A DNA stretch of 64,000 nucleotides from a virus (lineage: Duplodnaviria; Heunggongvirae; Uroviricota; Caudoviricetes), in IMG/VR virus record IMGVR_UViG_2974506819_000001, positions 162,789 through 226,788 of that record. One strand, given 5' to 3'. Under the pieces are notes generated by a model. That model searched no databases, had not been told where the DNA came from, and was given only the letters and a program-made list of their open reading frames with translations. The position numbers and the translations under genes were made by a program. This document shows positions 1-64,000 of the stretch, one piece after another; position 1 is the stretch's first letter; each line of letters begins with the position of its first letter.

Positions 1-1
1 A

Positions 2-574
2 ATCGTCGAATACCCAATGTCCAATTCTGACCGTGTGGGTTATGCAGTAACCAACGGTCTATGGTCTGATGGGGGTTCTCGCTTAATTGCCAAACTTAAC
101 AAGCTGGGTGAGGAAGAAGGAAACCTCTACCTGGATACGCTGGGCGTGCCGCGCAGTGAGAAATATGTTAATCGTAAAAAGGGCGACCTGGGTCCAGTTT
201 ACGGCAAGCAGTGGCGTAACTGGGACGCAACCTCCCGTCGTGGTATGATTGCCGGTCAGGCCGAAAGTATCGACCAAATTGCAGTGGTCATGGATCAGCT
301 GAGAAAAGACCCTGATAGTCGCCGTATCATCGTGTCAGCCTGGAACGTTGCAGAGCTGTCGCAAATGGCCTTGGCTCCGTGTCATGCCTTCTTCCAGTTC
401 TATACTCGTGAACTGAGTTTTGAAGAGCGTGAGAAATGGGTCATTATGAACGATGAAGATGAGAAGCTGGAAAACTATCTTAACGAGAGAATGGTTGACA
501 AAGAGCTTAACGAGATGTGGATGAACGATCGTAACGTTCCAACTCGAGCGCTGTCTTGTCAACTCTATCAGCGT
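2..574 (+). CDS. thyA: Thymidylate synthase, exon 1 (5' end lies upstream of the window)
   Basis: TS motifs [31 protein letters not shown] (catalytic Cys) and SCQLYQR. The frame is open from base 2. TS similarity stops after YQR at base 574. Confidence 0.95.
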
Positions 575-1663
575 AAACAACACTGCGCCTTCTAGTGGTG
601 ACACTAGTCGAAGAACACTCCCTAAAACGGGAAGAACTCCAATTGGAGAGAATCCGTTACTAAGTAATCCATTTCCAGGCATACTTCTTTTTTAAAAAGG
701 AGGTTGTTATGGAAGCTGTGTGTTATATCCTCTCTTTTAAGAAAGAAGGAAAAGTGAAAACGTACATTGGTCATACGGTTGAGTTTGATAAACGTTTAGC
801 TCGTCATCTCAGAGAGCTTAAGCAAGGTAACCACCACAACAGTGAGTTACAAGCTTTATATAACGAAGGCTGGGAATTTGACAGCCACAAGCTCATTCCT
901 GTTAAGAATAAAGTTTTGGCTCACAAGTTAGAGCAGGAACATATTCTCAATAGCCAAAATAATCCTGACGTCGTCAATATTGAATGTGGTAATGACACTT
1001 ACACCAACAATCCTCGTAAAGAGGAAATACGGGTGAAACTGATTACTCATTTAAAGAACTTCATGGACAGTCTTTCTGAGGAAGAAAAGAAAGAAGTCTA
1101 TGGACGGGTTGGCGAAGAAAATGGAATGTACGGTTCTACTCACTCCGAAGAAGCACGCAAAATAATCAGTGAAAAAGTTAAGGCTTATTACGAGACACAT
1201 GACGCACCTGCTAAAGGTAGAAAGCTTACCGATGAGCAACGTGCTCTTTTGTCCATTCTTGCATCCAATCGTACCGGTGAGTCTAATCCCTTCTATGGTA
1301 AGACTCATAGTGACGAAACCCGCAAGAAAATAGCCGAAGCTAAAAAGGGTAACCTCCCTGTTAACTCGAAGCAGGTATCGATTAACGGTGTGGTTTATAA
1401 AAGTATGTCAGAAGGTGCGAGAGATGTTGGTGTTAATCCAACCGTTGCTCTTTGGCGTATTAAAAGCGTTAACCCGAAGTATGCTGATTGGAAATGGGTT
1501 TAAATGTCCAACGACCAGAACGTGATTGTTCGTAGGGTTCAAGTGAACTCGAAATGGGAGAGCTTCTGCATATGCAGAAGGTGATATGGTCTGATCTGCA
1601 TGGTGACATGCAGCTGCAAGTAATGTTGCGGGGTGGGAGTAACGAACCCACCTGAACATATTG
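575..1663 (+). mobile_element. Group I intron (IA2-like) in thymidylate synthase
   Basis: Exon 1 ends in U574 and the intron ends in G1663; splicing restores [14 protein letters not shown]. Pairings seen: P1 GCGU(571-574)/GCGC(585-588), P10 CACU(581-584)/AGUG(1664-1667), P3 CUCCC(618-622)/GGGAG(1556-1560), P4 AACGGG(626-631)/UCCGUU(653-658), P7 GACCA(1513-1517)/UGGUC(1587-1591). Two extra stems lie between P7 and P3', followed by P8 and P9 hairpins. Confidence 0.93.
709..1503 (+). CDS. Intron-encoded GIY-YIG homing endonuclease (I-TevI-like, NUMOD3 repeats, C-terminal HTH)
   Basis: CYI...TYIG motif, R..H..L..G.H.N..LQ segment, conserved E (LEQEHI) and N (VVNI). NUMOD3-like repeats GEENGMYGSTHSEEARKIISE and GESNPFYGKTHSDETRKKIAE. 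Strong SD AAGGAGG. AT-rich relative to the flanks. Confidence 0.92.
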   Translation: MEAVCYILSFKKEGKVKTYIGHTVEFDKRLARHLRELKQGNHHNSELQALYNEGWEFDSHKLIPVKNKVLAHKLEQEHILNSQNNPDVVNIECGNDTYTNNPRKEEIRVKLITHLKNFMDSLSEEEKKEVYGRVGEENGMYGSTHSEEARKIISEKVKAYYETHDAPAKGRKLTDEQRALLSILASNRTGESNPFYGKTHSDETRKKIAEAKKGNLPVNSKQVSINGVVYKSMSEGARDVGVNPTVALWRIKSVNPKYADWKWV

Positions 1664-1960
1664 AGTGCTGACGTCTTCCTCGGCGTGCCGTTTAACATCG
1701 CCAGCTACGCGCTGCTGATTCACATGGTTGCTCAACAGGTTAACATGGTGCCTGAAGAGTTCGTGTGGACAGGCGGTGATGTGCATCTGTACTCTAACCA
1801 CCTGGAACAGATTAAAGAACAGCTGACCCGTGAACCACGTCCGCTGCCAAAACTGGTTATCAAACATAAGCCGGCCTCTATCTTTGAATATAACTTCATT
1901 GACTTTGAGCTGCAGGATTATGATTCACATCCGACCATCAAAGCACCGGTCGCGATTTAA
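1664..1960 (+). CDS. thyA: Thymidylate synthase, exon 2
   Basis: [25 protein letters not shown] and the C-terminal [10 protein letters not shown] are the canonical TS C-terminal part. Confidence 0.95.
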
Positions 1961-1974
1961 AACCATTTAATCTA

Positions 1975-2004
1975 TACTCCTACTCCCGTTGGGGAGTAGG
2001 AGTA
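1975..2004. terminator. Bidirectional hairpin terminator between convergent genes
   Basis: 13-bp perfect stem TACTCCTACTCCC/GGGAGTAGGAGTA with a GTTG loop. An identical copy lies at 40923-40952. Confidence 0.75.
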
Positions 2005-2014
2005 TTTATATTGC

Positions 2015-2941
2015 TTATTTTTTGCTTGCAATAAATTCAGAGAGTTTATTACATTCGGTGACGATAGCCAGGTTCAATTTGGTTACCTTAGCCACAGCGG
2101 TAATCCAAATCTTAAGCATCTCCATTACTTGACGAACGGTAACACCCTTTTCCCGTTCCGGCGCTTGTGAGTCATCGGTAGTCAAGCCCAGAGATTTTAG
2201 ATGCTCAAACGATTCGTAATACTTCTTGTAGAACGATTCGCTGCCTTGCAGGGATTTGAACTCTAGGTCCGCGTGCTCAACATAATACTCACATGTGCTG
2301 AGCGTTTGGGAGAAGTCTGTGGATGAAAAGGTTTTCTCATCCCCACCGGCGCTGATTAACTTCTTGGCGTAACCTTCCAGATCGTTGTAGAGTTTCGGCT
2401 CAACGTCTTTGCGTTTTTCCAGCTCGGTTAACGCATGGTCAAGGACGTTCTTACGCTCTTCAGCAATCTTGATGATTTTGTCACCGCGTGCTTTAACGTC
2501 GTCTTCGATATCGATGATTTTCATCTTCTCTTTGAACTCGACGGTGTTCACTACCTTCTTGCATTCCAGCAAGCTGGCTTTGGTTTCTTTCACAGCGGTT
2601 TCAGCGGTCTTCTTCTTAAAGAAGAAATCCCAGATACCACGGAAGATCTTCTGGATATACTCCAGCGCTTTACCGAAGGTTTTCTTGATGGTATCCATCG
2701 CCCCTTCGTTACCGTCACGCATCATCGGTACAATGCCTTGAGCGTACAGTGCGCCATGCAGGTATTCCTGTGCGTGGGTCAGTCCTTCCACACCAGTTAC
2801 CGGTGAGATGGTGTCAATCACGCCGTCCATTACCTGCTCGATGTGCTCTGGCAGACCGTCAAAGTCTTCAGCCTGAATATCAACACCTGGAGTTTCAGGA
2901 GCAAGGCCTTTGATTTCCAGGAAATCTTCGTAGTACGTCAT
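2015..2941 (-). CDS. Probable internal head (virion) protein with an acidic, protease-cleaved propeptide
   Basis: Acidic N-terminal region containing G-x-E motifs (TGVE/G, DGNE/G), followed by a basic helical domain. This is the pattern of phiKZ-family processed head proteins. Confidence 0.55.
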   Translation of the reverse strand: MTYYEDFLEIKGLAPETPGVDIQAEDFDGLPEHIEQVMDGVIDTISPVTGVEGLTHAQEYLHGALYAQGIVPMMRDGNEGAMDTIKKTFGKALEYIQKIFRGIWDFFFKKKTAETAVKETKASLLECKKVVNTVEFKEKMKIIDIEDDVKARGDKIIKIAEERKNVLDHALTELEKRKDVEPKLYNDLEGYAKKLISAGGDEKTFSSTDFSQTLSTCEYYVEHADLEFKSLQGSESFYKKYYESFEHLKSLGLTTDDSQAPEREKGVTVRQVMEMLKIWITAVAKVTKLNLAIVTECNKLSEFIASKK

Positions 2942-2990
2942 AATGTTCTATCCTGTCTGAATAAGGGTTAAAGTCATAACATTCTTATTA

Positions 2991-3018
2991 ATTTTCACAC
3001 CTACATTATCTATATGTA
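2991..3018 (+). promoter_or_regulatory. Putative early promoter (ATTTT...CTACATTA motif)
   Basis: ATTTTCACACCTACATTATCTATATGTA matches four other intergenic sites and resembles the phiKZ early TATATTAC element. Confidence 0.6.
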
Positions 3019-3050
3019 TTAGCAACCCTTGATGAATAAAGGATAGAGAA

Positions 3051-4730
3051 ATGACCGACATGTTTACTCCATGTAATAGCAACGACATCGATTTCAACAA
3101 GCTGGCACCGCAGACGTTCTATAAAGGTGATGAAGTTCGAGTGATTGTTGACCATGTGGTTAAAGAAGTGGAAGCGATGGTAACATCGACCATGGGCCCG
3201 AACGGTCGTCTGGCGGTAATCAGTTACGGTACCGAACCCAAGACCACCAAAGACGGCGTCACTGTAGCGCGCAGCATTAAGTTCACCAACGAAGCTGCCG
3301 AGTACATCAACCGTATCATCACTGAGCCGGCTCTGAAAACCGACGAAGAGTGTGGCGATGGTACCACGACAACAATCTTCTTAACCAAGCTGTTGTACGA
3401 TCTGATGATTGAACACAACACCTTCCTGAAACATAAACGCATTGAAGAAATCGTGCAGTTTATGATTCTTAAACTCAAAGAGATGGCTATTCTGCCGGAC
3501 GTGAACAGCGAAGAGCTAGCAGCGTTGGCGTTAACCAGTAGTAACAACGACCAGGCCATTGCGACCACGGTAGTACAAACGTACCGTGATTCTGAAACCG
3601 GGTTCCCACACATTGAGTTGCGTTCTGGTAGCCAGCCGCATGACGTGGTAGAACCTATTGCTGGTTTACCGCTGCGCATGAAGTTCGCTAACGCCGCGTT
3701 CAGTCGTTACGGTAACGGCGAGAACACCACGCTGACAGATTACGTGGCTGTGGGTGTGGATGCATTGTTGAGCGTTCCTAATGACGACGTTGGCAAGGTG
3801 TATCTCGAAGCGCTGAAAGAGCTGGCTGATAAATACCCGAACCGTCCTATTCTGTTAATTGGTCGCAGCATTGAAATCGATCTGTGCAACCTGGTGATGC
3901 AAGTTAACCGCCACAAGAACTCCTGGATTATTCCGGTAACCACTGGGCTGGGCGGTACGCTGGCAACCTTGCTGTTGGGCGATATCTTAACGGTGCTGGG
4001 TGGTAAGCTGGTGACCTCGGTTAGCGAAGTGGCGTCTGTGGAATTAATCCCGTCGTCAGATGAGCTGGTGTTGGGTTCTGACCGTGGGTTGGTAACTAAG
4101 CTGACCGCTGAATCTCAAGAGCGTGTGAATGCACGTATTGCAGAAGTTCAGGAAACCTTAAACCAGCTACAACAGGCTGACCGTTTCAGCTTACGTTCTC
4201 GTTTCACTGAAAGTCGTATCCGTGATTTGAAAGGCGAACTGATTGTTATCTATGTAGGTGGCGAAACCCAGTCCGAAGTCAAAGAGCGCATCGACCGTTT
4301 CGAAGACGTAAACAAAGCGGTACGCAGTGCACTGGATAACGGCATCCTGCCGGGGTCGGGCTATGCCATGCGTGAACTGGGAACGGAAGTTATGCGTAAC
4401 TTCGATAACGAAGAAGATCTCGAACTGGTGGGGGATATCTTCAATATCTGTTATCAACAATACTTCCGTCTATTTGGTTCGTTGGGTCTCTTTGATGCCC
4501 ATCGTTATCTTGAACTGGTGGACCAAATGGATGTGGATACTCTGGGCAGTGAGTTCAGTCGTTACATTAACCTGGCAACGGGTGAAGAAGGTCTGCCGCA
4601 TGAAATCGGTGTCTTCGATACTGCGTATGCTTCTATCACCGCATTGCGTGGTGGTCTGAAGACGGCGAAGATTCTGGCGCAAACCAGCACCATTCTGCTG
4701 GGTAGCAAACTGGGCTCTCGTCAATTCTAA
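3051..4730 (+). CDS. groEL: Phage-encoded GroEL-like chaperonin
   Basis: TMGPNGR, TTKDGVTVARSI, GDGTTTT, RFEDVNKAVRSALDNGILPGSG and GVFDT correspond to GroEL equatorial motifs. The apical region is divergent and there is no GGM tail. Confidence 0.92.
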   Translation: MTDMFTPCNSNDIDFNKLAPQTFYKGDEVRVIVDHVVKEVEAMVTSTMGPNGRLAVISYGTEPKTTKDGVTVARSIKFTNEAAEYINRIITEPALKTDEECGDGTTTTIFLTKLLYDLMIEHNTFLKHKRIEEIVQFMILKLKEMAILPDVNSEELAALALTSSNNDQAIATTVVQTYRDSETGFPHIELRSGSQPHDVVEPIAGLPLRMKFANAAFSRYGNGENTTLTDYVAVGVDALLSVPNDDVGKVYLEALKELADKYPNRPILLIGRSIEIDLCNLVMQVNRHKNSWIIPVTTGLGGTLATLLLGDILTVLGGKLVTSVSEVASVELIPSSDELVLGSDRGLVTKLTAESQERVNARIAEVQETLNQLQQADRFSLRSRFTESRIRDLKGELIVIYVGGETQSEVKERIDRFEDVNKAVRSALDNGILPGSGYAMRELGTEVMRNFDNEEDLELVGDIFNICYQQYFRLFGSLGLFDAHRYLELVDQMDVDTLGSEFSRYINLATGEEGLPHEIGVFDTAYASITALRGGLKTAKILAQTSTILLGSKLGSRQF

Positions 4731-4737
4731 ATAATAC

Positions 4738-4766
4738 AAGGGGGCTTCGGCTCCCTTTATTTTTTG
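4738..4766 (+). terminator. Intrinsic terminator after the chaperonin gene
   Basis: AAGGGGGC-TTCG-GCTCCCTT stem with a cUUCGg loop, then a T-tract. Confidence 0.8.
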
Positions 4767-4776
4767 TAGGTAAATC

Positions 4777-5037
4777 ATGTTAACCAAACATATGCGCTTG
4801 TTGTTAAAACCTGGGTTTCTGCTGTACCTGTTTGTAGCGCTGGTTATGGAACGGTTCTCTTTCACCGAATTGGGCCGTACCTTTATTCAACTTCACCTGC
4901 TATCCACCATCACCATTATTCTGCTGCACGGATTGCCTTTACGGGAAGCGTTTAAGATTAAGTACATGCTGTTGATAATGGTTAGCTCATTAGGATTTTA
5001 CTGCTTGTTCCATATTGTGTTAGCTTCTCTTTATTAA
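4777..5037 (+). CDS. Small membrane protein, unknown function
   Basis: 86 aa with 2-3 hydrophobic segments, SD-like TAGG upstream, co-oriented with tdk. Confidence 0.6.
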   Translation: MLTKHMRLLLKPGFLLYLFVALVMERFSFTELGRTFIQLHLLSTITIILLHGLPLREAFKIKYMLLIMVSSLGFYCLFHIVLASLY

Positions 5038-5051
5038 AAGGATAATTCGCG

Positions 5052-5639
5052 ATGTCCGCAAAACTGTATTTCTATTATGGTGCCATGAATGGGGCAAAGA
5101 CCACACAGCTCATTCAGAACGCATATAACTATCAAGAGCGCAAGATGCTGCCGGTGGTGATTAAGCCTAGCATGGATACCCGTGAAGGTGAAAAGCCGCG
5201 TGTGATTAGCCGTATTGGCTTAGAGTACCCTGCCATGATTGTGGAGTCCTACAACACCGACGCCATGATTGCGGCCTGCAAAGACATTCTGGCTACCGGT
5301 GTGAACGTGGTCATGGTAGACGAGTCGCAGTTCTTTAGCGTAGAACAGATTCGTGTACTGGAAGACCTGGTTGACGAACACAACATTCCGGTGGTGTGCT
5401 ACGGTCTGCGTAACAGCTTTAATAATGCCGGTTTCGAATCCATTGACTGGCTGTTGCGTAATGCCGACAAAATGGTTGAAGTCAAAAACATCTGCTTCTG
5501 CGGCGCGAAAGCCACTCACAACCTCATGGTCGTAGAAGGCAAGCCGGTAAAAGAAGCGGACAGTCCGGTTTGTGTGGGTGGGAACACCCTGTACCATGCG
5601 GTTTGCCGACGTCACTTTAAACGCGGGCAGTTCGAATAA
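5052..5639 (+). CDS. tdk: Thymidine kinase
   Basis: LYFYYGAMNGAKT P-loop, VMVDESQF, YGLRNSF, Zn site CFCG...CRRH. Confidence 0.95.
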   Translation: MSAKLYFYYGAMNGAKTTQLIQNAYNYQERKMLPVVIKPSMDTREGEKPRVISRIGLEYPAMIVESYNTDAMIAACKDILATGVNVVMVDESQFFSVEQIRVLEDLVDEHNIPVVCYGLRNSFNNAGFESIDWLLRNADKMVEVKNICFCGAKATHNLMVVEGKPVKEADSPVCVGGNTLYHAVCRRHFKRGQFE

Positions 5640-5640
5640 G

Positions 5641-5715
5641 AATTCTATGGTAGGTCTTTACTCTAACCTCCCCTCACCGGGAGGTTAGGGTGTTATCCAT
5701 GGTTTTTATTTTTTT
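5641..5715 (+). promoter_or_regulatory. Putative late promoter (AATTnTATGG) followed by a hairpin and U-tract
   Basis: TATGGTAGGT at 5646-5655 (same 10-mer at 11162-11171). Stem 5660-5691; T-run 5703-5715. Confidence 0.45.
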
Positions 5716-5727
5716 CGGAACTCCGCC

Positions 5728-8118
5728 ATGAAAGAAATCACTGAAGTGAAGGAATTCACTCCAATTGTCCCCTTGCTTGAACCGGGAGACAAAGTTGAAG
5801 GTGGCGACTCTGGTCCCAGTAACGCACAAGCAAAAGCGTTAGCAAACCGTACCGCCTTTTTGAAAGACGAGCAGGAAAAGCTCGATCAAAAGGTCGATAA
5901 TCTTGGTCCAACGGATGTGGGCGCAGAACCAACGGGTGCTGTACAGCAAGGTGTCGATGCTCACAAACAGGAGGCCGATCCCCATACGCAGTACGTGCGT
6001 AAGGATACCGCTAACAAACCCAATGGCTATTTGCAACTTGATGATACAGGTAAGTTACCTGCTGGAGTTATCAGTACCCTTTCTGCTCGCTATCTTACTC
6101 TGGCTACTGAAGCGGAAAGGCTAGCGCTGACGAAAGCCCCTGACCTGACGATTTGTGCTCAAGTCGATAACAACACGATGTACTACCTCAATGCGAATCT
6201 AGACCCGTCTGTGAAGACGAACTGGATCACAGGGCAGTCAGCTGTTGTATCAGGTCTTATCTCCTTCCACGGCCGTACAGGCGTCGTAGAACCCGAAGCA
6301 GGCGACTATGATGCAGACGACATCACCGAAACCCCTACCCGTGAATTTGTTACCCCACAACAGAAGCAGTCGTGGTCCGGTAAACAAGATACACTGGTGT
6401 CGGGTGTTAACATTGCTACCTTTAATGGTAAAAGTATTCTGGGTAAGCAGGATTTAAAACCTGCTGATATTGGGTGTGCTGAAACAGGCCACAAACACGT
6501 TCCTGATGACATCACAGGATTGAACACCCGTATCCAAACTGTAACCGGTAATGCTTTGGTGGCAGGCTCTGGCGCACAAGTGGTGTTTGACCCAGAAACC
6601 GGGAAAACCACGATCGGTATCAGTGGGAGTTCAAACGGCAGCGGATTGACCGTGATAACCCGTAACGGGTCCACTGCAGGACAGACACACTCTTTCCTGT
6701 TGGATAAACCCAGCGACTACAGTTTGATGGCTCAGGTATTAAAAGAAGAGATCGGCACCACGAACCAATCATACCCGGTAGATTCTTTTGATGCAGCGTC
6801 GGCTCAGTATTACGACATGACATCGGCTTTGACCTTCAACGGGGTTATGCAACCGTACAGCGGTGAACTATATACCCTTGCCCTGAATAACGGGTACTAC
6901 CAGTCAGTTATTGCTGCAGATGGCGTCTCTCTCAGTATTGATGCGACAGCCGGCGACCTGTTGATTCCTACGATGACATCGGATAGTGTACCCTCTGGTT
7001 ATGTCATTACCCAAAGTTCATCATACAACTCCTCGTACATGGGATGGAAAGCCTTTAACGGTAACCCTACTGACCCGGCGAACCGATGGTCTACTACAGC
7101 GGGTGCGCCGCAATGGCTGCAGATGCAGTTACCTGTCGCCACGGATGTAGCAGCATATGTCATGCAGACCCGACCAGATACTCAATTTGGTGGGATTCCA
7201 GCAGCCTGGACGTTGGCAGGGTCTAACGACGGCACTACCTGGACACCGGTAGACAGTCGCTCTGGTATTACCTGGACCAACAGCGAGAAGAAAACTTTTA
7301 CCCTTGCCAACAAAGTCAACTACCGTTATTTCCGTTTGACCATCACAGCGGTAACAGGTAACCAAGACCTGGTCACGGTGTCGTTGTTCAACCTGATGGG
7401 CCCGCAAGGCAAAGCGATTCTGAAAGCCAGTGACGGTCATAACTACACTGCCGCTAACGGCACATTAACTCAGGTGAGTGATGATCTGTCTCTGATTGAT
7501 TTCGACACCTCGGGTTTCTCTCAGTCCGGTACTATACTGGCATCAACCTTAGTAGGTAAGTTACCGATTACACTGGTCTCAAAGAACCCCATTAAAGCGC
7601 AAACTCGTTACCTGGCCAAAAACCAGATTGCGAAGATGAAGGTGGCCTTAAATGGATACCAATGGGCAAAGGTCAACAGTGCGGCCGTTGTGTCGACCCA
7701 AACCGGGAACGGTAAAGTTCGTATTGCGGTAAGTCGAGACAACAAAAACTTCTTTGCCTGGAGTGGGTCTGCTTGGGTGAGCTTGGGTATCTTAACCAAT
7801 GACGACACCAGTGCAATCACGCTCATTAACCAAGGTATGAGTCCGGCTACAATTGCAGGATTAACGTCTACGCAATGGATGGCATTGTTCGGTGGGGATA
7901 CCAGTGAACCCGATGTACTTGCTTTTGCTTACGGGTTGCAGGTTTCCTCAACAACAGATGTGGCAAGTTTGGACTCTATCACACTGAACGTAAACAACGC
8001 CAGTTTGTGGAAAGTTCAAACGCCAACAGAAGTAGAAATTCGTTGGAACCGTAAGTCAGTAAGTTTCAAAACGGTTACCGCGGGTAACTACAAATTTATT
8101 TACCAAACTCCTCGATAA
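5728..8118 (+). CDS. Tail fibre protein 1 with an F5/8 type C (discoidin) domain
   Basis: N-terminal GGDSGPSNAQAKALANRT and HKQEADPHTQY motifs typical of myophage tail fibres. Central discoidin motifs PQWLQMQLP, WTLAGSNDGTTWT, YRYFRLTIT. Confidence 0.8.
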   Translation: MKEITEVKEFTPIVPLLEPGDKVEGGDSGPSNAQAKALANRTAFLKDEQEKLDQKVDNLGPTDVGAEPTGAVQQGVDAHKQEADPHTQYVRKDTANKPNGYLQLDDTGKLPAGVISTLSARYLTLATEAERLALTKAPDLTICAQVDNNTMYYLNANLDPSVKTNWITGQSAVVSGLISFHGRTGVVEPEAGDYDADDITETPTREFVTPQQKQSWSGKQDTLVSGVNIATFNGKSILGKQDLKPADIGCAETGHKHVPDDITGLNTRIQTVTGNALVAGSGAQVVFDPETGKTTIGISGSSNGSGLTVITRNGSTAGQTHSFLLDKPSDYSLMAQVLKEEIGTTNQSYPVDSFDAASAQYYDMTSALTFNGVMQPYSGELYTLALNNGYYQSVIAADGVSLSIDATAGDLLIPTMTSDSVPSGYVITQSSSYNSSYMGWKAFNGNPTDPANRWSTTAGAPQWLQMQLPVATDVAAYVMQTRPDTQFGGIPAAWTLAGSNDGTTWTPVDSRSGITWTNSEKKTFTLANKVNYRYFRLTITAVTGNQDLVTVSLFNLMGPQGKAILKASDGHNYTAANGTLTQVSDDLSLIDFDTSGFSQSGTILASTLVGKLPITLVSKNPIKAQTRYLAKNQIAKMKVALNGYQWAKVNSAAVVSTQTGNGKVRIAVSRDNKNFFAWSGSAWVSLGILTNDDTSAITLINQGMSPATIAGLTSTQWMALFGGDTSEPDVLAFAYGLQVSSTTDVASLDSITLNVNNASLWKVQTPTEVEIRWNRKSVSFKTVTAGNYKFIYQTPR

Positions 8119-8127
8119 GGTGTAATC

Positions 8128-8643
8128 ATGCGCTATTGGATTCGTCGTGACACGTTAAGTTATGAACTTAGCGAAGATGACATGTCGTTCATGGGCTATG
8201 TGGAAGTAACCAAACGTCCCGATGTCTATTCGGAAGTTTACTCGTGGTCCTTTGCAGAAGGCCGCTGGGTAGCTGACCGTGAAGCATTGCGTGTTGCTAT
8301 TGCTCAGCGTCGTTTTGATGTTGAAACCGCCGGGGTGTATGTGGGTGAATACCGCATCGACACCACTGACCGCGGTAAGTTGATGTTAATGATGGCGGCA
8401 AGCCGTGCAGAGTCTCTGCCGGAAGGCACGTTGGTGTCGTGGAAAGTCTCCAATGATTCCTACACCTCGTTCACCCCTGCTCAAATCATTGCATTAAAGA
8501 ACGAAGTGTGTGACTACATCGGTCAGTGTTTTGAATACGAACGTTTGTTAGCGGACCGCATTATCCGCCAGGATTTTGATGTTGCTGAAATCACCGTTGG
8601 GTGGCCAAGTAACGTCATTACTCTGCCTGGGGTAGCGGCGTAA
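8128..8643 (+). CDS. Tail-fibre-associated protein (DUF4376-like)
   Basis: RRFDVETAGVYVGEYRIDT...W-K.....F...T..QI pattern; lies directly after a tail fibre gene. Confidence 0.7.
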   Translation: MRYWIRRDTLSYELSEDDMSFMGYVEVTKRPDVYSEVYSWSFAEGRWVADREALRVAIAQRRFDVETAGVYVGEYRIDTTDRGKLMLMMAASRAESLPEGTLVSWKVSNDSYTSFTPAQIIALKNEVCDYIGQCFEYERLLADRIIRQDFDVAEITVGWPSNVITLPGVAA

Positions 8644-8647
8644 TTTG

Positions 8648-8690
8648 TTGTCCGGTTCTGTTGGGAGAGCCGGGCAATTTCTTTTTATTG
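8648..8690 (+). terminator. Intrinsic terminator between the DUF4376-like gene and tail fibre 2
   Basis: 12-bp stem TTGTCCGGTTCT/AGAGCCGGGCAA with two G.U pairs, followed by TTTCTTTTT. Confidence 0.6.
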
Positions 8691-8698
8691 GTGATGGC

Positions 8699-11158
8699 AT
8701 GAAACCGATCAATGAATTGGATGTATTTGTACCAGAGGTTCCTCTCTTAGAAGAATCAGATTTGGTAAAGGGCGGGGAACAAGGCCCGAGTAATGCTCAA
8801 GCACTGGCATTGGCTAGCCGTACCCATTTTCTCAATGAACGTCGTAAAGAACTCGAAACCGAACTCGACCGCATTGATACCGCACTCAGTGGTTTAGATG
8901 CTGATAAAGTTGGGGCCGATGCTAAAGGCACGGCAACCGGTTTGGTTGATGCGCACGTAAAAGATGCTGACCCACACACCCAGTATTTAACCGATGCCCG
9001 TGGTAAACTGTTGTTTGTGGACAAAACCACCGCCAACAAACCGAATGGGTATCTGCAGTTAGATGCCAACGGGAAACTGCCGGCCGGTGTTGTAACCAGC
9101 TTATCGGCACGCTACGTTATTGTGGCTGACGAAACAGAGCGACTGAAGTTAACAACCACAAATGACCTTACCATTGCAGCGCAGCAATCTGACGATACCC
9201 TGTATTACTTAAACGCCGGGACTGACCCTTCTGTCAAGGGTAATTGGATTAAGGGTCAATCGGCTACGGTATCGGGCGTCGTATCTTTCTTTGGTCGTAC
9301 CGGGGTAATTACTGCTGAAAGCGGTGACTATACGGCTGACCAGATTAATGAAACGTTAACGCGGTTATTTGTTTCCCCTCAAGAGAAACAGACCTGGAAC
9401 CAGAAACAGGATAAGCTAGTTTCCGGTACCAACATTAAAACCTTTAAAGGACAGTCTTTGGTTGGGGCGGGCGACCTTTCATTCAACTATGCTGACTTTG
9501 GTGCGGCAGCTGAAATACACAAGCATGTGGCTTCGGATATCACTGACTTTAATGATAAGGTAGACGGGCGTGCTTCTTCTTTATTAAAGGCAGGCCAAAA
9601 CATACAGCTCGTGGTTGATCCTACAACCAAAGCCGTTACCATTAATGCGGCACCACCTAATGCGGCTTCATTGTTTGCTTCGGTTGACCGAATGGGTTCG
9701 TCTGCAAACCAGATGCACGTGATAAACTTCAACCAGGATATAACGTACAACCTGGAAGCGTATGCTTTGAAGTTAGAGAAGGGGTCGACTAACCAGGTGT
9801 ATACCTTGGAAACGTTTGATCCAACTTCTGCACCGTTCTTTAACTCTACCCAATATCTGACCTTTAACGGTGTTTTGGGTGTGGCGTATAACTGGACACC
9901 GACGCTGCGTCAAAACAAAACGCGTTATGAAATGGAATTCGATCCGAACGTTAATGCTTTATCACTGTTCTCTACAGCCGGTAAAAACATTATCCCGGTG
10001 ATGGCAGGCAATGGTGGGATTAACGGTTATGTGCCGTTTGCATCTTCGGAGTACAGTGCGGACTATACAGCATATCGTGCGTTCTCCAACCTCCAGGCTG
10101 CTAATGGTGCATCAGACTGTTGGGCATCAGGTAAAGGCCAAGTTCCGTCTGCTGCTAACCCACAATGGATAGGTATCTCTTTGCCTGCGGGCGTTAAGAT
10201 AACAGCGTACAGTTTTGTGAACCGTAGTGCAGGTGCGGTATCCACACCGTCTAAATATAAACTCCAGGGCAGTAACGATAAAACCACCTGGGATGACATT
10301 GAAGCGGTACGCTCTAACACTAACGATGCAGCGGCGTTTGAGTTCTTCCATTCAGCGAGACCTACCAAAGCCTATCAGCATTATCGTCTCTACATTACTG
10401 AACGTTATCCTAACAATCCCGACTATGACTTTGTCGTGGTTTGGCGTTTACGGTTGTATGTAGAGAAACCGGTGGTGTTCCAGGGTGAGACCAGTGATGC
10501 TTTATACACACTGGACAGTAATAACGTATTGGTTCCGTTAACTGACATCTCTGACGCGGGTATTGAAGCACAGGGTATTTCGGTGGCTAAAAATATTCCA
10601 CCGGCAAACCTGTTGGCTTATCCGTTGAAAAAGATTGTGGGACTGGAACCCTCTACCCTGAACGTCAAGCTTGTCCCGATGGAACAGATCGCCATCATGA
10701 AAGACCCGTTGGTGACGAAGCCGTTTAGTAAAATAAACGCCATGAACTACACCGCGGTCCTGTTGGAAAAGACCCGGTACGCTATCTCCCCTGACGGTGT
10801 TACCTTCTATACTTACAACGGCGGTACGTGGACGTCATTAGGGGCGTTGAAGAACGACCTGGCGTCAGCGAAGAAATTGGCGGCTCAAGGTATGATGAAC
10901 GGCTTGGCAACAGGGACTATCATGACCTTGTACACCCAGCTGGGGATTAGATTCACGGCGTTCAGTTTGGCCTACGGGATTTTCCCAACGGTAGCCAACG
11001 AAGTTATCTCGGTCGACCAAACGTTGTTGAGTGTGGATTTCGCGGATACGTGGAAGAAACAAACACCGGCTGAGGTAGAGATTCGTTACAGCTCCGGGAA
11101 TATCTCCTTTAAAACGGTGGCAGCGGGAGACTACAAGCTAGTTTACCAAGTCGCCTAA
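8699..11158 (+). CDS. Tail fibre protein 2 with a discoidin domain (paralog of fibre 1)
   Basis: ATG 8699 (MKPINELDVF) aligns with the fibre 1 start. Shares the N-terminal ~300 aa motifs and the C-terminal WKxQTPxEVEIR...FKTVxAGxYKxxYQ. The TTG start at 8645 runs through the terminator. Confidence 0.8.
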   Translation: MKPINELDVFVPEVPLLEESDLVKGGEQGPSNAQALALASRTHFLNERRKELETELDRIDTALSGLDADKVGADAKGTATGLVDAHVKDADPHTQYLTDARGKLLFVDKTTANKPNGYLQLDANGKLPAGVVTSLSARYVIVADETERLKLTTTNDLTIAAQQSDDTLYYLNAGTDPSVKGNWIKGQSATVSGVVSFFGRTGVITAESGDYTADQINETLTRLFVSPQEKQTWNQKQDKLVSGTNIKTFKGQSLVGAGDLSFNYADFGAAAEIHKHVASDITDFNDKVDGRASSLLKAGQNIQLVVDPTTKAVTINAAPPNAASLFASVDRMGSSANQMHVINFNQDITYNLEAYALKLEKGSTNQVYTLETFDPTSAPFFNSTQYLTFNGVLGVAYNWTPTLRQNKTRYEMEFDPNVNALSLFSTAGKNIIPVMAGNGGINGYVPFASSEYSADYTAYRAFSNLQAANGASDCWASGKGQVPSAANPQWIGISLPAGVKITAYSFVNRSAGAVSTPSKYKLQGSNDKTTWDDIEAVRSNTNDAAAFEFFHSARPTKAYQHYRLYITERYPNNPDYDFVVVWRLRLYVEKPVVFQGETSDALYTLDSNNVLVPLTDISDAGIEAQGISVAKNIPPANLLAYPLKKIVGLEPSTLNVKLVPMEQIAIMKDPLVTKPFSKINAMNYTAVLLEKTRYAISPDGVTFYTYNGGTWTSLGALKNDLASAKKLAAQGMMNGLATGTIMTLYTQLGIRFTAFSLAYGIFPTVANEVISVDQTLLSVDFADTWKKQTPAEVEIRYSSGNISFKTVAAGDYKLVYQVA

Positions 11159-11219
11159 TTTTATGGTAGGTTCAATATTGCTCAGCCTCCCTTTCGGAGG
11201 CTGAGTACTTTCTATTTTT
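11157..11219 (+). promoter_or_regulatory. Putative late promoter plus hairpin/U-tract
   Basis: AATTTTATGGTAGGT, then stem CTCAGCCTCC/GGAGGCTGAG (11181-11205) and a T-rich tail. Confidence 0.45.
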
Positions 11220-11233
11220 ACAAGGCGATTCGT

Positions 11234-12103
11234 ATGGGCTTAAATCTTCGTTTTATGCCTTACACTGATGGGGATTCTGACGGGGTGGATATTTACCGAG
11301 CCACATCCAAGACCGGTGAGCGTCAGCTCATGAAGAGTCTGGCCGCTGGGATTCATGAGTTTAGCGACCACAGTGTGGAAGCCAATAAAGTGTATTGGTA
11401 CTGGATACTGAACAAATCTGCCGCCAACGGAGACCGACTCAGCCAACCCATGAGTGCACCAACGTTCATTGATTTGGGCCCTGGCCCGAAGAAACTGCTA
11501 CGTGGGGATTGGGATTTCGGTTACCTGGGGTATGTCCCGGTCGCGGATATGTTCACCTATGCTCAAGCACAGAGCGCAGCAGCCATTCAAGCAGCACCGG
11601 ATGGCGGCACACTGAACGGATTCCATAAGTGTGTAGTACGGGGACGGATTATTTACTTTGGGGATGTCATTTATTCTCGTACAGTAAACCGTACCACGGT
11701 AGGGAATGCTCTGTTAGCACAGGACAGCAATCCGTTAACCACAGCACCTCGTCTGGCGGTAAATGATTATGAGTACATCGTACGGTGCCCTTACTCTTCT
11801 ACTTTATCTACTACTGCGGTTGTGGGTACGGGTGACGGGTTGGATGGTACCATCAAACTCAGTGAAGTCGGCATGCTAGCGTCGCTTATTCTGGATGCAG
11901 ATACTGCTGGTAAGCTTAGTGGGAATAAGCTGGGTGATCTCGCTAACAATGGGTTATCAACCTTTTATTTCTCTAATACGTACGCTGCTAACAATGTTGT
12001 GAACGTGTTCAGTCTGGTTGCTGATGCGTCTATCGGACCTGCCAGTGACATGACAGGGAACCGTCCATTCTGGCCTGTCTTCGAGTTAGTGCTACACGAA
12101 TAA
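11234..12103 (+). CDS. Virion adhesin-like paralog, subtype c (FN3-like N-domain + GPGP linker + ...WPVFEL domain)
   Basis: Shares DIYR, VYWY, GPGPKKLLRGDWDFG, KCVVRGRI and WPVFEL with the other array members. Confidence 0.75.
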   Translation: MGLNLRFMPYTDGDSDGVDIYRATSKTGERQLMKSLAAGIHEFSDHSVEANKVYWYWILNKSAANGDRLSQPMSAPTFIDLGPGPKKLLRGDWDFGYLGYVPVADMFTYAQAQSAAAIQAAPDGGTLNGFHKCVVRGRIIYFGDVIYSRTVNRTTVGNALLAQDSNPLTTAPRLAVNDYEYIVRCPYSSTLSTTAVVGTGDGLDGTIKLSEVGMLASLILDADTAGKLSGNKLGDLANNGLSTFYFSNTYAANNVVNVFSLVADASIGPASDMTGNRPFWPVFELVLHE

Positions 12104-12129
12104 GGCTGTTAAACATACAGGTGGATTAA

Positions 12130-13881
12130 ATGAGTTTACCGAGTCGGCAACTCTTTTTAGACCGTTTTATGGAAGTAAACCGTATACGGTATAAAAACGA
12201 TCCTGAAGTTTTGGACCGGTTGAACAAGCTCACTGTAAAAGACATTGTCTTTGAGGGGCTGACCGAAGACCCAAACCGACCTGGGGGGATGATTTCCAAC
12301 TTCTCGGTACCTGCCAAAGCCATTGAAGCCTATGCGCAACGATGGATTCCGGTAGACATCAAGAGCAAACACATCATCAATCCAGCAAACGTTACCAATG
12401 TCCCGACATTGAATGACGTCATTGCTGCGCAAGCCCGCGGGTTGTTTACCTATCAGGATAATGGGTCAACCAAACTAGCGATCGTTATGGCCTTCCGTCA
12501 AGATATCCCTGTGGAGAACTTGGCGAAAGAAGTTACCAAAACCTTAAACCGCACAACCAGTTACGTCATTAAAGACGGTGACCTGCAAATAAACTTCAAC
12601 GACTCCACGGATGATTATAGATTATTTGATGTTCGTAATGAGACCATCAGCGGTGAAGTAGCAGTGATTCGTCTCCCCAGTAACCTGTTAAAAGGAACCT
12701 GGTGGTTAGGCTATCTGGGTGAGTGGACACCTGATGAAGTTATCCGTCCCAGTATTCTGGCCGAAATGGTTGGGGTGCCGAATGGGATTAACCCAGACGT
12801 GGAATGGTTAAAGTTCTCAGTAGAGGGCCGCATCATTTATGTTGCCAAACGACCCATTAGCAAAATGGTCAGTTATGGTAGCCTGTCGGGGTTAAACCTG
12901 GTAGACGGTAACCGTATTGTTGATATCGATCATGAACAGTACAAGATTCGACTGTTAACCGCAGAAGACTCTGACACGTCCGACTGGAACCGGGTGATGT
13001 ACCGTGTTTCTGAAGATGACCCCACAGGAACTTTCTGGGAAGAGTTCACCGACCAAGAGTTAGGTATCAATAACTCTGATAACGGTGGGATTACCCTGTC
13101 TCGTTCTGAAAGTGGTGGGTCGGTCTACGGTCGTGGTCGTTACAGCATCACGTCTCTGCAATCTGTTATTAAAACCGCTTCTTCTCCGGCAACGGGCTGG
13201 CGTCCTGTTCTGGAACTTATCGGTGTTGACAATATTGAATACGCACCGACAGCACACTTAACCGGCGTGATTCCTGTTGAACCTGAGATGTCAGGCGGAG
13301 CATCGGGTGACTTTGTTTATGCCGTAGGTCCTGTGGCTTCACGCATGACGGAACACACCGACTTTAACGGTTACCGTTATGATGATGTCGTCTTTGCGGT
13401 GCAGGGTGTTGAGGTCTATCAGAACCAGTTAGTGCCGGCAACGGAAATTGTTGACTACAGCTACGTCGCGGTCTTCAACGTTATGTCGGTAGAGGTTAAA
13501 CCTGACACGGTCGTGAAACCCACGGAAATTACAGGGTCGAGAATTCAGGACGTTGTAATTGTACCAAATACCGTTAAGTCAACGGTTGACCCTGACTGGC
13601 TGGAGTCTGACAATAACACCGCCGTGTCGAACGGAATCATTTCAGCCGTTGCAAAACGCGGTGTTATCACTTTGTTACCAACTTCGGGTTACGCTAATAC
13701 CGCTGACTCAAACAGCGTGGTTGGGGCCGTAACGAAGAAAGGTAGCTATGTCATTGCCGCTGATTTTGTAATTGAAGAGATTACGTTTAACGGCATCGAC
13801 AACTGGATTCCAGAAACAGACTACGGCGATCTGTTTGAAGAAGAAGTGTATAATCCTGACACGACATTTATGTCTTTCTAA
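12130..13881 (+). CDS. Virion paralog, long subtype B (RQLFLDRF N-domain + ...WRPVLEL domain + beta-rich tail)
   Basis: Strongly similar to 16711..18375 (WLKF, KRPISK, LVDG.RI, Y..RLL, DP..TFWE.FTD.E.G, GWRPVLE). Ends with IPETDYGDL. Confidence 0.75.
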   Translation: MSLPSRQLFLDRFMEVNRIRYKNDPEVLDRLNKLTVKDIVFEGLTEDPNRPGGMISNFSVPAKAIEAYAQRWIPVDIKSKHIINPANVTNVPTLNDVIAAQARGLFTYQDNGSTKLAIVMAFRQDIPVENLAKEVTKTLNRTTSYVIKDGDLQINFNDSTDDYRLFDVRNETISGEVAVIRLPSNLLKGTWWLGYLGEWTPDEVIRPSILAEMVGVPNGINPDVEWLKFSVEGRIIYVAKRPISKMVSYGSLSGLNLVDGNRIVDIDHEQYKIRLLTAEDSDTSDWNRVMYRVSEDDPTGTFWEEFTDQELGINNSDNGGITLSRSESGGSVYGRGRYSITSLQSVIKTASSPATGWRPVLELIGVDNIEYAPTAHLTGVIPVEPEMSGGASGDFVYAVGPVASRMTEHTDFNGYRYDDVVFAVQGVEVYQNQLVPATEIVDYSYVAVFNVMSVEVKPDTVVKPTEITGSRIQDVVIVPNTVKSTVDPDWLESDNNTAVSNGIISAVAKRGVITLLPTSGYANTADSNSVVGAVTKKGSYVIAADFVIEEITFNGIDNWIPETDYGDLFEEEVYNPDTTFMSF

Positions 13882-13894
13882 AAGAGAGTAAATC

Positions 13895-14791
13895 ATGGGC
13901 ATTCGTCTCGAAATTACTAACAAAAACACCGTACCGGTAACGATTAACGTTTACCGTGGTGATCAAGAACTGGACCGTGCTAATCTCCCGCCGGCAATTG
14001 GTCAGATTGCCAACACCACCGATAACCCGGCTATCTTTAATGATAACACGGTGGTGCAAGGCAAAACGTATTTCTACGTGTTTGAAACCGTGGGACCGAA
14101 AGATCGTGCCTACACCCGTAACTTCAAAATCCAGGCGCTGGAAACCCGCGGTCCGGGTGATAACGATCTCAAAATCGGCAACCGCAACCTGGGGTATTAC
14201 GGCAACCTGTCAGCCGGTGCGATTACTGATGCCGCGTCTCTGTGCTCTGCGATCGGTTTGACCGGCCACACCGTTAACTCCTTTGCGACCTGGTACAAAT
14301 TTGCGCGTAAAGGCAAAGTGCTGTTTGTGCCGAACGCACACATTGCTCGCGGTGGGATGTCGTTCAACAAACTGAAGACGCTCGGTCTGGTGGACGGCAA
14401 AACCATCACCATCGGTGCCTTTAAATATAAAGTGCGTCTGATGAGCGGTTGGGATGACAGCAAAGCGCTGGATGCGAACATGGTGGTAGGTACTAACTAC
14501 AGCATGGAAGATTACCTGGACAACTCTTGCGAATTCAACGACCTGGTATATCCGCTGGTGAAGTGGACACCTAACGGTCAGCATTTGCCAGGTCTGTTCC
14601 AGCAGACAGTTACGGCGGTAACGTCTAACACGCTGCCGCTGTGCAAGGATAACGACGGTACAAAATTTGTGCGCCGCACTATGGCGGCTGATACCCGTGC
14701 CGCTGTTTCCACCATTGCTATCGATAATACACCAGACGCTGTAAACGCTTCTTACAGCCTGCTGCCGGTTCTGGAACTCATCGAGGGGTAA
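13895..14791 (+). CDS. Virion adhesin-like paralog, subtype a
   Basis: Pairs with 18391..19281: VQGKTYFY.FE, ETRGPG, KFARKGKV.FVP, SCEFNDLVYPL, PVLELIEG. Confidence 0.75.
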   Translation: MGIRLEITNKNTVPVTINVYRGDQELDRANLPPAIGQIANTTDNPAIFNDNTVVQGKTYFYVFETVGPKDRAYTRNFKIQALETRGPGDNDLKIGNRNLGYYGNLSAGAITDAASLCSAIGLTGHTVNSFATWYKFARKGKVLFVPNAHIARGGMSFNKLKTLGLVDGKTITIGAFKYKVRLMSGWDDSKALDANMVVGTNYSMEDYLDNSCEFNDLVYPLVKWTPNGQHLPGLFQQTVTAVTSNTLPLCKDNDGTKFVRRTMAADTRAAVSTIAIDNTPDAVNASYSLLPVLELIEG

Positions 14792-14795
14792 TCTC

Positions 14796-15728
14796 ATGTC
14801 ATTAGTGGTGCAATGGGAAGATATCCCAGATGCCGCTGGTTACGAAATCTATCGGTCTAAGACGAAGTTCTCTTTGAGCACGTTGCCGACCGATAAGGTT
14901 AGTGTGCCGGCTGGTGCAACGGAATACGAATACACCGACGTGGATCGCCAAACCGTTTACTGGTTTGCTATTCGTACCCTCGACGCTAACGGAGCAGGAA
15001 CCTTTGGTCAAGTCTTCCCGTTAGGTTATTTCCCGGACACCGGTCCTGGTCCTTCTACATTGTTACGTGGGGACTGGGCGTTTGGTTTCTTTGGGGAAGT
15101 TAGCCCGAGTCTGGTAGGGACATCGGACGAAGTGTATGCTCAACTGACGCAGACAACGGCGGATAACCCCATCAAGCCTACGGTAAAAGATTTTGTTTAC
15201 CTGAAATGCATTGTGAACGGGAAGATTGTCTTTATTCCTTCGTCTCCGTTTGCAACCTATGCGGTGATGGGAACGACGGCGCATTACATCTCAATAGGTG
15301 CAACGGGCGATGCTGGGTTAGATGACAACACCGCACCGGTTATCAAACTCAAGGGACGGGATTACCGTCACCGCTTACCAAGAGCAAGCAACAGCAAATC
15401 CACAGCGGGAACTGTTAATCTGGATGTGGTATCAGACGATGTGTTAATGTCTGAGGTCGGTATGTTAGCGGCGCTCCTGTTATCGACCGCTGAAACAGAC
15501 GTGTCGAAGAACCCAGACAACCGTAATGCCGCACCGTTGCATTATCGTCTCGGTGACTATACCGATCTTGCCAACGTCATTACGCTTCATCGTTTCGCTA
15601 ACTACGGTGGCAACAACAACTCGCTGTACAGTTACGTTGTTACGCCAAGCACGGGCGCTATTGCAAACAAGGTCTGGTATTACACCGACCCGAAAGCCTA
15701 CCTGCCGGTATTAGAACTGCTCTTCTAA
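14796..15728 (+). CDS. Virion adhesin-like paralog, subtype b
   Basis: Pairs with 19284..20249: FP.G.FP.TGPGP, KCIVNGKI.FIP, DD.L.SE.GM.AAL, LEL.F stop. Confidence 0.75.
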   Translation: MSLVVQWEDIPDAAGYEIYRSKTKFSLSTLPTDKVSVPAGATEYEYTDVDRQTVYWFAIRTLDANGAGTFGQVFPLGYFPDTGPGPSTLLRGDWAFGFFGEVSPSLVGTSDEVYAQLTQTTADNPIKPTVKDFVYLKCIVNGKIVFIPSSPFATYAVMGTTAHYISIGATGDAGLDDNTAPVIKLKGRDYRHRLPRASNSKSTAGTVNLDVVSDDVLMSEVGMLAALLLSTAETDVSKNPDNRNAAPLHYRLGDYTDLANVITLHRFANYGGNNNSLYSYVVTPSTGAIANKVWYYTDPKAYLPVLELLF

Positions 15729-15738
15729 GGAGAACATA

Positions 15739-16599
15739 ATGGGTGTGAAGATTCAGTGGATTGACCCCAATATCGATCCATTAGATACAGTAGAAATCTG
15801 GCGTTCTCCCACAAAAGCCGGTGCGCCGGTTAAGATTGGGAGTGTGGCTGGCGACGTGCGTGAGTATCAGGACGATACAGCTGAACGAAACAAAGTTAGT
15901 TGGTACACACTGACTTCAGTGCGTGGTCAAGGCAAAGCCATCAGTACACCGTTTCCGGTAGGTAACTATCCTGATACGGGTCCAGGCCCTAAAACCATCA
16001 TGCGTGGTACGTGGGAGTTTGGTGTGTTCGGTGAAGTGGATGCTAACCTGCTTCCGGGTTTCAGTGAAATCCAGGAGAAGGTGGGTATCGCTCCGAACAA
16101 TTCCGTGGTCCGATTCTACAAATGGATTGTTAACGGCCGCATCATCTTTATTCCATGGGGACCGTACAGCAGTGCGTTTGGTACTACTATCACTGCTGCC
16201 GGTATCATGGTGCCTCAGGGTAAAACGAATGAGGCGGGTTTGGTGATTGATCGTGAGGGGTACGGCTACAACATTCGTCCTCCTTACGCGACCAACAACT
16301 TCACCAGTGAACTAACGACCATTGCTGACGGTGGGGATGAAACCCTGAAGCTTTCAGAGTTGGCTGCAATTATGACCAGTCTGGTTGGGATGGACACGAA
16401 GTTAATGTACGGTGACATGAAGTGGGGTGATATTTCTCCTGCTGCAGCGGGCGGTAACTATTACCTGACCAACACCTACATTAACGCCAACAACTCCACC
16501 CTGGTAGCAAACATCGCAGCGTCACCGGCGTTAGTGAGATCAGGTAGTACATCTTCTGCTCGTGGCTTGTGGCCCGTGTACGAACTGCTGTTAACATAA
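15739..16599 (+). CDS. Virion adhesin-like paralog, subtype c
   Basis: Pairs with 20259..21113 and 11234..12103: RPP(Y/F)AT, SE..AIM, TNTY, PVYEL. Confidence 0.75.
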   Translation: MGVKIQWIDPNIDPLDTVEIWRSPTKAGAPVKIGSVAGDVREYQDDTAERNKVSWYTLTSVRGQGKAISTPFPVGNYPDTGPGPKTIMRGTWEFGVFGEVDANLLPGFSEIQEKVGIAPNNSVVRFYKWIVNGRIIFIPWGPYSSAFGTTITAAGIMVPQGKTNEAGLVIDREGYGYNIRPPYATNNFTSELTTIADGGDETLKLSELAAIMTSLVGMDTKLMYGDMKWGDISPAAAGGNYYLTNTYINANNSTLVANIAASPALVRSGSTSSARGLWPVYELLLT

Positions 16600-16603
16600 T
16601 GGG

Positions 16604-16634
16604 GACACCTCCTCCCTTCACTGGGAGGAGGGTC
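16604..16634 (+). terminator. Hairpin between the two paralog cassettes
   Basis: CCTCCTCCC/GGGAGGAGG stem (16608-16631) extended by GAC/GTC. Confidence 0.6.
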
Positions 16635-16710
16635 TTATATAACTGATGGCAAAATGTTATGTTCCTGATTTCTTTATCCCTTATTATCCGTAAACGGAGA
16701 GGTACATGAC

Positions 16711-18375
16711 GTGAGTATAAACAGGCGTCAGCTCTTCCTGGACAGGTTCCTTGCCTATAACAGGTCGCGCTATAAAGATAACCCTGACGCACTCAAACGA
16801 CTGGACAGACTCACCTTCGAGGACATGGTTTTCGATGGCATTGCTATTGATACCAGCAAAGCCGGTGAGCTTCGTCGTCGCGTCGCTAACTTCCATGCCG
16901 ATGCGCAAATGATGGAAGGTGTTGATCAACGCTGGACGTGCACCAGTCTGTTGCATCGCAAAGTCATCCCCACTGAAAACTATATCAACAGCACGCCGTT
17001 TGCCTCTCTGGAAGATTTTAAGAAAGTTAACCTGCAAGGTGTGTATCAGTATTTAGATGACGGTGTTCCGGTATTGGGTGTGGTACTTGCTACCGACTCG
17101 TCTAAAACCGAAGACGTTACCCCGGAGTTGATTACACTCCTGAACACGGTATCTCGTTACCAACTGTTAACCACCGAGCTGTCAATTGAAGCTGCTGACC
17201 GTGACCACTTCCCAATGCACTTCACCTACATGGGTGATACCATTGTGGGTCGCATTACTGTCATCCGTCAAGCTGCAGACCGACCTGCGGTAGGTAACGA
17301 AATTCTTGGTTATTACGGTGAGTTCCCGTCCGACTACTTAATCTCCAGCGGTGTATTGGCTGAGATGTTAGGGTTGGCTGGTGATAAACTGATTACCGGT
17401 GCAGAGACAGTGCCGTGGTTGAAGTTTGCTTACTTCGGTAAACTCCTGCATGTGTCAAAGCGTCCTATCAGTAAAAACATGACGTGGACGGCGCTGAACG
17501 ACATGGGGTTAGTTGACGGCTCCCGTATTATTCAGTTAGGTAATAAGCGTTATCGGGTACGTTTATTACACGGAGCAGCAAATGACTTCGGTAATGAATG
17601 GAACGACCTCATCTATCGCGTTCATTATCAAGATCCAACTAATACGTTCTGGGAGCGATTCACAGACGAAGAGATGGGGCTTGGTTGGGATGCAGTTACC
17701 AACAAATGGTATCGTGATGGGTCCATTGCCTTTACCCAGGATGCAGTCGATGCTACTACGGTGGTAACACGTGGTGGCGGGCAGGATGGTGCGTCACTGA
17801 CCGTGACCGGTACCGTAGCGAAAACCACGACCAGCAAGTATTACGGTTGGCGACCGGTGTTGGAATACATTGGAACAAGCGGAATAGATACACCGTACAT
17901 TGCGGATATCAGTTCTCCACTGTCGTTGGATTTCTCATCTGAAATCAACACCGACTTTACTGGGGTCTTGCGTCCGTTTGGGTTTGACGTGGAAATGGTG
18001 CCGGATGCGAAGATTGTACCTAGCGCTGTTAACAACGTTACCCTGTTTGCGGTGAAGTTGGATTCTGCTTCGCTGGTAGGTAGTGCAGAAGCTCCGGTTG
18101 TCACCAAAATCGAAAACAACTCGGTGAAATTCCCACGTGATGTCAGACTGGATAAAATGGTCCCGTTAACGTGTGACATCTATTCACTGGAAGAGCCGGA
18201 CGATACAGTTAGACTGGCTACGGTCGACATGGGTGACATCACTCCACGTCAAATTCGACCAACCATTCCATTAGCGGCACAGGACCTCGGTGACATTGCA
18301 ACCAAACAAGTCAACCCAGATGCTGATGGGAAATACAACGGTCTGTTTACCCATAACGGCACGCTACATTATTAA
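16711..18375 (+). CDS. Virion paralog, long subtype B
   Basis: GTG start 8 nt after SD GGAGAGG. RQLFLDRF N-terminus and an internal GWRPVLE domain as in 12130..13881. Confidence 0.75.
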   Translation: MSINRRQLFLDRFLAYNRSRYKDNPDALKRLDRLTFEDMVFDGIAIDTSKAGELRRRVANFHADAQMMEGVDQRWTCTSLLHRKVIPTENYINSTPFASLEDFKKVNLQGVYQYLDDGVPVLGVVLATDSSKTEDVTPELITLLNTVSRYQLLTTELSIEAADRDHFPMHFTYMGDTIVGRITVIRQAADRPAVGNEILGYYGEFPSDYLISSGVLAEMLGLAGDKLITGAETVPWLKFAYFGKLLHVSKRPISKNMTWTALNDMGLVDGSRIIQLGNKRYRVRLLHGAANDFGNEWNDLIYRVHYQDPTNTFWERFTDEEMGLGWDAVTNKWYRDGSIAFTQDAVDATTVVTRGGGQDGASLTVTGTVAKTTTSKYYGWRPVLEYIGTSGIDTPYIADISSPLSLDFSSEINTDFTGVLRPFGFDVEMVPDAKIVPSAVNNVTLFAVKLDSASLVGSAEAPVVTKIENNSVKFPRDVRLDKMVPLTCDIYSLEEPDDTVRLATVDMGDITPRQIRPTIPLAAQDLGDIATKQVNPDADGKYNGLFTHNGTLHY

Positions 18376-18390
18376 TTCATAGGAACAGTC

Positions 18391-19281
18391 ATGGCTATTC
18401 TGATTAAATTCAACAACCCCAATGCTGATGACATTACCCTGAATGTCTATCGAGCAGATGCTGAAATGGACCGCAGCAAACTTCCGGCTCCGCTGGCTAC
18501 CTTAACCGGTCGCCCAACTGAGTTCCTGGACAAAACTGCTGTGCAGGGCAAAACCTACTTCTATATCTTCGAAGCTATCGGTAACAACGACCGTGACATC
18601 TCTCGCAACATTAAACTGATTGCAGCAGAAACACGCGGTCCAGGCAACAACATTCTGAAAGAAGGCACTCGTGAGCTAGGCCACTATGACGTGATGCCGG
18701 CGTCTGACCTGCTGGATTACCAACAGCTGTTTGCTAAGATGGGTAACCCTGCTGGCTTTACAGCGAGTAACTTCACGAACTGGGTTAAGTTTGCACGCAA
18801 AGGGAAAGTCTTCTTTGTGCCTTCATCACCTATTGGGGTAGCTATGCCTCAGGCAATGAAAGATGCCGGCTTTATGGGTGACGGTAAGATTATTGAACAG
18901 AACGGGTTCAAATACCGTGTTCGTTTAGCACGCGGTTGCAGTGAAACCGATGCCGAAGCGACGACGTTCCTGGCGGATAAAGTCGCGTTGACTAACTACG
19001 ACATGGATACATTTGATATCAGTTGTGAATTCAACGATCTGGTGTACCCGCTGTTAAACGTTACGCCGTTAAAACAACGGTTGTCAAATAAACTCAATGG
19101 CAGCATCAAAACGATAACAGGTAGTCGCTTTGTTCCTGTAAAGGAAGCATTGGCTGATTCGTCTCCGGTGTCCCGTACCTATTACGACGCAACCGATCGT
19201 ACCCAGGCGACGTGTCTTCGTGCTATTGCTCTTAACGTGGCTTGTGCGTTCTGGCCGGTATTAGAACTGATTGAGGGCTAA
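18391..19281 (+). CDS. Virion adhesin-like paralog, subtype a
   Basis: Motif-for-motif match to 13895..14791. Confidence 0.75.
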   Translation: MAILIKFNNPNADDITLNVYRADAEMDRSKLPAPLATLTGRPTEFLDKTAVQGKTYFYIFEAIGNNDRDISRNIKLIAAETRGPGNNILKEGTRELGHYDVMPASDLLDYQQLFAKMGNPAGFTASNFTNWVKFARKGKVFFVPSSPIGVAMPQAMKDAGFMGDGKIIEQNGFKYRVRLARGCSETDAEATTFLADKVALTNYDMDTFDISCEFNDLVYPLLNVTPLKQRLSNKLNGSIKTITGSRFVPVKEALADSSPVSRTYYDATDRTQATCLRAIALNVACAFWPVLELIEG

Positions 19282-19283
19282 TT

Positions 19284-20249
19284 ATGGCAGTCATTATTAG
19301 TTGGAAGCCCATAGCCAACGCCGACAAGATTCGCGTGTATCAATCAACTACTCCGTTCACGTTTGCAGACATTGCCGGGAACCCCGCTATTACCATGGTA
19401 GAAGTGCCCGGGACTGATGTTAGCAAAGCTGTGACCATCCCACGTAATAACGTGCACTGGTTCGCGTTGTCAGCGGTTGATGCAGACGGTCTGGAGTTGT
19501 TCTGTGAAGTGTTCCCAATGGGTAACTTCCCTAACACCGGACCTGGGCCGGATACCATTCTTCGTGGTAACTGGGATTTCGGTTTGTTTGGTGAGCTTTC
19601 TACCGAACAGCTGTTTACTAATGCTGAACTAGGTGCAGGAATTGTTGCAGCAGGTGCGACCGTTGATAACGTTACCAGCGGCAACCGTATCACCAAGTGG
19701 TTTAAGTGTATCGTTAACGGGAAGATTCTGTTTATCCCAAATAACTACGTTTATCTCATGCCTGAAGGTGGCGATAAACCGACCCTGTTAGCCCAGCGTA
19801 AGTTGAGCATGACCGCCGGGTTTCCGGGTGCAGCTGTTCTAAGCAAGAACGGCAATGATTTCATGTATCGTTTACCGTCCTATACCCGAAGTGTGCCTGC
19901 TGGGCAAATCACGCAGCCAGCCTCTGACGATATCTTGAGTTCTGAAGCCGGGATGATTGCGGCATTAGAAACAGGGGCATTGAAAATTGGGCGAAACAGC
20001 GTGGGGGTTGGGCGCACTCCGTATAACGTGTGGGATAACCTCGGTGATATGGTCTTGGGTTCAACTGGTAACACCCCGCTGGCAACGGCGAACTATTATT
20101 CAGTAAGTTCGAACATGCAATGGGGTGTGCACTGCATGATTCCTCGTGATGGGTCGTACATGACCTACGGGATTCAGCAGTGGTTCCAGAACAGTAGCGT
20201 CTCCTACGGTAACTTCTACGTCATGCCGATTCTTGAATTGGTCTTCTAA
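19284..20249 (+). CDS. Virion adhesin-like paralog, subtype b
   Basis: Motif-for-motif match to 14796..15728. Confidence 0.75.
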   Translation: MAVIISWKPIANADKIRVYQSTTPFTFADIAGNPAITMVEVPGTDVSKAVTIPRNNVHWFALSAVDADGLELFCEVFPMGNFPNTGPGPDTILRGNWDFGLFGELSTEQLFTNAELGAGIVAAGATVDNVTSGNRITKWFKCIVNGKILFIPNNYVYLMPEGGDKPTLLAQRKLSMTAGFPGAAVLSKNGNDFMYRLPSYTRSVPAGQITQPASDDILSSEAGMIAALETGALKIGRNSVGVGRTPYNVWDNLGDMVLGSTGNTPLATANYYSVSSNMQWGVHCMIPRDGSYMTYGIQQWFQNSSVSYGNFYVMPILELVF

Positions 20250-20258
20250 GGATATCCA

Positions 20259-21113
20259 ATGAGCATTACTATTAACTTTCGTAACCGCAACATTGATGCC
20301 CTGGATGAGATTCGTATTTACCGTACGGAGAACCGGGGTGTTGCACCAACCCTGATTGCGACCATTACCAACGACAAGGTCTTTTACAAGGACACAACAG
20401 CCCAGTACAACCAACTGTACTTCTATCAGACCGGTGCGGTGTATCAAGGTATCGAAAACCGCAGCGAACTGTTCCCGGCTATTGCGTTCCGTAATAATGA
20501 CAACGGTCCGGGTCCACAAAAGCTCATTCGCGGTAACTTTGAGTTTGGGCTGTTTGGTCCGGTGGACATGAACGACCTGCCGTCGTTTGATGCGGTGTCG
20601 GTATCAGCAGGCGTTACTCGTAACGTTACTGGTAACCCCACGGCGGCGCTGAAGTGGTGTATTAATGGTAAAATCATTTACACCTTTAATGCGGCGTTCC
20701 ACACGGGTATCTCCAAAGACAACCTGAAGAAGCTGTTCATTGCTGCAAACAAAGAGTCGGACTTCTTCAGTATCGACTTAGCGGGGAAAACCTTTAAGGT
20801 ACGTCCGCCGTTTGCCACTACGCTGCGTGGGGCCATCGTAGGGACCGGGGAAACCTATCCCCTGACGTGGTCAACGGATGTTCAGCAAAGTGAAGCAGGC
20901 GCGATTATGCGCAGCTATTTGGGGTCTGCTGCTGTCAAGGCCGGCGATCGGATGTATGACCTGGCTCCGTTACCGGCGGGTGGTTTCTGGACTAACACCT
21001 ACTACGATCTGAACACGTACTACATGTTCTATCTGGACGGCAACACAAGCGCTTATCGTGCATCCTCTGGTACGGGTCCTTTCTATCCGGTGTATGAGTT
21101 GATGCTTGATTAA
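20259..21113 (+). CDS. Virion adhesin-like paralog, subtype c
   Basis: Motif match to 15739..16599. Confidence 0.75.
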   Translation: MSITINFRNRNIDALDEIRIYRTENRGVAPTLIATITNDKVFYKDTTAQYNQLYFYQTGAVYQGIENRSELFPAIAFRNNDNGPGPQKLIRGNFEFGLFGPVDMNDLPSFDAVSVSAGVTRNVTGNPTAALKWCINGKIIYTFNAAFHTGISKDNLKKLFIAANKESDFFSIDLAGKTFKVRPPFATTLRGAIVGTGETYPLTWSTDVQQSEAGAIMRSYLGSAAVKAGDRMYDLAPLPAGGFWTNTYYDLNTYYMFYLDGNTSAYRASSGTGPFYPVYELMLD

Positions 21114-21128
21114 TAAACTGGAGACTTA

Positions 21129-21713
21129 ATGAAAATTCCAAACATGCAGTTGTTTTTGGACAGGTTCATTAGCGTTAACAGAGTCAGGTATCGGCAACAG
21201 CCGAGCGTTTTGGCTATCCTCGACACATTGACATTAAAGAACGTTATCTTCTCGAAGGTGCGTTCTGATATTGATGCGTTCGGGGAACTGGTGCGTACCG
21301 TGGACATGTATGTGCCAAAAGTCATGAAGGCCATGGACCAAAGTTGGTTACCTGCCTACTACACCACCCCGCGTATCACCAACATGGTGACCACCGATGT
21401 GCAGGATGAAAATGACCTCATCACGCTCGAGGTACCGGGGTTCTACTTTTACAAGGACCGTAACAGTAAAGTGCAGGGATGTGTGGTGGTGCCTGCCCAG
21501 ATTAATTCGGAAGACATTGCGGATTACGTCAAGGACATGGTGAAGAATGCAAATGCTTACCAAATCAATGACGACCAAATCTCGGTAGCCAGTAACTTCT
21601 CTGAAGTTATTGTAGACACCCCCGCCATCTACCAACGACTCAAGCTTGTCCTTTCTCTGCGTGATTTCTCATTTAATATCCCCGACACGGACTACGGGGA
21701 TTTGGGGGTCTGA
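21129..21713 (+). CDS. Short subtype-B paralog (N-domain only)
   Basis: QLFLDRFISVNRVRY N-terminus and IPDTDYGDL C-terminus. Confidence 0.7.
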   Translation: MKIPNMQLFLDRFISVNRVRYRQQPSVLAILDTLTLKNVIFSKVRSDIDAFGELVRTVDMYVPKVMKAMDQSWLPAYYTTPRITNMVTTDVQDENDLITLEVPGFYFYKDRNSKVQGCVVVPAQINSEDIADYVKDMVKNANAYQINDDQISVASNFSEVIVDTPAIYQRLKLVLSLRDFSFNIPDTDYGDLGV

Positions 21714-21753
21714 ATTTTATGGACCGATTATTATAACACCGAGGTAATTTATT

Positions 21754-22389
21754 ATGGGAATGCTTGACCAACGTCAGCTATTTCTGGATAAGTTCGTTGC
21801 GTATAACAAACAACGTTATGCCTCCGAACCTAACAAAGTTGCGGCGTTCGATAACTTATCGTTGAGCGACGTCCAGTTCGGTACCATCACCAAGACGGAA
21901 GATAACGGCGTCTACAAACGCTCTTACGACCACGTTAACTCAACGTCTCGTAACTTCACGTCTGACCCGCAGCGTTTCAATGCAGCTAACCTGGCCAGCC
22001 AGTGGGTAACCACAGCCAGCCAGATGGCGGACATTGCCGATGTGCGTGCCGCACCGCCGGGCATCTATTTCTACCTGGATGCTCTGAACAACAATGCCCG
22101 TACCCTGTGCGTGGTATATCCGTACGACTTCGATACCAGTGACGATGTCGCGTTCAAAGATCAAATCTTCACCATGATCAACGGCGCGTGTAAATATGCA
22201 CTGGACAAATCGATCTTCGATATCCAGCCGTGGACTCAGTCTGACCCGACGGACAAAATGACTTACGTTCAAGACGAAGTCATCGCGGGTTGGGTGCTGA
22301 CCATCAAAGGTACTCAGGATACGCTGGTTATTCCGGATACCGACTACGGCGATCTGATTAACGAACAAAACGGTGGCGTTGCGCCGTAA
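21754..22389 (+). CDS. Short subtype-B paralog
   Basis: RQLFLDKFVAYNKQRY N-terminus and IPDTDYGDL near the C-terminus. Preceded by AATTTTATGG (candidate late promoter, 21713-21722). Confidence 0.7.
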   Translation: MGMLDQRQLFLDKFVAYNKQRYASEPNKVAAFDNLSLSDVQFGTITKTEDNGVYKRSYDHVNSTSRNFTSDPQRFNAANLASQWVTTASQMADIADVRAAPPGIYFYLDALNNNARTLCVVYPYDFDTSDDVAFKDQIFTMINGACKYALDKSIFDIQPWTQSDPTDKMTYVQDEVIAGWVLTIKGTQDTLVIPDTDYGDLINEQNGGVAP

Positions 22390-22407
22390 TAACGTTTGTT
22401 ACTGACT

Positions 22408-22446
22408 AGGTTAACCCCGCGATGGGGTTAACCTTTTCTCTTTTCT
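22408..22446 (+). terminator. Intrinsic terminator
   Basis: 11-bp perfect stem AGGTTAACCCC/GGGGTTAACCT followed by TTTCTCTTTT. Confidence 0.75.
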
Positions 22447-22462
22447 GTTAAGGACATTTGAT

Positions 22463-23338
22463 ATGGACGCAAACCTGCAACTCTTCCTTGACAAGTTCAT
22501 TGAGGTGAATAAGCAGAAGTATGCTGATGAACCTGAAGTGCTTGCTCTTCTGGAAGGATTGACACTGGCGGATGTTGTTTTCGACAGCATCGAAATCGAT
22601 GAGAGTTTAGGCGAAGGCGGTCGTATTGCCAGCTTCCATTCTCCTTCCCGTAAATTCAATGCCCCGCAACAACAGTGGCTTTGTTCAACCCTCCAGGGTA
22701 AGAACGTCGTTACCTTTACTGATGCAAAAGTGTTTGATGACAAAGCATCGGTAAAAGCACTGACGGCACCAGGTATCTACCTGCACAAAGCAGGCGACGC
22801 CACAGCGGTATCGGTATTGACAGCTGAAGACGTTGCTGATGTTGACACTGCAACGCAAAACATTATTGCTGCCTTAACCGGTGCGGTAAATTATGAACTA
22901 AAGGTTGAAGACCTGTTGATTCCAACCTTTACCCTCGGAACAGATTTCGAAGGTCTGGTCAGTTCACACTGCATCGAAGACACGTTTAACGTGTACTTTA
23001 TCCCGAAAGCGGTAGCTCCGTCTGAACCGGGTGAAGGTGGTGAAATTGATCCAGGTACTGGGGGCGGTGAAACAGGCGGTGGTGAGACCGGTGGTGAACC
23101 TGAAGTGGATCCCAACGAACCGGTAATCACTCCAGAAATGGAAGCCGAAGATAAAGCCCTGGCCGACCCAACTGCCGGCGGCATTTATTCTGACGTAGGC
23201 GACAAAGGGTTTGGTGTATTAACTGTACCGCGTGAAATCTCTGAAGAGACAGCCAACATTGCTACCATCACTGGTATGACGTTTGGTCTGGTAGGCGCTG
23301 GTTCTCTGACGGTGGAGACTTTAAATGAAAACGCGTAA
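22463..23338 (+). CDS. Subtype-B paralog with a Gly/Glu-rich linker
   Basis: QLFLDKFIEVNKQKY N-terminus; PGEGGEIDPGTGGGETGGGETGGEP linker. Confidence 0.7.
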   Translation: MDANLQLFLDKFIEVNKQKYADEPEVLALLEGLTLADVVFDSIEIDESLGEGGRIASFHSPSRKFNAPQQQWLCSTLQGKNVVTFTDAKVFDDKASVKALTAPGIYLHKAGDATAVSVLTAEDVADVDTATQNIIAALTGAVNYELKVEDLLIPTFTLGTDFEGLVSSHCIEDTFNVYFIPKAVAPSEPGEGGEIDPGTGGGETGGGETGGEPEVDPNEPVITPEMEAEDKALADPTAGGIYSDVGDKGFGVLTVPREISEETANIATITGMTFGLVGAGSLTVETLNENA

Positions 23339-24674
23339 GCATATTAACGAAATCTTCCTGGAAGCCACGGCGGATTGGCTGCGTAAACAAGGCCGCGAAG
23401 CTGACGCGAAAATCATTGACGGTATCGACCCGGCCACGTTTGTCCGTAGCGGATACAAATCCAACAACATCTACGGCAGCAGCGGTAACCCGAACAAAGG
23501 TAACGGTGGCAAAGTCACCATTAACCAACTGGGGTACACGGCGCAGGTCACTAAACGTACCGGCGAAGTCATGAACGCCAGAAGTTTAACGCTCGCTGAC
23601 TTCATTGCCCAAATCCCACCGGAAATCCGTCCTAAGTTCATTGGTGACCTCGGTTCCAGTTCCAGTACCGTATGGGACCCGGCGTCTGTGGGGCTGAACG
23701 TAGCACGCCCTGGGTGTCGTTGCTTTGGCCAGATGGGTGCTAACGGTCAGGCATTCATTGTGATTGTGGGTTCTGATGAAGATGCCACTGATCCGGCTGT
23801 GATTGAGAAGTACCTGCCGTTTACGTTTGGGTTCACCAAATCAGATATCTATCCGGGCAGTGCTTACGGTGCGGAAACTTATTTCCGTAATAACACCAAC
23901 CTGTTTAACTCAACGTTCAGTGCCCTGGTGTGGAAATCTACCCAGCCAGCTCCTGAACAGAAACCGGTTAACCAGGACCTGCCGATTCTGACGTACTCAA
24001 CTCCGACCAACAAAGCACCGAGCGCACGTTATCGTTCCGTTCCGCCGTTGAACCTGACGGTTGACTGGGAAGTGCTGCGCGGTAAGTACACCTCGAAGGT
24101 CCATTATAACCAACTGTGGATTGACCTGGTTGAAGCGGCGCTGCGTAAAGCCGGTGATAACTACAACGCTGATCTGATTAAACGTATTAATCCGGAAACC
24201 TTTGTTCCGTTCCAGATTAAGAACGACACAGCGAACAAGAAGTACACCTACCTGGGCGCACAGTGCAGTACGTCGAAGCTGTATTTCGAAAGCATCACCT
24301 TCAACATCTATCAGGCTACAGCGGATTCTACCCGTATGTTCCTGGCAGACTTTGGTTGGGTGTATGCACCGGAAGCGGGTGTCACCTGGAATCTGTTGGC
24401 AAACCAAGCAGCAGCGAACGCCTATACCGGTACGGATATGGTGGGGGAGAATGAATACCATTACTTCTTCCAGCATGTACCGAAAGGCACGAAGCTGACC
24501 AAAGCGATGGTGTTGGATGCATTCCCGTTCCATGCAACCGGTGTGGATTACCTCTACCCGCTGTTCACGGACACCATGACCAAAGCCTCGGTCAACTTCT
24601 ACAACGAGCTGCAGGAGAACATGTGGACCGGTTCTTCTACTATCGGTGTTAACGTTATCGCTGATTTAGTGTAA
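23325..24674 (+). CDS. Probable virion protein with an internal duplication
   Basis: Two similar segments, HINEIFLE...IDGIDPATFV and HYNQLWID...IKRINPETFV. Overlaps the preceding stop codon. Confidence 0.65.
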   Translation: MKTRKHINEIFLEATADWLRKQGREADAKIIDGIDPATFVRSGYKSNNIYGSSGNPNKGNGGKVTINQLGYTAQVTKRTGEVMNARSLTLADFIAQIPPEIRPKFIGDLGSSSSTVWDPASVGLNVARPGCRCFGQMGANGQAFIVIVGSDEDATDPAVIEKYLPFTFGFTKSDIYPGSAYGAETYFRNNTNLFNSTFSALVWKSTQPAPEQKPVNQDLPILTYSTPTNKAPSARYRSVPPLNLTVDWEVLRGKYTSKVHYNQLWIDLVEAALRKAGDNYNADLIKRINPETFVPFQIKNDTANKKYTYLGAQCSTSKLYFESITFNIYQATADSTRMFLADFGWVYAPEAGVTWNLLANQAAANAYTGTDMVGENEYHYFFQHVPKGTKLTKAMVLDAFPFHATGVDYLYPLFTDTMTKASVNFYNELQENMWTGSSTIGVNVIADLV

Positions 24675-24679
24675 ACCCC

Positions 24680-24715
24680 TATCACTCCTGCCTCCGTAAG
24701 GGGGTGGGGGTGGTA
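24680..24715 (+). terminator. Terminator closing the tail/adhesin region
   Basis: 16-bp stem with 5 G.U pairs and a GUAA (GNRA) loop; pairs well only as plus-strand RNA. Confidence 0.7.
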
Positions 24716-24723
24716 TAACAATA

Positions 24724-24752
24724 ATTTTTCAGATCTACATTATTAATATGTA
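24724..24752 (+). promoter_or_regulatory. Putative early promoter
   Basis: ATTTTTCAGATCTACATTATTAATATGTA. Confidence 0.6.
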
Positions 24753-24797
24753 AGTTTAGCTGATATCTTTTTATGAGGTGTAAATGAGGTAACCATT

Positions 24798-25406
24798 ATG
24801 CCGCAAGTTGAATTTTTATACCGGGGAATTGTAAAGCTAAAAGGCAATACACTGCACTGGGATAATGTCCAGAACAGCATTTCTCCTAAACGAACCCCCA
24901 ACACTATACCGGTGCGCGTTACGTTAGAACACCCGCCTAATTACGTATCTGTTACGCGATTAGGACGAGACTGTGTGGGAATCCAAATTAGCGACGGCAT
25001 GCAAACCGTTATTACCTTTATCAAAGAAGGAGTAAAATCCCGCTGCACGATTAACCGCGGCATCCGTGACCCGCTTGAGGGGTGGAGAGAATTTCAAGTG
25101 GTGTTGCTGTCTGAACATTGTAAGGCCATAAACAAACTCTATAAGCCCATGAGCGGCTTTCTTAGTTTATTGATGTCTCAGTCACCTGAATTAAGAAAGT
25201 CCTTTAGAAGCTGGTTTAAGAGCGGAAATGAGGTATTTATCTTTGACTGCGAATTTTCTACACACCGTGACAAAGTTTATCACTTTCACGTTCTAATAGA
25301 GAACGAACGACACCCGGCCTTAATTGGGTTGCCGCTTCGTAGACTCTTTAAAAAGATTAAATCTATAAAAGATAAAGGGTTAACACATGAACCGTTGCAC
25401 AGTTAA
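24798..25406 (+). CDS. Hypothetical protein (putative early gene)
   Basis: 202-aa ORF with SD GAGGT, downstream of the early-promoter motif. No recognisable domain. Confidence 0.7.
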   Translation: MPQVEFLYRGIVKLKGNTLHWDNVQNSISPKRTPNTIPVRVTLEHPPNYVSVTRLGRDCVGIQISDGMQTVITFIKEGVKSRCTINRGIRDPLEGWREFQVVLLSEHCKAINKLYKPMSGFLSLLMSQSPELRKSFRSWFKSGNEVFIFDCEFSTHRDKVYHFHVLIENERHPALIGLPLRRLFKKIKSIKDKGLTHEPLHS

Positions 25407-25968
25407 TCACATTGTACTTCGTCCAGTTTCAGTACGTTCCATCACGCCTGTCTGTGGGGTTAGGACAGGGACCTTACGTTTCGAAATCAACAGCCAACAA
25501 GAGAGTGACGACAAACTCACATTTAGCTTTGATGAAGATGTTATCGGTGTTGAGCTTTTCACCTTTAAGAACACCGGTATGATTGTTATCTTTCGTAAAG
25601 AGACTATCGCCTGTTATTTATGCCACACGGACCATGTCACCATGAAACCGGTGGGAAAGCTGGAAACCTTTCCAGTGTTAGAACCCTATGACACACCCCG
25701 AGAAGTGTACAGCTGGTTGGTTGGCAACATCTTAACCGACACTGAGAAGAAACTGTGGTTCTTTCATCAAGGCAGTGGTATTCGTAGTAAGCTAGGTACC
25801 ATGCTGAACTTCATGATGATCAATGGTGACATCAAGCCTTTCACCGGCCCTTTTGGTGACAACACCCTGAGCTTTAAAGATCGGTTTGTACAAATTTCTA
25901 AACCGGACGGCCAAACGATTTATCAGTCCCGTGTGTCGTGTCTGCAAAAGACACTGCTGAAGAACTAA
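25387..25968 (+). CDS. Hypothetical protein
   Basis: 193-aa ORF overlapping the previous gene, SD AAGGG. Confidence 0.7.
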   Translation: MNRCTVNHIVLRPVSVRSITPVCGVRTGTLRFEINSQQESDDKLTFSFDEDVIGVELFTFKNTGMIVIFRKETIACYLCHTDHVTMKPVGKLETFPVLEPYDTPREVYSWLVGNILTDTEKKLWFFHQGSGIRSKLGTMLNFMMINGDIKPFTGPFGDNTLSFKDRFVQISKPDGQTIYQSRVSCLQKTLLKN

Positions 25969-25983
25969 TTGTCACGAGACAAC

Positions 25984-26009
25984 CCCTACCCGTCCTAGGA
26001 CGGGTAGGG
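25984..26009. terminator. Bidirectional terminator (perfect palindrome)
   Basis: CCCTACCCGTCCTAGGACGGGTAGGG between convergent genes. Confidence 0.75.
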
Positions 26010-26019
26010 TAGTTGTGAT

Positions 26020-28068
26020 TTATTTAAATAATGTTAATACGCTATTAGACGAGCTCAGCGCCACGCAGGGAGCTTCTTCACTGATGTCGAGGATTTCATT
26101 GCCTGAAACATCACCCAGCGAGATATGGCCTTCCTGCTTGCTTAAAAGCTGGTTAACCTGCTCACGGCTCCATTCCAGAATATCAATCGACCGGGACGTA
26201 ATGTTCGGGTCCCTGCCGGTATCCAAATCCACCATCCAGAAGAAACAATTAGAGTCTTGACCTTGACGCCAGGTACGGGCTACCGCCTGTGTCAGTTCGT
26301 AATCACGGAACGGGGCATTCATGAAGATGGTTTGGTTTGCCATCAACATCGGGTAGCCTTCTTTCAGTGAATCAAACGACGCAATACAGACTTCAATGCT
26401 GGGGTCTTCCTCGAACTGCTTAATCAAAGTGTCACGGTTCTTGTTGTTCTCCCCGTGAATGGTTACTGACTTAATGCCCTGGGTTTCCAGATACCGTTCG
26501 GTTTCTTTTACCACGTCAACGTAACTGGTGAAGATAATGGTCTTCTTCTCCACGTTACGAATCAGCTCGGGCAATCCAGCATGAGCAATGGTATCCCGAA
26601 TGGCGTTCATACGGGCTTTACCCAAGACGTTGCCTAAGGCTTCCCCCTGGAGTTTCAGGTTAAGGTATTTCACTGCCGACTTAATGCTGCGGAAGTCATG
26701 CAGGTCTTTGCCCTTAAGCTGTGCTTCAACCTTCTCTTCTACCCGCTTACAGAATTTGTTGTCTTCAACATCTTCTTTGTTCCAGGTAGTGAACCCTTCC
26801 CGACGGAACCGGTTAACAATCTGACGGTACTCTTTGAGTTCATTCTCAGCCCGCTCATTTCCTTTGATGATGCTGTGGTAGTTCTCCAAGGTTTCCTGGA
26901 AGAACGCAATGTACTCAGGCATCATATTGTTGTAGAACCGTACCCGGTCAATGATGTACAACTGCATCTCATGACGAATGGCGTTCAGAGTATAACGATC
27001 CGACCCTGGGAACGAAACCTTAATCGGTTCTACCGGTGGTGCTTCGGCCATGTTGTTCAATGACGAGATGGTGAACTTCGACCGACCAATACGGTGGTTG
27101 AGCAGCTCGTTAAGTTTATCTCGACTCCGTCCATAGGCTTCGAGGAACTTATCACGTACACGTCCTTTGAAGTATGGGTCAATCAAACAGAACACCGTGT
27201 AGGCTTCACGACCCAGTGCTTTCAACGGCGTACCGGACATGGGCAATGCATGCGCAAAGATATCTTCATCGTGCATCTCAATCAGGCGTTGGGTACGACC
27301 GGTTTTGAATTCGTTGAAGTTATGGCACTCGTCCACAATCAGCTTGAGCTTACCACGGCATTTACGCTGTACGGCTTTCAGCTGTTTGATTACGCTGTTG
27401 TAGTTATTCCCAAACGCGTAGTCATAGTGAATGATGTAGAAGTCCGCATCATCCGGCATCGGTTCACCACTGATTGACGTCCAGTACTTGGGTGTTTCCT
27501 TAAACACCTGGTGCATGTGCTTAACCCACACCGAGTCCACAATACTTAACGGACAGAGTACCACGGTGGGGTTCTTATCAATACAGCGACTCCAGATTAA
27601 GCTCAAGAAGGTTTTCCCTGACCCTGCCTTGGCATCCAACAGCAAACCGGTTAAATGGTAGCTCTGGGTAATCACCGGGTACTGGGTCAGGAATAAACGC
27701 TGAGGGTCGTAGGGTTTAAACGTAAACTCCTGTTCAACCTTCTTGATATCAAACGGTTTACCGTGCGGGTTAAAGGTTCCCTCTAACCAGGTTTCCGTTT
27801 CAATCTTTTCTTTTAGTTGCGATAACCGTTTGCGGTTACTGCGAATATTTCTTAACTGGAGTAGCTTACTTATGCAGAAATGTAATTCTACTAAGAAGAA
27901 AGTGTTGGTACGAATCGTATCCCACTTCTCTCTCACGAACATGTAGTTACCGATTGTCGACGTTCCATACAGCTTCTGTAGGTCTTTCTCGAAACTGTGG
28001 AATGACAAGCCGGTAATATGTACGCTTTGTCCTTCTATCGCAATATTCGGCTCAAGTGAAAAGTACAT
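26020..28068 (-). CDS. SF2 (SNF2/DEAH-like) helicase
   Basis: Walker A DAKAGSGKT, Walker B IVDECH, SGTP, C-terminal QAVARTWRQGQ. ATG 28068 follows SD AAGGGA. Confidence 0.85.
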   Translation of the reverse strand: MYFSLEPNIAIEGQSVHITGLSFHSFEKDLQKLYGTSTIGNYMFVREKWDTIRTNTFFLVELHFCISKLLQLRNIRSNRKRLSQLKEKIETETWLEGTFNPHGKPFDIKKVEQEFTFKPYDPQRLFLTQYPVITQSYHLTGLLLDAKAGSGKTFLSLIWSRCIDKNPTVVLCPLSIVDSVWVKHMHQVFKETPKYWTSISGEPMPDDADFYIIHYDYAFGNNYNSVIKQLKAVQRKCRGKLKLIVDECHNFNEFKTGRTQRLIEMHDEDIFAHALPMSGTPLKALGREAYTVFCLIDPYFKGRVRDKFLEAYGRSRDKLNELLNHRIGRSKFTISSLNNMAEAPPVEPIKVSFPGSDRYTLNAIRHEMQLYIIDRVRFYNNMMPEYIAFFQETLENYHSIIKGNERAENELKEYRQIVNRFRREGFTTWNKEDVEDNKFCKRVEEKVEAQLKGKDLHDFRSIKSAVKYLNLKLQGEALGNVLGKARMNAIRDTIAHAGLPELIRNVEKKTIIFTSYVDVVKETERYLETQGIKSVTIHGENNKNRDTLIKQFEEDPSIEVCIASFDSLKEGYPMLMANQTIFMNAPFRDYELTQAVARTWRQGQDSNCFFWMVDLDTGRDPNITSRSIDILEWSREQVNQLLSKQEGHISLGDVSGNEILDISEEAPCVALSSSNSVLTLFK

Positions 28069-28096
28069 AAGAGTCCCTTTGAAAACGGAGTAATAA

Positions 28097-29299
28097 ATGT
28101 CTGTTGCTAATTTCTTAATCAACAATCCCACCGAACTGGCATTGCTGAAAAAATTCTTTGCACGCCGCTGGCCTAATAAAGGGGAGCCGGTAAAGGTCTA
28201 TGTTTATCCGAGCTTTAAACGCCCGGTAGACATGAAGGTTGTCCGTTATGTGCTGGCTGACGACACTGCTATCTCATACAATCTTCCGGCGGGTCTGTAT
28301 GAAATCTTCAAGAACAAAATCCGCGAAGAGCGCTGGGATTGGATGATTCGTCCGAACGGTATCAAAGAGCTGCAGAACTTCACCGTGGGTCGCGAAGAGC
28401 GTTATCAGTCTTTCCACAACCCTAACCTCATCAACCACTATCTGATGAACGTTAACCTGGCACCGTATACACTGCCGGAAGCGGCGTTCATTGCAGAGTC
28501 TAAATTAGCGGCGGCGTTTGAGGGGCTGAACAGCGGTGACATTCATCACATCGATCTGCGCTTTAAGAAAGTGGCGAACATCACCACCGACGTCATCCGT
28601 CAAATTCGTGCTAACCTGGCGCTGATCAGCAACGACCTGAACACGGTCAAAGACCACGACCTGTACTTTGGTTTCTTTATTAACAAAGACACCTTTGAGC
28701 TGGCCCCGTCCCTGAGCCGTATCGAACCGATGCTGCCGGAAGGTGGTACGTTCGTTCTGGAACAGCAACCGCTGAATCCTGCAGACTTTGCTTACCTCGG
28801 CGCGCTGGGTCAAACCGGTATCAGCACCATCATCAATGCGGTAGACCGTCTGAACCAGGCCATTAAAGGTTTCCTGGTTGAAGCCGATCGTCACCCCATG
28901 CTGCTGAAGCATGCGGAAGACCTCATCACTCAAACCTTCGTGATGCTGACGCAGGCAGGTCATATGGTCTACACCTTTACCTATGAAGGCGGTAAAGAGA
29001 AGATCGATAACCTGGCCAACGATATCCTGGGGCGTCTTGCTGAGCTGCCGGGTGTGGTCGGTCTGGACATCAACAGCTGGCGTGTGTGGGATTACACTAA
29101 CATCAACGAACCGGTACGTTTAACCGAGCCGGATTTCGAAGGTGAAATCTTTAACCGTTATACCGACAGCTTCGTCACTGCGCTGTACAACTACCTCATC
29201 ACGCTGCAGACGCCGCTCCTGCGTCCGTACTCTCGTCGTGAAGCGGTAGCCCCAGAGAAAGTTGGCGAGCACGCCGTAGGCAGTATCCGCATGGGCTAA
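28097..29299 (+). CDS. Hypothetical protein
   Basis: 400-aa ORF with strongly phage-typical codon usage; no recognised motif. Confidence 0.75.
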   Translation: MSVANFLINNPTELALLKKFFARRWPNKGEPVKVYVYPSFKRPVDMKVVRYVLADDTAISYNLPAGLYEIFKNKIREERWDWMIRPNGIKELQNFTVGREERYQSFHNPNLINHYLMNVNLAPYTLPEAAFIAESKLAAAFEGLNSGDIHHIDLRFKKVANITTDVIRQIRANLALISNDLNTVKDHDLYFGFFINKDTFELAPSLSRIEPMLPEGGTFVLEQQPLNPADFAYLGALGQTGISTIINAVDRLNQAIKGFLVEADRHPMLLKHAEDLITQTFVMLTQAGHMVYTFTYEGGKEKIDNLANDILGRLAELPGVVGLDINSWRVWDYTNINEPVRLTEPDFEGEIFNRYTDSFVTALYNYLITLQTPLLRPYSRREAVAPEKVGEHAVGSIRMG

Positions 29300-29310
29300 G
29301 CCCCTGTTAC

Positions 29311-29342
29311 TATTCCTCCTACCCATGTGGGTAGGAGGAATA
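29311..29342. terminator. Bidirectional terminator
   Basis: 15-bp arms TATTCCTCCTACCCA/TGGGTAGGAGGAATA between convergent genes; T-rich tail on the plus strand. Confidence 0.75.
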
Positions 29343-29351
29343 TACTTACTT

Positions 29352-29987
29352 TTATTTTTGCGCTGTTAAGGCGGCTTCCAGTTCCAGGATTTGCTGTTGC
29401 AATGCTGACACTGTGGTTTCCAGTTCACGTACTCGAGCCACGTTATTAGTGTTGTCTTTGATTTTGTTCTTGCGAGCATTCTCAAACACATCGGCCTGTG
29501 ACTTGCTAACGTACCCGGTAGTGGGGATTACCCCCAACCGAATCTGGCTGGTAATCCCGACAGCGTTCTCCACGTAGTCCCGGATGTCATCCTGAGCTTG
29601 CGTCAATACATCTTTCAAGCCAGGATGACACGGACCCAGGTCAACAATCAGTGCCATGCGTTCATACCGCACACCGTCCACCATAGGGAACGACTTAAAG
29701 TACGAACTGACCACGTAGACCGTTTGAGCATTGCGGCTGGTTAAAGCTACAATGACCGCATTCATCCCAATAGCTCGGTCGAGCACGGTTTGGTAATCTG
29801 CTTCGGCTAAACCAATCGGTTTGAACACCAACTCATACAGGTTCAGCTTCATGGCCTGCATTTCAGGAATGGTGCGCACAGCTTCCACGGTGTAATACTT
29901 CGTGGGGTCTACCACTTTGTCAAACGGGTTGATGGCTTCAAAGCTACCCGCTGAGTAAATGGCAGGAATCAGGTTTTGTTCGCTCAC
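29352..29987 (-). CDS. Hypothetical, probable virion protein with a C-terminal coiled coil
   Basis: 211-aa ORF; position in a phiKZ-like structural block. Confidence 0.65.
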   Translation of the reverse strand: MSEQNLIPAIYSAGSFEAINPFDKVVDPTKYYTVEAVRTIPEMQAMKLNLYELVFKPIGLAEADYQTVLDRAIGMNAVIVALTSRNAQTVYVVSSYFKSFPMVDGVRYERMALIVDLGPCHPGLKDVLTQAQDDIRDYVENAVGITSQIRLGVIPTTGYVSKSQADVFENARKNKIKDNTNNVARVRELETTVSALQQQILELEAALTAQK

Positions 29988-29993
29988 CGTTTA

Positions 29994-31331
29994 TTACTCC
30001 TTGATGCGACCGTCTTGCAGCATCTGCCAACGGGTCATAACCACGAAGCGCACTTTACCTACACGGCGTGATACCCACAGCTTGTTAAAGCGGGTCACAC
30101 GAGTAATGCCTGCCGGGGTTAAGTTGTTCGGGGTGGTGGTTTCCGCTGCAGAAATCAGGTTTTCCATTTCCTTGATGAAGGTCATGGTGGCACCTGACAT
30201 GATGTCAAAGTCCGGGTCGTCTGACGGAATCAGCTGATAATCCGGGTAGAGCTGCGACAGTTTGGTGTTCTCTGGGCGGTTGTTCAGCTTGCCTACGAAG
30301 GCACACTGGAACGACTTGTAGAGGAACGCCACTGATTGCAGGGATTTTATGACATGATCTGCAGACATATTGGGGGTCAGATAAAAATCCACATGATCAC
30401 GGACAGTTTCGTAATCTACAATTGGAGACAGTGTGGATGTACCGTTCACCTTATTCTTCACGCCCAGACGGTCGTAATAAGGAATGACGTAGAACTCCGT
30501 GGGGTTAAAGAGATCAGGAATCTTCTCTTCCCACTCTTCCCGAGTATATTGACTATTCTCGAGAATCTCGTCTTGAATCTGCTGGTACAACTGATCGTCA
30601 GCGTCATCGCCGTTCCCGTTTACCAATGTCCGCCACCACCCCGTGTTGTAGTTAGGGGTGTTGATCAGGTCAACGATAGAAAACCCGTCCACTCGACGAT
30701 AACTCGCAGGATGCTGCTCGTTGTTGGTCAGTTTGTCAATGCGGTCTTCCACGACGTTTGGAGTTTCTTTTTCCAGACGCTCAGCAATCTGCCGATAGTT
30801 CATGGTCATCAGCGTATCCATTTCCTCAATGGGAAGCGGGTGACACACCGTGAAACTAACGCGCGGGTATTGCTTCAGGAAATACTCGTTGGCGAACCAC
30901 AGATAAAAACTTTGATCTTCACCATTCACTTTATGATTCCCGCGAATAAAACTGGGGAAGAAGATGGTGCTGTTTGTCACCATGTCCCCGACTTCGAGGA
31001 TTTCGATGTTGTTGGTGAACTGCTGTTTAAGTTGATTTAAACAGTTAACACTGCTGGCGGTTAAATTACCCTTGTTGGCTTGATCGTAGAGCCAGTTCGC
31101 AATGGTGATTTGTTTCTCCGCCAAGTCTTGTGGCATGACAATTGGGGAATTGTCTTTTTCAGCCAAGAAGTTGTACAAAATGGTTTCGCTACTTCCCGTA
31201 ATTGAAAACACCCCAGGGTCTTTTGTATACGTCCGGGCTTTGGTGGAAAGCTCTCCCATCGGAGAGGTCACAAGATTGCTATTGTTGTGGAGCTTTGCGA
31301 TACTCCCGAAAGATAAATAAGAGGTGCTCAT
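29994..31331 (-). CDS. Probable virion structural protein
   Basis: 445-aa ORF with SD AAGGGA; location consistent with recalled phiKZ-family synteny near RNase H/UvsX. Confidence 0.6.
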   Translation of the reverse strand: MSTSYLSFGSIAKLHNNSNLVTSPMGELSTKARTYTKDPGVFSITGSSETILYNFLAEKDNSPIVMPQDLAEKQITIANWLYDQANKGNLTASSVNCLNQLKQQFTNNIEILEVGDMVTNSTIFFPSFIRGNHKVNGEDQSFYLWFANEYFLKQYPRVSFTVCHPLPIEEMDTLMTMNYRQIAERLEKETPNVVEDRIDKLTNNEQHPASYRRVDGFSIVDLINTPNYNTGWWRTLVNGNGDDADDQLYQQIQDEILENSQYTREEWEEKIPDLFNPTEFYVIPYYDRLGVKNKVNGTSTLSPIVDYETVRDHVDFYLTPNMSADHVIKSLQSVAFLYKSFQCAFVGKLNNRPENTKLSQLYPDYQLIPSDDPDFDIMSGATMTFIKEMENLISAAETTTPNNLTPAGITRVTRFNKLWVSRRVGKVRFVVMTRWQMLQDGRIKE

Positions 31332-31358
31332 GGCATTTTCCCTTTAAGGACGTAGAAT

Positions 31359-31850
31359 ATGTTTAAAATCATCGAGGAGTTGATGAATAGGTTCATAGAA
31401 TTTATTTTGCAGTACGTCAAAGGCGAATCTGCAGAAGAGCGACTCACGTCGGCACTACGAACCTCTATTTATACAACGACCGCTTTATTTTGGTTGCTTG
31501 TTAGTTTGCTGGTAAGCAGTGTACTAATGAAAATAGAAATCGCGAACCTGCAAGCGGGGATTCAGCGAATTAATGTCCTTTTTGATTCATCTGCGCAGAA
31601 CAGCCCATTTTCTGAATTCATCAAGCTTAATAATTCACTGGTTCAACGCCTTGAACTTTCCACACAAGAGAAAGAATTCTTGATTCGTGAGAACGTAAAA
31701 TTAACCAACATTAACGAAGGATTGCACACAGACGTACAGCATTATCAAGACGAAAATAAAACACTCACCATAGAGCTTGGGATTTGCCGGGAGGGAGACC
31801 GACTCGACCCTGCCGAACATCGCTATTCCAAACGCTCTAAAAATCACTGA
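31359..31850 (+). CDS. Single-pass membrane protein with a coiled coil
   Basis: Hydrophobic ALFWLLVSLLVSSVLM followed by a heptad-rich segment. Confidence 0.65.
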   Translation: MFKIIEELMNRFIEFILQYVKGESAEERLTSALRTSIYTTTALFWLLVSLLVSSVLMKIEIANLQAGIQRINVLFDSSAQNSPFSEFIKLNNSLVQRLELSTQEKEFLIRENVKLTNINEGLHTDVQHYQDENKTLTIELGICREGDRLDPAEHRYSKRSKNH

Positions 31851-31857
31851 GTAAAAA

Positions 31858-31887
31858 AATACCCTATTGTCTATTCAATAGGGTATT
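31858..31887 (-). terminator. Hairpin with its U-tract on the minus strand
   Basis: 12-bp perfect stem AATACCCTATTG/CAATAGGGTATT preceded by an A-run on the plus strand. Confidence 0.5.
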
Positions 31888-31909
31888 ACCATAATAAAGG
31901 ATCTGTTAA

Positions 31910-33418
31910 ATGAAAAATGACGCTGTCGCACAACCGACGCTCAACATGGTAATCTATCTGACACTTAAAGAATGCCAGATCAAGAAAAACACCCTTTACC
32001 CACTGGGTGGCCATGGTTATACGTACGACGTTGCGGTAGAGGGAAAGCGTAAGCTGCAGAAAGATGCACCGACCACTGCGGGGTATTACACGGGGAATCC
32101 GCAACGCCCTGGTAATATAGTGGACATCGCCGACATTGTGAGTTTAACGGTTCCCAACTCAGCCGGTAAATCGGAAGCATTGCTGAAAGCGATGATTGAG
32201 TTGTTGACGTATTTCGGAGCACATCCTGAATACAAGAACCTGTGTGTGGTTACCCTTCACAAGGAAATTGCACAGCTGACAACGTATCGTGACAAAGTAA
32301 AAGACGCAGGGTACAAGGTCGGTCGACTTGAACTGACTCCTGAAGAAATTACGTTGTTCGAGCAATATTCTGCTTTATTGAAAGAGTGGGAAGCAAACGA
32401 CCACAAAATCATTTTCGATTTGGACGCATCGGTTGAAGGCGGGCGTGGTAATAAAGCAGCAGACCAGCAACAGGGGTTAGCTGAAGTTATCACGGTATGG
32501 AGCACGGAAAACCATCCTACCCTTAACTTAACCGGTCGTAAAGAATACGAAAACCCGGAAAGTGATTTCAACAAACTTGTGAGCGCGACCCGCTGGTATT
32601 TCACCACCGGCGAAGACACCGATTTCTACGAGCCCTACGGTGACTATCGTGCTTACAACTTTGGTAAGGTTGAACCGGATAAAAAGTATTACGGTAAACT
32701 GACCCCTGACGTTACCTACAGTAAGCTTTACACCAAGACCCCCATCCAGTTGTTGGATAAACTCTTTGAGTTCACGAATAAAACCGTGAGTAACCCAGAT
32801 GGCTTAATGTCAGCCGGGAACTTAACCAACATCAAGAGCAAGGACCTGGTGCGTCTGATTGACACCTACCCTGCGGTTAAGGATAAGGACAACCTTATCA
32901 TGCCGTACACGGTGGGTGGTCAGGAAGAGCCGCTGTTGGTTGAGTTGATTAACCCGCCGATGCTGTCGTACCGGATTAAAGAATCCTTCTACAACATCGA
33001 TGTGATTTTCAATGCCTTCCGCAATCGGGATAGCAACAACGAGTTTAAGAACTCGAAGTTCTATGACATCACCGATGAGATTTATGCGCAGGAAGTCAAC
33101 AAGAAGGGCGACACGAAGTTAAAGATCGCTCCGACGTTTGGCATGAACACAGCGGTTATCAAAGTCAAAGTCAATCACCGGAATGCAGTAAAACCGGTTC
33201 AGTTGATTCTCGGTGTCGGGTATGACTTGCCAGAACGTAATGCGTTCAACGCGGTCACAGACCCGAATGTAAAAGTGTGGTGTGCCGTGGATGCACAAAA
33301 CGAAAAAGGATTGCGCTACTGCACGATTACAGAAACCGACGACTTCATCTACATTCACACCAGTGGGATTGCAAACCTGCGGGTACTGAGTTTGGATGAG
33401 TTAGGGCGGAAAGCATAA
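31910..33418 (+). CDS. RNase H-like protein (phiKZ gp155-type), catalytic residues apparently degenerate
   Basis: VIY...GGHGYTY N-terminus and GNKAAD helix resemble RNase HI; sits two genes from UvsX as in phiKZ-like phages. Confidence 0.55.
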   Translation: MKNDAVAQPTLNMVIYLTLKECQIKKNTLYPLGGHGYTYDVAVEGKRKLQKDAPTTAGYYTGNPQRPGNIVDIADIVSLTVPNSAGKSEALLKAMIELLTYFGAHPEYKNLCVVTLHKEIAQLTTYRDKVKDAGYKVGRLELTPEEITLFEQYSALLKEWEANDHKIIFDLDASVEGGRGNKAADQQQGLAEVITVWSTENHPTLNLTGRKEYENPESDFNKLVSATRWYFTTGEDTDFYEPYGDYRAYNFGKVEPDKKYYGKLTPDVTYSKLYTKTPIQLLDKLFEFTNKTVSNPDGLMSAGNLTNIKSKDLVRLIDTYPAVKDKDNLIMPYTVGGQEEPLLVELINPPMLSYRIKESFYNIDVIFNAFRNRDSNNEFKNSKFYDITDEIYAQEVNKKGDTKLKIAPTFGMNTAVIKVKVNHRNAVKPVQLILGVGYDLPERNAFNAVTDPNVKVWCAVDAQNEKGLRYCTITETDDFIYIHTSGIANLRVLSLDELGRKA

Positions 33419-33422
33419 TACT

Positions 33423-33451
33423 AGGGTTAGGAGGTGTCACCCTCCTAACCT
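33423..33451. terminator. Hairpin between convergent genes
   Basis: AGGGTTAGGAGG/CCTCCTAACCTT stem. Confidence 0.65.
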
Positions 33452-33470
33452 TGTTATGCCGCTATGCCGC

Positions 33471-34271
33471 TTATTTCATTTTTCGGAACTCTTCCAACTG
33501 ACGCTGGAAAACGGCAGTCAGTTCGTTCAGCAGACCGGTCACTACACCTGCCACGTTAACCAGGCCGACGTAGTTATTGATAATCAGCTGGATGTCCACC
33601 AACGCTTCTTTAGACAGCAGAATGTCGTTAGCTTCAATCTTGGTGACCAGCAGAGACCCGATGTCGTAAACCGCCGTGATGTCACGGGTCAGGATTTCGA
33701 TGTCGCGTGCCTTGATGGCTTTGATGGCCTGATTATATTGGTTCATCAACATAAACGCATCGTTGAACTGCAGGTACACCTGGTCCAGCGGGAACTTCGC
33801 TTTGTTGTTGCTGTCGAGTTCTTTAATGAAGACCTCGGTTTGCTCCAGGCACTGATCAAAGTCGCTTACGGACCAGCTAAAGGATTTGTCCATGCGGCCT
33901 TTCTTAACGATGCTTTTCATCCAATCATATAACCGAGTCGTTTCCGTTTTCAGGTTATTGAGGATAAAGATACCGTTAATCAGGTGACGGGTGTAGGTTT
34001 CCATTTCACCCATGGCACCTGAGAAGTATTCAGGTACAGTGATCTCTTGACCGGCATTGCGAACGAACAGGACGTCTTTGTCAACGAGGTAACGCTGCGT
34101 GGAGCGATAGTCGACTTCATGCAGACTGCCTTTCAGCGCAGCCAGCTTACGGTCAACTGAGCGATTAAACTCGTTGAAGAATAAACTCATGCTCTCTCGT
34201 AAGCCAAGGCTTTCGATGCCGGAAATAGCGAGGAGCTGAGGTTGTTTAACTTCGTTAATCATATCAAACAT
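33471..34271 (-). CDS. Hypothetical helical protein, probably virion-associated
   Basis: ATG 34271 after SD AGAGGT; contains SGIESL (possible G-x-E cleavage site). Confidence 0.65.
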   Translation of the reverse strand: MFDMINEVKQPQLLAISGIESLGLRESMSLFFNEFNRSVDRKLAALKGSLHEVDYRSTQRYLVDKDVLFVRNAGQEITVPEYFSGAMGEMETYTRHLINGIFILNNLKTETTRLYDWMKSIVKKGRMDKSFSWSVSDFDQCLEQTEVFIKELDSNNKAKFPLDQVYLQFNDAFMLMNQYNQAIKAIKARDIEILTRDITAVYDIGSLLVTKIEANDILLSKEALVDIQLIINNYVGLVNVAGVVTGLLNELTAVFQRQLEEFRKMK

Positions 34272-34379
34272 TACTGACCTCTTTATATGTATAGTTAAAA
34301 ACCCCTTCTTCACCAAACCGGAAAATTGGAAGAGGGTATATCAACCGTAGTTCATAAAATCAAACGGAGCAGAGAGAAT

Positions 34380-35807
34380 ATGAGTTCTCCTTTTAGTTTT
34401 GTCGCCGGTATTAAGTCATCTAATATCGTCAATGCCTGCTTTAACTTCTCGCCGATTTTCGACATGATTAACGGTGAGTATGTATTGGGCACTGACGGGG
34501 TGACTTATCTCAACGGTGGGATTTGCGCAAACAATGCGATTACTGGTGGTAACAACACACAGAAAACCGGTATGACCGTATTGGCAATGGCCCGCCTGCT
34601 GGTGCGTATCCCGACCTCCGTGGTTGTGTTCTTTGATATCGAGGCCACGTTCAGCGTGCTGCGTCTGGCGAAGATGGTGGACCAGGAGATTGGCGAGCAG
34701 GGTTACTTCTTCCGTCAAGTTCTCAACAAACGCTTCTTCTACTTCTCGCGTAACGACGGCCATGATGGTAGCTTTGTTCACAACTGGTTCAAAGATACTT
34801 ATCAGCAGATTAAGAAAGACATCAAAGAGAAGAAAGATGTCTACATTACGCTGCCGTATCCGGATAACGACGGTAACGCAATGAAAGTCATTACGCCGGT
34901 GATGCCGGTTGTTGACTCCATCTCTGAAATGCATTTCAGTAAAACCTCTGCGCACTTCCAGGAAGGCGACGTCGACGAAGGCGGTGAAAAGAAAACCCGT
35001 GACATGGTCATTGGTAACCAACGCCGTATCGTATACGAAGACTGCGACGTGTTAGGGGGTGAAGTGGGCTTCCTGCAAATCTGGACAGCTCAGGTAACTG
35101 ACATCATTAACATGACCGGTAAGCCGCTGGAAAAAGAGTCGGTGTTTATTCGTCAGGGTAAGAAGCTCAAAGGGCCAAAATCTCTGATGCGTATTCCACA
35201 GACCGGCTACGAAATCATTCGTGGTTCCGCGCTGAAATCTGGTCAGGAGTGGTTGTATCCCGACCCGTACGGGAAAGACATCTTTATCGACCGTGATGCA
35301 AAAGAGAACCCCGATTTGCTGATCTACTCCATCTCTCCATACCGTAACAAGTCTGGTGGGTCCGGCGGTAGCTTCTTCTTTATCGGTTCTCAGGCATTGG
35401 GCATTCAGGAAGGTCTGTCCATGTATCACACCATCAAGACGGCCAACAAGTGGGGTCTGGAAGGCAGTGACATTTCGCATGCTTGTGTGCTCTACCCGGA
35501 GTGCAAGGTAGGTCGTACCACCATCCGTAAAAAATTGCTGGACGACAAAAAGCTCTACCGTGCATTGACGATCTGTTACCAGATGTGGTTCATGCAAACA
35601 TTTAACCTGGCGCTCGATGCGAAGTATCGTATGACGCCGGAAGAGCTGTTTGAGAAAATCAAAGCTCAGGGCTATGACTGGGACGACATGTTAAACACCG
35701 TCGACTACATTCATTTTAATCCGGACATTAAGCAGCCCACCCTTTCAACAATGGAATTGTTAAAGATCGCTATCGGGGAACGTAAACCCCATTGGCATAA
35801 GCAATAA
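34380..35807 (+). CDS. uvsX: UvsX/RecA-like recombinase (phiKZ gp152-type)
   Basis: Walker A-like ITGGNNTQKT, FFDIEATF, Walker B PVVDSISE; ATG 34380 preferred. Confidence 0.7.
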   Translation: MSSPFSFVAGIKSSNIVNACFNFSPIFDMINGEYVLGTDGVTYLNGGICANNAITGGNNTQKTGMTVLAMARLLVRIPTSVVVFFDIEATFSVLRLAKMVDQEIGEQGYFFRQVLNKRFFYFSRNDGHDGSFVHNWFKDTYQQIKKDIKEKKDVYITLPYPDNDGNAMKVITPVMPVVDSISEMHFSKTSAHFQEGDVDEGGEKKTRDMVIGNQRRIVYEDCDVLGGEVGFLQIWTAQVTDIINMTGKPLEKESVFIRQGKKLKGPKSLMRIPQTGYEIIRGSALKSGQEWLYPDPYGKDIFIDRDAKENPDLLIYSISPYRNKSGGSGGSFFFIGSQALGIQEGLSMYHTIKTANKWGLEGSDISHACVLYPECKVGRTTIRKKLLDDKKLYRALTICYQMWFMQTFNLALDAKYRMTPEELFEKIKAQGYDWDDMLNTVDYIHFNPDIKQPTLSTMELLKIAIGERKPHWHKQ

Positions 35808-35813
35808 CCTTTA

Positions 35814-35853
35814 GGACGAGGGGGAGATATTATAAACTCCCTCCGTCTTTCTT
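35814..35853 (+). terminator. Possible terminator
   Basis: GACG(A)GGGGGAG/CTCCCTCCGTC stem followed by TTTCTT. Confidence 0.5.
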
Positions 35854-35871
35854 CGCTCTCAGGTGTGAACC

Positions 35872-36246
35872 ATGGTTTTACCAACAACTCTTCCGACCTC
35901 ACTTTTGGTCATCGCAGACAGCAACTTCGTTAACATTTGCCAAAACCCCGACGAGTATTTTGAAAAACTGAAATCCGTTGTGGGTAAACATGCTGAGAAC
36001 GGCGTGGTGCTTTATACCGTTCCTGGCAAATACGGGATTAACAGCCTCGACAAAGAAATCGAAGCTATCCCGGTTGTGGACCGTAACAAAACTGTCTTTA
36101 TGCAGACGCTGGAAAACAGTGCATCGATGTACGACGAGTTGCTGATCGTCAGCATCGCAGAAGAAGACAACTTTATCAATGGCGCGATTGAAGTGATGAC
36201 CAACCTCAATAAGTCCATCACCCACTATCGTTATAACCGCAAATAA
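35872..36246 (+). CDS. Hypothetical protein
   Basis: 124-aa ORF with SD AGGTG. Confidence 0.65.
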   Translation: MVLPTTLPTSLLVIADSNFVNICQNPDEYFEKLKSVVGKHAENGVVLYTVPGKYGINSLDKEIEAIPVVDRNKTVFMQTLENSASMYDELLIVSIAEEDNFINGAIEVMTNLNKSITHYRYNRK

Positions 36247-36261
36247 GAGTAGGGGGTTATT

Positions 36262-36942
36262 ATGCCAGGGAACCGTAAAGCCTTTGAAACATTTGTTTTT
36301 GAGTTCATGGGCTCACTCACTAAAGGCGGTGGTAACCGAAAGATTTACGAACGCCTTTTTAGCCAGATGAACGACAAGCAGATGGACATGTTTGTGGATA
36401 AACTGGAACAGGGTATGCCGTTAAGTGTCTGGGCGAGCAACTTCGAAAAAGCAGAGATGTTTAATTACGAAGGGTTGCTCAAGATCTGCGACAAATACGG
36501 CTTGCCAATGGAACAGCAGTTGGTGGTGTATGACCAGGACACTGGGATTAAATCACTGACACCGATTAAGTACGTGGTCGGCACTGCTGAGATCCGTAAA
36601 CAGCGTCAGATGCAGGTGAAAAAGTTTGGTGTCTCGAAAGACGACTCCAAAGTAGAAGACTTGACCGGGCAGGTAATGGGGGAAAGCCGTGCTGCAGGTT
36701 TGAGTATTCCGGAAGTTCAGGTATTGGATAACTTGGGACTCCCGACGTTGGCCAACGAACTGTATAACGTCAAGGGTGGGGACCTGGACGCGCTGAAGGT
36801 ATTCCGTAACGAACTGATTACCACGGGTAAAGCCACCACCAATGCGGCACTTAAACAGGGAACCGGTGCCAAGGTGTTGAAGACGGCGCACTTTATCTTA
36901 CTGGGTCGCCATATCCAATCCAATATTCATGAGAGGGACTAA
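36262..36942 (+). CDS. Virion RNA polymerase, beta C-terminal fragment (phiKZ gp149-like)
   Basis: GQVMGESRAAGLSIPEVQVLDNLG...ELYNVKGGD aligns with the RpoB C-terminal GQRFGEMEV...ELLTVKSDD region. Confidence 0.75.
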   Translation: MPGNRKAFETFVFEFMGSLTKGGGNRKIYERLFSQMNDKQMDMFVDKLEQGMPLSVWASNFEKAEMFNYEGLLKICDKYGLPMEQQLVVYDQDTGIKSLTPIKYVVGTAEIRKQRQMQVKKFGVSKDDSKVEDLTGQVMGESRAAGLSIPEVQVLDNLGLPTLANELYNVKGGDLDALKVFRNELITTGKATTNAALKQGTGAKVLKTAHFILLGRHIQSNIHERD

Positions 36943-37361
36943 TGAAGTCTTTACAAACCCTACGGGATATTGTCATCGATAACTTCGAACGCAGCTTGGC
37001 AATTCCGCAGTTAGCCAACATGCACAACATCATGATGCTATCGATGTTAAAACAACCCATCCTCAGTTTTGAAGAAGGGTACAAGTCTTTCTGTTCGCAG
37101 ATTGCAGAGAGCGCCGACGCCTACGATGCCTGGATGGTTACCATCTATGACATCAGCGCCGCCTTGGGTGATTTCAAGATGGTGATTGAGGAGTTGAATA
37201 CTTATAATAACAACTTCAAAACCAGCCTGAACGCCGGGTCCCAAATCAGCTATGAGTTTTCTGATAAAGACCTACCGTTTGTTATCGCCTTCGCCTACCG
37301 CATCACGTTGCCGATGTTAACGGCCGCTGCGCCAGTACCTGAAAAAGGTAATGCCGCATGA
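36942..37361 (+). CDS. Hypothetical protein
   Basis: 139-aa ORF coupled (TAATG) to the upstream gene. Confidence 0.7.
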   Translation: MKSLQTLRDIVIDNFERSLAIPQLANMHNIMMLSMLKQPILSFEEGYKSFCSQIAESADAYDAWMVTIYDISAALGDFKMVIEELNTYNNNFKTSLNAGSQISYEFSDKDLPFVIAFAYRITLPMLTAAAPVPEKGNAA

Positions 37362-38101
37362 GTGGGTTAAATCGAGTTTTAAAAATCTACACCGAGCTGG
37401 ACGCGTTGTTTGATTATCGACGTGGATTGGTACAGCATCTGTTGACCAGTCACAAGTCGTACCCGTCAGACGATGTGCGTAAAGCCGACGGTGATAAACA
37501 GTGGGAGCTTTACCTGGAAGGGCGTTATCGGAAACGTCGTTTAGACAACTTCGATATCCCTGAGCTGAAGTTATCCACCGCTGACTACCAGGCGTTGTAC
37601 AAAGAGCGTCGTTTGGAACACTTCCTGATGTACTATCCCAGTGCATTAGAGAAGCACATGTTCAAGATGGTAATGGATATGGAAATGCTCGATACCATGA
37701 CACCCAGCATCAAGGGTGCGACATTGTACGTGAATACCTTTCCTTATCAGCTCGACACTGAATTGAATGCGCTACTGCTGGACACCGTGAACCGTCGGTT
37801 TGGAGGACGCTATGACGTCCAACTGGTACACGCTGATCCCCGAAGCTTTACTGCCCATACCTTTGGTCAGTATGATTACGTGTTCAAGTACGACATCCTG
37901 CTGGGGGATTACGAGTGGTTCGTGAAGAGCCTACTGGAAACCCAGATTCCCGCTACCACGTTCTTTGTGCCTTCCCTGTTCCTTGCTGAGAATGACATGA
38001 TTGTCGGTGGGCCGGAAGACATGATTTATGCGCTAGCGGCGACGCTTTCACCGGCTATTAAGTTGGTGCCGTGTAATGCTGTGATTTACGATTACGCGTG
38101 A
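37358..38101 (+). CDS. Hypothetical protein with a HAD-like N-terminal motif
   Basis: IYTELDALFDYR resembles a degenerate HAD motif I; ATGA overlap with the upstream gene. Confidence 0.6.
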   Translation: MSGLNRVLKIYTELDALFDYRRGLVQHLLTSHKSYPSDDVRKADGDKQWELYLEGRYRKRRLDNFDIPELKLSTADYQALYKERRLEHFLMYYPSALEKHMFKMVMDMEMLDTMTPSIKGATLYVNTFPYQLDTELNALLLDTVNRRFGGRYDVQLVHADPRSFTAHTFGQYDYVFKYDILLGDYEWFVKSLLETQIPATTFFVPSLFLAENDMIVGGPEDMIYALAATLSPAIKLVPCNAVIYDYA

Positions 38102-38111
38102 GCATAAACAC

Positions 38112-38145
38112 TATAACCTGCCTGGGACATCCCAGGCAGGTTATA
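38112..38145. terminator. Bidirectional terminator
   Basis: 16-bp perfect arms TATAACCTGCCTGGGA/TCCCAGGCAGGTTATA between convergent genes. Confidence 0.75.
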
Positions 38146-38155
38146 ATTATGTGTG

Positions 38156-38653
38156 TTACATCGGGTTACCGTCCAAGTCAACAAGCTGGTTACCCATTTC
38201 CAGTTCCTCAGTATTAATCGGTTTAATGCCCTCTCGAATCGAGAGCAAGGATTGTGACGGGTCCAACATAAACGAATCCATGGTAAAGGTCGGGATATTG
38301 ATTTCGCCGTTGGAGATTTTCTTCATGGCGTCCAACATCTGGTTGAAGCTGACCTTGTTGTCTTCGTTCTCTTTCTTCTTCAGACGCTCTTTGCGGTCGT
38401 CACGTACGGCTTTCTCTAACTGAGCCACCAACGTGGTTACAGCCTCCAACATTTTGGGGTTGTTCGGCTTCTTAACAAACTGCAGCGTCGCGTAGTTGAG
38501 GATCATGGACCGGTGTTGTTGAAGCGCGTCTACCAGAAACGTTTGGTCTACGTCTTCGTCATTACGGGCCAGCTGTTGTTGGATATTGAGTAGGACTTTG
38601 GTGACCTCCTCAGTGTCGACCTTGTTGTCGACAGCGTTATCTTCATAGTCCAT
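38156..38653 (-). CDS. Hypothetical coiled-coil protein
   Basis: 165-aa ORF ending at the terminator. Confidence 0.7.
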   Translation of the reverse strand: MDYEDNAVDNKVDTEEVTKVLLNIQQQLARNDEDVDQTFLVDALQQHRSMILNYATLQFVKKPNNPKMLEAVTTLVAQLEKAVRDDRKERLKKKENEDNKVSFNQMLDAMKKISNGEINIPTFTMDSFMLDPSQSLLSIREGIKPINTEELEMGNQLVDLDGNPM

Positions 38654-38654
38654 A

Positions 38655-38684
38655 ATTTTTTAAACCTATATTACTAAGGTGCAA
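38655..38684 (+). promoter_or_regulatory. Putative early promoter
   Basis: ATTTTTTAAACCTATATTACTAAGGTGCA; contains the exact phiKZ early element TATATTAC. Confidence 0.65.
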
Positions 38685-38712
38685 TGGTAAACTTTATTGA
38701 AGGGTTCTACCC

Positions 38713-39291
38713 ATGAAAATACTAAAAAAGCTGGTGCATGTCTTACCATGGGGGTTTTTACAGAAACGCCTGTATAAGAAAATGTTGGTGGAATTAGAAC
38801 AGATCGACCAGCGCTTCCTTTCTCCTCGTAAACGCTACGTTGACGTTCTCCGTGACCTATACGATTGCGTGAATGGCGTGGATATCCCGCTGATAGAGGA
38901 CTTTAAACGTTTTAAACAGCAAACCGTATCAATAAACTTTAAAAGCTCTCAGAGCGCTTCTGAGTTAGTTCTAGAGTTGTTAGAAGAAAAGCGTCCCAAC
39001 TGGGAGCCGTTCTTTGAACAACTCACACCGGACAGAGAAGAACGGTTGATTGATTGGTACAGTAATCAAAGCAGTGTTAATGCCTTTATGTTGGGTGGCT
39101 TAACAGTAATTTCTTACTATTCCAATTATATTACCTATAAGGACGTTCGCCTCTCAACACCGGATGTTGACATAGAAGCACCTTTCTTACCTGAGTTGGT
39201 AAGTTTTTTCGAAAGTAAGCACTTTAAGTTGTTGGTATCAGATCTCATTACTGTGTACTGGTTAGCACTGGACAGTAATGTAAGCAGATAG
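38713..39291 (+). CDS. Hypothetical protein (putative early gene)
   Basis: 192-aa AT-rich ORF with SD AAGGG. Confidence 0.7.
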   Translation: MKILKKLVHVLPWGFLQKRLYKKMLVELEQIDQRFLSPRKRYVDVLRDLYDCVNGVDIPLIEDFKRFKQQTVSINFKSSQSASELVLELLEEKRPNWEPFFEQLTPDREERLIDWYSNQSSVNAFMLGGLTVISYYSNYITYKDVRLSTPDVDIEAPFLPELVSFFESKHFKLLVSDLITVYWLALDSNVSR

Positions 39292-39299
39292 GAGTTTTT

Positions 39300-39737
39300 A
39301 TGACTTCACCCTTAAGAAGGAAATCTCAGGCTCAGGGCATGAGCGGAATCTCGGCCAAGTACGTTGAGGACAATCAATTACGCGATACTCCGGCGCGCTT
39401 GTTCCGAAAGATTCTGAATGCTATGGGCATGAATCCACCAATGTGGTCGAAGCTGTTACGAGAGTACTTAGGTTGGGTGGTAACCACGAAAGACCGTGAG
39501 AAAGCCAAGAATGAACGTATCCATCAGACGGGAAATATTAAAAGCAGTTATTTCCAAAGCCCGACGCTTACGTTCAACAAACTCCTGGCCGGCCTTTCTA
39601 TCTTACAGATGAAAGAATGTGAGATTATCATTCGGGTTAAGGACAAAGAAGGTCAGATTATTGAAGTGAGTGAGACGCTCCGCGTTATGGGCCCGCCTAC
39701 TAAAAGACCTGACGACAAAACTTCTTCGGAACAGTAA
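39300..39737 (+). CDS. Hypothetical basic protein
   Basis: 145-aa ORF with SD AGGAG. Confidence 0.7.
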   Translation: MTSPLRRKSQAQGMSGISAKYVEDNQLRDTPARLFRKILNAMGMNPPMWSKLLREYLGWVVTTKDREKAKNERIHQTGNIKSSYFQSPTLTFNKLLAGLSILQMKECEIIIRVKDKEGQIIEVSETLRVMGPPTKRPDDKTSSEQ

Positions 39738-39747
39738 CCACCTAATT

Positions 39748-39800
39748 GCTGTGACTTCCTTCGGGGAGTCACAGCGCATTGTTTCCTTCTTTTTATTTTT
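39748..39800 (+). terminator. Intrinsic terminator
   Basis: GCTGTGACTTCC-TTCG-GGGAGTCACAGC followed by a T-rich tract. Confidence 0.7.
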
Positions 39801-39809
39801 GGGGTCTTT

Positions 39810-40919
39810 ATGAGCTCACTCTTTGATAACCTGGATTTAGGCAGCAGCTTAGATACGTTCAAGAAGAACACCAGTAATGCCATGAACACCGTGAAGTCGA
39901 GTATTCTGACCCCGGTAAACGCAGTCACTGAAAAGGTCAACGACGGCATTGCGTTGATTAAAAGCACAGACAGTAAACTGCAGTCGGTGATTTCAGAATA
40001 CCGTTCAGCCGCAGTAGAACAGTTAGACGGTATTATCGGTGCACTGTCAGGCGGGATGTTAAACACCTCTGACCTCACCAAGATGGTAAAGATTGGTCCG
40101 GACGGTGTTACGTTCAGTCCTGATGATTTGGTACGGGATGTTGGTAACAAAATTGGACTGGACATCGGCGGTGACGGCAACGGCTTTATGCGTCAGATTG
40201 CAGGTGGTATCAACAGCCAGTTCAACTCTATTACCAGCGGGTATTTTGGGGACCTGGTCAGTACCGACGGCAAGACATTTAAAATCAGCAAGAACTGGCG
40301 TGGGCAAGGTGGCGCTGCCATGCTGGATATGCTGCGTCGTTACGGTGGGGTGGATGATCTGATTGACGTTAGCGTCACCAACAGCTTCTACAATACCCTG
40401 TTGTACAACTCTGCTCAGTTCGGGATGTCCGACAGCTATGCATCTATCATTGCCAAGTATCAGTTTAAGAAAGATGCTCAGGCCGCGTTACTGGAAGCCA
40501 TTCAGTATATGTTGGCCAACGGCGACGTAGATTCGTTGCAGAAGGTGTTGGAGATTATGGACAAGGACGGGGTAATGAGTGTGAATGCCAAATACCCGGA
40601 ATTTGTTGAGAACCTGCTCAGCAAGTTTACCTTTGCCGCTAACACTTATCCTGAAGAGTATCCGGCGATTCGTGAAAAGCTGATTAACGTTCTGAATAAA
40701 TTCGCGGGTCCGTCATGGTATCTGCGGGTAACCCAATTTGGGTCAGCGTACAACTTGGCCTTGACGTCACAAATCAGTGCCGATGTGGTAACCCTGTTCA
40801 TGGAAGACAATGAGTACGCACCTCTGCTGTATACCAGCGGCATGTTCCAGGACGACAACGCCATTACGGTTCTGAAGAATCAATTCCCTTCAGCACCTAT
40901 TATGTCTGCGAACCTATAA
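39810..40919 (+). CDS. Probable virion structural protein
   Basis: 369-aa ORF adjacent to the tail genes. Confidence 0.6.
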   Translation: MSSLFDNLDLGSSLDTFKKNTSNAMNTVKSSILTPVNAVTEKVNDGIALIKSTDSKLQSVISEYRSAAVEQLDGIIGALSGGMLNTSDLTKMVKIGPDGVTFSPDDLVRDVGNKIGLDIGGDGNGFMRQIAGGINSQFNSITSGYFGDLVSTDGKTFKISKNWRGQGGAAMLDMLRRYGGVDDLIDVSVTNSFYNTLLYNSAQFGMSDSYASIIAKYQFKKDAQAALLEAIQYMLANGDVDSLQKVLEIMDKDGVMSVNAKYPEFVENLLSKFTFAANTYPEEYPAIREKLINVLNKFAGPSWYLRVTQFGSAYNLALTSQISADVVTLFMEDNEYAPLLYTSGMFQDDNAITVLKNQFPSAPIMSANL

Positions 40920-40922
40920 GTC

Positions 40923-40952
40923 TACTCCTACTCCCGTTGGGGAGTAGGAGTA
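40923..40952. terminator. Bidirectional terminator, identical to 1975-2004
   Basis: TACTCCTACTCCCGTTGGGGAGTAGGAGTA between convergent genes. Confidence 0.75.
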
Positions 40953-40965
40953 GTAACCTTATTTT

Positions 40966-43110
40966 TTATCGTGCGATTGGTTTAATAAAGATACGCGCCA
41001 CGTCACTGATTAATGAGTCGGTGACTTTCGATGCAATGTTGGATGCACGGAAAGACTGTTTCATGTCCAGTGATGCCGTGGTAAGCATACGGTTCAAACG
41101 GCTGTACTTCAATACCGTGTCCAGGTAATCCATCCCGGTTAAACGTGCCAGGTAGTTGTTGTACCCTGTATCGTCGCTCATCATACGTTTGACAGCAGCG
41201 GCTGGGTTCGTCATATCCAACAACGTCATACCACGTTTAATAGGTACTGTTACCATTGGGTCCAGGTCAACGAGATCCAGTTCAATACGTAGGTTCAGTG
41301 GCTTACGGTCACGCGTCCAACCACGGTCACCTTCCCCTAACGTAAAGCGAGCACTTTCAATCATCCCGGTACGGATAAAGGTTTTGCTCTTAGAGAACGC
41401 CCTTATCATAAACGGTGAGGTGTAGGCTGAACCACCCGCTGAGAACCCCGCCACTAACGGTAATACCAACGCCATCAGAATCCAGATTTTGGTAATCTGT
41501 TCATACGGATGGGCATAGTTACAGCGAGAGGTGATGACAAAGGTTTCACGGTGCAGGTTAACGCTGCTGCTTTCCCAGTGGTCTGGTACTTTGATGTAGG
41601 CGTTGTTTGCCAGGGCTAAAGGAATGTTCCCCAATACCGTACCGGCTAATGCACCTTGACCAAAATCTGTTACACGTTGAATTACGGAGTCAATAATCCC
41701 AATCCCGGTTTGACCGCCAGCCAAGTCAAATTTAAAATCGTTGGTAGCTTTTACCATGGAGTTAAACTTGTCAGCTAACGGGGACTTGGTCATGGAACTG
41801 CTGAAGGTATCGGTTACCGCACCGCCTGCTTCGACACGGAACGTCACCGCATCCAAACCACCGTAGAGGGCTGTTTGAATCAGGTCACCGATATTGCCCA
41901 GCCAAGAACGGTTATCGACGTCATCCCGATAATACCCATCCGTACCTGCTGCGGCTTGTTCCGATGCACTCGGTGACGCCGGCTGGGGTTTAATCCCGTT
42001 CTCGTTGGGGTTAGCGCCATAGCTTTGATTAGAAATCTTGTTAATCATTGCCTGCAGTGATGTGGTCTGACCATCTTCAGTACCGGTAGTGGTTGCCCCA
42101 ATGCTGGAGTTGTTCGGGTCTTCTGCGGCTTTGGCATTTAAGTAAGAACTTTCGGTTTCGGTAAACGAGCCTTCGTTCTCACGGTATTGCCCCACCGTGT
42201 TCATTTCCCGTTCAACATATTCACTGCTGGGGTTACCGGAAATCACTGTGCCGTTGAACTGGGTTTCTTCAACCAGCTTTTTCAACCGCTCGTGTTTCTC
42301 ATCGGCTGTTCGGATAGTTTCATTATCAACCTCCGCCAGTTTGTTAATGAGGTAACGGTATTTACGCGTACCACGCATCACCAGACGCATAAGGTCAATG
42401 GTGCCGTCATCGTTAATACAGTCTGGGAACAACTTGTCCAAGCCCTGGATAACGTTGCTGTTATCGTAGTCGGGTTTCAGTCCATGAAGCGGGTCAGTCT
42501 GTTCCAGGTTGGTTTTCGGCAATACTGGGTTAATGTAACCCAGCTTCACCATGAAGTCGTTGAGCACACCGTTGGCTGCCATGATGTAAGAACCCATCGC
42601 AGGCTTAACGGTATAGAACGAGTTCTTCGGGGCTTCAGACAGGAACTGCAAGAACTGCATGGAGATGCTGAAGACCTGCATTGGCCAGAAGGCAATAGAA
42701 CCAGCTGCCTGACCAATATAGAAAGCAGCACTCGGCATACGGCCTTTGTTGGCCATGATGGCTGCTTCGGGGTCGAACATGTTGGTTAAGAAACTCAACA
42801 GCCCAGCAAATTGGGGAACACCTGCTACCAGCGTTAATGTAGTGGCATTGTCATCGTACATCTCTTTGTACATGGTACCCATGCCACCTTCACGGGTCTT
42901 TAAGAAACGACCGTAACGTGGGTCCGTTGCAGGACTGAATTGGGGCAGGGGGTTTAAATGTCGGTTGTCACCGATAGCGCTGGAAAATACGTTGAAGTAT
43001 TTGTCCCAATCGAGTTTTTCCAACAGTTCACTCGGGGGTGCGCCATGGCACATCATTCGAAAAGATTTAGAGATAATGTCTTTATCTCGCGCACTCACCT
43101 GGTTCGCCAT
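40966..43110 (-). CDS. Tail/baseplate structural protein (phiKZ gp182-like by synteny)
   Basis: 714-aa ORF immediately downstream of the giant tail lysin; SD GAGGA. Confidence 0.6.
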   Translation of the reverse strand: MANQVSARDKDIISKSFRMMCHGAPPSELLEKLDWDKYFNVFSSAIGDNRHLNPLPQFSPATDPRYGRFLKTREGGMGTMYKEMYDDNATTLTLVAGVPQFAGLLSFLTNMFDPEAAIMANKGRMPSAAFYIGQAAGSIAFWPMQVFSISMQFLQFLSEAPKNSFYTVKPAMGSYIMAANGVLNDFMVKLGYINPVLPKTNLEQTDPLHGLKPDYDNSNVIQGLDKLFPDCINDDGTIDLMRLVMRGTRKYRYLINKLAEVDNETIRTADEKHERLKKLVEETQFNGTVISGNPSSEYVEREMNTVGQYRENEGSFTETESSYLNAKAAEDPNNSSIGATTTGTEDGQTTSLQAMINKISNQSYGANPNENGIKPQPASPSASEQAAAGTDGYYRDDVDNRSWLGNIGDLIQTALYGGLDAVTFRVEAGGAVTDTFSSSMTKSPLADKFNSMVKATNDFKFDLAGGQTGIGIIDSVIQRVTDFGQGALAGTVLGNIPLALANNAYIKVPDHWESSSVNLHRETFVITSRCNYAHPYEQITKIWILMALVLPLVAGFSAGGSAYTSPFMIRAFSKSKTFIRTGMIESARFTLGEGDRGWTRDRKPLNLRIELDLVDLDPMVTVPIKRGMTLLDMTNPAAAVKRMMSDDTGYNNYLARLTGMDYLDTVLKYSRLNRMLTTASLDMKQSFRASNIASKVTDSLISDVARIFIKPIAR

Positions 43111-43124
43111 CTTTATCCTCGGCT

Positions 43125-43151
43125 AAAAGAAAAGGGGGAGTTTCCTCCCCC
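43125..43151 (-). terminator. Terminator after the giant tail gene
   Basis: On the minus strand: GGGGGAG-GAAA-CTCCCCC followed by TTTTCTTTT. Confidence 0.7.
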
Positions 43152-43156
43152 GGTTG

Positions 43157-46100
43157 TTATACCTTGACACTCTCAGGACGAGAAGCCATGTTCTTGTTGA
43201 GCTCAGTCAACTGCTGAACCATCTGCTGCATTAACTGAATCTGAGCCTGGTCACCTGATGCCAAGACTTTCGCCAGGGTATCAGAGAGTGCACTCAGGTC
43301 CAGAGCAGGTGCAGGCGCTGGAGCAGATTGTGGAGCGGCAGCCGGAGCTGCTGGTGCAGGAGCCATTGGAGGTGTCGCCGGCGTAGGCTGCGGAGCAGCG
43401 GCAGTCGGGTTAACGCCCATTGGACCAGTCGGTGCAGGTGAAGCCGCTTCAGCTCCTCCGTCACCCGCTGGAACACCGTACGGTGAAGGCGGTGCATTAC
43501 GCGGCACTTCACTCGGTGCTTCTGGCATGCCTGGTGTCCGTTCCAGGTTTACCCCTGCTTTACCCAGGAACTTCGCAGCTGACTCTTCAGAGCGTAGGTC
43601 AACGTGGATGTGACCACCCGTGGTGTGAGCTGTGGTGACCTGATACTCGTTAAGAATATAGTAGTCGCCTTTACCCATACCCGCTGACGCCATGATTTGT
43701 TGCACCGCAGCAATGGCTTGAGAAGCACCTGCTGCCCCGTTAGTACAGGTAAAGTCCAAGGCCAGGCCACGTTTGTGCAACGAGTTACCCGGTTTAGACT
43801 GGTGATACGCATCATTCAGCGCTGTGAAACGATTGAAGTTCGGAACCTTAGCCTGAATCAATTCGGCCAGACGTTTTAAGCCCGGATGAATCGGTCCACC
43901 TGCTACAGTTTCCTGAGACTTAATCTTGAGTCCACCGAAATCACTGACGCGACTTCCAGTAGCTTCACCCAACGTACCCATGGTGTTGTTGAAACCATCA
44001 CCGGCGTTGTTGTAGGTCATTCCCGTTGGTGGTGGCGGAGCAACGTTCGTCATGGTTGGGTATGGAGTCCCGCCCATGCTTGGTGCGCCACCTGGACTAC
44101 CTCCTGCTCCTGGTGCAGCCGGTGTACCGGTAGGCAGAGCTGGCGGTGTATTGCCCTGTGCTGGGTTTGGTGTAGCGCCGGCTTCTGTTGGACCTTCTTC
44201 AGGTTTCAACTCACCCCCGGCCAGTTTCGCTAAGTAATCCTTGTACATCGCAAAACGTTTATCCATTCCCGGCAGATCGTTACCACCGTTAAGACCCAAT
44301 GCAGCGTAACCAAAGTTACCGTTCTGGGTAATGGACTGCAATTGCTTAGAGTTCTTAAAGAAGTTCACCGCAATCTTCGCCATGGTCACAGGGTCGGTTG
44401 ATGCGAGTTTCGGGTTGTTCTCCAAATCCACACCAATCTCTTGCCCAATCTTCCGGTAGTTTGCACGACCTGTTAACTGAACAAACCCACGACCACGGTA
44501 CAGCCATCCATCACCCGGTGCGATGTTACCAATCGATGCACCTTTACCGCCACCGTAGACCGTGTTGGCAATTGCCACCGGACCTGCCTGAATTAACTGA
44601 CGGGCTTGTTCTACCGTTTTGATTTCCCGGAACAATTTAACCATCTGTTCAGGGTTGGTGTATTTCATGTTCTCTGTGGTACGCTGGAAGTTACCCGACT
44701 CGTAAGCACACAGCGCCAACATTTCAGCAATGGCACGCGGGTCTTTGAAACCTTGTGCAATCATCTCTTTAATGATGAGCTGTTCGGCAGCTTTACGCGG
44801 TACGGTAACTCCGGTATCATCCCCTGGGTTCTGCTGCACCCCGGCCAAGTTCACCGTTGCCGTATTGGAGTTGCCTTCAATCGGATTGTACTGGTAGAAG
44901 TCAGCAGTGTTGTACAGAGAATGCCCACCGGCACTGAACCCACCCGATTCGCTATTACTGCCACCGCCTCGAGCCTGGTCGGCACGGTTATTGGCGGGAC
45001 CGGTAGCCGGGTTGTACTTCGTCTCCTGTCCGCCGGTTTTGTGTACCTCGTTGGTTTCCACCATCCGTTTAGCACTGGTCTTGGCTGCTTCCTTCATCGG
45101 GTCTGCTAGCTTCGCCTGGTTAGACAGGTTAGCCATCATCTTGAGGGTATCATCTACCTTCATTGTCCGAGGGGAGCTCAGGGTGTAGTGGAACGGCGAC
45201 GTTTTGATATCCCAGATGCTGTAAACTTTATCCTCGATTCGCACCGTGGTGTTCACTAACTCCTGAGCAATCTCATACTTCGCGGTAGCCGTTAAGGTCC
45301 GCCACACATCCTTCGGTAAACCACGACGGTACTTCTGCAGGGTTCTGACATACGTCATCATTACCGGCAGGAAGCGGTCACGGAACCACAGCGCCCAGTC
45401 TTTCGACTTATCCTTATCGATACGGAAGGCATCTTTAAACGCGGCGTAGGCATCACCGGTCTTCCCAACAAAACGCACATCCCCACCCACGAGCTGAATC
45501 TGTCCTTCCATGTAGCGTTCTAACTTAAGGACCGCTTGAACACGCCATGGGGTATTGAACTCGTTACCGTATGCGGCTAAACGTAAGGCCGTCAACAGGT
45601 CCATGGTGCCTTTTTCTGGCAACAGGTCGGAGATGTTGGCTTCCGCTGCAATGCTTCCCGGTTTGTACGCTTTGTTTAACTCCTCGATTTCCTTGTCGAT
45701 TTGTTTGATACGGGCTTCAGCCTGTCGTGCCCCAGCGTAATCCGTGCTTCCCCCAAACAGACCAAACATGCTTGGGTTCTTGGCTTTCTCCTCCAGGGCC
45801 TTCTTCTCTTCCTCGAGTCCTTTCTTTGTAGCTGCTCCCACAGTGCCCAGCGTTTTGATGGTTCCGCCGTTCTTATTCGGGTTCCCGTATTCCTTGTTCA
45901 GGTCTTTCAGGTAATCGCTGACACGCGCCATGGTTTCCTGTTGCGGCAGGATAGCGGTATCTTTATCGATGGATGCCTGAATGCTGTACGGGTTCGGCAT
46001 TAAACTAATCAACGCATCGTGTGCTTTGTTAGCAATCTGCGAAACCTTCAGCGTTTCATCTTTATCGTACTCTTCCAACGTTTTGAACTTCACGCTGTCA

Positions 46101-49100
46101 AGGCACGCCATGTACGTTAAGTACACTGGTTTGAAACGACCGTTGAACCAAGTAAAGAAATCACCGATCTCTTTCTTGTCATCCGGGTTCTTCAGGTACG
46201 GGGCAAAGAGTTGCTCAATCGGAACTTCCTTGGCAAAGCTTGCACGTCCCCCTGAGATAACCACAAACTCTGAGAGCTTGGCTTCGGTTTCCAGTACCTT
46301 AGTAGCAAGGTCACTGTCGACATCAGACAAACCGTACTGGGTCAGACGTAACTTCATCTGCACCGGTTTACGGGTCATCCATTTGTACAGACCATAACCC
46401 GCCAACGCCACACCGGCAATCCCCAAGGTAATCGGGTTAAACAGTAACGGCGCTGCTGCTGCAGCTAAGCCACCCATCGAGGCATTGAAGCCCAGGGCCC
46501 CTGCTGCGGCTACCGCCATCTGTGCACCACCGTAGACGGTTGCGGCAGTACTGACACCGTTCAACACTTTCTCGGCAGCACCACCCTCTTCGACCAGACC
46601 AGAACTTGCTAAGGCATCTGAAGCATAACCAACTGCTGCACCTACCCCCACACTCTTAACGCCACGGAAGAGACGTTTACCCCAACTCATACGTGGACGT
46701 GGTCTCGGTCCATTACGACGACGGCGACGGCGTCTTCCACGGCGGTCACGGCGATTGTCTTCACCCTCGTCGTCTCCACCACCCCGCATGTCATTGAAGA
46801 TGTCGCTTAACGAATCTCCGTCCCCACCCCACTTCCCAGCAATCCATTTCACCAGTGCTCCAATCCCGGTGGCTACTGTCGTAATCCCGCTGGCGATTTT
46901 CGGTAAGAGTCCGATACCCACCTGTGCGAACTTAAACAGTGTCCCAAACCCGTTCACGATGGTTTTACCGAAGATCTTCTCAGCAATGAATTTCCCGGAA
47001 GTTAGTAATCCACCGCCCAACATGCTCAACAAACCCCAGATGCCTTTCTTCTTCGGTTTGTCTTCTTTGTCGTTTCCGCCATTCATGTTTTCTGCGATAG
47101 AGATGATAGAGTCCTTGACTTTCTCTTCTTTCTTCGCACGGGCTTTGGCTTTCTTATCTTCCAGTGAGTTCGCACGCGTTTTATCATCAGCGTCCGCCGG
47201 ACTGAATCCTTTCGCGGCTTTGGCTGCAATGTTGCTGATGCTGGCTTCATCTAACGGGTAGTTGAAGTGTTTGCACAGTAACGCGTAGATACGGTCAATG
47301 GATGTGATGATAGGGGTATAGTCTGCTTTCACCAATTCCTTGGTTTTGTCGTAAGCATTGCGACCACCTTTGGTAAGGCTGTCTTTAGCACGCCCCAGGA
47401 AGCTCAGGCCGAGTTTACCAGCCGCACCGGTATATTCGCCTAACTTATTAATAGAGACGCCCATAGACGTTTTCAGGCCGCGCTCGTAATCTTCCTGAGT
47501 AATGAGACATTCGCCTTCTCGGTCGTAGACCGGACCGTCGATTTCATTCCACCCTTTTAGCACCACCGCGTTGCCGTCTTTGTCCTTCTTGACGTACTGA
47601 CCGGTTTTAAACTTCTTGCCGATCAACACCGGTGACTTCTCGCCTTCTTTATACACATCCATCTGGTTAAAGCGAGTCGCAATCTTGTTACCAATTGCAG
47701 ACGCACGACCAAATGGATCGATAAATTTAAACGCCTTCACTAACGCATTGCGGATTTTGTCCATGCCTTTTAACAGCACAGCCTTATTCTCCGCGGTGAA
47801 CAGTTTCTTGGCCAGCTTAGTCCCAGCAATGTAAACACCGGTTGCCACGTCTTTTACTGTGCCCACGATTTGGCTCCAGGATTTGATTAAGAATCCTTTT
47901 GCGGCATCGTAGTAGTCCCCGTTCTTCAGTTTACGGGCTTCCAGAATCGGATCGGTTGACCCTTCTTCATAGAGGTCCTCGTCATCACTGACGTCCTGTG
48001 CCTTAGCGGTTTGACGCAGTTTACTGTAAGCGGTTGCTGCCAGTCCCCCTACGCCAATCAGCGCTGCCATTTTCGGATCATGGAAGGCAAGCCCTGCCAA
48101 TGACCCCAGCATCCCACCCAGTAACAACGGTTCGTTTCTCATTAAGAGTTCGGTGCCTTTGTTAAACAGGTTGCGAGGACTGATGGCTTTAATGCGGTCG
48201 AGAATGCTGCGCTTCTGTTGATCCACTGCCTTGTCTTCGGCTTCGGCTTTTCCTGGGTCACGAGGAACACCTGGTGCTTTCGCCAACAGCTTCTCTAACA
48301 GTTCGTTGCGGGAGGTCGCCATGCCGATGAGACTGTCCAGTTTCTCATTGGTTTGACTCATGGGTCCCAGCAAGGGGTTAAAATCAACGTTAAACGCACC
48401 CTGCAGCCCTTTCAGCTCAGTCCCGATGTTAGCCAAGGATTTCAGCGTCTCGGGTGAGAAGGCTGTTTGGAGTCCTTTAATCGACTCTTCTAATCCACTG
48501 GTGTCTAACTTGGCCTGGATGTTTTGTGTGATGGACGTATCACCACCCAGGAACTGACGGGTCTTGCTTTCAGGATCGGTAGACGGTGCGTCTTCTTCGA
48601 ACTTGTGGTTTTTGTCTGCAATGATTTTCTGCAAACGTTCCCACCCGATGCTGGTGTCGATTTCCTCTACACCGTTACGGGTTTTAATGATGCCGGCTTC
48701 ACGCAGGTGGTCGTAGTAACCACTGTTACGTAACAGGTCAATCTGTTCTTTGACGTCCGGGTTAAACTGAGCCAGATAGTTCGCTGAGTCAGCCACATCG
48801 TTTGCCAGTTTGCGTCCTTTCTTCGACGGCAGTCGGGTTAACAGCTTAGCGCGGTCCATGTCCGTGCCATTGAAGAACTTATCCATGTGTTCATCAGTGA
48901 TGCCAAAGTTGGCTTTCATCAACTGACGAATCTCTTCAGCGGCTTTAGGGTCCACACCCTGCTGTTCCAGGTCGAGATAGTTGTACGGCGAGAACCCGAG
49001 GTTCTTGTCTGCATCCTGAGCCAACCGCATCGCGAAGATAGAGTTGGATTGCTCGCTCAGGATACCGTCTTTGTCAATGGTTTTCGCCAGGTTGTTGCTG

Positions 49101-50776
49101 GCGTCTGCCTGGTTAACAAGTTGACGGCGATTGTAGACTTGACCCAATACACCCTTCACGGCTTCACGGTGAGAGATGAAGCGACCCTTGACATAGTCGT
49201 AGGTTTGCGGCTTCAGGGAATCGTCACCGGTACGCAGCTTCTCTAAAGACAGGTGAATCTGAGAGAACCACTGCGGAATGATTTCGTTCAGGGTGCGGTC
49301 AGAACGTACGGTCCAGGTGTAGGGGTTGATACCGTCTTTTAACGAACGACGAGCCAAGGTGTACTGTGTACCTCGGTTACCGTAAACGTTATCGAGCACG
49401 GAGCTCATTCCTTTATTACCTAACTTCTTCGCCTTCTGGGTCGCCCACCACAACGTCTTCGATTCAGGCTTTTCTCCCGGAGCCAGTGAGTTCACGTATT
49501 CTTCATACGTCTGGTCTTCGGAATAGTCTTCACCTTGGTAATACTTCGCCAGGGTGTTAACGGTGCCTTCTGCGTTCGTGGCGTTGTAGGACAGGATACT
49601 GCCCCAGTCAGCCAACTTCGCATAACGACGACGAATCTCACGGGCCAGCTTCGGGTTCTTGGCCGCAGCCTTGCGAATCAGCTCACGCCCTTTCTTGGAA
49701 CGCAGCAAGTCCGGAATCTTGTCAATGAGCGCAGACCCAACCATACGACCGGCCATATCGAACATGTCCATGTCCATGCCTTCGGTCATCTCGAGACCCA
49801 TACGGGCGTCACCAAGAATTCCACCCCACTCATCGACCATGTCCTTACGACGGTCGCGCCCAAAGGTTTCTTTCGCCCAATCCCGAATCCCACCGAACTT
49901 CCCACTTACCGTAGAGAATATGGAATCACGCATGGTCTTACGAGCAGCTTGGTTCAATGACGTCTTTTCAAAGTCCGACATCTGAGCATACTTGGAAACG
50001 GTCTTCAACTCATTGATCATGCGATGATGAGACGCTTCCATGAACTTGTAGTATTTCGCATTGGTGATGTGCATGCGGGCCAGAAGGTTAATCTTCATGG
50101 CGTCATTGCGTGCCTGTACCTTTTGCTGATAGCGCACCAACTGCTGGATGCCTAACTGAATACCACTTAACGCCTGGTTACTGATGCCCAGTGCACTGAG
50201 CGTACGACCCCCCACCTGAGACATGGATTTGGTCAGTGCGTCAGTCATCCCCACCATTAACCCATTACGACGTCCTTCTGCGGCCTGGTTGCTTTCCAGC
50301 AAACGCTTGACGTCATCATCTGACGCTTCGCCTACAGACGGGTCGTTATTGGAGGTGGCAGAGGAACTCTTTTCCCAGCTGCTGAAATCGCGTTCGCTGA
50401 ACGATTCAACGGTGTCGGCGATTTTATTAGGAGCGAATTTTCGAAGGCTAGCCACAGAGCGACCTGCAAGATATTGCAAATCTTTCACCGCGTCAGCACT
50501 GTCGTTCTTCATCTCCTCCAGGATAGTTCGACGGATAGTGTTAGCCTGATTCACCGTATTAAAGAAGTTGGTGTACGACTTCGGCAATACGGTACGTAAC
50601 GTTTTTATTTTGGCGTCGGTGTCGCCGTAGGTGTTTTCTTTGATGCCTGACAGGAAACCACTAGCGAAGGAGTGCAATCTCCCTTTCTTGCTCGTGTTTC
50701 CGTCGAAGTCCATATCAAAGTCTAAATCACCATCAAAAGGATCGTCACCCCAATCCATATCAAAATCGTCACTCAT
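43157..50776 (-). CDS. Giant tail-associated peptidoglycan hydrolase / tape-measure-like protein (phiKZ gp181-like) with GH19 and M15-peptidase-like domains
   Basis: ATG 50776 (MSDDFDMDW) after SD AGAGGA; 2539 aa. GH19 motifs AYESGNF...ENMKY and YRGRGFVQLTGRANY; HKRGLALD...HIH; Pro/Ala-rich linkers; divergent from RNAP beta'. Confidence 0.8.
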   Translation of the reverse strand: MSDDFDMDWGDDPFDGDLDFDMDFDGNTSKKGRLHSFASGFLSGIKENTYGDTDAKIKTLRTVLPKSYTNFFNTVNQANTIRRTILEEMKNDSADAVKDLQYLAGRSVASLRKFAPNKIADTVESFSERDFSSWEKSSSATSNNDPSVGEASDDDVKRLLESNQAAEGRRNGLMVGMTDALTKSMSQVGGRTLSALGISNQALSGIQLGIQQLVRYQQKVQARNDAMKINLLARMHITNAKYYKFMEASHHRMINELKTVSKYAQMSDFEKTSLNQAARKTMRDSIFSTVSGKFGGIRDWAKETFGRDRRKDMVDEWGGILGDARMGLEMTEGMDMDMFDMAGRMVGSALIDKIPDLLRSKKGRELIRKAAAKNPKLAREIRRRYAKLADWGSILSYNATNAEGTVNTLAKYYQGEDYSEDQTYEEYVNSLAPGEKPESKTLWWATQKAKKLGNKGMSSVLDNVYGNRGTQYTLARRSLKDGINPYTWTVRSDRTLNEIIPQWFSQIHLSLEKLRTGDDSLKPQTYDYVKGRFISHREAVKGVLGQVYNRRQLVNQADASNNLAKTIDKDGILSEQSNSIFAMRLAQDADKNLGFSPYNYLDLEQQGVDPKAAEEIRQLMKANFGITDEHMDKFFNGTDMDRAKLLTRLPSKKGRKLANDVADSANYLAQFNPDVKEQIDLLRNSGYYDHLREAGIIKTRNGVEEIDTSIGWERLQKIIADKNHKFEEDAPSTDPESKTRQFLGGDTSITQNIQAKLDTSGLEESIKGLQTAFSPETLKSLANIGTELKGLQGAFNVDFNPLLGPMSQTNEKLDSLIGMATSRNELLEKLLAKAPGVPRDPGKAEAEDKAVDQQKRSILDRIKAISPRNLFNKGTELLMRNEPLLLGGMLGSLAGLAFHDPKMAALIGVGGLAATAYSKLRQTAKAQDVSDDEDLYEEGSTDPILEARKLKNGDYYDAAKGFLIKSWSQIVGTVKDVATGVYIAGTKLAKKLFTAENKAVLLKGMDKIRNALVKAFKFIDPFGRASAIGNKIATRFNQMDVYKEGEKSPVLIGKKFKTGQYVKKDKDGNAVVLKGWNEIDGPVYDREGECLITQEDYERGLKTSMGVSINKLGEYTGAAGKLGLSFLGRAKDSLTKGGRNAYDKTKELVKADYTPIITSIDRIYALLCKHFNYPLDEASISNIAAKAAKGFSPADADDKTRANSLEDKKAKARAKKEEKVKDSIISIAENMNGGNDKEDKPKKKGIWGLLSMLGGGLLTSGKFIAEKIFGKTIVNGFGTLFKFAQVGIGLLPKIASGITTVATGIGALVKWIAGKWGGDGDSLSDIFNDMRGGGDDEGEDNRRDRRGRRRRRRRNGPRPRPRMSWGKRLFRGVKSVGVGAAVGYASDALASSGLVEEGGAAEKVLNGVSTAATVYGGAQMAVAAAGALGFNASMGGLAAAAAPLLFNPITLGIAGVALAGYGLYKWMTRKPVQMKLRLTQYGLSDVDSDLATKVLETEAKLSEFVVISGGRASFAKEVPIEQLFAPYLKNPDDKKEIGDFFTWFNGRFKPVYLTYMACLDSVKFKTLEEYDKDETLKVSQIANKAHDALISLMPNPYSIQASIDKDTAILPQQETMARVSDYLKDLNKEYGNPNKNGGTIKTLGTVGAATKKGLEEEKKALEEKAKNPSMFGLFGGSTDYAGARQAEARIKQIDKEIEELNKAYKPGSIAAEANISDLLPEKGTMDLLTALRLAAYGNEFNTPWRVQAVLKLERYMEGQIQLVGGDVRFVGKTGDAYAAFKDAFRIDKDKSKDWALWFRDRFLPVMMTYVRTLQKYRRGLPKDVWRTLTATAKYEIAQELVNTTVRIEDKVYSIWDIKTSPFHYTLSSPRTMKVDDTLKMMANLSNQAKLADPMKEAAKTSAKRMVETNEVHKTGGQETKYNPATGPANNRADQARGGGSNSESGGFSAGGHSLYNTADFYQYNPIEGNSNTATVNLAGVQQNPGDDTGVTVPRKAAEQLIIKEMIAQGFKDPRAIAEMLALCAYESGNFQRTTENMKYTNPEQMVKLFREIKTVEQARQLIQAGPVAIANTVYGGGKGASIGNIAPGDGWLYRGRGFVQLTGRANYRKIGQEIGVDLENNPKLASTDPVTMAKIAVNFFKNSKQLQSITQNGNFGYAALGLNGGNDLPGMDKRFAMYKDYLAKLAGGELKPEEGPTEAGATPNPAQGNTPPALPTGTPAAPGAGGSPGGAPSMGGTPYPTMTNVAPPPPTGMTYNNAGDGFNNTMGTLGEATGSRVSDFGGLKIKSQETVAGGPIHPGLKRLAELIQAKVPNFNRFTALNDAYHQSKPGNSLHKRGLALDFTCTNGAAGASQAIAAVQQIMASAGMGKGDYYILNEYQVTTAHTTGGHIHVDLRSEESAAKFLGKAGVNLERTPGMPEAPSEVPRNAPPSPYGVPAGDGGAEAASPAPTGPMGVNPTAAAPQPTPATPPMAPAPAAPAAAPQSAPAPAPALDLSALSDTLAKVLASGDQAQIQLMQQMVQQLTELNKNMASRPESVKV

Positions 50777-50801
50777 TTTAATCCTCTTTTGGTAATGATT
50801 T

Positions 50802-52418
50802 ATGAAACCCACCAATCTAAAATTACTTGATCCCAAAAGCATTTTGCCGGGAGTAATAAAGCCTATTACCTCTACCGATGCTTTTGAAGGGATGACAAAA
50901 AACCTGAACGAAGAGGGTCTTTATTCGACCACTATCTTCGGACGTGTCGGTACGGATGAGCGTGACAGTACTTTGGGACACATCCCTACCGGCCTGTCTA
51001 TTTTCAACCCCACATACTTCAAAGCCTTGGTACAGCTGAAATCTCTGTACCTCGGAATCATCAAAGGAACGGAATACGCCCTATGGGATAGTCAGGAGAA
51101 GGATTTCATAAAATCCAACATCCTCGAAGGCGAAACCGGTTATTCCTTTTTTATGCGCCATTTTGGGGAAATCGTTCCCAAGGAAACCGGGTCGTATAAA
51201 CGTAAGCAGCGTATCAAAATGTTTGAAACGCAGAAGGCCGTTGCCTTAACGAATAAGGTAATTGTCATTCCCGCCGGCTTACGTGATATCCAGTTCCAGC
51301 CCAATGGTCAGGTGCAGGAAGCAGAGCTTAACGAGTTCTACCGTAAGCTGATGTTTAAGACGCGAGCAGTCTCCGGGGTCACTGAACGGGATGAAGATAA
51401 CCCGTTGTATGACAGTGTGCGTTGGGGATTGCAGAACGCCTTTAACGACATCGACCAATACCTGTTTGAAATGTCAGAAGGTAAAGGTGGGTTGTTCCAG
51501 CACAAAATGGGAACCCGTGGTGTGGTTGGGGGAAGTCGTAACGTTATTACGGCACGTGTGGTTTCTCGTCCCCGTTTGTTTGAATACAACGGCGTGCACC
51601 CCAACAGCACCGACATGGGTTTGTACCAATCCATCATGAACAACCAGTATGTGTGTATCTACGCCATGCTGAACGGGTACCTGGATCAAATCTTTACCCG
51701 AGGGTCAACCACAGCCAAACTCACGAACCAGAAAACCCTGGAGATGGAGTACGTGGACCTGGAAGCGGAAACCATTGATAAGTGGACAAGCTCCGAAGGG
51801 TTGATTAAACTGTTCAACGGATTTGCGAATACCCACCTCCGCCACAAACCGATTAAAATCAAAGGCTATTATCTCGGCCTGGTGTATGATGATGGCAAGG
51901 AAGTTAAAATCCTGTCAGACATCACGGAACTGCCACCGGACCGCAATAAAAAGTTTGTCACTCCCTTAACGTATATCGAGCTGCTTTATATCAGCTGTCA
52001 ACGTATCCTGCTGGACCAGTTAAACCAGCAGACCCGTTACCCAATTACTGGCTTGGGTTCTATCTATCCGTCTGAGATTAACCTGTTGACCATTGCAGGG
52101 GCGACGTCTCGTCATTTCCTGGACGAATATTGGGAACCGCAGGACATCTGTCATCGTTATCCACACAAGACCGAACACCCCAGCTACTTTGATGCCATGG
52201 CGGTGGACCCAAGCCGTGAGGCCGGGTTAGGGTCGGACCACGATGGGGATGCCTTGTCAGCGATTGCCGTCAACGGGGAAGACAGTAAGAAAGAAGCCCG
52301 GTCGTTATTAGGCAAACGTGAATACTACATCGGTGGTACAGGGGACTTCCTTTATGACCCTGTTAACGAACCGTTGCTGTTCATGTTTAAAGCCGCGACA
52401 TCAGGATTGAATAACTAA
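50802..52418 (+). CDS. rpoC: Virion RNA polymerase, beta' N-terminal part with the catalytic DxDGD motif (phiKZ gp180-like)
   Basis: GLYSTTIFG, VIPAGLRD, KGGLFQ...GTR, QQTRYP, GLGSDHDGD. Confidence 0.85.
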   Translation: MKPTNLKLLDPKSILPGVIKPITSTDAFEGMTKNLNEEGLYSTTIFGRVGTDERDSTLGHIPTGLSIFNPTYFKALVQLKSLYLGIIKGTEYALWDSQEKDFIKSNILEGETGYSFFMRHFGEIVPKETGSYKRKQRIKMFETQKAVALTNKVIVIPAGLRDIQFQPNGQVQEAELNEFYRKLMFKTRAVSGVTERDEDNPLYDSVRWGLQNAFNDIDQYLFEMSEGKGGLFQHKMGTRGVVGGSRNVITARVVSRPRLFEYNGVHPNSTDMGLYQSIMNNQYVCIYAMLNGYLDQIFTRGSTTAKLTNQKTLEMEYVDLEAETIDKWTSSEGLIKLFNGFANTHLRHKPIKIKGYYLGLVYDDGKEVKILSDITELPPDRNKKFVTPLTYIELLYISCQRILLDQLNQQTRYPITGLGSIYPSEINLLTIAGATSRHFLDEYWEPQDICHRYPHKTEHPSYFDAMAVDPSREAGLGSDHDGDALSAIAVNGEDSKKEARSLLGKREYYIGGTGDFLYDPVNEPLLFMFKAATSGLNN

Positions 52419-55400
52419 TGAAAACATTACTGTACAGTGAGTTCTTCCGTTCGTTTGTACTGCGTAAGAAAACCGAGTTAGTGCAACCTAACTTTCTGCC
52501 GATTAGCGAAATCTTTTTACCGAAGTTTAGTCTGATCCATTACCTGCCTAAACATGCGCAGGAATATGGCCCGGCAGTCACTGAACCGTTCATCAGTAAT
52601 TTCCCCAAAGATGTCTTTATCGATTTCGTGCTGGACTTTGATCCGGTATTAGGGAAAGGGCACAACGTGGCGTTTGATAAACTCAAAGCCATTAAAGCCT
52701 ACCGTAGCAGCCACTATACCTACAACTGGACCCGCAACATCAGTTCAGTCTATAACCGTGAAAACGTGTTGGTGGTTGAGAACTACGGCCTGATGGAAAA
52801 GAACTGGGCGTATCGTCCGAGTGTCTTTGCTCAATACGAACAGTACTACAACCGCATGCGGGAAGTGCTGGTTAACGTTAATGCACAGAGCAAGCTGGCG
52901 AAACGTAAGCAGTTCCTGCGCATTGACCTGCCGTTGGTTATGCCGGAGTTCAAAGGACTTCAGGAAGACTACCGACATCATTTGAAAAGCTTTGAGAACG
53001 GGTTGCCTAATCCGACCCGTCAGAGCATTCGTTTAACCAAACGTGAAAACAGTTACTGGGTTCTGGATTGGTACGCGTTCCTGCTGGGCGATTATGAACA
53101 CTCAATGTTCGGTCAACTCAGTGATGAGGCGTTGGACGACCTTCACTTAATCTTTACCTTTAACAGTAAATGTTTGGTGGTTAACCTTGGTTTGATTAAA
53201 CAGTGGTTTGATGAAATCAAGAAGGATGCTCAACGGTTAAACGCAACCAAACGTTTCTATCTGGCGCTGATTAACTTGACTCGCGGTGGCGTCTCTGAAA
53301 AAGAGATTGTCGAAGAAGAGGAAGAAAATGGAACCGCTACTGCCGACGCCGGCAAAGCCAAAGCGCAAGCTCCTGTGGTTGAAGCAGAGGGAAGCGATGA
53401 AACGGGGGGAGATACCGGATCAGAAACCGAGGACGTTTCTGGCACGTCTCAGTCTACCGGCTCTACTGCTCCTGCTGGTGATATTCTTGACGTTTTCGGT
53501 AGCAATAAAGGTAGTAACTCAGGAAGTGATGACGCCGCCGGAAATCCGGGAAGCGGAGCTGATGCTGAAAGTGATCCAGACGCCGGAGTTCAAGATGTAG
53601 CCGAAGACTGGACCGGGGATGTTGACGACCGTTTGTTAGAGGAAGAAACGTCACAAGACGAAGAAGTCCACTACGACAAGCGTGATGTGTTTGACAACCC
53701 GATGCAGGGCATTCAGATGGCACTGGAAGAGCGTGCCCGTGACGGTTCCCTGAGCGTTGCTGAGCAAGAGTTCTTTGTTCGTAAAGGCAGTCGCTATCTG
53801 GAAATCGAAATGAACGACGGCAAGAACTTTGCTGAATTCATGGAGATTCAACCGGAAGAACTGAAAACGCTGAAAGCAGACGCCCAGGTGACCGGTGAGT
53901 TCGCTACCGTGCTGGACGAAAGCATGCTGCAAAACCGTGCGGCGGTACTGCGTAAAGATTACGTCAACAAAGGTCTGTTGATGAAAGACATTACGCGTTG
54001 CGTGCTGGGCATTCAAAACGCTGGGGTGTGCTTAACCGATTTCCGCCACGAACGTATTACTAACGTGGCCGGTAGCTACGATACCTTTACTCTGCAGATG
54101 CATCCTGTGGACGGCAGTCAGTCTACCCGCCAGATTCGTATTCCGGCAGTGGACAAAGACGGTATGTTCATGGTAGATGAAGTGAAGTACCATCTTCAAC
54201 TGCAGCGTATGGAATTGCCGATTCGCAAAATCAACGAACGTCAGGTAGCCTTAACCAGTTACTACGACAGCAAGTTGATGATCAGCCGTAACGATAAAGC
54301 CAACGACGATTATGCCCGCTGGTTAATCAAACAGATTCAGGCGCAGGCTACGGATAAGAAGATTGTTATTCGCAATGGTAACGTCTATGACAAAACCATG
54401 AAGACGCCGCGCTTGTACAGCATGATGGCCAAGAAGTTCCAGGACATCAGCATCAAAGACCCTGAGATGACCTTTGACTTCAACTTCCACAAACTGGTTG
54501 AAGCCCATCCTGAATTTAAAGACTACAACAAGCTCGATAAATTCCTGATTGGGGTAAAAGGCAAAGACCCTATCTGGGTTGACGACTACGGCAACGTGTA
54601 CGTCGGTCAGAAAGAGCAGGGAACCTTCGAGTCGCTGTTGGGTATCAGTACCCGTAAAGCGCCGCTGGAACACTGTGTGGTTAACATCCGTGGTTACCAG
54701 TTCCCGATTGGTGTGGTGCTGTGTTACTACTTCGGTATTGACAAGCTGCTGAAAATCATCAAAGCACAAACCCGTACGGTGCCGATGGGCAACAAGCCTA
54801 ACTTAACCGAAGACGAGTTCGCCATGGTGTTCAACGATGAGTACCTCATCTTTAACCGCCGTGAACGTCTCACTACGTTAATCTTTGGTGGTATGGTTGG
54901 GTTAACCAACCTGAGCAACTTCAGTCGTGTGGACCTGAACAACAAAGGTGTGTGGGTGCCGTTGATGGGAGACCCGAAGGTCAAACCAACGCACTTCAAA
55001 GAAATGAAGAACATCTTTGACCTGTTCATCGATCCGATTACCAAAGACGAACTGAAACGCATGGGGTACTCGGTCACGATTCACTACCTGCTGATTGATG
55101 CGGTTAAACTGTTGATGACAGATTACACCCGTCATGAAGTTGAGCTGGAAGAACAGCGTGTGGTGGGGTATGAACGTTTCGCTGGTCAGATTTACGGCGA
55201 ACTGTGTCGTTCTATTCGTCAATACCGTAATAAAGGTGGCGATCGTAAACACACAGTGGACCTCAACCCGGAAGGTGTTATCCTCGGCATCATCACAGAC
55301 ACCTCTGTGAACTCCGTGGAAGAAGTCAGTCCGTTCCACCAATTGAAAGACCAGGAAGAGGTCACGTTTGGTGGTAACCGTGGTCGTAACGAAATCAGTA

Positions 55401-56734
55401 TGGTGAAGCGTACCCGTAGTCAGCTGCACAGCTACAAGGGGATTATCTCGGAATCCAACAAAGACTCCGGGAAAGTCGGCTTTATCAGTTACCTCACCAG
55501 TGACCCGTCTATTTCGGATTACCGAGGCAACATTGATTTAAATGCCAAGCCTTCCAATACTGGGTTGTTCTCTGTCATCGGTAACTTGCAGTACGGTGGC
55601 ACGGTTGACAGTCCACAGCGTACCAGCTTCGCCAGTATTCAGGCCAGTCAGGCAGTCAGTGCTCAGAACTATACACCGAACATTCTGCGTACGGGTTATG
55701 ATAACGTCATGGCACACCGCACCACCGAGCTGTACAGCAAGATTGCACAGCAAGATGGTAAAGTGACATCGGTCACCAAAGACGCTCTGGTGGTTACGTA
55801 TAAAGACGGCACCACCGATAACTATCCGTTGGGTCTGGTGATCGGTACGGCCTCCGGTGAATACCACCCACATAAACGCATTACTGACTTAAAAGAAGGG
55901 GACACCTTCAAAGCTGGGGAAGCGTTAGGGTGGGACGACCAGTGGTTCATTCGTGATCCATTCTGTCCGGGACAGCTGACGGTAAAAGTGGGACGCATGG
56001 TGCGTATCGCATTAGTAGAAGACCAGGGTGTGTATGAAGACTCCTTGGAAATCGCGAATGAGTTTGCACAAGAGTGTGTCACACCGTATATCAAGTGTAA
56101 GTCTTTCCTGATTGGCGTTGAGCAAGCGTTAACGATGCGGGCGAAAGTAGGTGACGAAGTTGACTACGACACGATTTTATGCGATGTCGAAGACGCGCAC
56201 GTTGCCGATATTGTCGATATCCCATCTGACGCTGGCGGGATTATGAAGTTTGGTACACGACAGGTTAAGTCTCATCACCACGGTAAAGTGGTTGCCATTG
56301 AAGTGAAGTACAATGGGCAGTATGAAGAGATGAGTCCGTCGGTGCTGGAGTTCGTGACCAAGGCTGATAAAGAACGTGCTCGCTTGGCAAAAATTACCAA
56401 TAGCGGTATCGTGAACGGAAACATTTCCTCGAACCTGAACGTGAAGAAACAATCTATCATGCCAGGCAAGGTGAAAATCATGGTGTACATTGAAGCCCTC
56501 GACCCATCGGTCACCGCTGACAAATACGTTATCGGTAATCAGATGAAAGGCACCGTGGGTAACATCATGCACCGGAAACTGTTTACCCGTGACGGCCGTG
56601 AAATCCAGGTGAAGTTCAGTTTCAAATCGCTGTTCAACCGTATGGTACTCAGTCTGCGTAATAAGCTGACTGTGAATGAACTGGTGATCCATGTAACCAA
56701 ACAAGCCGTGGATATTTACCGAGGACGAGTGTAA
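52418..56734 (+). CDS. rpoB: Virion RNA polymerase, beta subunit (phiKZ gp178-like)
   Basis: 1438 aa; GIISESNKDSGKVG, NILRTGY, YEDS, ADKYVIGNQMKGTV (RpoB GDK...HGNKG equivalent); coupled to beta' (TAATG). Confidence 0.85.
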   Translation: MKTLLYSEFFRSFVLRKKTELVQPNFLPISEIFLPKFSLIHYLPKHAQEYGPAVTEPFISNFPKDVFIDFVLDFDPVLGKGHNVAFDKLKAIKAYRSSHYTYNWTRNISSVYNRENVLVVENYGLMEKNWAYRPSVFAQYEQYYNRMREVLVNVNAQSKLAKRKQFLRIDLPLVMPEFKGLQEDYRHHLKSFENGLPNPTRQSIRLTKRENSYWVLDWYAFLLGDYEHSMFGQLSDEALDDLHLIFTFNSKCLVVNLGLIKQWFDEIKKDAQRLNATKRFYLALINLTRGGVSEKEIVEEEEENGTATADAGKAKAQAPVVEAEGSDETGGDTGSETEDVSGTSQSTGSTAPAGDILDVFGSNKGSNSGSDDAAGNPGSGADAESDPDAGVQDVAEDWTGDVDDRLLEEETSQDEEVHYDKRDVFDNPMQGIQMALEERARDGSLSVAEQEFFVRKGSRYLEIEMNDGKNFAEFMEIQPEELKTLKADAQVTGEFATVLDESMLQNRAAVLRKDYVNKGLLMKDITRCVLGIQNAGVCLTDFRHERITNVAGSYDTFTLQMHPVDGSQSTRQIRIPAVDKDGMFMVDEVKYHLQLQRMELPIRKINERQVALTSYYDSKLMISRNDKANDDYARWLIKQIQAQATDKKIVIRNGNVYDKTMKTPRLYSMMAKKFQDISIKDPEMTFDFNFHKLVEAHPEFKDYNKLDKFLIGVKGKDPIWVDDYGNVYVGQKEQGTFESLLGISTRKAPLEHCVVNIRGYQFPIGVVLCYYFGIDKLLKIIKAQTRTVPMGNKPNLTEDEFAMVFNDEYLIFNRRERLTTLIFGGMVGLTNLSNFSRVDLNNKGVWVPLMGDPKVKPTHFKEMKNIFDLFIDPITKDELKRMGYSVTIHYLLIDAVKLLMTDYTRHEVELEEQRVVGYERFAGQIYGELCRSIRQYRNKGGDRKHTVDLNPEGVILGIITDTSVNSVEEVSPFHQLKDQEEVTFGGNRGRNEISMVKRTRSQLHSYKGIISESNKDSGKVGFISYLTSDPSISDYRGNIDLNAKPSNTGLFSVIGNLQYGGTVDSPQRTSFASIQASQAVSAQNYTPNILRTGYDNVMAHRTTELYSKIAQQDGKVTSVTKDALVVTYKDGTTDNYPLGLVIGTASGEYHPHKRITDLKEGDTFKAGEALGWDDQWFIRDPFCPGQLTVKVGRMVRIALVEDQGVYEDSLEIANEFAQECVTPYIKCKSFLIGVEQALTMRAKVGDEVDYDTILCDVEDAHVADIVDIPSDAGGIMKFGTRQVKSHHHGKVVAIEVKYNGQYEEMSPSVLEFVTKADKERARLAKITNSGIVNGNISSNLNVKKQSIMPGKVKIMVYIEALDPSVTADKYVIGNQMKGTVGNIMHRKLFTRDGREIQVKFSFKSLFNRMVLSLRNKLTVNELVIHVTKQAVDIYRGRV

Positions 56735-57618
56735 TGACTTTTCGTGATATTAATGCCGTGAAGAATGTCCAGCTTCGTTTAGAAGAGTGCGGACTCTACC
56801 CAAAGGCTATTGACGGGGTGTGGGGTGGTGGTTGTCGTGACGGTGCGATTACACTGTTTGGCGACCACGCGAAAGCGAACGGGATCAAGGACGATCCCGG
56901 TTTCATCAAGATGGGAACAATTCCGGGTGACGTGATTAAAGAACTGCAGCTGATTCTGGCCAGCTTTAATCTGTACAGCGGTGCTATCGATGGCCTGTGG
57001 GGTCGTGGTACCAGCACCGGTCTGGCGACGGTAGTAGAAGGGTATCGTGCTCGTCGTAACCTGCCGAAGTATAACCGTGCTTGGAGCAAACGCGTTTCTC
57101 CTCAGTTCATTCAGATGATTGAAGACTGGGTGAAAGCGCGTGGGCTGCCAGCAGATGCGGTTGACTGGCTGATGGCTTGCATGAACTTTGAAAGCGGCGG
57201 TACGTTTGACCCTCGTATTCAAAACATCGGTGGGTCTAACTACTTCGGTCTGATTCAGTTTGGTGAAATGGCAGCTAAAGACCTGGGGTACACGTTGCGT
57301 CAGGTCATTGCCATGGACCAGCTCACTCAGCTGAAGCTGGTCTTCGCTTACTTTGACATGTGGGCGAAACGCGGTAAGAAGTACACCCAGCTGGAAGACT
57401 TCTACCTCACCATTCTTTATCCGGCAGCGGTTGGTATGAAAGCCGACGAAACGCTGTGGCGTAAAGACCTGGCTAACGGCGCACCGAACAAGAGCTATGT
57501 TCAGAACCGTGGCTTCGATAAGAACAAAGACGGACTTATCACTATCGGTGAAATCTGCACCACTATTTATACGTCCTATTTCGATGGGATGCTAACCAAG
57601 AACCGAGGAATCCTCTGA
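56734..57618 (+). CDS. Modular endolysin (peptidoglycan-binding repeats + lysozyme/SLT-like domain)
   Basis: Two AIDG(V/L)WG repeats; MNFESGG...GLIQF catalytic-domain motifs. Confidence 0.8.
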   Translation: MTFRDINAVKNVQLRLEECGLYPKAIDGVWGGGCRDGAITLFGDHAKANGIKDDPGFIKMGTIPGDVIKELQLILASFNLYSGAIDGLWGRGTSTGLATVVEGYRARRNLPKYNRAWSKRVSPQFIQMIEDWVKARGLPADAVDWLMACMNFESGGTFDPRIQNIGGSNYFGLIQFGEMAAKDLGYTLRQVIAMDQLTQLKLVFAYFDMWAKRGKKYTQLEDFYLTILYPAAVGMKADETLWRKDLANGAPNKSYVQNRGFDKNKDGLITIGEICTTIYTSYFDGMLTKNRGIL

Positions 57619-57794
57619 TGGATAATAAACACGAAACGTTAGTCTCTAACGTTCTGGTGGTTGCGAACGTCACTGAAGTGGTTAAGCGCACCGTGCAGAA
57701 AGTGGGACTGGATTATCTTCCCCCGCTGGATGAAGCGATTGTGGAAGAGCAAATCAGCAAAGCGGTTGTTAGCTGCGTGAAGGGAGCTGAATAA
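57618..57794 (+). CDS. 58-aa small protein missing from the ORF track
   Basis: MDNKHETLVSNVLVVANVTEVVKRTVQKVGLDYLPPLDEAIVEEQISKAVVSCVKGAE; its start overlaps the endolysin stop (TGATG) and its stop overlaps the next start (TAATG). Confidence 0.65.
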   Translation: MDNKHETLVSNVLVVANVTEVVKRTVQKVGLDYLPPLDEAIVEEQISKAVVSCVKGAE

Positions 57795-59308
57795 TGATTA
57801 CCAAAAACAGCGTTATTCTCGCTGAGCCGATCGTCCTGGGTCTGGACAAACCGCTGGTAGAAAACTCGTCTGACATCGTAAAAGGTCTGATGGAGCTTTC
57901 CTACGGCGCGATGCCTTATGGCGATACCTACCGTACGGAAATTGCTGAAGTAACCGCAGACAACGGTCACACCGATGTAGTGGAACATGTGACCACCAAG
58001 CTGGCGGAAAGCATTCGCGAAGTGTTCTCGCAGATTTCTACCTACGGCATCGGCTTTGCGCGTGTGCTGGCAGATGAGCTGCGTAATGCACAAAACGACG
58101 ACCACATCATTGATGCAGCAACCTCGGGTCTGACCATTCGTTTCGTTAACCTCGACAACGACTTCCTGGTCTCTACGCTGTATCCGGCCGGTCCGAAAAA
58201 CGTGCAGTTCAATTACGACTCTATCGACCTGAGTGTGATTGATCGTCTGCAGTTCAACACTGACATGTGCGGTGAGCTGGCCAAGAGCTACATTGATATC
58301 CAGCATCCGGATATCGTTCGCGTCATGAAAGACGACGAGTGTGATAGCGAAGAAGCGTTCTACAGCATCATGGACGTTGAGTGCCTGCGCTCGCTGTTCC
58401 ATCATCAGAACGGTCGCTTTGACTTCACCACGGTGAAAACCTATCGTCTGGCGCTGCTGTTCAAGATGTACGTTATCCTGAGCAAAATGTACAGCTCTGA
58501 TGATCCGATCAAATCACTGGTTGGTGGTACGCTCACGGATTACCGTGAATACGTTAGCCTGCTGTGGAACGGTCTGTCTACCTACCTGGCTCGTATGAAA
58601 GGTATGGTGGGTGTGCTGCGTGGTCGTGGTATTGCGTTGCATCAGAACAAGCCGGTTCGTTTCAATGCGGTTAAGCGTCACTTCGACCTGACCAACTCGA
58701 CGTTTGAATTCCAGGAACTGCACGGCGACGTTACGGTGTTCTACACCAAGCCTGCGGCTGATACCCTGGCGGCAAACAATTACTGTCTGCGTGACTGGGT
58801 TATTGGTCGTTTGCTGTGTGACCTGAAAGGCGAAGCACACGTTCCGGATGCCGCACTGCTGTCTGGCAACAAACTGACTGGTGTAATGAATGCCTTCATG
58901 GACTTCATTCGTAGTGGTCTGCTGGAACGTCGTCGCGAAGTAACCGAGTTCCTCTTCCAACGTGCTGTTAACAACTTCGTTATGGGTAATGAAACCCTGC
59001 GTGAGTTTGTAGCGGCTATGGACGAAGAAGGTCTGAACGCCGAGAAGATTGTGCATCGCATGAACAGCGATTTCAAATGTGGTTATAACCTGGCGGTTTA
59101 TCTCGATAACCATCCGGGGATGTCCACTGAAGACGCGGTTATCTCCAGCGGTGTGGTTCAACGCTTCCTGCGTGCCATTGATTGCTCTCTGGCCGCTAAC
59201 ATCATCGCCGAAACCGAGTATCACTCTGAACACGACGACGCGGTGGAAAAACGTAAACGTCTTCACGCTGCACTGATCAAAGTGCTGGTGAACAAACTCA
59301 TGGGTTAA
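57794..59308 (+). CDS. Hypothetical protein (phiKZ gp177-like position)
   Basis: 504-aa ORF in the protease operon. Confidence 0.65.
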   Translation: MITKNSVILAEPIVLGLDKPLVENSSDIVKGLMELSYGAMPYGDTYRTEIAEVTADNGHTDVVEHVTTKLAESIREVFSQISTYGIGFARVLADELRNAQNDDHIIDAATSGLTIRFVNLDNDFLVSTLYPAGPKNVQFNYDSIDLSVIDRLQFNTDMCGELAKSYIDIQHPDIVRVMKDDECDSEEAFYSIMDVECLRSLFHHQNGRFDFTTVKTYRLALLFKMYVILSKMYSSDDPIKSLVGGTLTDYREYVSLLWNGLSTYLARMKGMVGVLRGRGIALHQNKPVRFNAVKRHFDLTNSTFEFQELHGDVTVFYTKPAADTLAANNYCLRDWVIGRLLCDLKGEAHVPDAALLSGNKLTGVMNAFMDFIRSGLLERRREVTEFLFQRAVNNFVMGNETLREFVAAMDEEGLNAEKIVHRMNSDFKCGYNLAVYLDNHPGMSTEDAVISSGVVQRFLRAIDCSLAANIIAETEYHSEHDDAVEKRKRLHAALIKVLVNKLMG

Positions 59309-59312
59309 CATA

Positions 59313-60038
59313 ATGGACGTCACTAAACTTACCTATAATCCTAAACGGATTGAATCGTTGTACACCGTAATGGAAGATCGGTCAGTGGTGGCGAACCGTT
59401 CCTTTGAGGTGCACATTCCAAAACGGTTTACAGAAAACGGCATGGCCGAGGTTACCGACGTTGTGACCTCGGTTGTGGTATTGGGCTTGGTTATTCCAGG
59501 CGAGTGCTACGGTACGCTGATTGCCTTGATGGCCTGTACCATGATTCCTTCGGGGATGCGTGAGATTGGTATCGATGGCGAGAAGTATTTGATTCTCGAA
59601 ATTGAGAAAGGGGATACGTTTATTGAGAACCTCTCAGTAACCAAAGACCCGGACATGCCGTATCACTACTTCATGGAGTTCAACGTCTATAGCCGCCTGC
59701 CGTGGTATGTGCAGCCCAAGATGTTAACGTCATTGTACGATAATGCCAAAATCGATTTGGGTAAGGCAGTGGGAAGTTCCCCTCAGGTTATGCGGGTGTT
59801 TAACGCCATGCAGTTCCGTGACCCGGATAACCTGGACATTCCCTATCGTAACAGTAAAGCGATGTTGGACGGTCGTCCGCCAGTTATAGTGGGTCTGAAT
59901 AACAGCAGTATGTTGATTGATGGTACATTCTCGAAACTTCTCGGTGGGTATCTGTCGGACAATATCTTGGCCGCCATTATTAACCCGGATAGCCGGACAA
60001 CGGATTTCGAAAAAGTCATTAAAGGAATACCGGAATGA
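59313..60038 (+). CDS. Hypothetical protein (phiKZ gp176-like position)
   Basis: 241-aa ORF directly before the prohead protease. Confidence 0.65.
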   Translation: MDVTKLTYNPKRIESLYTVMEDRSVVANRSFEVHIPKRFTENGMAEVTDVVTSVVVLGLVIPGECYGTLIALMACTMIPSGMREIGIDGEKYLILEIEKGDTFIENLSVTKDPDMPYHYFMEFNVYSRLPWYVQPKMLTSLYDNAKIDLGKAVGSSPQVMRVFNAMQFRDPDNLDIPYRNSKAMLDGRPPVIVGLNNSSMLIDGTFSKLLGGYLSDNILAAIINPDSRTTDFEKVIKGIPE

Positions 60039-60889
60039 GCCAAACCGTCTCTTTCGGTAACGTGATTTTAGCACAGAGCGGTAAGAAAGGGATTTTGCGT
60101 CCTATCGACGACAGCGGGTACTACATGCTGAACGCCGGTGGATTCAACATCCCTAACCGCTCGGGCATCACTTACCGAGCCAACGATTACATCTACGAAT
60201 GTATGGGGCCGGACTCTGACCTGAGCCGTCGCGTGAAGCGTGGTGAAGTGTACATGGAGCTCGACCATCCTCCGCAGTACTACCTGGAAAAAATCAACGG
60301 TCAAGTTGTGCGTACGCGTATCACTGACGTGTTTGAATGGATTCTGCGTCTGCGTACCATTTGCATGGACCGTGTCTGTGCACACATTCGCAAGATTCAC
60401 TGGGATATCACGGGTGACCGTGGAGCACCGATTTACAACCGTGTCGAAACGACCCCGTTTGGACCGTTTAAAGAGATGTTCCAACAGAGCCTGGATACTC
60501 CGGACATCAATACCTCTATCAGTGTGCGTACTGTAACCAAACCGCAGAAGGTTGGCGACCGTACCCGTGAAGTGGATTATTTCACTGGCTACGACTATGT
60601 TCCGGAACCGGGCATGGACCGTGCTAACAAACACATGACCGCAGGACTGGAAAACTATCTCCAGGATGGCGCGTTGGCGTTTGGTGAAGATAACGAACTC
60701 ACCACTGACTTTGATGCGATGATCTACATGGTTGAAAGCACCATGTCGAACCCAACGGTCATGCAGCGTTTTGAAGGCACTGAATCTCTGAAAGAACTCG
60801 GCGACATGCTGGCGGTTCTGAAGAAGGCCGGTGCTGTTAGCCGCAAGATCAGCATGGTTAACCGTAGCTCGCTGTCACTGTTTGCTTAA
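60035..60889 (+). CDS. Prohead (head maturation) protease, phiKZ gp175-like
   Basis: YMELDHP (catalytic His), TSISVR (catalytic Ser), YDYVPEPG; possible self-cleavage sites AGLE and EGTE near the C-terminus. Confidence 0.8.
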   Translation: MSQTVSFGNVILAQSGKKGILRPIDDSGYYMLNAGGFNIPNRSGITYRANDYIYECMGPDSDLSRRVKRGEVYMELDHPPQYYLEKINGQVVRTRITDVFEWILRLRTICMDRVCAHIRKIHWDITGDRGAPIYNRVETTPFGPFKEMFQQSLDTPDINTSISVRTVTKPQKVGDRTREVDYFTGYDYVPEPGMDRANKHMTAGLENYLQDGALAFGEDNELTTDFDAMIYMVESTMSNPTVMQRFEGTESLKELGDMLAVLKKAGAVSRKISMVNRSSLSLFA

Positions 60890-60891
60890 CA

Positions 60892-60930
60892 ACTAACCCG
60901 GGGGCAGCCTCGGGTTAGTATTATTTTACG
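60892..60930 (+). terminator. Terminator after the protease operon
   Basis: ACTAACCCGGGG/CCTCGGGTTAGT stem followed by a T-rich tail. Confidence 0.7.
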
Positions 60931-60982
60931 TGTTTGTTTATTTTACTGTCTAAACCACCTACATTTCTTTTAAGGAAGAATC

Positions 60983-61714
60983 ATGACCGAAAGCAAGAAA
61001 CCGTTTTCACAAGACACCATGAAAGCACTGTCTGTGATTACTCGTTTTAACGACGTTATCGGCAATACCAATGTGCTGCGTAGTCTGTACCGTGAATCAC
61101 AAAAAGAGTGGGCGAAATCGGTTAACGCAAACAACGGCGAACACCTGATCAAATCCATTCACACGGCCGGCTTTAAAACCGATGCTGTGCAGGCATACGT
61201 CAGTGTGCTGGCGAAAATCTTCCTGAGCAGCCAGGGTGCTAACCTGAGCGCCTGGTCTAAGAACAGCCTGGCTGAAGAGCATGCACTGACCGCTGCGGTT
61301 ATTAGTCGTATGGGCACCAAGCTCTATGACTCCAACGATCAACTGTTCACCGACGTTGCCACTAAGGTGCTGGGCTTTGACCTGTATCTGGTTGAGTACG
61401 TGCTGGCGTCTGAAGGCGGCGACAAAGCCGTTGACAAACTGGTGGCGTATGTGACCTCTCAGTTTGACGATCTGGTTGGGGCAGAAAACGCCGAGATTTA
61501 TTTCGACGAGCTGATTGAGCACCTGAAACACATCGACCTGATTCAGGACCGCGACAACCTGTTTAGCACCGCGCTGCATCTGATTGTAGGTTACGGCGAA
61601 ACCGACGGTTATGCAGCGTTGCTGAAAGCGGCACAGAACGTGCTGGGTTATGTCATCGGTGATCGTACCGGTGAGCAAGACAAAGTCTTTACCTTCCCGC
61701 CGGCGAAACTGTAA
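60983..61714 (+). CDS. Hypothetical helical protein
   Basis: 243-aa ORF with SD AAGGA and highly biased codon usage. Confidence 0.7.
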   Translation: MTESKKPFSQDTMKALSVITRFNDVIGNTNVLRSLYRESQKEWAKSVNANNGEHLIKSIHTAGFKTDAVQAYVSVLAKIFLSSQGANLSAWSKNSLAEEHALTAAVISRMGTKLYDSNDQLFTDVATKVLGFDLYLVEYVLASEGGDKAVDKLVAYVTSQFDDLVGAENAEIYFDELIEHLKHIDLIQDRDNLFSTALHLIVGYGETDGYAALLKAAQNVLGYVIGDRTGEQDKVFTFPPAKL

Positions 61715-61730
61715 CTGCTTCGCCTAAAAT

Positions 61731-61756
61731 ATTTGAAGCCTGTACTATTAGGGTGA
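61731..61756 (+). promoter_or_regulatory. Putative early-promoter variant
   Basis: ATTTGAAGCCTGTACTATTAGGGTGA aligns with the CT(A)YAYTAYTA..GTG consensus. Confidence 0.4.
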
Positions 61757-61825
61757 CACAGAAGCGGACATCAGTCCGGGGAGATGCGGACGCTACTCCT
61801 TTTGTTTGTCTGCTTCTGTTTACTC
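61751..61825 (+). ncRNA. Structured 5' leader or small RNA (unassigned family)
   Basis: 13-bp stem 61758-61770/61807-61819, extended by 61751-61756/61820-61825, enclosing the hairpin GTCCG/CGGAC. Confidence 0.5.
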
Positions 61826-61857
61826 ATTTAACCATAAATACTTTTAAAGGATAGAAG

Positions 61858-62298
61858 ATGTCTCAGAATAAATCTTTCGCTGACAAAATGGCTGCTGGTG
61901 TAACTAACCTGGTTGAGAACGCACAGTGGGACAAAGCCACTAAACACGCAACCTTCAGCGCTGACAAAATCGAACTGCCTGAAGGCGTATCGGTTGAGTC
62001 CATCAATACCCACATCGATCTGTTCAATACCCTGACCGCGCAAACCGAAGTGGCCACTGCCGAAATCGGCCGCGCACAACGCGCTGATGACGATACCCTG
62101 ACCACCGTCGACGGCACGCTGCAGTTCGGTAACTTCGTTGTTAACTCTCAGCATCACCTGTCTCAGAAAGCCGGCGACGATGTCATGTACGGTCTGTCCA
62201 CCACAACCGTCGATTACATCCACTCCGCAGAGCAGACTGACTGGCTGGAAAAACAGCGCAGTGCCAACATTGAGCTGGCAACCTCCCTGTTCAAATAA
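61858..62298 (+). CDS. Hypothetical 146-aa protein, apparently monocistronic
   Basis: SD AAGGA, strongly biased codons, own promoter-like motif and terminator. Confidence 0.75.
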   Translation: MSQNKSFADKMAAGVTNLVENAQWDKATKHATFSADKIELPEGVSVESINTHIDLFNTLTAQTEVATAEIGRAQRADDDTLTTVDGTLQFGNFVVNSQHHLSQKAGDDVMYGLSTTTVDYIHSAEQTDWLEKQRSANIELATSLFK

Positions 62299-62319
62299 TC
62301 CGTCGCGCTCCGGCGCTGG

Positions 62320-62372
62320 CTCCTATCCCCAATTGGGGATAGGAGTTTCCCTTGTCGTTCTTTTTTGTTTTT
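62320..62372 (+). terminator. Terminator (perfect 26-nt palindrome plus T-tract)
   Basis: CTCCTATCCCCAATTGGGGATAGGAG followed by T-rich sequence. Confidence 0.75.
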
Positions 62373-62382
62373 AATTTATATT

Positions 62383-62410
62383 AAATTTCAAATCTACATT
62401 ACTAATGTGA
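62383..62410 (+). promoter_or_regulatory. Putative early promoter
   Basis: AAATTTCAAATCTACATTACTAATGTGA. Confidence 0.65.
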
Positions 62411-62458
62411 ATCTGTGACCAAAACAATTATACGTTGTAATTTTATCGAGAGGAATCG

Positions 62459-63154
62459 ATGATGAAAGTTATGAAAACTTACCAGGCTATTAAGTTGGTT
62501 ATCGGCGAGGTTCTCCCGGACAAACTTCTGCTGGCTTGTTTGAACTCCATCATTCATAACGATGAGGCACACAACCTGGACCACATCCAAAAGGTTGTCA
62601 CGTTAGGCAATGAATTAGCAGACCGTACAGAACTCAGCATGAAACATCGCCAGATGGTACTGGCCGGTTGTTTGATGCATGACCTCGGTTGTCGCTACCA
62701 TCGCAAGACGCACCATCAAATCAGTTATGGGTTGGCGTTCGAATACTTAGAGAAATTTGGTGACGGTATCTTCACTGAAGAAGAAATCCTTGTGATTGCA
62801 GAAAGCTGTTTGCAGCATCGTGCCAGTTGGACTGAAGACCGCAGTGGTCAGATTTGCGACTTGGTGGCGTTAGCAGACCGCGGTATCTGGAATAAGAAGG
62901 AGTACGTTACCCGCAGTGTACAGTTCCATCTCCACCGTATTGGGGAACTGGGTATCGACGCTGTGCGTAAGGAAGTGCAAATGCACATTCCTGATAAATT
63001 TGGAGAAGACGGCTATGCCTGGAAGAAATATCCACGCATTGGCTTTACGTTGTTTGAAAAGGAAATCGAAGACTTCAAACGGTTTGCTCTATCACCGGCT
63101 GAAATCGATAAGATGATTGATGTAGTATTGAACGAATTAAAGCTGTTTCGTTAA
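62459..63154 (+). CDS. HD-domain metal-dependent phosphohydrolase
   Basis: AHNLDH...LMHDLG...QHR...LADR: the H, HD, H, D metal ligands. Confidence 0.8.
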   Translation: MMKVMKTYQAIKLVIGEVLPDKLLLACLNSIIHNDEAHNLDHIQKVVTLGNELADRTELSMKHRQMVLAGCLMHDLGCRYHRKTHHQISYGLAFEYLEKFGDGIFTEEEILVIAESCLQHRASWTEDRSGQICDLVALADRGIWNKKEYVTRSVQFHLHRIGELGIDAVRKEVQMHIPDKFGEDGYAWKKYPRIGFTLFEKEIEDFKRFALSPAEIDKMIDVVLNELKLFR

Positions 63155-63216
63155 CACAGTATCGGTCAGGGGGCGGAAGCTCTCTGGCTGACTCAACTAA
63201 TTAGAAGGATACCCTT

Positions 63217-63702
63217 ATGTTTGATGCACACACTGTTGACACGATTCTGAACGGATCCCTGCTCCTTATCTGGGCGATTGTCTTTGCGTTAGGCTTACAG
63301 ACTTGGCGGAAGTACAACGAACCCACCTGCACTTTCTTCGTGATGCCGACCAAGTACACCATGAACTGGAAACAGGGTTGGCGTAAAGGTAGCATTTCGA
63401 TTGTCCGCTGCTATGAATGCCATCAACCCAAATTGACACCGGGCTTCAACAGCTGGAACTTTGTGGTTCCTTTGGACATGCCGTATGAAGAGCTCGCGGA
63501 GTTTGTTCGTACCGCACCGGTAGCTGACTATTATGCCAAGAAAGATTTAGACATATTGGAAGCGTTCCGTGACATGGTCTGTGACCCGGTCATGATTACC
63601 GAAGGCAACACCTACGGTGATGAAGCGCTCACCCAACTGCTGGATCACGGCGTGGTACTCAAGCACTATGACAATCAGCTGGTTGTACCGTCACACGCAT
63701 AA
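63217..63702 (+). CDS. Membrane-anchored hypothetical protein
   Basis: N-terminal TM segment SLLLIWAIVFALGL; contains CYECH. Confidence 0.7.
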   Translation: MFDAHTVDTILNGSLLLIWAIVFALGLQTWRKYNEPTCTFFVMPTKYTMNWKQGWRKGSISIVRCYECHQPKLTPGFNSWNFVVPLDMPYEELAEFVRTAPVADYYAKKDLDILEAFRDMVCDPVMITEGNTYGDEALTQLLDHGVVLKHYDNQLVVPSHA

Positions 63703-63705
63703 AGT

Positions 63706-63757
63706 CTAACCCTACTCCTTAACGGAGTAGGGTTAGTAACTTACTTATTTTTTTTTT
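63706..63757. terminator. Bidirectional terminator
   Basis: CTAACCCTACTCC/GGAGTAGGGTTAG stem followed by a T10 tract; lies between convergent genes. Confidence 0.75.
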
Positions 63758-63759
63758 GT

Positions 63760-63999
63760 TTAAGCAACACGACGACGGAGTTGCAGAATACGACGGTTAC
63801 GAGTCAGACGGGCTTCCTCAATAACGGTGTCGATAGTCAGCAGTTTCTTCGTCTCAATTGGCAGCATCTGACTGAGTCGACGTATCTGTGCTTCAATACG
63901 CAACGCCAGGATGTTGTCATTGGTGTTCATCAGTTCATCAGACAGTTTAGTGATTTGCTCACGAATCTGATTAATCTGCCCTTCCACAACTGGATCGTT
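63760..63999 (-). CDS. 3' part of a coiled-coil protein (start beyond the window)
   Basis: The frame is open from the window edge to the stop at 63760. Confidence 0.55.
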   Translation of the reverse strand, partial: NDPVVEGQINQIREQITKLSDELMNTNDNILALRIEAQIRRLSQMLPIETKKLLTIDTVIEEARLTRNRRILQLRRRVA

Positions 64000-64000
64000 A

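Follow-up and report, generated by a model that had tools for sequence, protein, structure and literature searches.

A covarying two-hairpin RNA motif behind an early promoter of chimalliviruses

Results

A selected two-hairpin motif in the leader of the 146-aa gene

We found that the leader of a 146-aa gene carries a structured RNA motif of about 50 nt that is under selection and consists of two adjacent hairpins, P2 and P3, and a U-rich tail. The gene lies in a 64,000-nt stretch of a Caudoviricetes record (IMGVR_UViG_2974506819_000001, positions 162,789 to 226,788), hereafter the window. Sequence comparison places the source phage, whose complete genome has 235,108 bases, among the EL/RisingSun-type chimalliviruses; the gene order (RNA polymerase subunit, endolysin, head proteins, S80 prohead protease, 243-aa gene, 146-aa gene, HD protein) agrees in the window with gp191-194 of Pseudomonas phage EL. 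The elements of the transcription unit are as follows.

60983..61714, + strand: upstream 243-aa gene (EL gp193 homolog), no terminator between its end and the promoter
61726..61755, + strand: phage early promoter of the phiKZ/EL type, with an A/T tract, TTTGAAGCCTGTACTATT at 61732-49 and TG at 61754-55
61758..61764, + strand: 5' strand of the closing helix P1, pairing with 61813-19; optional in the family
61765..61778, + strand: hairpin P2, CGGAC-ATCA-GTCCG; family consensus CAGRY-loop-RYCTG
61780..61799, + strand: hairpin P3, GGAG/CTCC with an internal loop, directly after P2
61800..61807, + strand: U-rich tail after P3, 7/8 U; candidate pause or termination site, 53 nt from +1
61807..61812, + strand: anti-P2 segment GTCTG, present in some lineages only and predicted to invade the 5' arm of P2 as soon as it has been transcribed
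61813..61825, + strand: 3' strand of P1 and its outer extension, with a G-C to A-U compensation in L010
61847..61851, + strand: Shine-Dalgarno sequence AAGGA, downstream of the motif within an A/U-rich spacer
61858..62298, + strand: 146-aa gene (PHROG 13587, EL gp194 ortholog)
62319..62373, + strand: strong terminator hairpin (62319-62346, -23 kcal/mol) and downstream U run

The leader stretch folds at -38.6 kcal/mol (z -3.36), and 0/200 shuffles were as stable. All motif-bearing homologs share one layout, namely promoter, 4-15 nt, P2, 0-3 nt, P3 and U-rich tail, with a nearly constant distance of 43-57 nt from +1 to the tail. Set beside the definition of an intrinsic terminator, a GC-rich hairpin before a U tract, P3 has a stability of -6 to -14 kcal/mol in all of these homologs, and the tail is on average 70% U, against 38% across the following 30 nt, with at least 6 U in 16/30. 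Metatranscriptome runs contain this region as assembled contigs. The closing helix P1 appears in most predicted folds, individually exceeds shuffles in only 6/30, and is absent from the Vibrio and N1M2 groups. The P3 loop frequently contains ACA across distant clades (14/30 homologs, e.g., L016, L040, L006, L080) and GGAY in the RisingSun clade. One locus (L024:1886-1965) carries an additional P3-like hairpin, followed by a U-rich tail of its own and inserted behind P3 and inside P1.

An original prediction, made from the window alone, had read the right letters at the right places (stem 61751-70 with 61807-25, GTCCG 61774-78, CGGAC 61787-91, GCGGAC at 61764-69 and 61786-91, CTCC 61796-99) and assigned several of them other roles. 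The CGGAC-ATCA-GTCCG pairing that it treated as an alternative does exist, as the conserved hairpin P2, and its GGAG/CTCC pseudoknot is the ordinary nested and equally conserved hairpin P3. Its main fold, a long stem enclosing a GTCCG/CGGAC hairpin, is suboptimal at -34.1 kcal/mol, 1.8 kcal/mol above the long stem with P3, and that inner hairpin beats shuffles in 1/30 homologs, the window strain only. The letters of the stem of about 19 bp do pair; its outer four pairs (61751-54), however, precede the likely +1 and are therefore possible only in read-through RNA.

P2 and P3 are conserved and covary

About 30 distinct leaders were gathered from orthologs ranging from 97% down to about 27% protein identity. 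The three core pairs of P2 were kept in 30/30. Column 4 of P2 contains four types of base pair, and on the protein tree both partners changed together four times (P=0.002 if they evolved independently); two further columns gave P=0.03-0.04 in the same test. The P2 boundaries were set by a pairing rule, which is a bias toward covariation, but plain MAFFT alignments likewise show no variation in the CAG and CTG columns that anchor the hairpin. In P3, both sides had changed in 7/9 pairs. For P2 and P3 together, both partners had changed in 10/14 pairs, more than in any of 500 shuffles or any slid control, a count that rests on a model-fitted alignment leaning toward structure. Within the RisingSun clade, the element is 87-100% identical, versus 47-62% at third codon positions. 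RNAalifold returned no consensus on the raw MAFFT alignment because the loops and P1 vary in length. The covariation in relatives that the original prediction had named as its check is thus present, and P2 and P3 are under selection.

A covariance model built without the RisingSun clade or EL (R3) recovered 61760-61809 as its top match in the 235-kb genome (E 0.027); the EL gp194 leader (E 1e-4) and the Survivor leader (E 0.016) were also top matches. We used R3 because another model, R2, was over-fitted, with the window match ranked fifth (E 0.21). The remaining R3 matches were rejected, being terminators at gene ends or, in one phiKZ gene, an antisense stretch. The latter (L081, phiKZ 219859-219897, minus strand, E 0.0016) has a P3-like hairpin and a U run, lies antisense to a gene end with no early promoter upstream, and is probably a chance match or a terminator.

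Rfam 15 gave no match at gathering threshold in the window, chance matches only in the region (E 2-6.5), and no match to the motif in the six homolog loci searched, in keeping with the earlier remark that no riboswitch consensus fits. A literature search found no description either, and the motif is apparently undescribed.

The motif follows a genuine early promoter

The promoter-like sequence noted earlier proved to be a genuine phage early promoter. Its motif has 17 + strand matches in the genome against 0-3 in shuffles, and a G six bases past the motif, outside the search pattern, is invariant in 16/16 intergenic sites and in homologs. The consensus TTT(C/G)ARRY...TAYTAY with a downstream TG recurs upstream of genes and agrees with the published N1M2/OBP/EL early-promoter consensus (PMC7058600). 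The window spacing also fits that of phiKZ promoters, described as an "extended -10 and T-rich motif upstream of -19" (PMC8244752). The invariant G and this spacing point to G61755 as the likely +1.

No two adjacent hairpins were found behind the other 16 promoter-motif sites of the genome. The leader of the 146-aa gene is the most stable among the 17 (z -4.26), with one other site at a similar z. Outside the window, at about 113990-114040 of the genome, another early promoter precedes one long hairpin (z -4.27) that has no relation to the motif. At L016 and L025, a palindrome of -22 to -25 kcal/mol without a U tail adjoins the early promoter on its upstream side.

As originally proposed, the 146-aa gene has its own terminator (the -23 kcal/mol hairpin listed above), and the next early promoter, at 62386, stands behind it. 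Equivalent gene-end terminators of -20 to -26 kcal/mol occur in most homologs; in these and in that of the window, 10-15 nt often separate the long perfect stem from the U run. The description of the gene as monocistronic holds for transcripts begun at the 61755 promoter and is limited to them, since no terminator follows the 243-aa gene. P3 could possibly terminate the RNA of that upstream gene: most motif-bearing loci lack an upstream terminator and 5/7 motif-less loci have one. Against this, 9/17 promoters of the source genome also lack one, and the compared loci are related.

The motif implies the gene, and the gene does not need the motif

Scanning IMG/VR with a promoter-plus-P2 pattern that ignored the protein gave 30 matches. 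An ortholog lay downstream in 26/30, and two more matches were cut off at its start; the two matches without P3 had no such gene downstream, so that the matches with P3 lead into a 146-aa ortholog in 28/28 cases. The motif is single-copy per genome and was never found away from this gene family. It still heads the unit where one unrelated ORF has been inserted (L029, N1M2, Yubaba, pEt-SU, Survivor) and in AH04, where two unrelated ORFs intervene, and the gene can begin up to 1.4 kb downstream (AH04, pEt-SU). At L029:1810-1965, the ORF inserted between motif and ortholog encodes 51 aa. Such a position is consistent with control acting on the entire transcript rather than with occlusion of the Shine-Dalgarno sequence. 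We found no homolog of the 243-aa gene in the N1M2 group.

Conversely, the motif is absent before orthologs in PQ1, D3, AhC3_1, SXP01 and phiKZ. With the motif always before the gene and several gene copies without it, the dependence runs one way. Individual leaders vary further. In Aeromonas phage ZPAH34 (L068:886-960) the leader is reduced to a perfect P1 and P2 without P3, and Aeromonas phage CF8 (L066:809-960) has two early promoters, one for the motif and another between the motif and the gene. The annotated ortholog of Pseudomonas phage PQ1 (L002:2162-2671) matches in its last 56 residues only, suggesting a frameshift or sequencing error.

Two folds in some lineages, neither touching the ribosome-binding site

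In most homologs, the predicted ground state is P2 and P3, usually closed by a variable P1 into a three-way junction. Four lineages (the RisingSun clade, EL, L030 and L034) have an additional 3' segment that captures the 5' arm of P2, and the resulting fold is favored by 5-8 kcal/mol. The predicted probability of P2 falls from 0.75-1.0 in truncated RNA to 0 at full length in the RisingSun clade, EL and L030; in L034, P2 is lost already in short RNA. For window RNA ending at about 61800-61810, P2 and P3 dominate; the long stem becomes the preferred fold once the RNA extends to about 61813-16, with the GTCCG/CGGAC hairpin as a transient, strain-specific competitor. The anti-P2 segment lies downstream of the tail, and P3 stays intact. 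Bistability, proposed earlier, therefore describes the window lineage, which has two mutually exclusive folds, and does not extend to the family, where it occurs in only 7/30 homologs (4 lineages). P2 is nevertheless retained, with compensatory change, in the lineages whose full-length leader destroys it; ViennaRNA underrates three-way junctions, which weakens the argument from this destruction.

A switch acting on the ribosome-binding site finds no footing in these folds. The Shine-Dalgarno sequence is equally exposed in both (mean unpaired probability 0.35), lies 33-61 nt from the motif among homologs, and is touched by neither fold. The suggested CsrA/RsmA site fares similarly: GGA is in the P2 loop of 0/30 and the P3 loop of 5/30 homologs, and such control is therefore not a family trait; the window motif contains no ANGGA, and its loop GGA (61788-90) is about 60 nt from the Shine-Dalgarno sequence (61847-51), neither overlapping nor adjacent.

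The 146-aa protein

The 146-aa protein is acidic (pI 4.7), and its gene ranks 7 of 209 in codon bias, bearing out the strongly biased codons reported earlier; on this basis, the gene looks highly expressed. The predicted structure (pLDDT 92) has structural relatives across chimalliviruses. No Pfam match was obtained, and fold searches gave no significant match (best PDB E 0.15, best Z 5.4), which is evidence neither of absence nor of novelty; the same searches gave no support for an HU/IHF-like fold suggested by the topology. A related PHROG and an HMM match on one target (E 4e-6) suggest a remote ortholog of phiKZ186, a gene with an early transcript whose knockdown strongly cut plaques (10.1101/2024.07.31.605949). 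The protein is probably abundant, early and essential. The family extends to Burkholderia phage FLC9 and weakly to Bacillus phage AgentSmith, and among its conserved residues are the histidines H30, H52, H99 and H122.

Discussion

A possible factor-read attenuator

We tentatively favor a reading in which the motif is a cis-acting, promoter-proximal attenuator or pause on the 146-aa transcript that is read by a factor and releases an RNA of about 50 nt. The virion RNA polymerase would start at G61755, and P2 and then P3 are computed to fold as they emerge from it. Some 50 nt from +1, P3 and the U-rich tail could then act as a pause site or as an intrinsic terminator of low strength. The stacked P2-P3 shape would be recognized by a factor, for which the abundant 146-aa protein or a different phage protein is the likeliest candidate, and this factor would set the ratio of the released RNA to read-through. 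After read-through, the 3' strand is computed to close P1 and, in the window lineage, to invade P2; the resulting stable 5' rod would protect the mRNA and erase the P2-P3 site. As the gene looks highly expressed, such termination would have to be leaky.

Several observations speak for the attenuator. The persistence of P2 in lineages whose complete leader abolishes it suggests that it works in nascent or truncated RNA, and this retention, the constant distance from +1 to the U-enriched tail and a gene untouched by the motif together favor action during transcription. The selection and covariation of P2 and P3 and the 28 scan matches with P3 that all lead into the gene are in line with it, as are the second promoter behind the motif in CF8 and the second P3-like hairpin and U tail of L024. 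Phage 201phi2-1 offers a precedent, with eight 5'UTR-derived RNAs from premature termination (PMC11512511) and a reported range of -6.9 to -19.3 kcal/mol, within which P3 about falls. On the other side, P3 is far weaker than the gene-end terminators of the group (-6 to -14 vs -20 to -26 kcal/mol), and the tail has five or fewer U in 14/30. We found no conserved antiterminator pairing, the sole candidate being the GTCCG/CGGAC hairpin that beats shuffles in 1/30. The 146-aa protein is acidic and without a known nucleic-acid-binding fold, and several relatives keep the gene without the motif.

Other readings of the motif

The strict one-way link from a single-copy motif to one gene is also what a post-transcriptional autoregulatory operator would produce, with the 146-aa protein binding the P1-P2-P3 junction in finished mRNA and lowering translation or stability. 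Conserved stem bases with variable loops suit recognition of shape, the three-way junction is predicted in most homologs, and the protein is probably abundant. We nonetheless consider this operator unlikely: the Shine-Dalgarno sequence lies 33-61 nt from the motif, with the same accessibility in both folds, the gene can lie up to 1.4 kb or two ORFs downstream (AH04, pEt-SU), P2 is not predicted in the full-length RNA of four lineages, and the protein is acidic.

The released RNA could instead be the main product, a stand-alone trans-acting RNA serving as protein decoy or ligand, with the gene living on read-through. The original prediction gave such an RNA about 75 nt; judged by the 43-57 nt from +1 to the tail, it would have about 50 nt. 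Its constant-length anatomy of promoter, two hairpins and U tail, the separate promoters for motif and gene in CF8 and the 5'UTR-derived RNAs of 201phi2-1 (PMC11512511) speak for the idea. We regard it as improbable all the same, given that the motif was never found away from the 146-aa gene, was lost in several relatives, and has no conserved single-stranded seed, its loops varying in length and sequence.

A constitutive 5' stabilizer appears just as improbable. Here the helices at +1 would block 5'-end-dependent decay without any regulation, and the two folds would be accidental pairing redundancy. P1 indeed begins at or within 3 nt of the likely +1 in many homologs, and protection would act on the whole transcript of a gene with strong codon bias. 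Yet any hairpin would serve this end, whereas P2 length, the CAG/CUG bases and P2-P3 adjacency are conserved even without P1, and the leaders of other early genes with strong codon bias are unstructured.

A pair of hairpins separated by 0-3 nt directly behind an early promoter, acting before the 3' strand is made, recalls put RNA; a put-like motif would bind the phage RNA polymerase as nascent hairpins and alter downstream pausing or termination. This is very unlikely for a motif found at only one of 17 promoters, and a strong terminator followed by a fresh early promoter behind the gene leaves little to read through, which also counts against it. Least credible is a metabolite riboswitch or CsrA/RsmA-controlled switch, for which the two folds of the window lineage and the GGA in the P3 loop of the RisingSun clade can be cited, against an absent Rfam match, no conserved joining nucleotides, an alternative fold in 7/30 only, a loop GGA in 5/30 without ANGGA context and far from the Shine-Dalgarno sequence, and a downstream gene that is not metabolic.

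Comparison with known systems

The motif resembles attenuators, put RNA and autoregulatory leaders, and among the testable criteria it has the full definition of none. HK022 put RNA binds the host RNA polymerase and suppresses terminators. The motif shares with it two adjacent hairpins directly behind an early promoter, presumably active in nascent RNA; unlike put, it is transcribed by a phage polymerase, is followed by a U-rich tail, and precedes no long operon needing antitermination. Autoregulatory leaders are known from ribosomal-protein operons (S15, L20) and T4 gene 32. Like these, the motif is a compact multi-helix leader linked strictly to one abundant protein, with shape kept more than loop sequence. 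It does not overlap the translation start, as the inserted ORFs in six phages illustrate, and the 146-aa protein is acidic and gave no related fold in the searches.

Type III toxin-antitoxin cassettes (ToxIN, AbiQ) are ordered promoter, short structured RNA, weak terminator and gene, and the window follows the same order. The motif, however, is a single unit without tandem repeats or pseudoknot, only L024 having a second P3-like hairpin. The 146-aa protein is not a known RNase, has no Pfam match and persists without the RNA in several phages, and knockdown of the phiKZ186 ortholog strongly reduced plaques (10.1101/2024.07.31.605949). Closest in setting are sRNA005 and sRNAgp182 of 201phi2-1 and phiKZ (PMC11512511), which are likewise promoter-proximal structured chimallivirus RNAs before a conserved gene and conserved between genera. 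Those RNAs have mapped ends and precede the gp182 tail gene, whereas our motif precedes the EL gp194/phiKZ186 family and, unlike sRNAgp182, is absent from phiKZ.

Very little is known about how nucleus-forming jumbo phages regulate genes at the RNA level. Because their transcription is compartmentalized, the usual ribosome-coupled attenuation cannot work. It is conceivable, albeit doubtful, that the motif represents a new phage RNA class, in which a transient P2-P3 structure is bound by the 146-aa protein or the polymerase, sets termination versus read-through and is later erased by the anti-P2 strand. If so, this would be a new class of co-transcriptional RNA acting on the virion RNA polymerase, in a setting where transcription is walled off from ribosomes, and the phiKZ186 family would gain its first RNA ligand and its first function. 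A covarying, single-copy motif on a conserved early gene offers a handle on pausing and termination by the virion RNA polymerase and on the role of this protein family.
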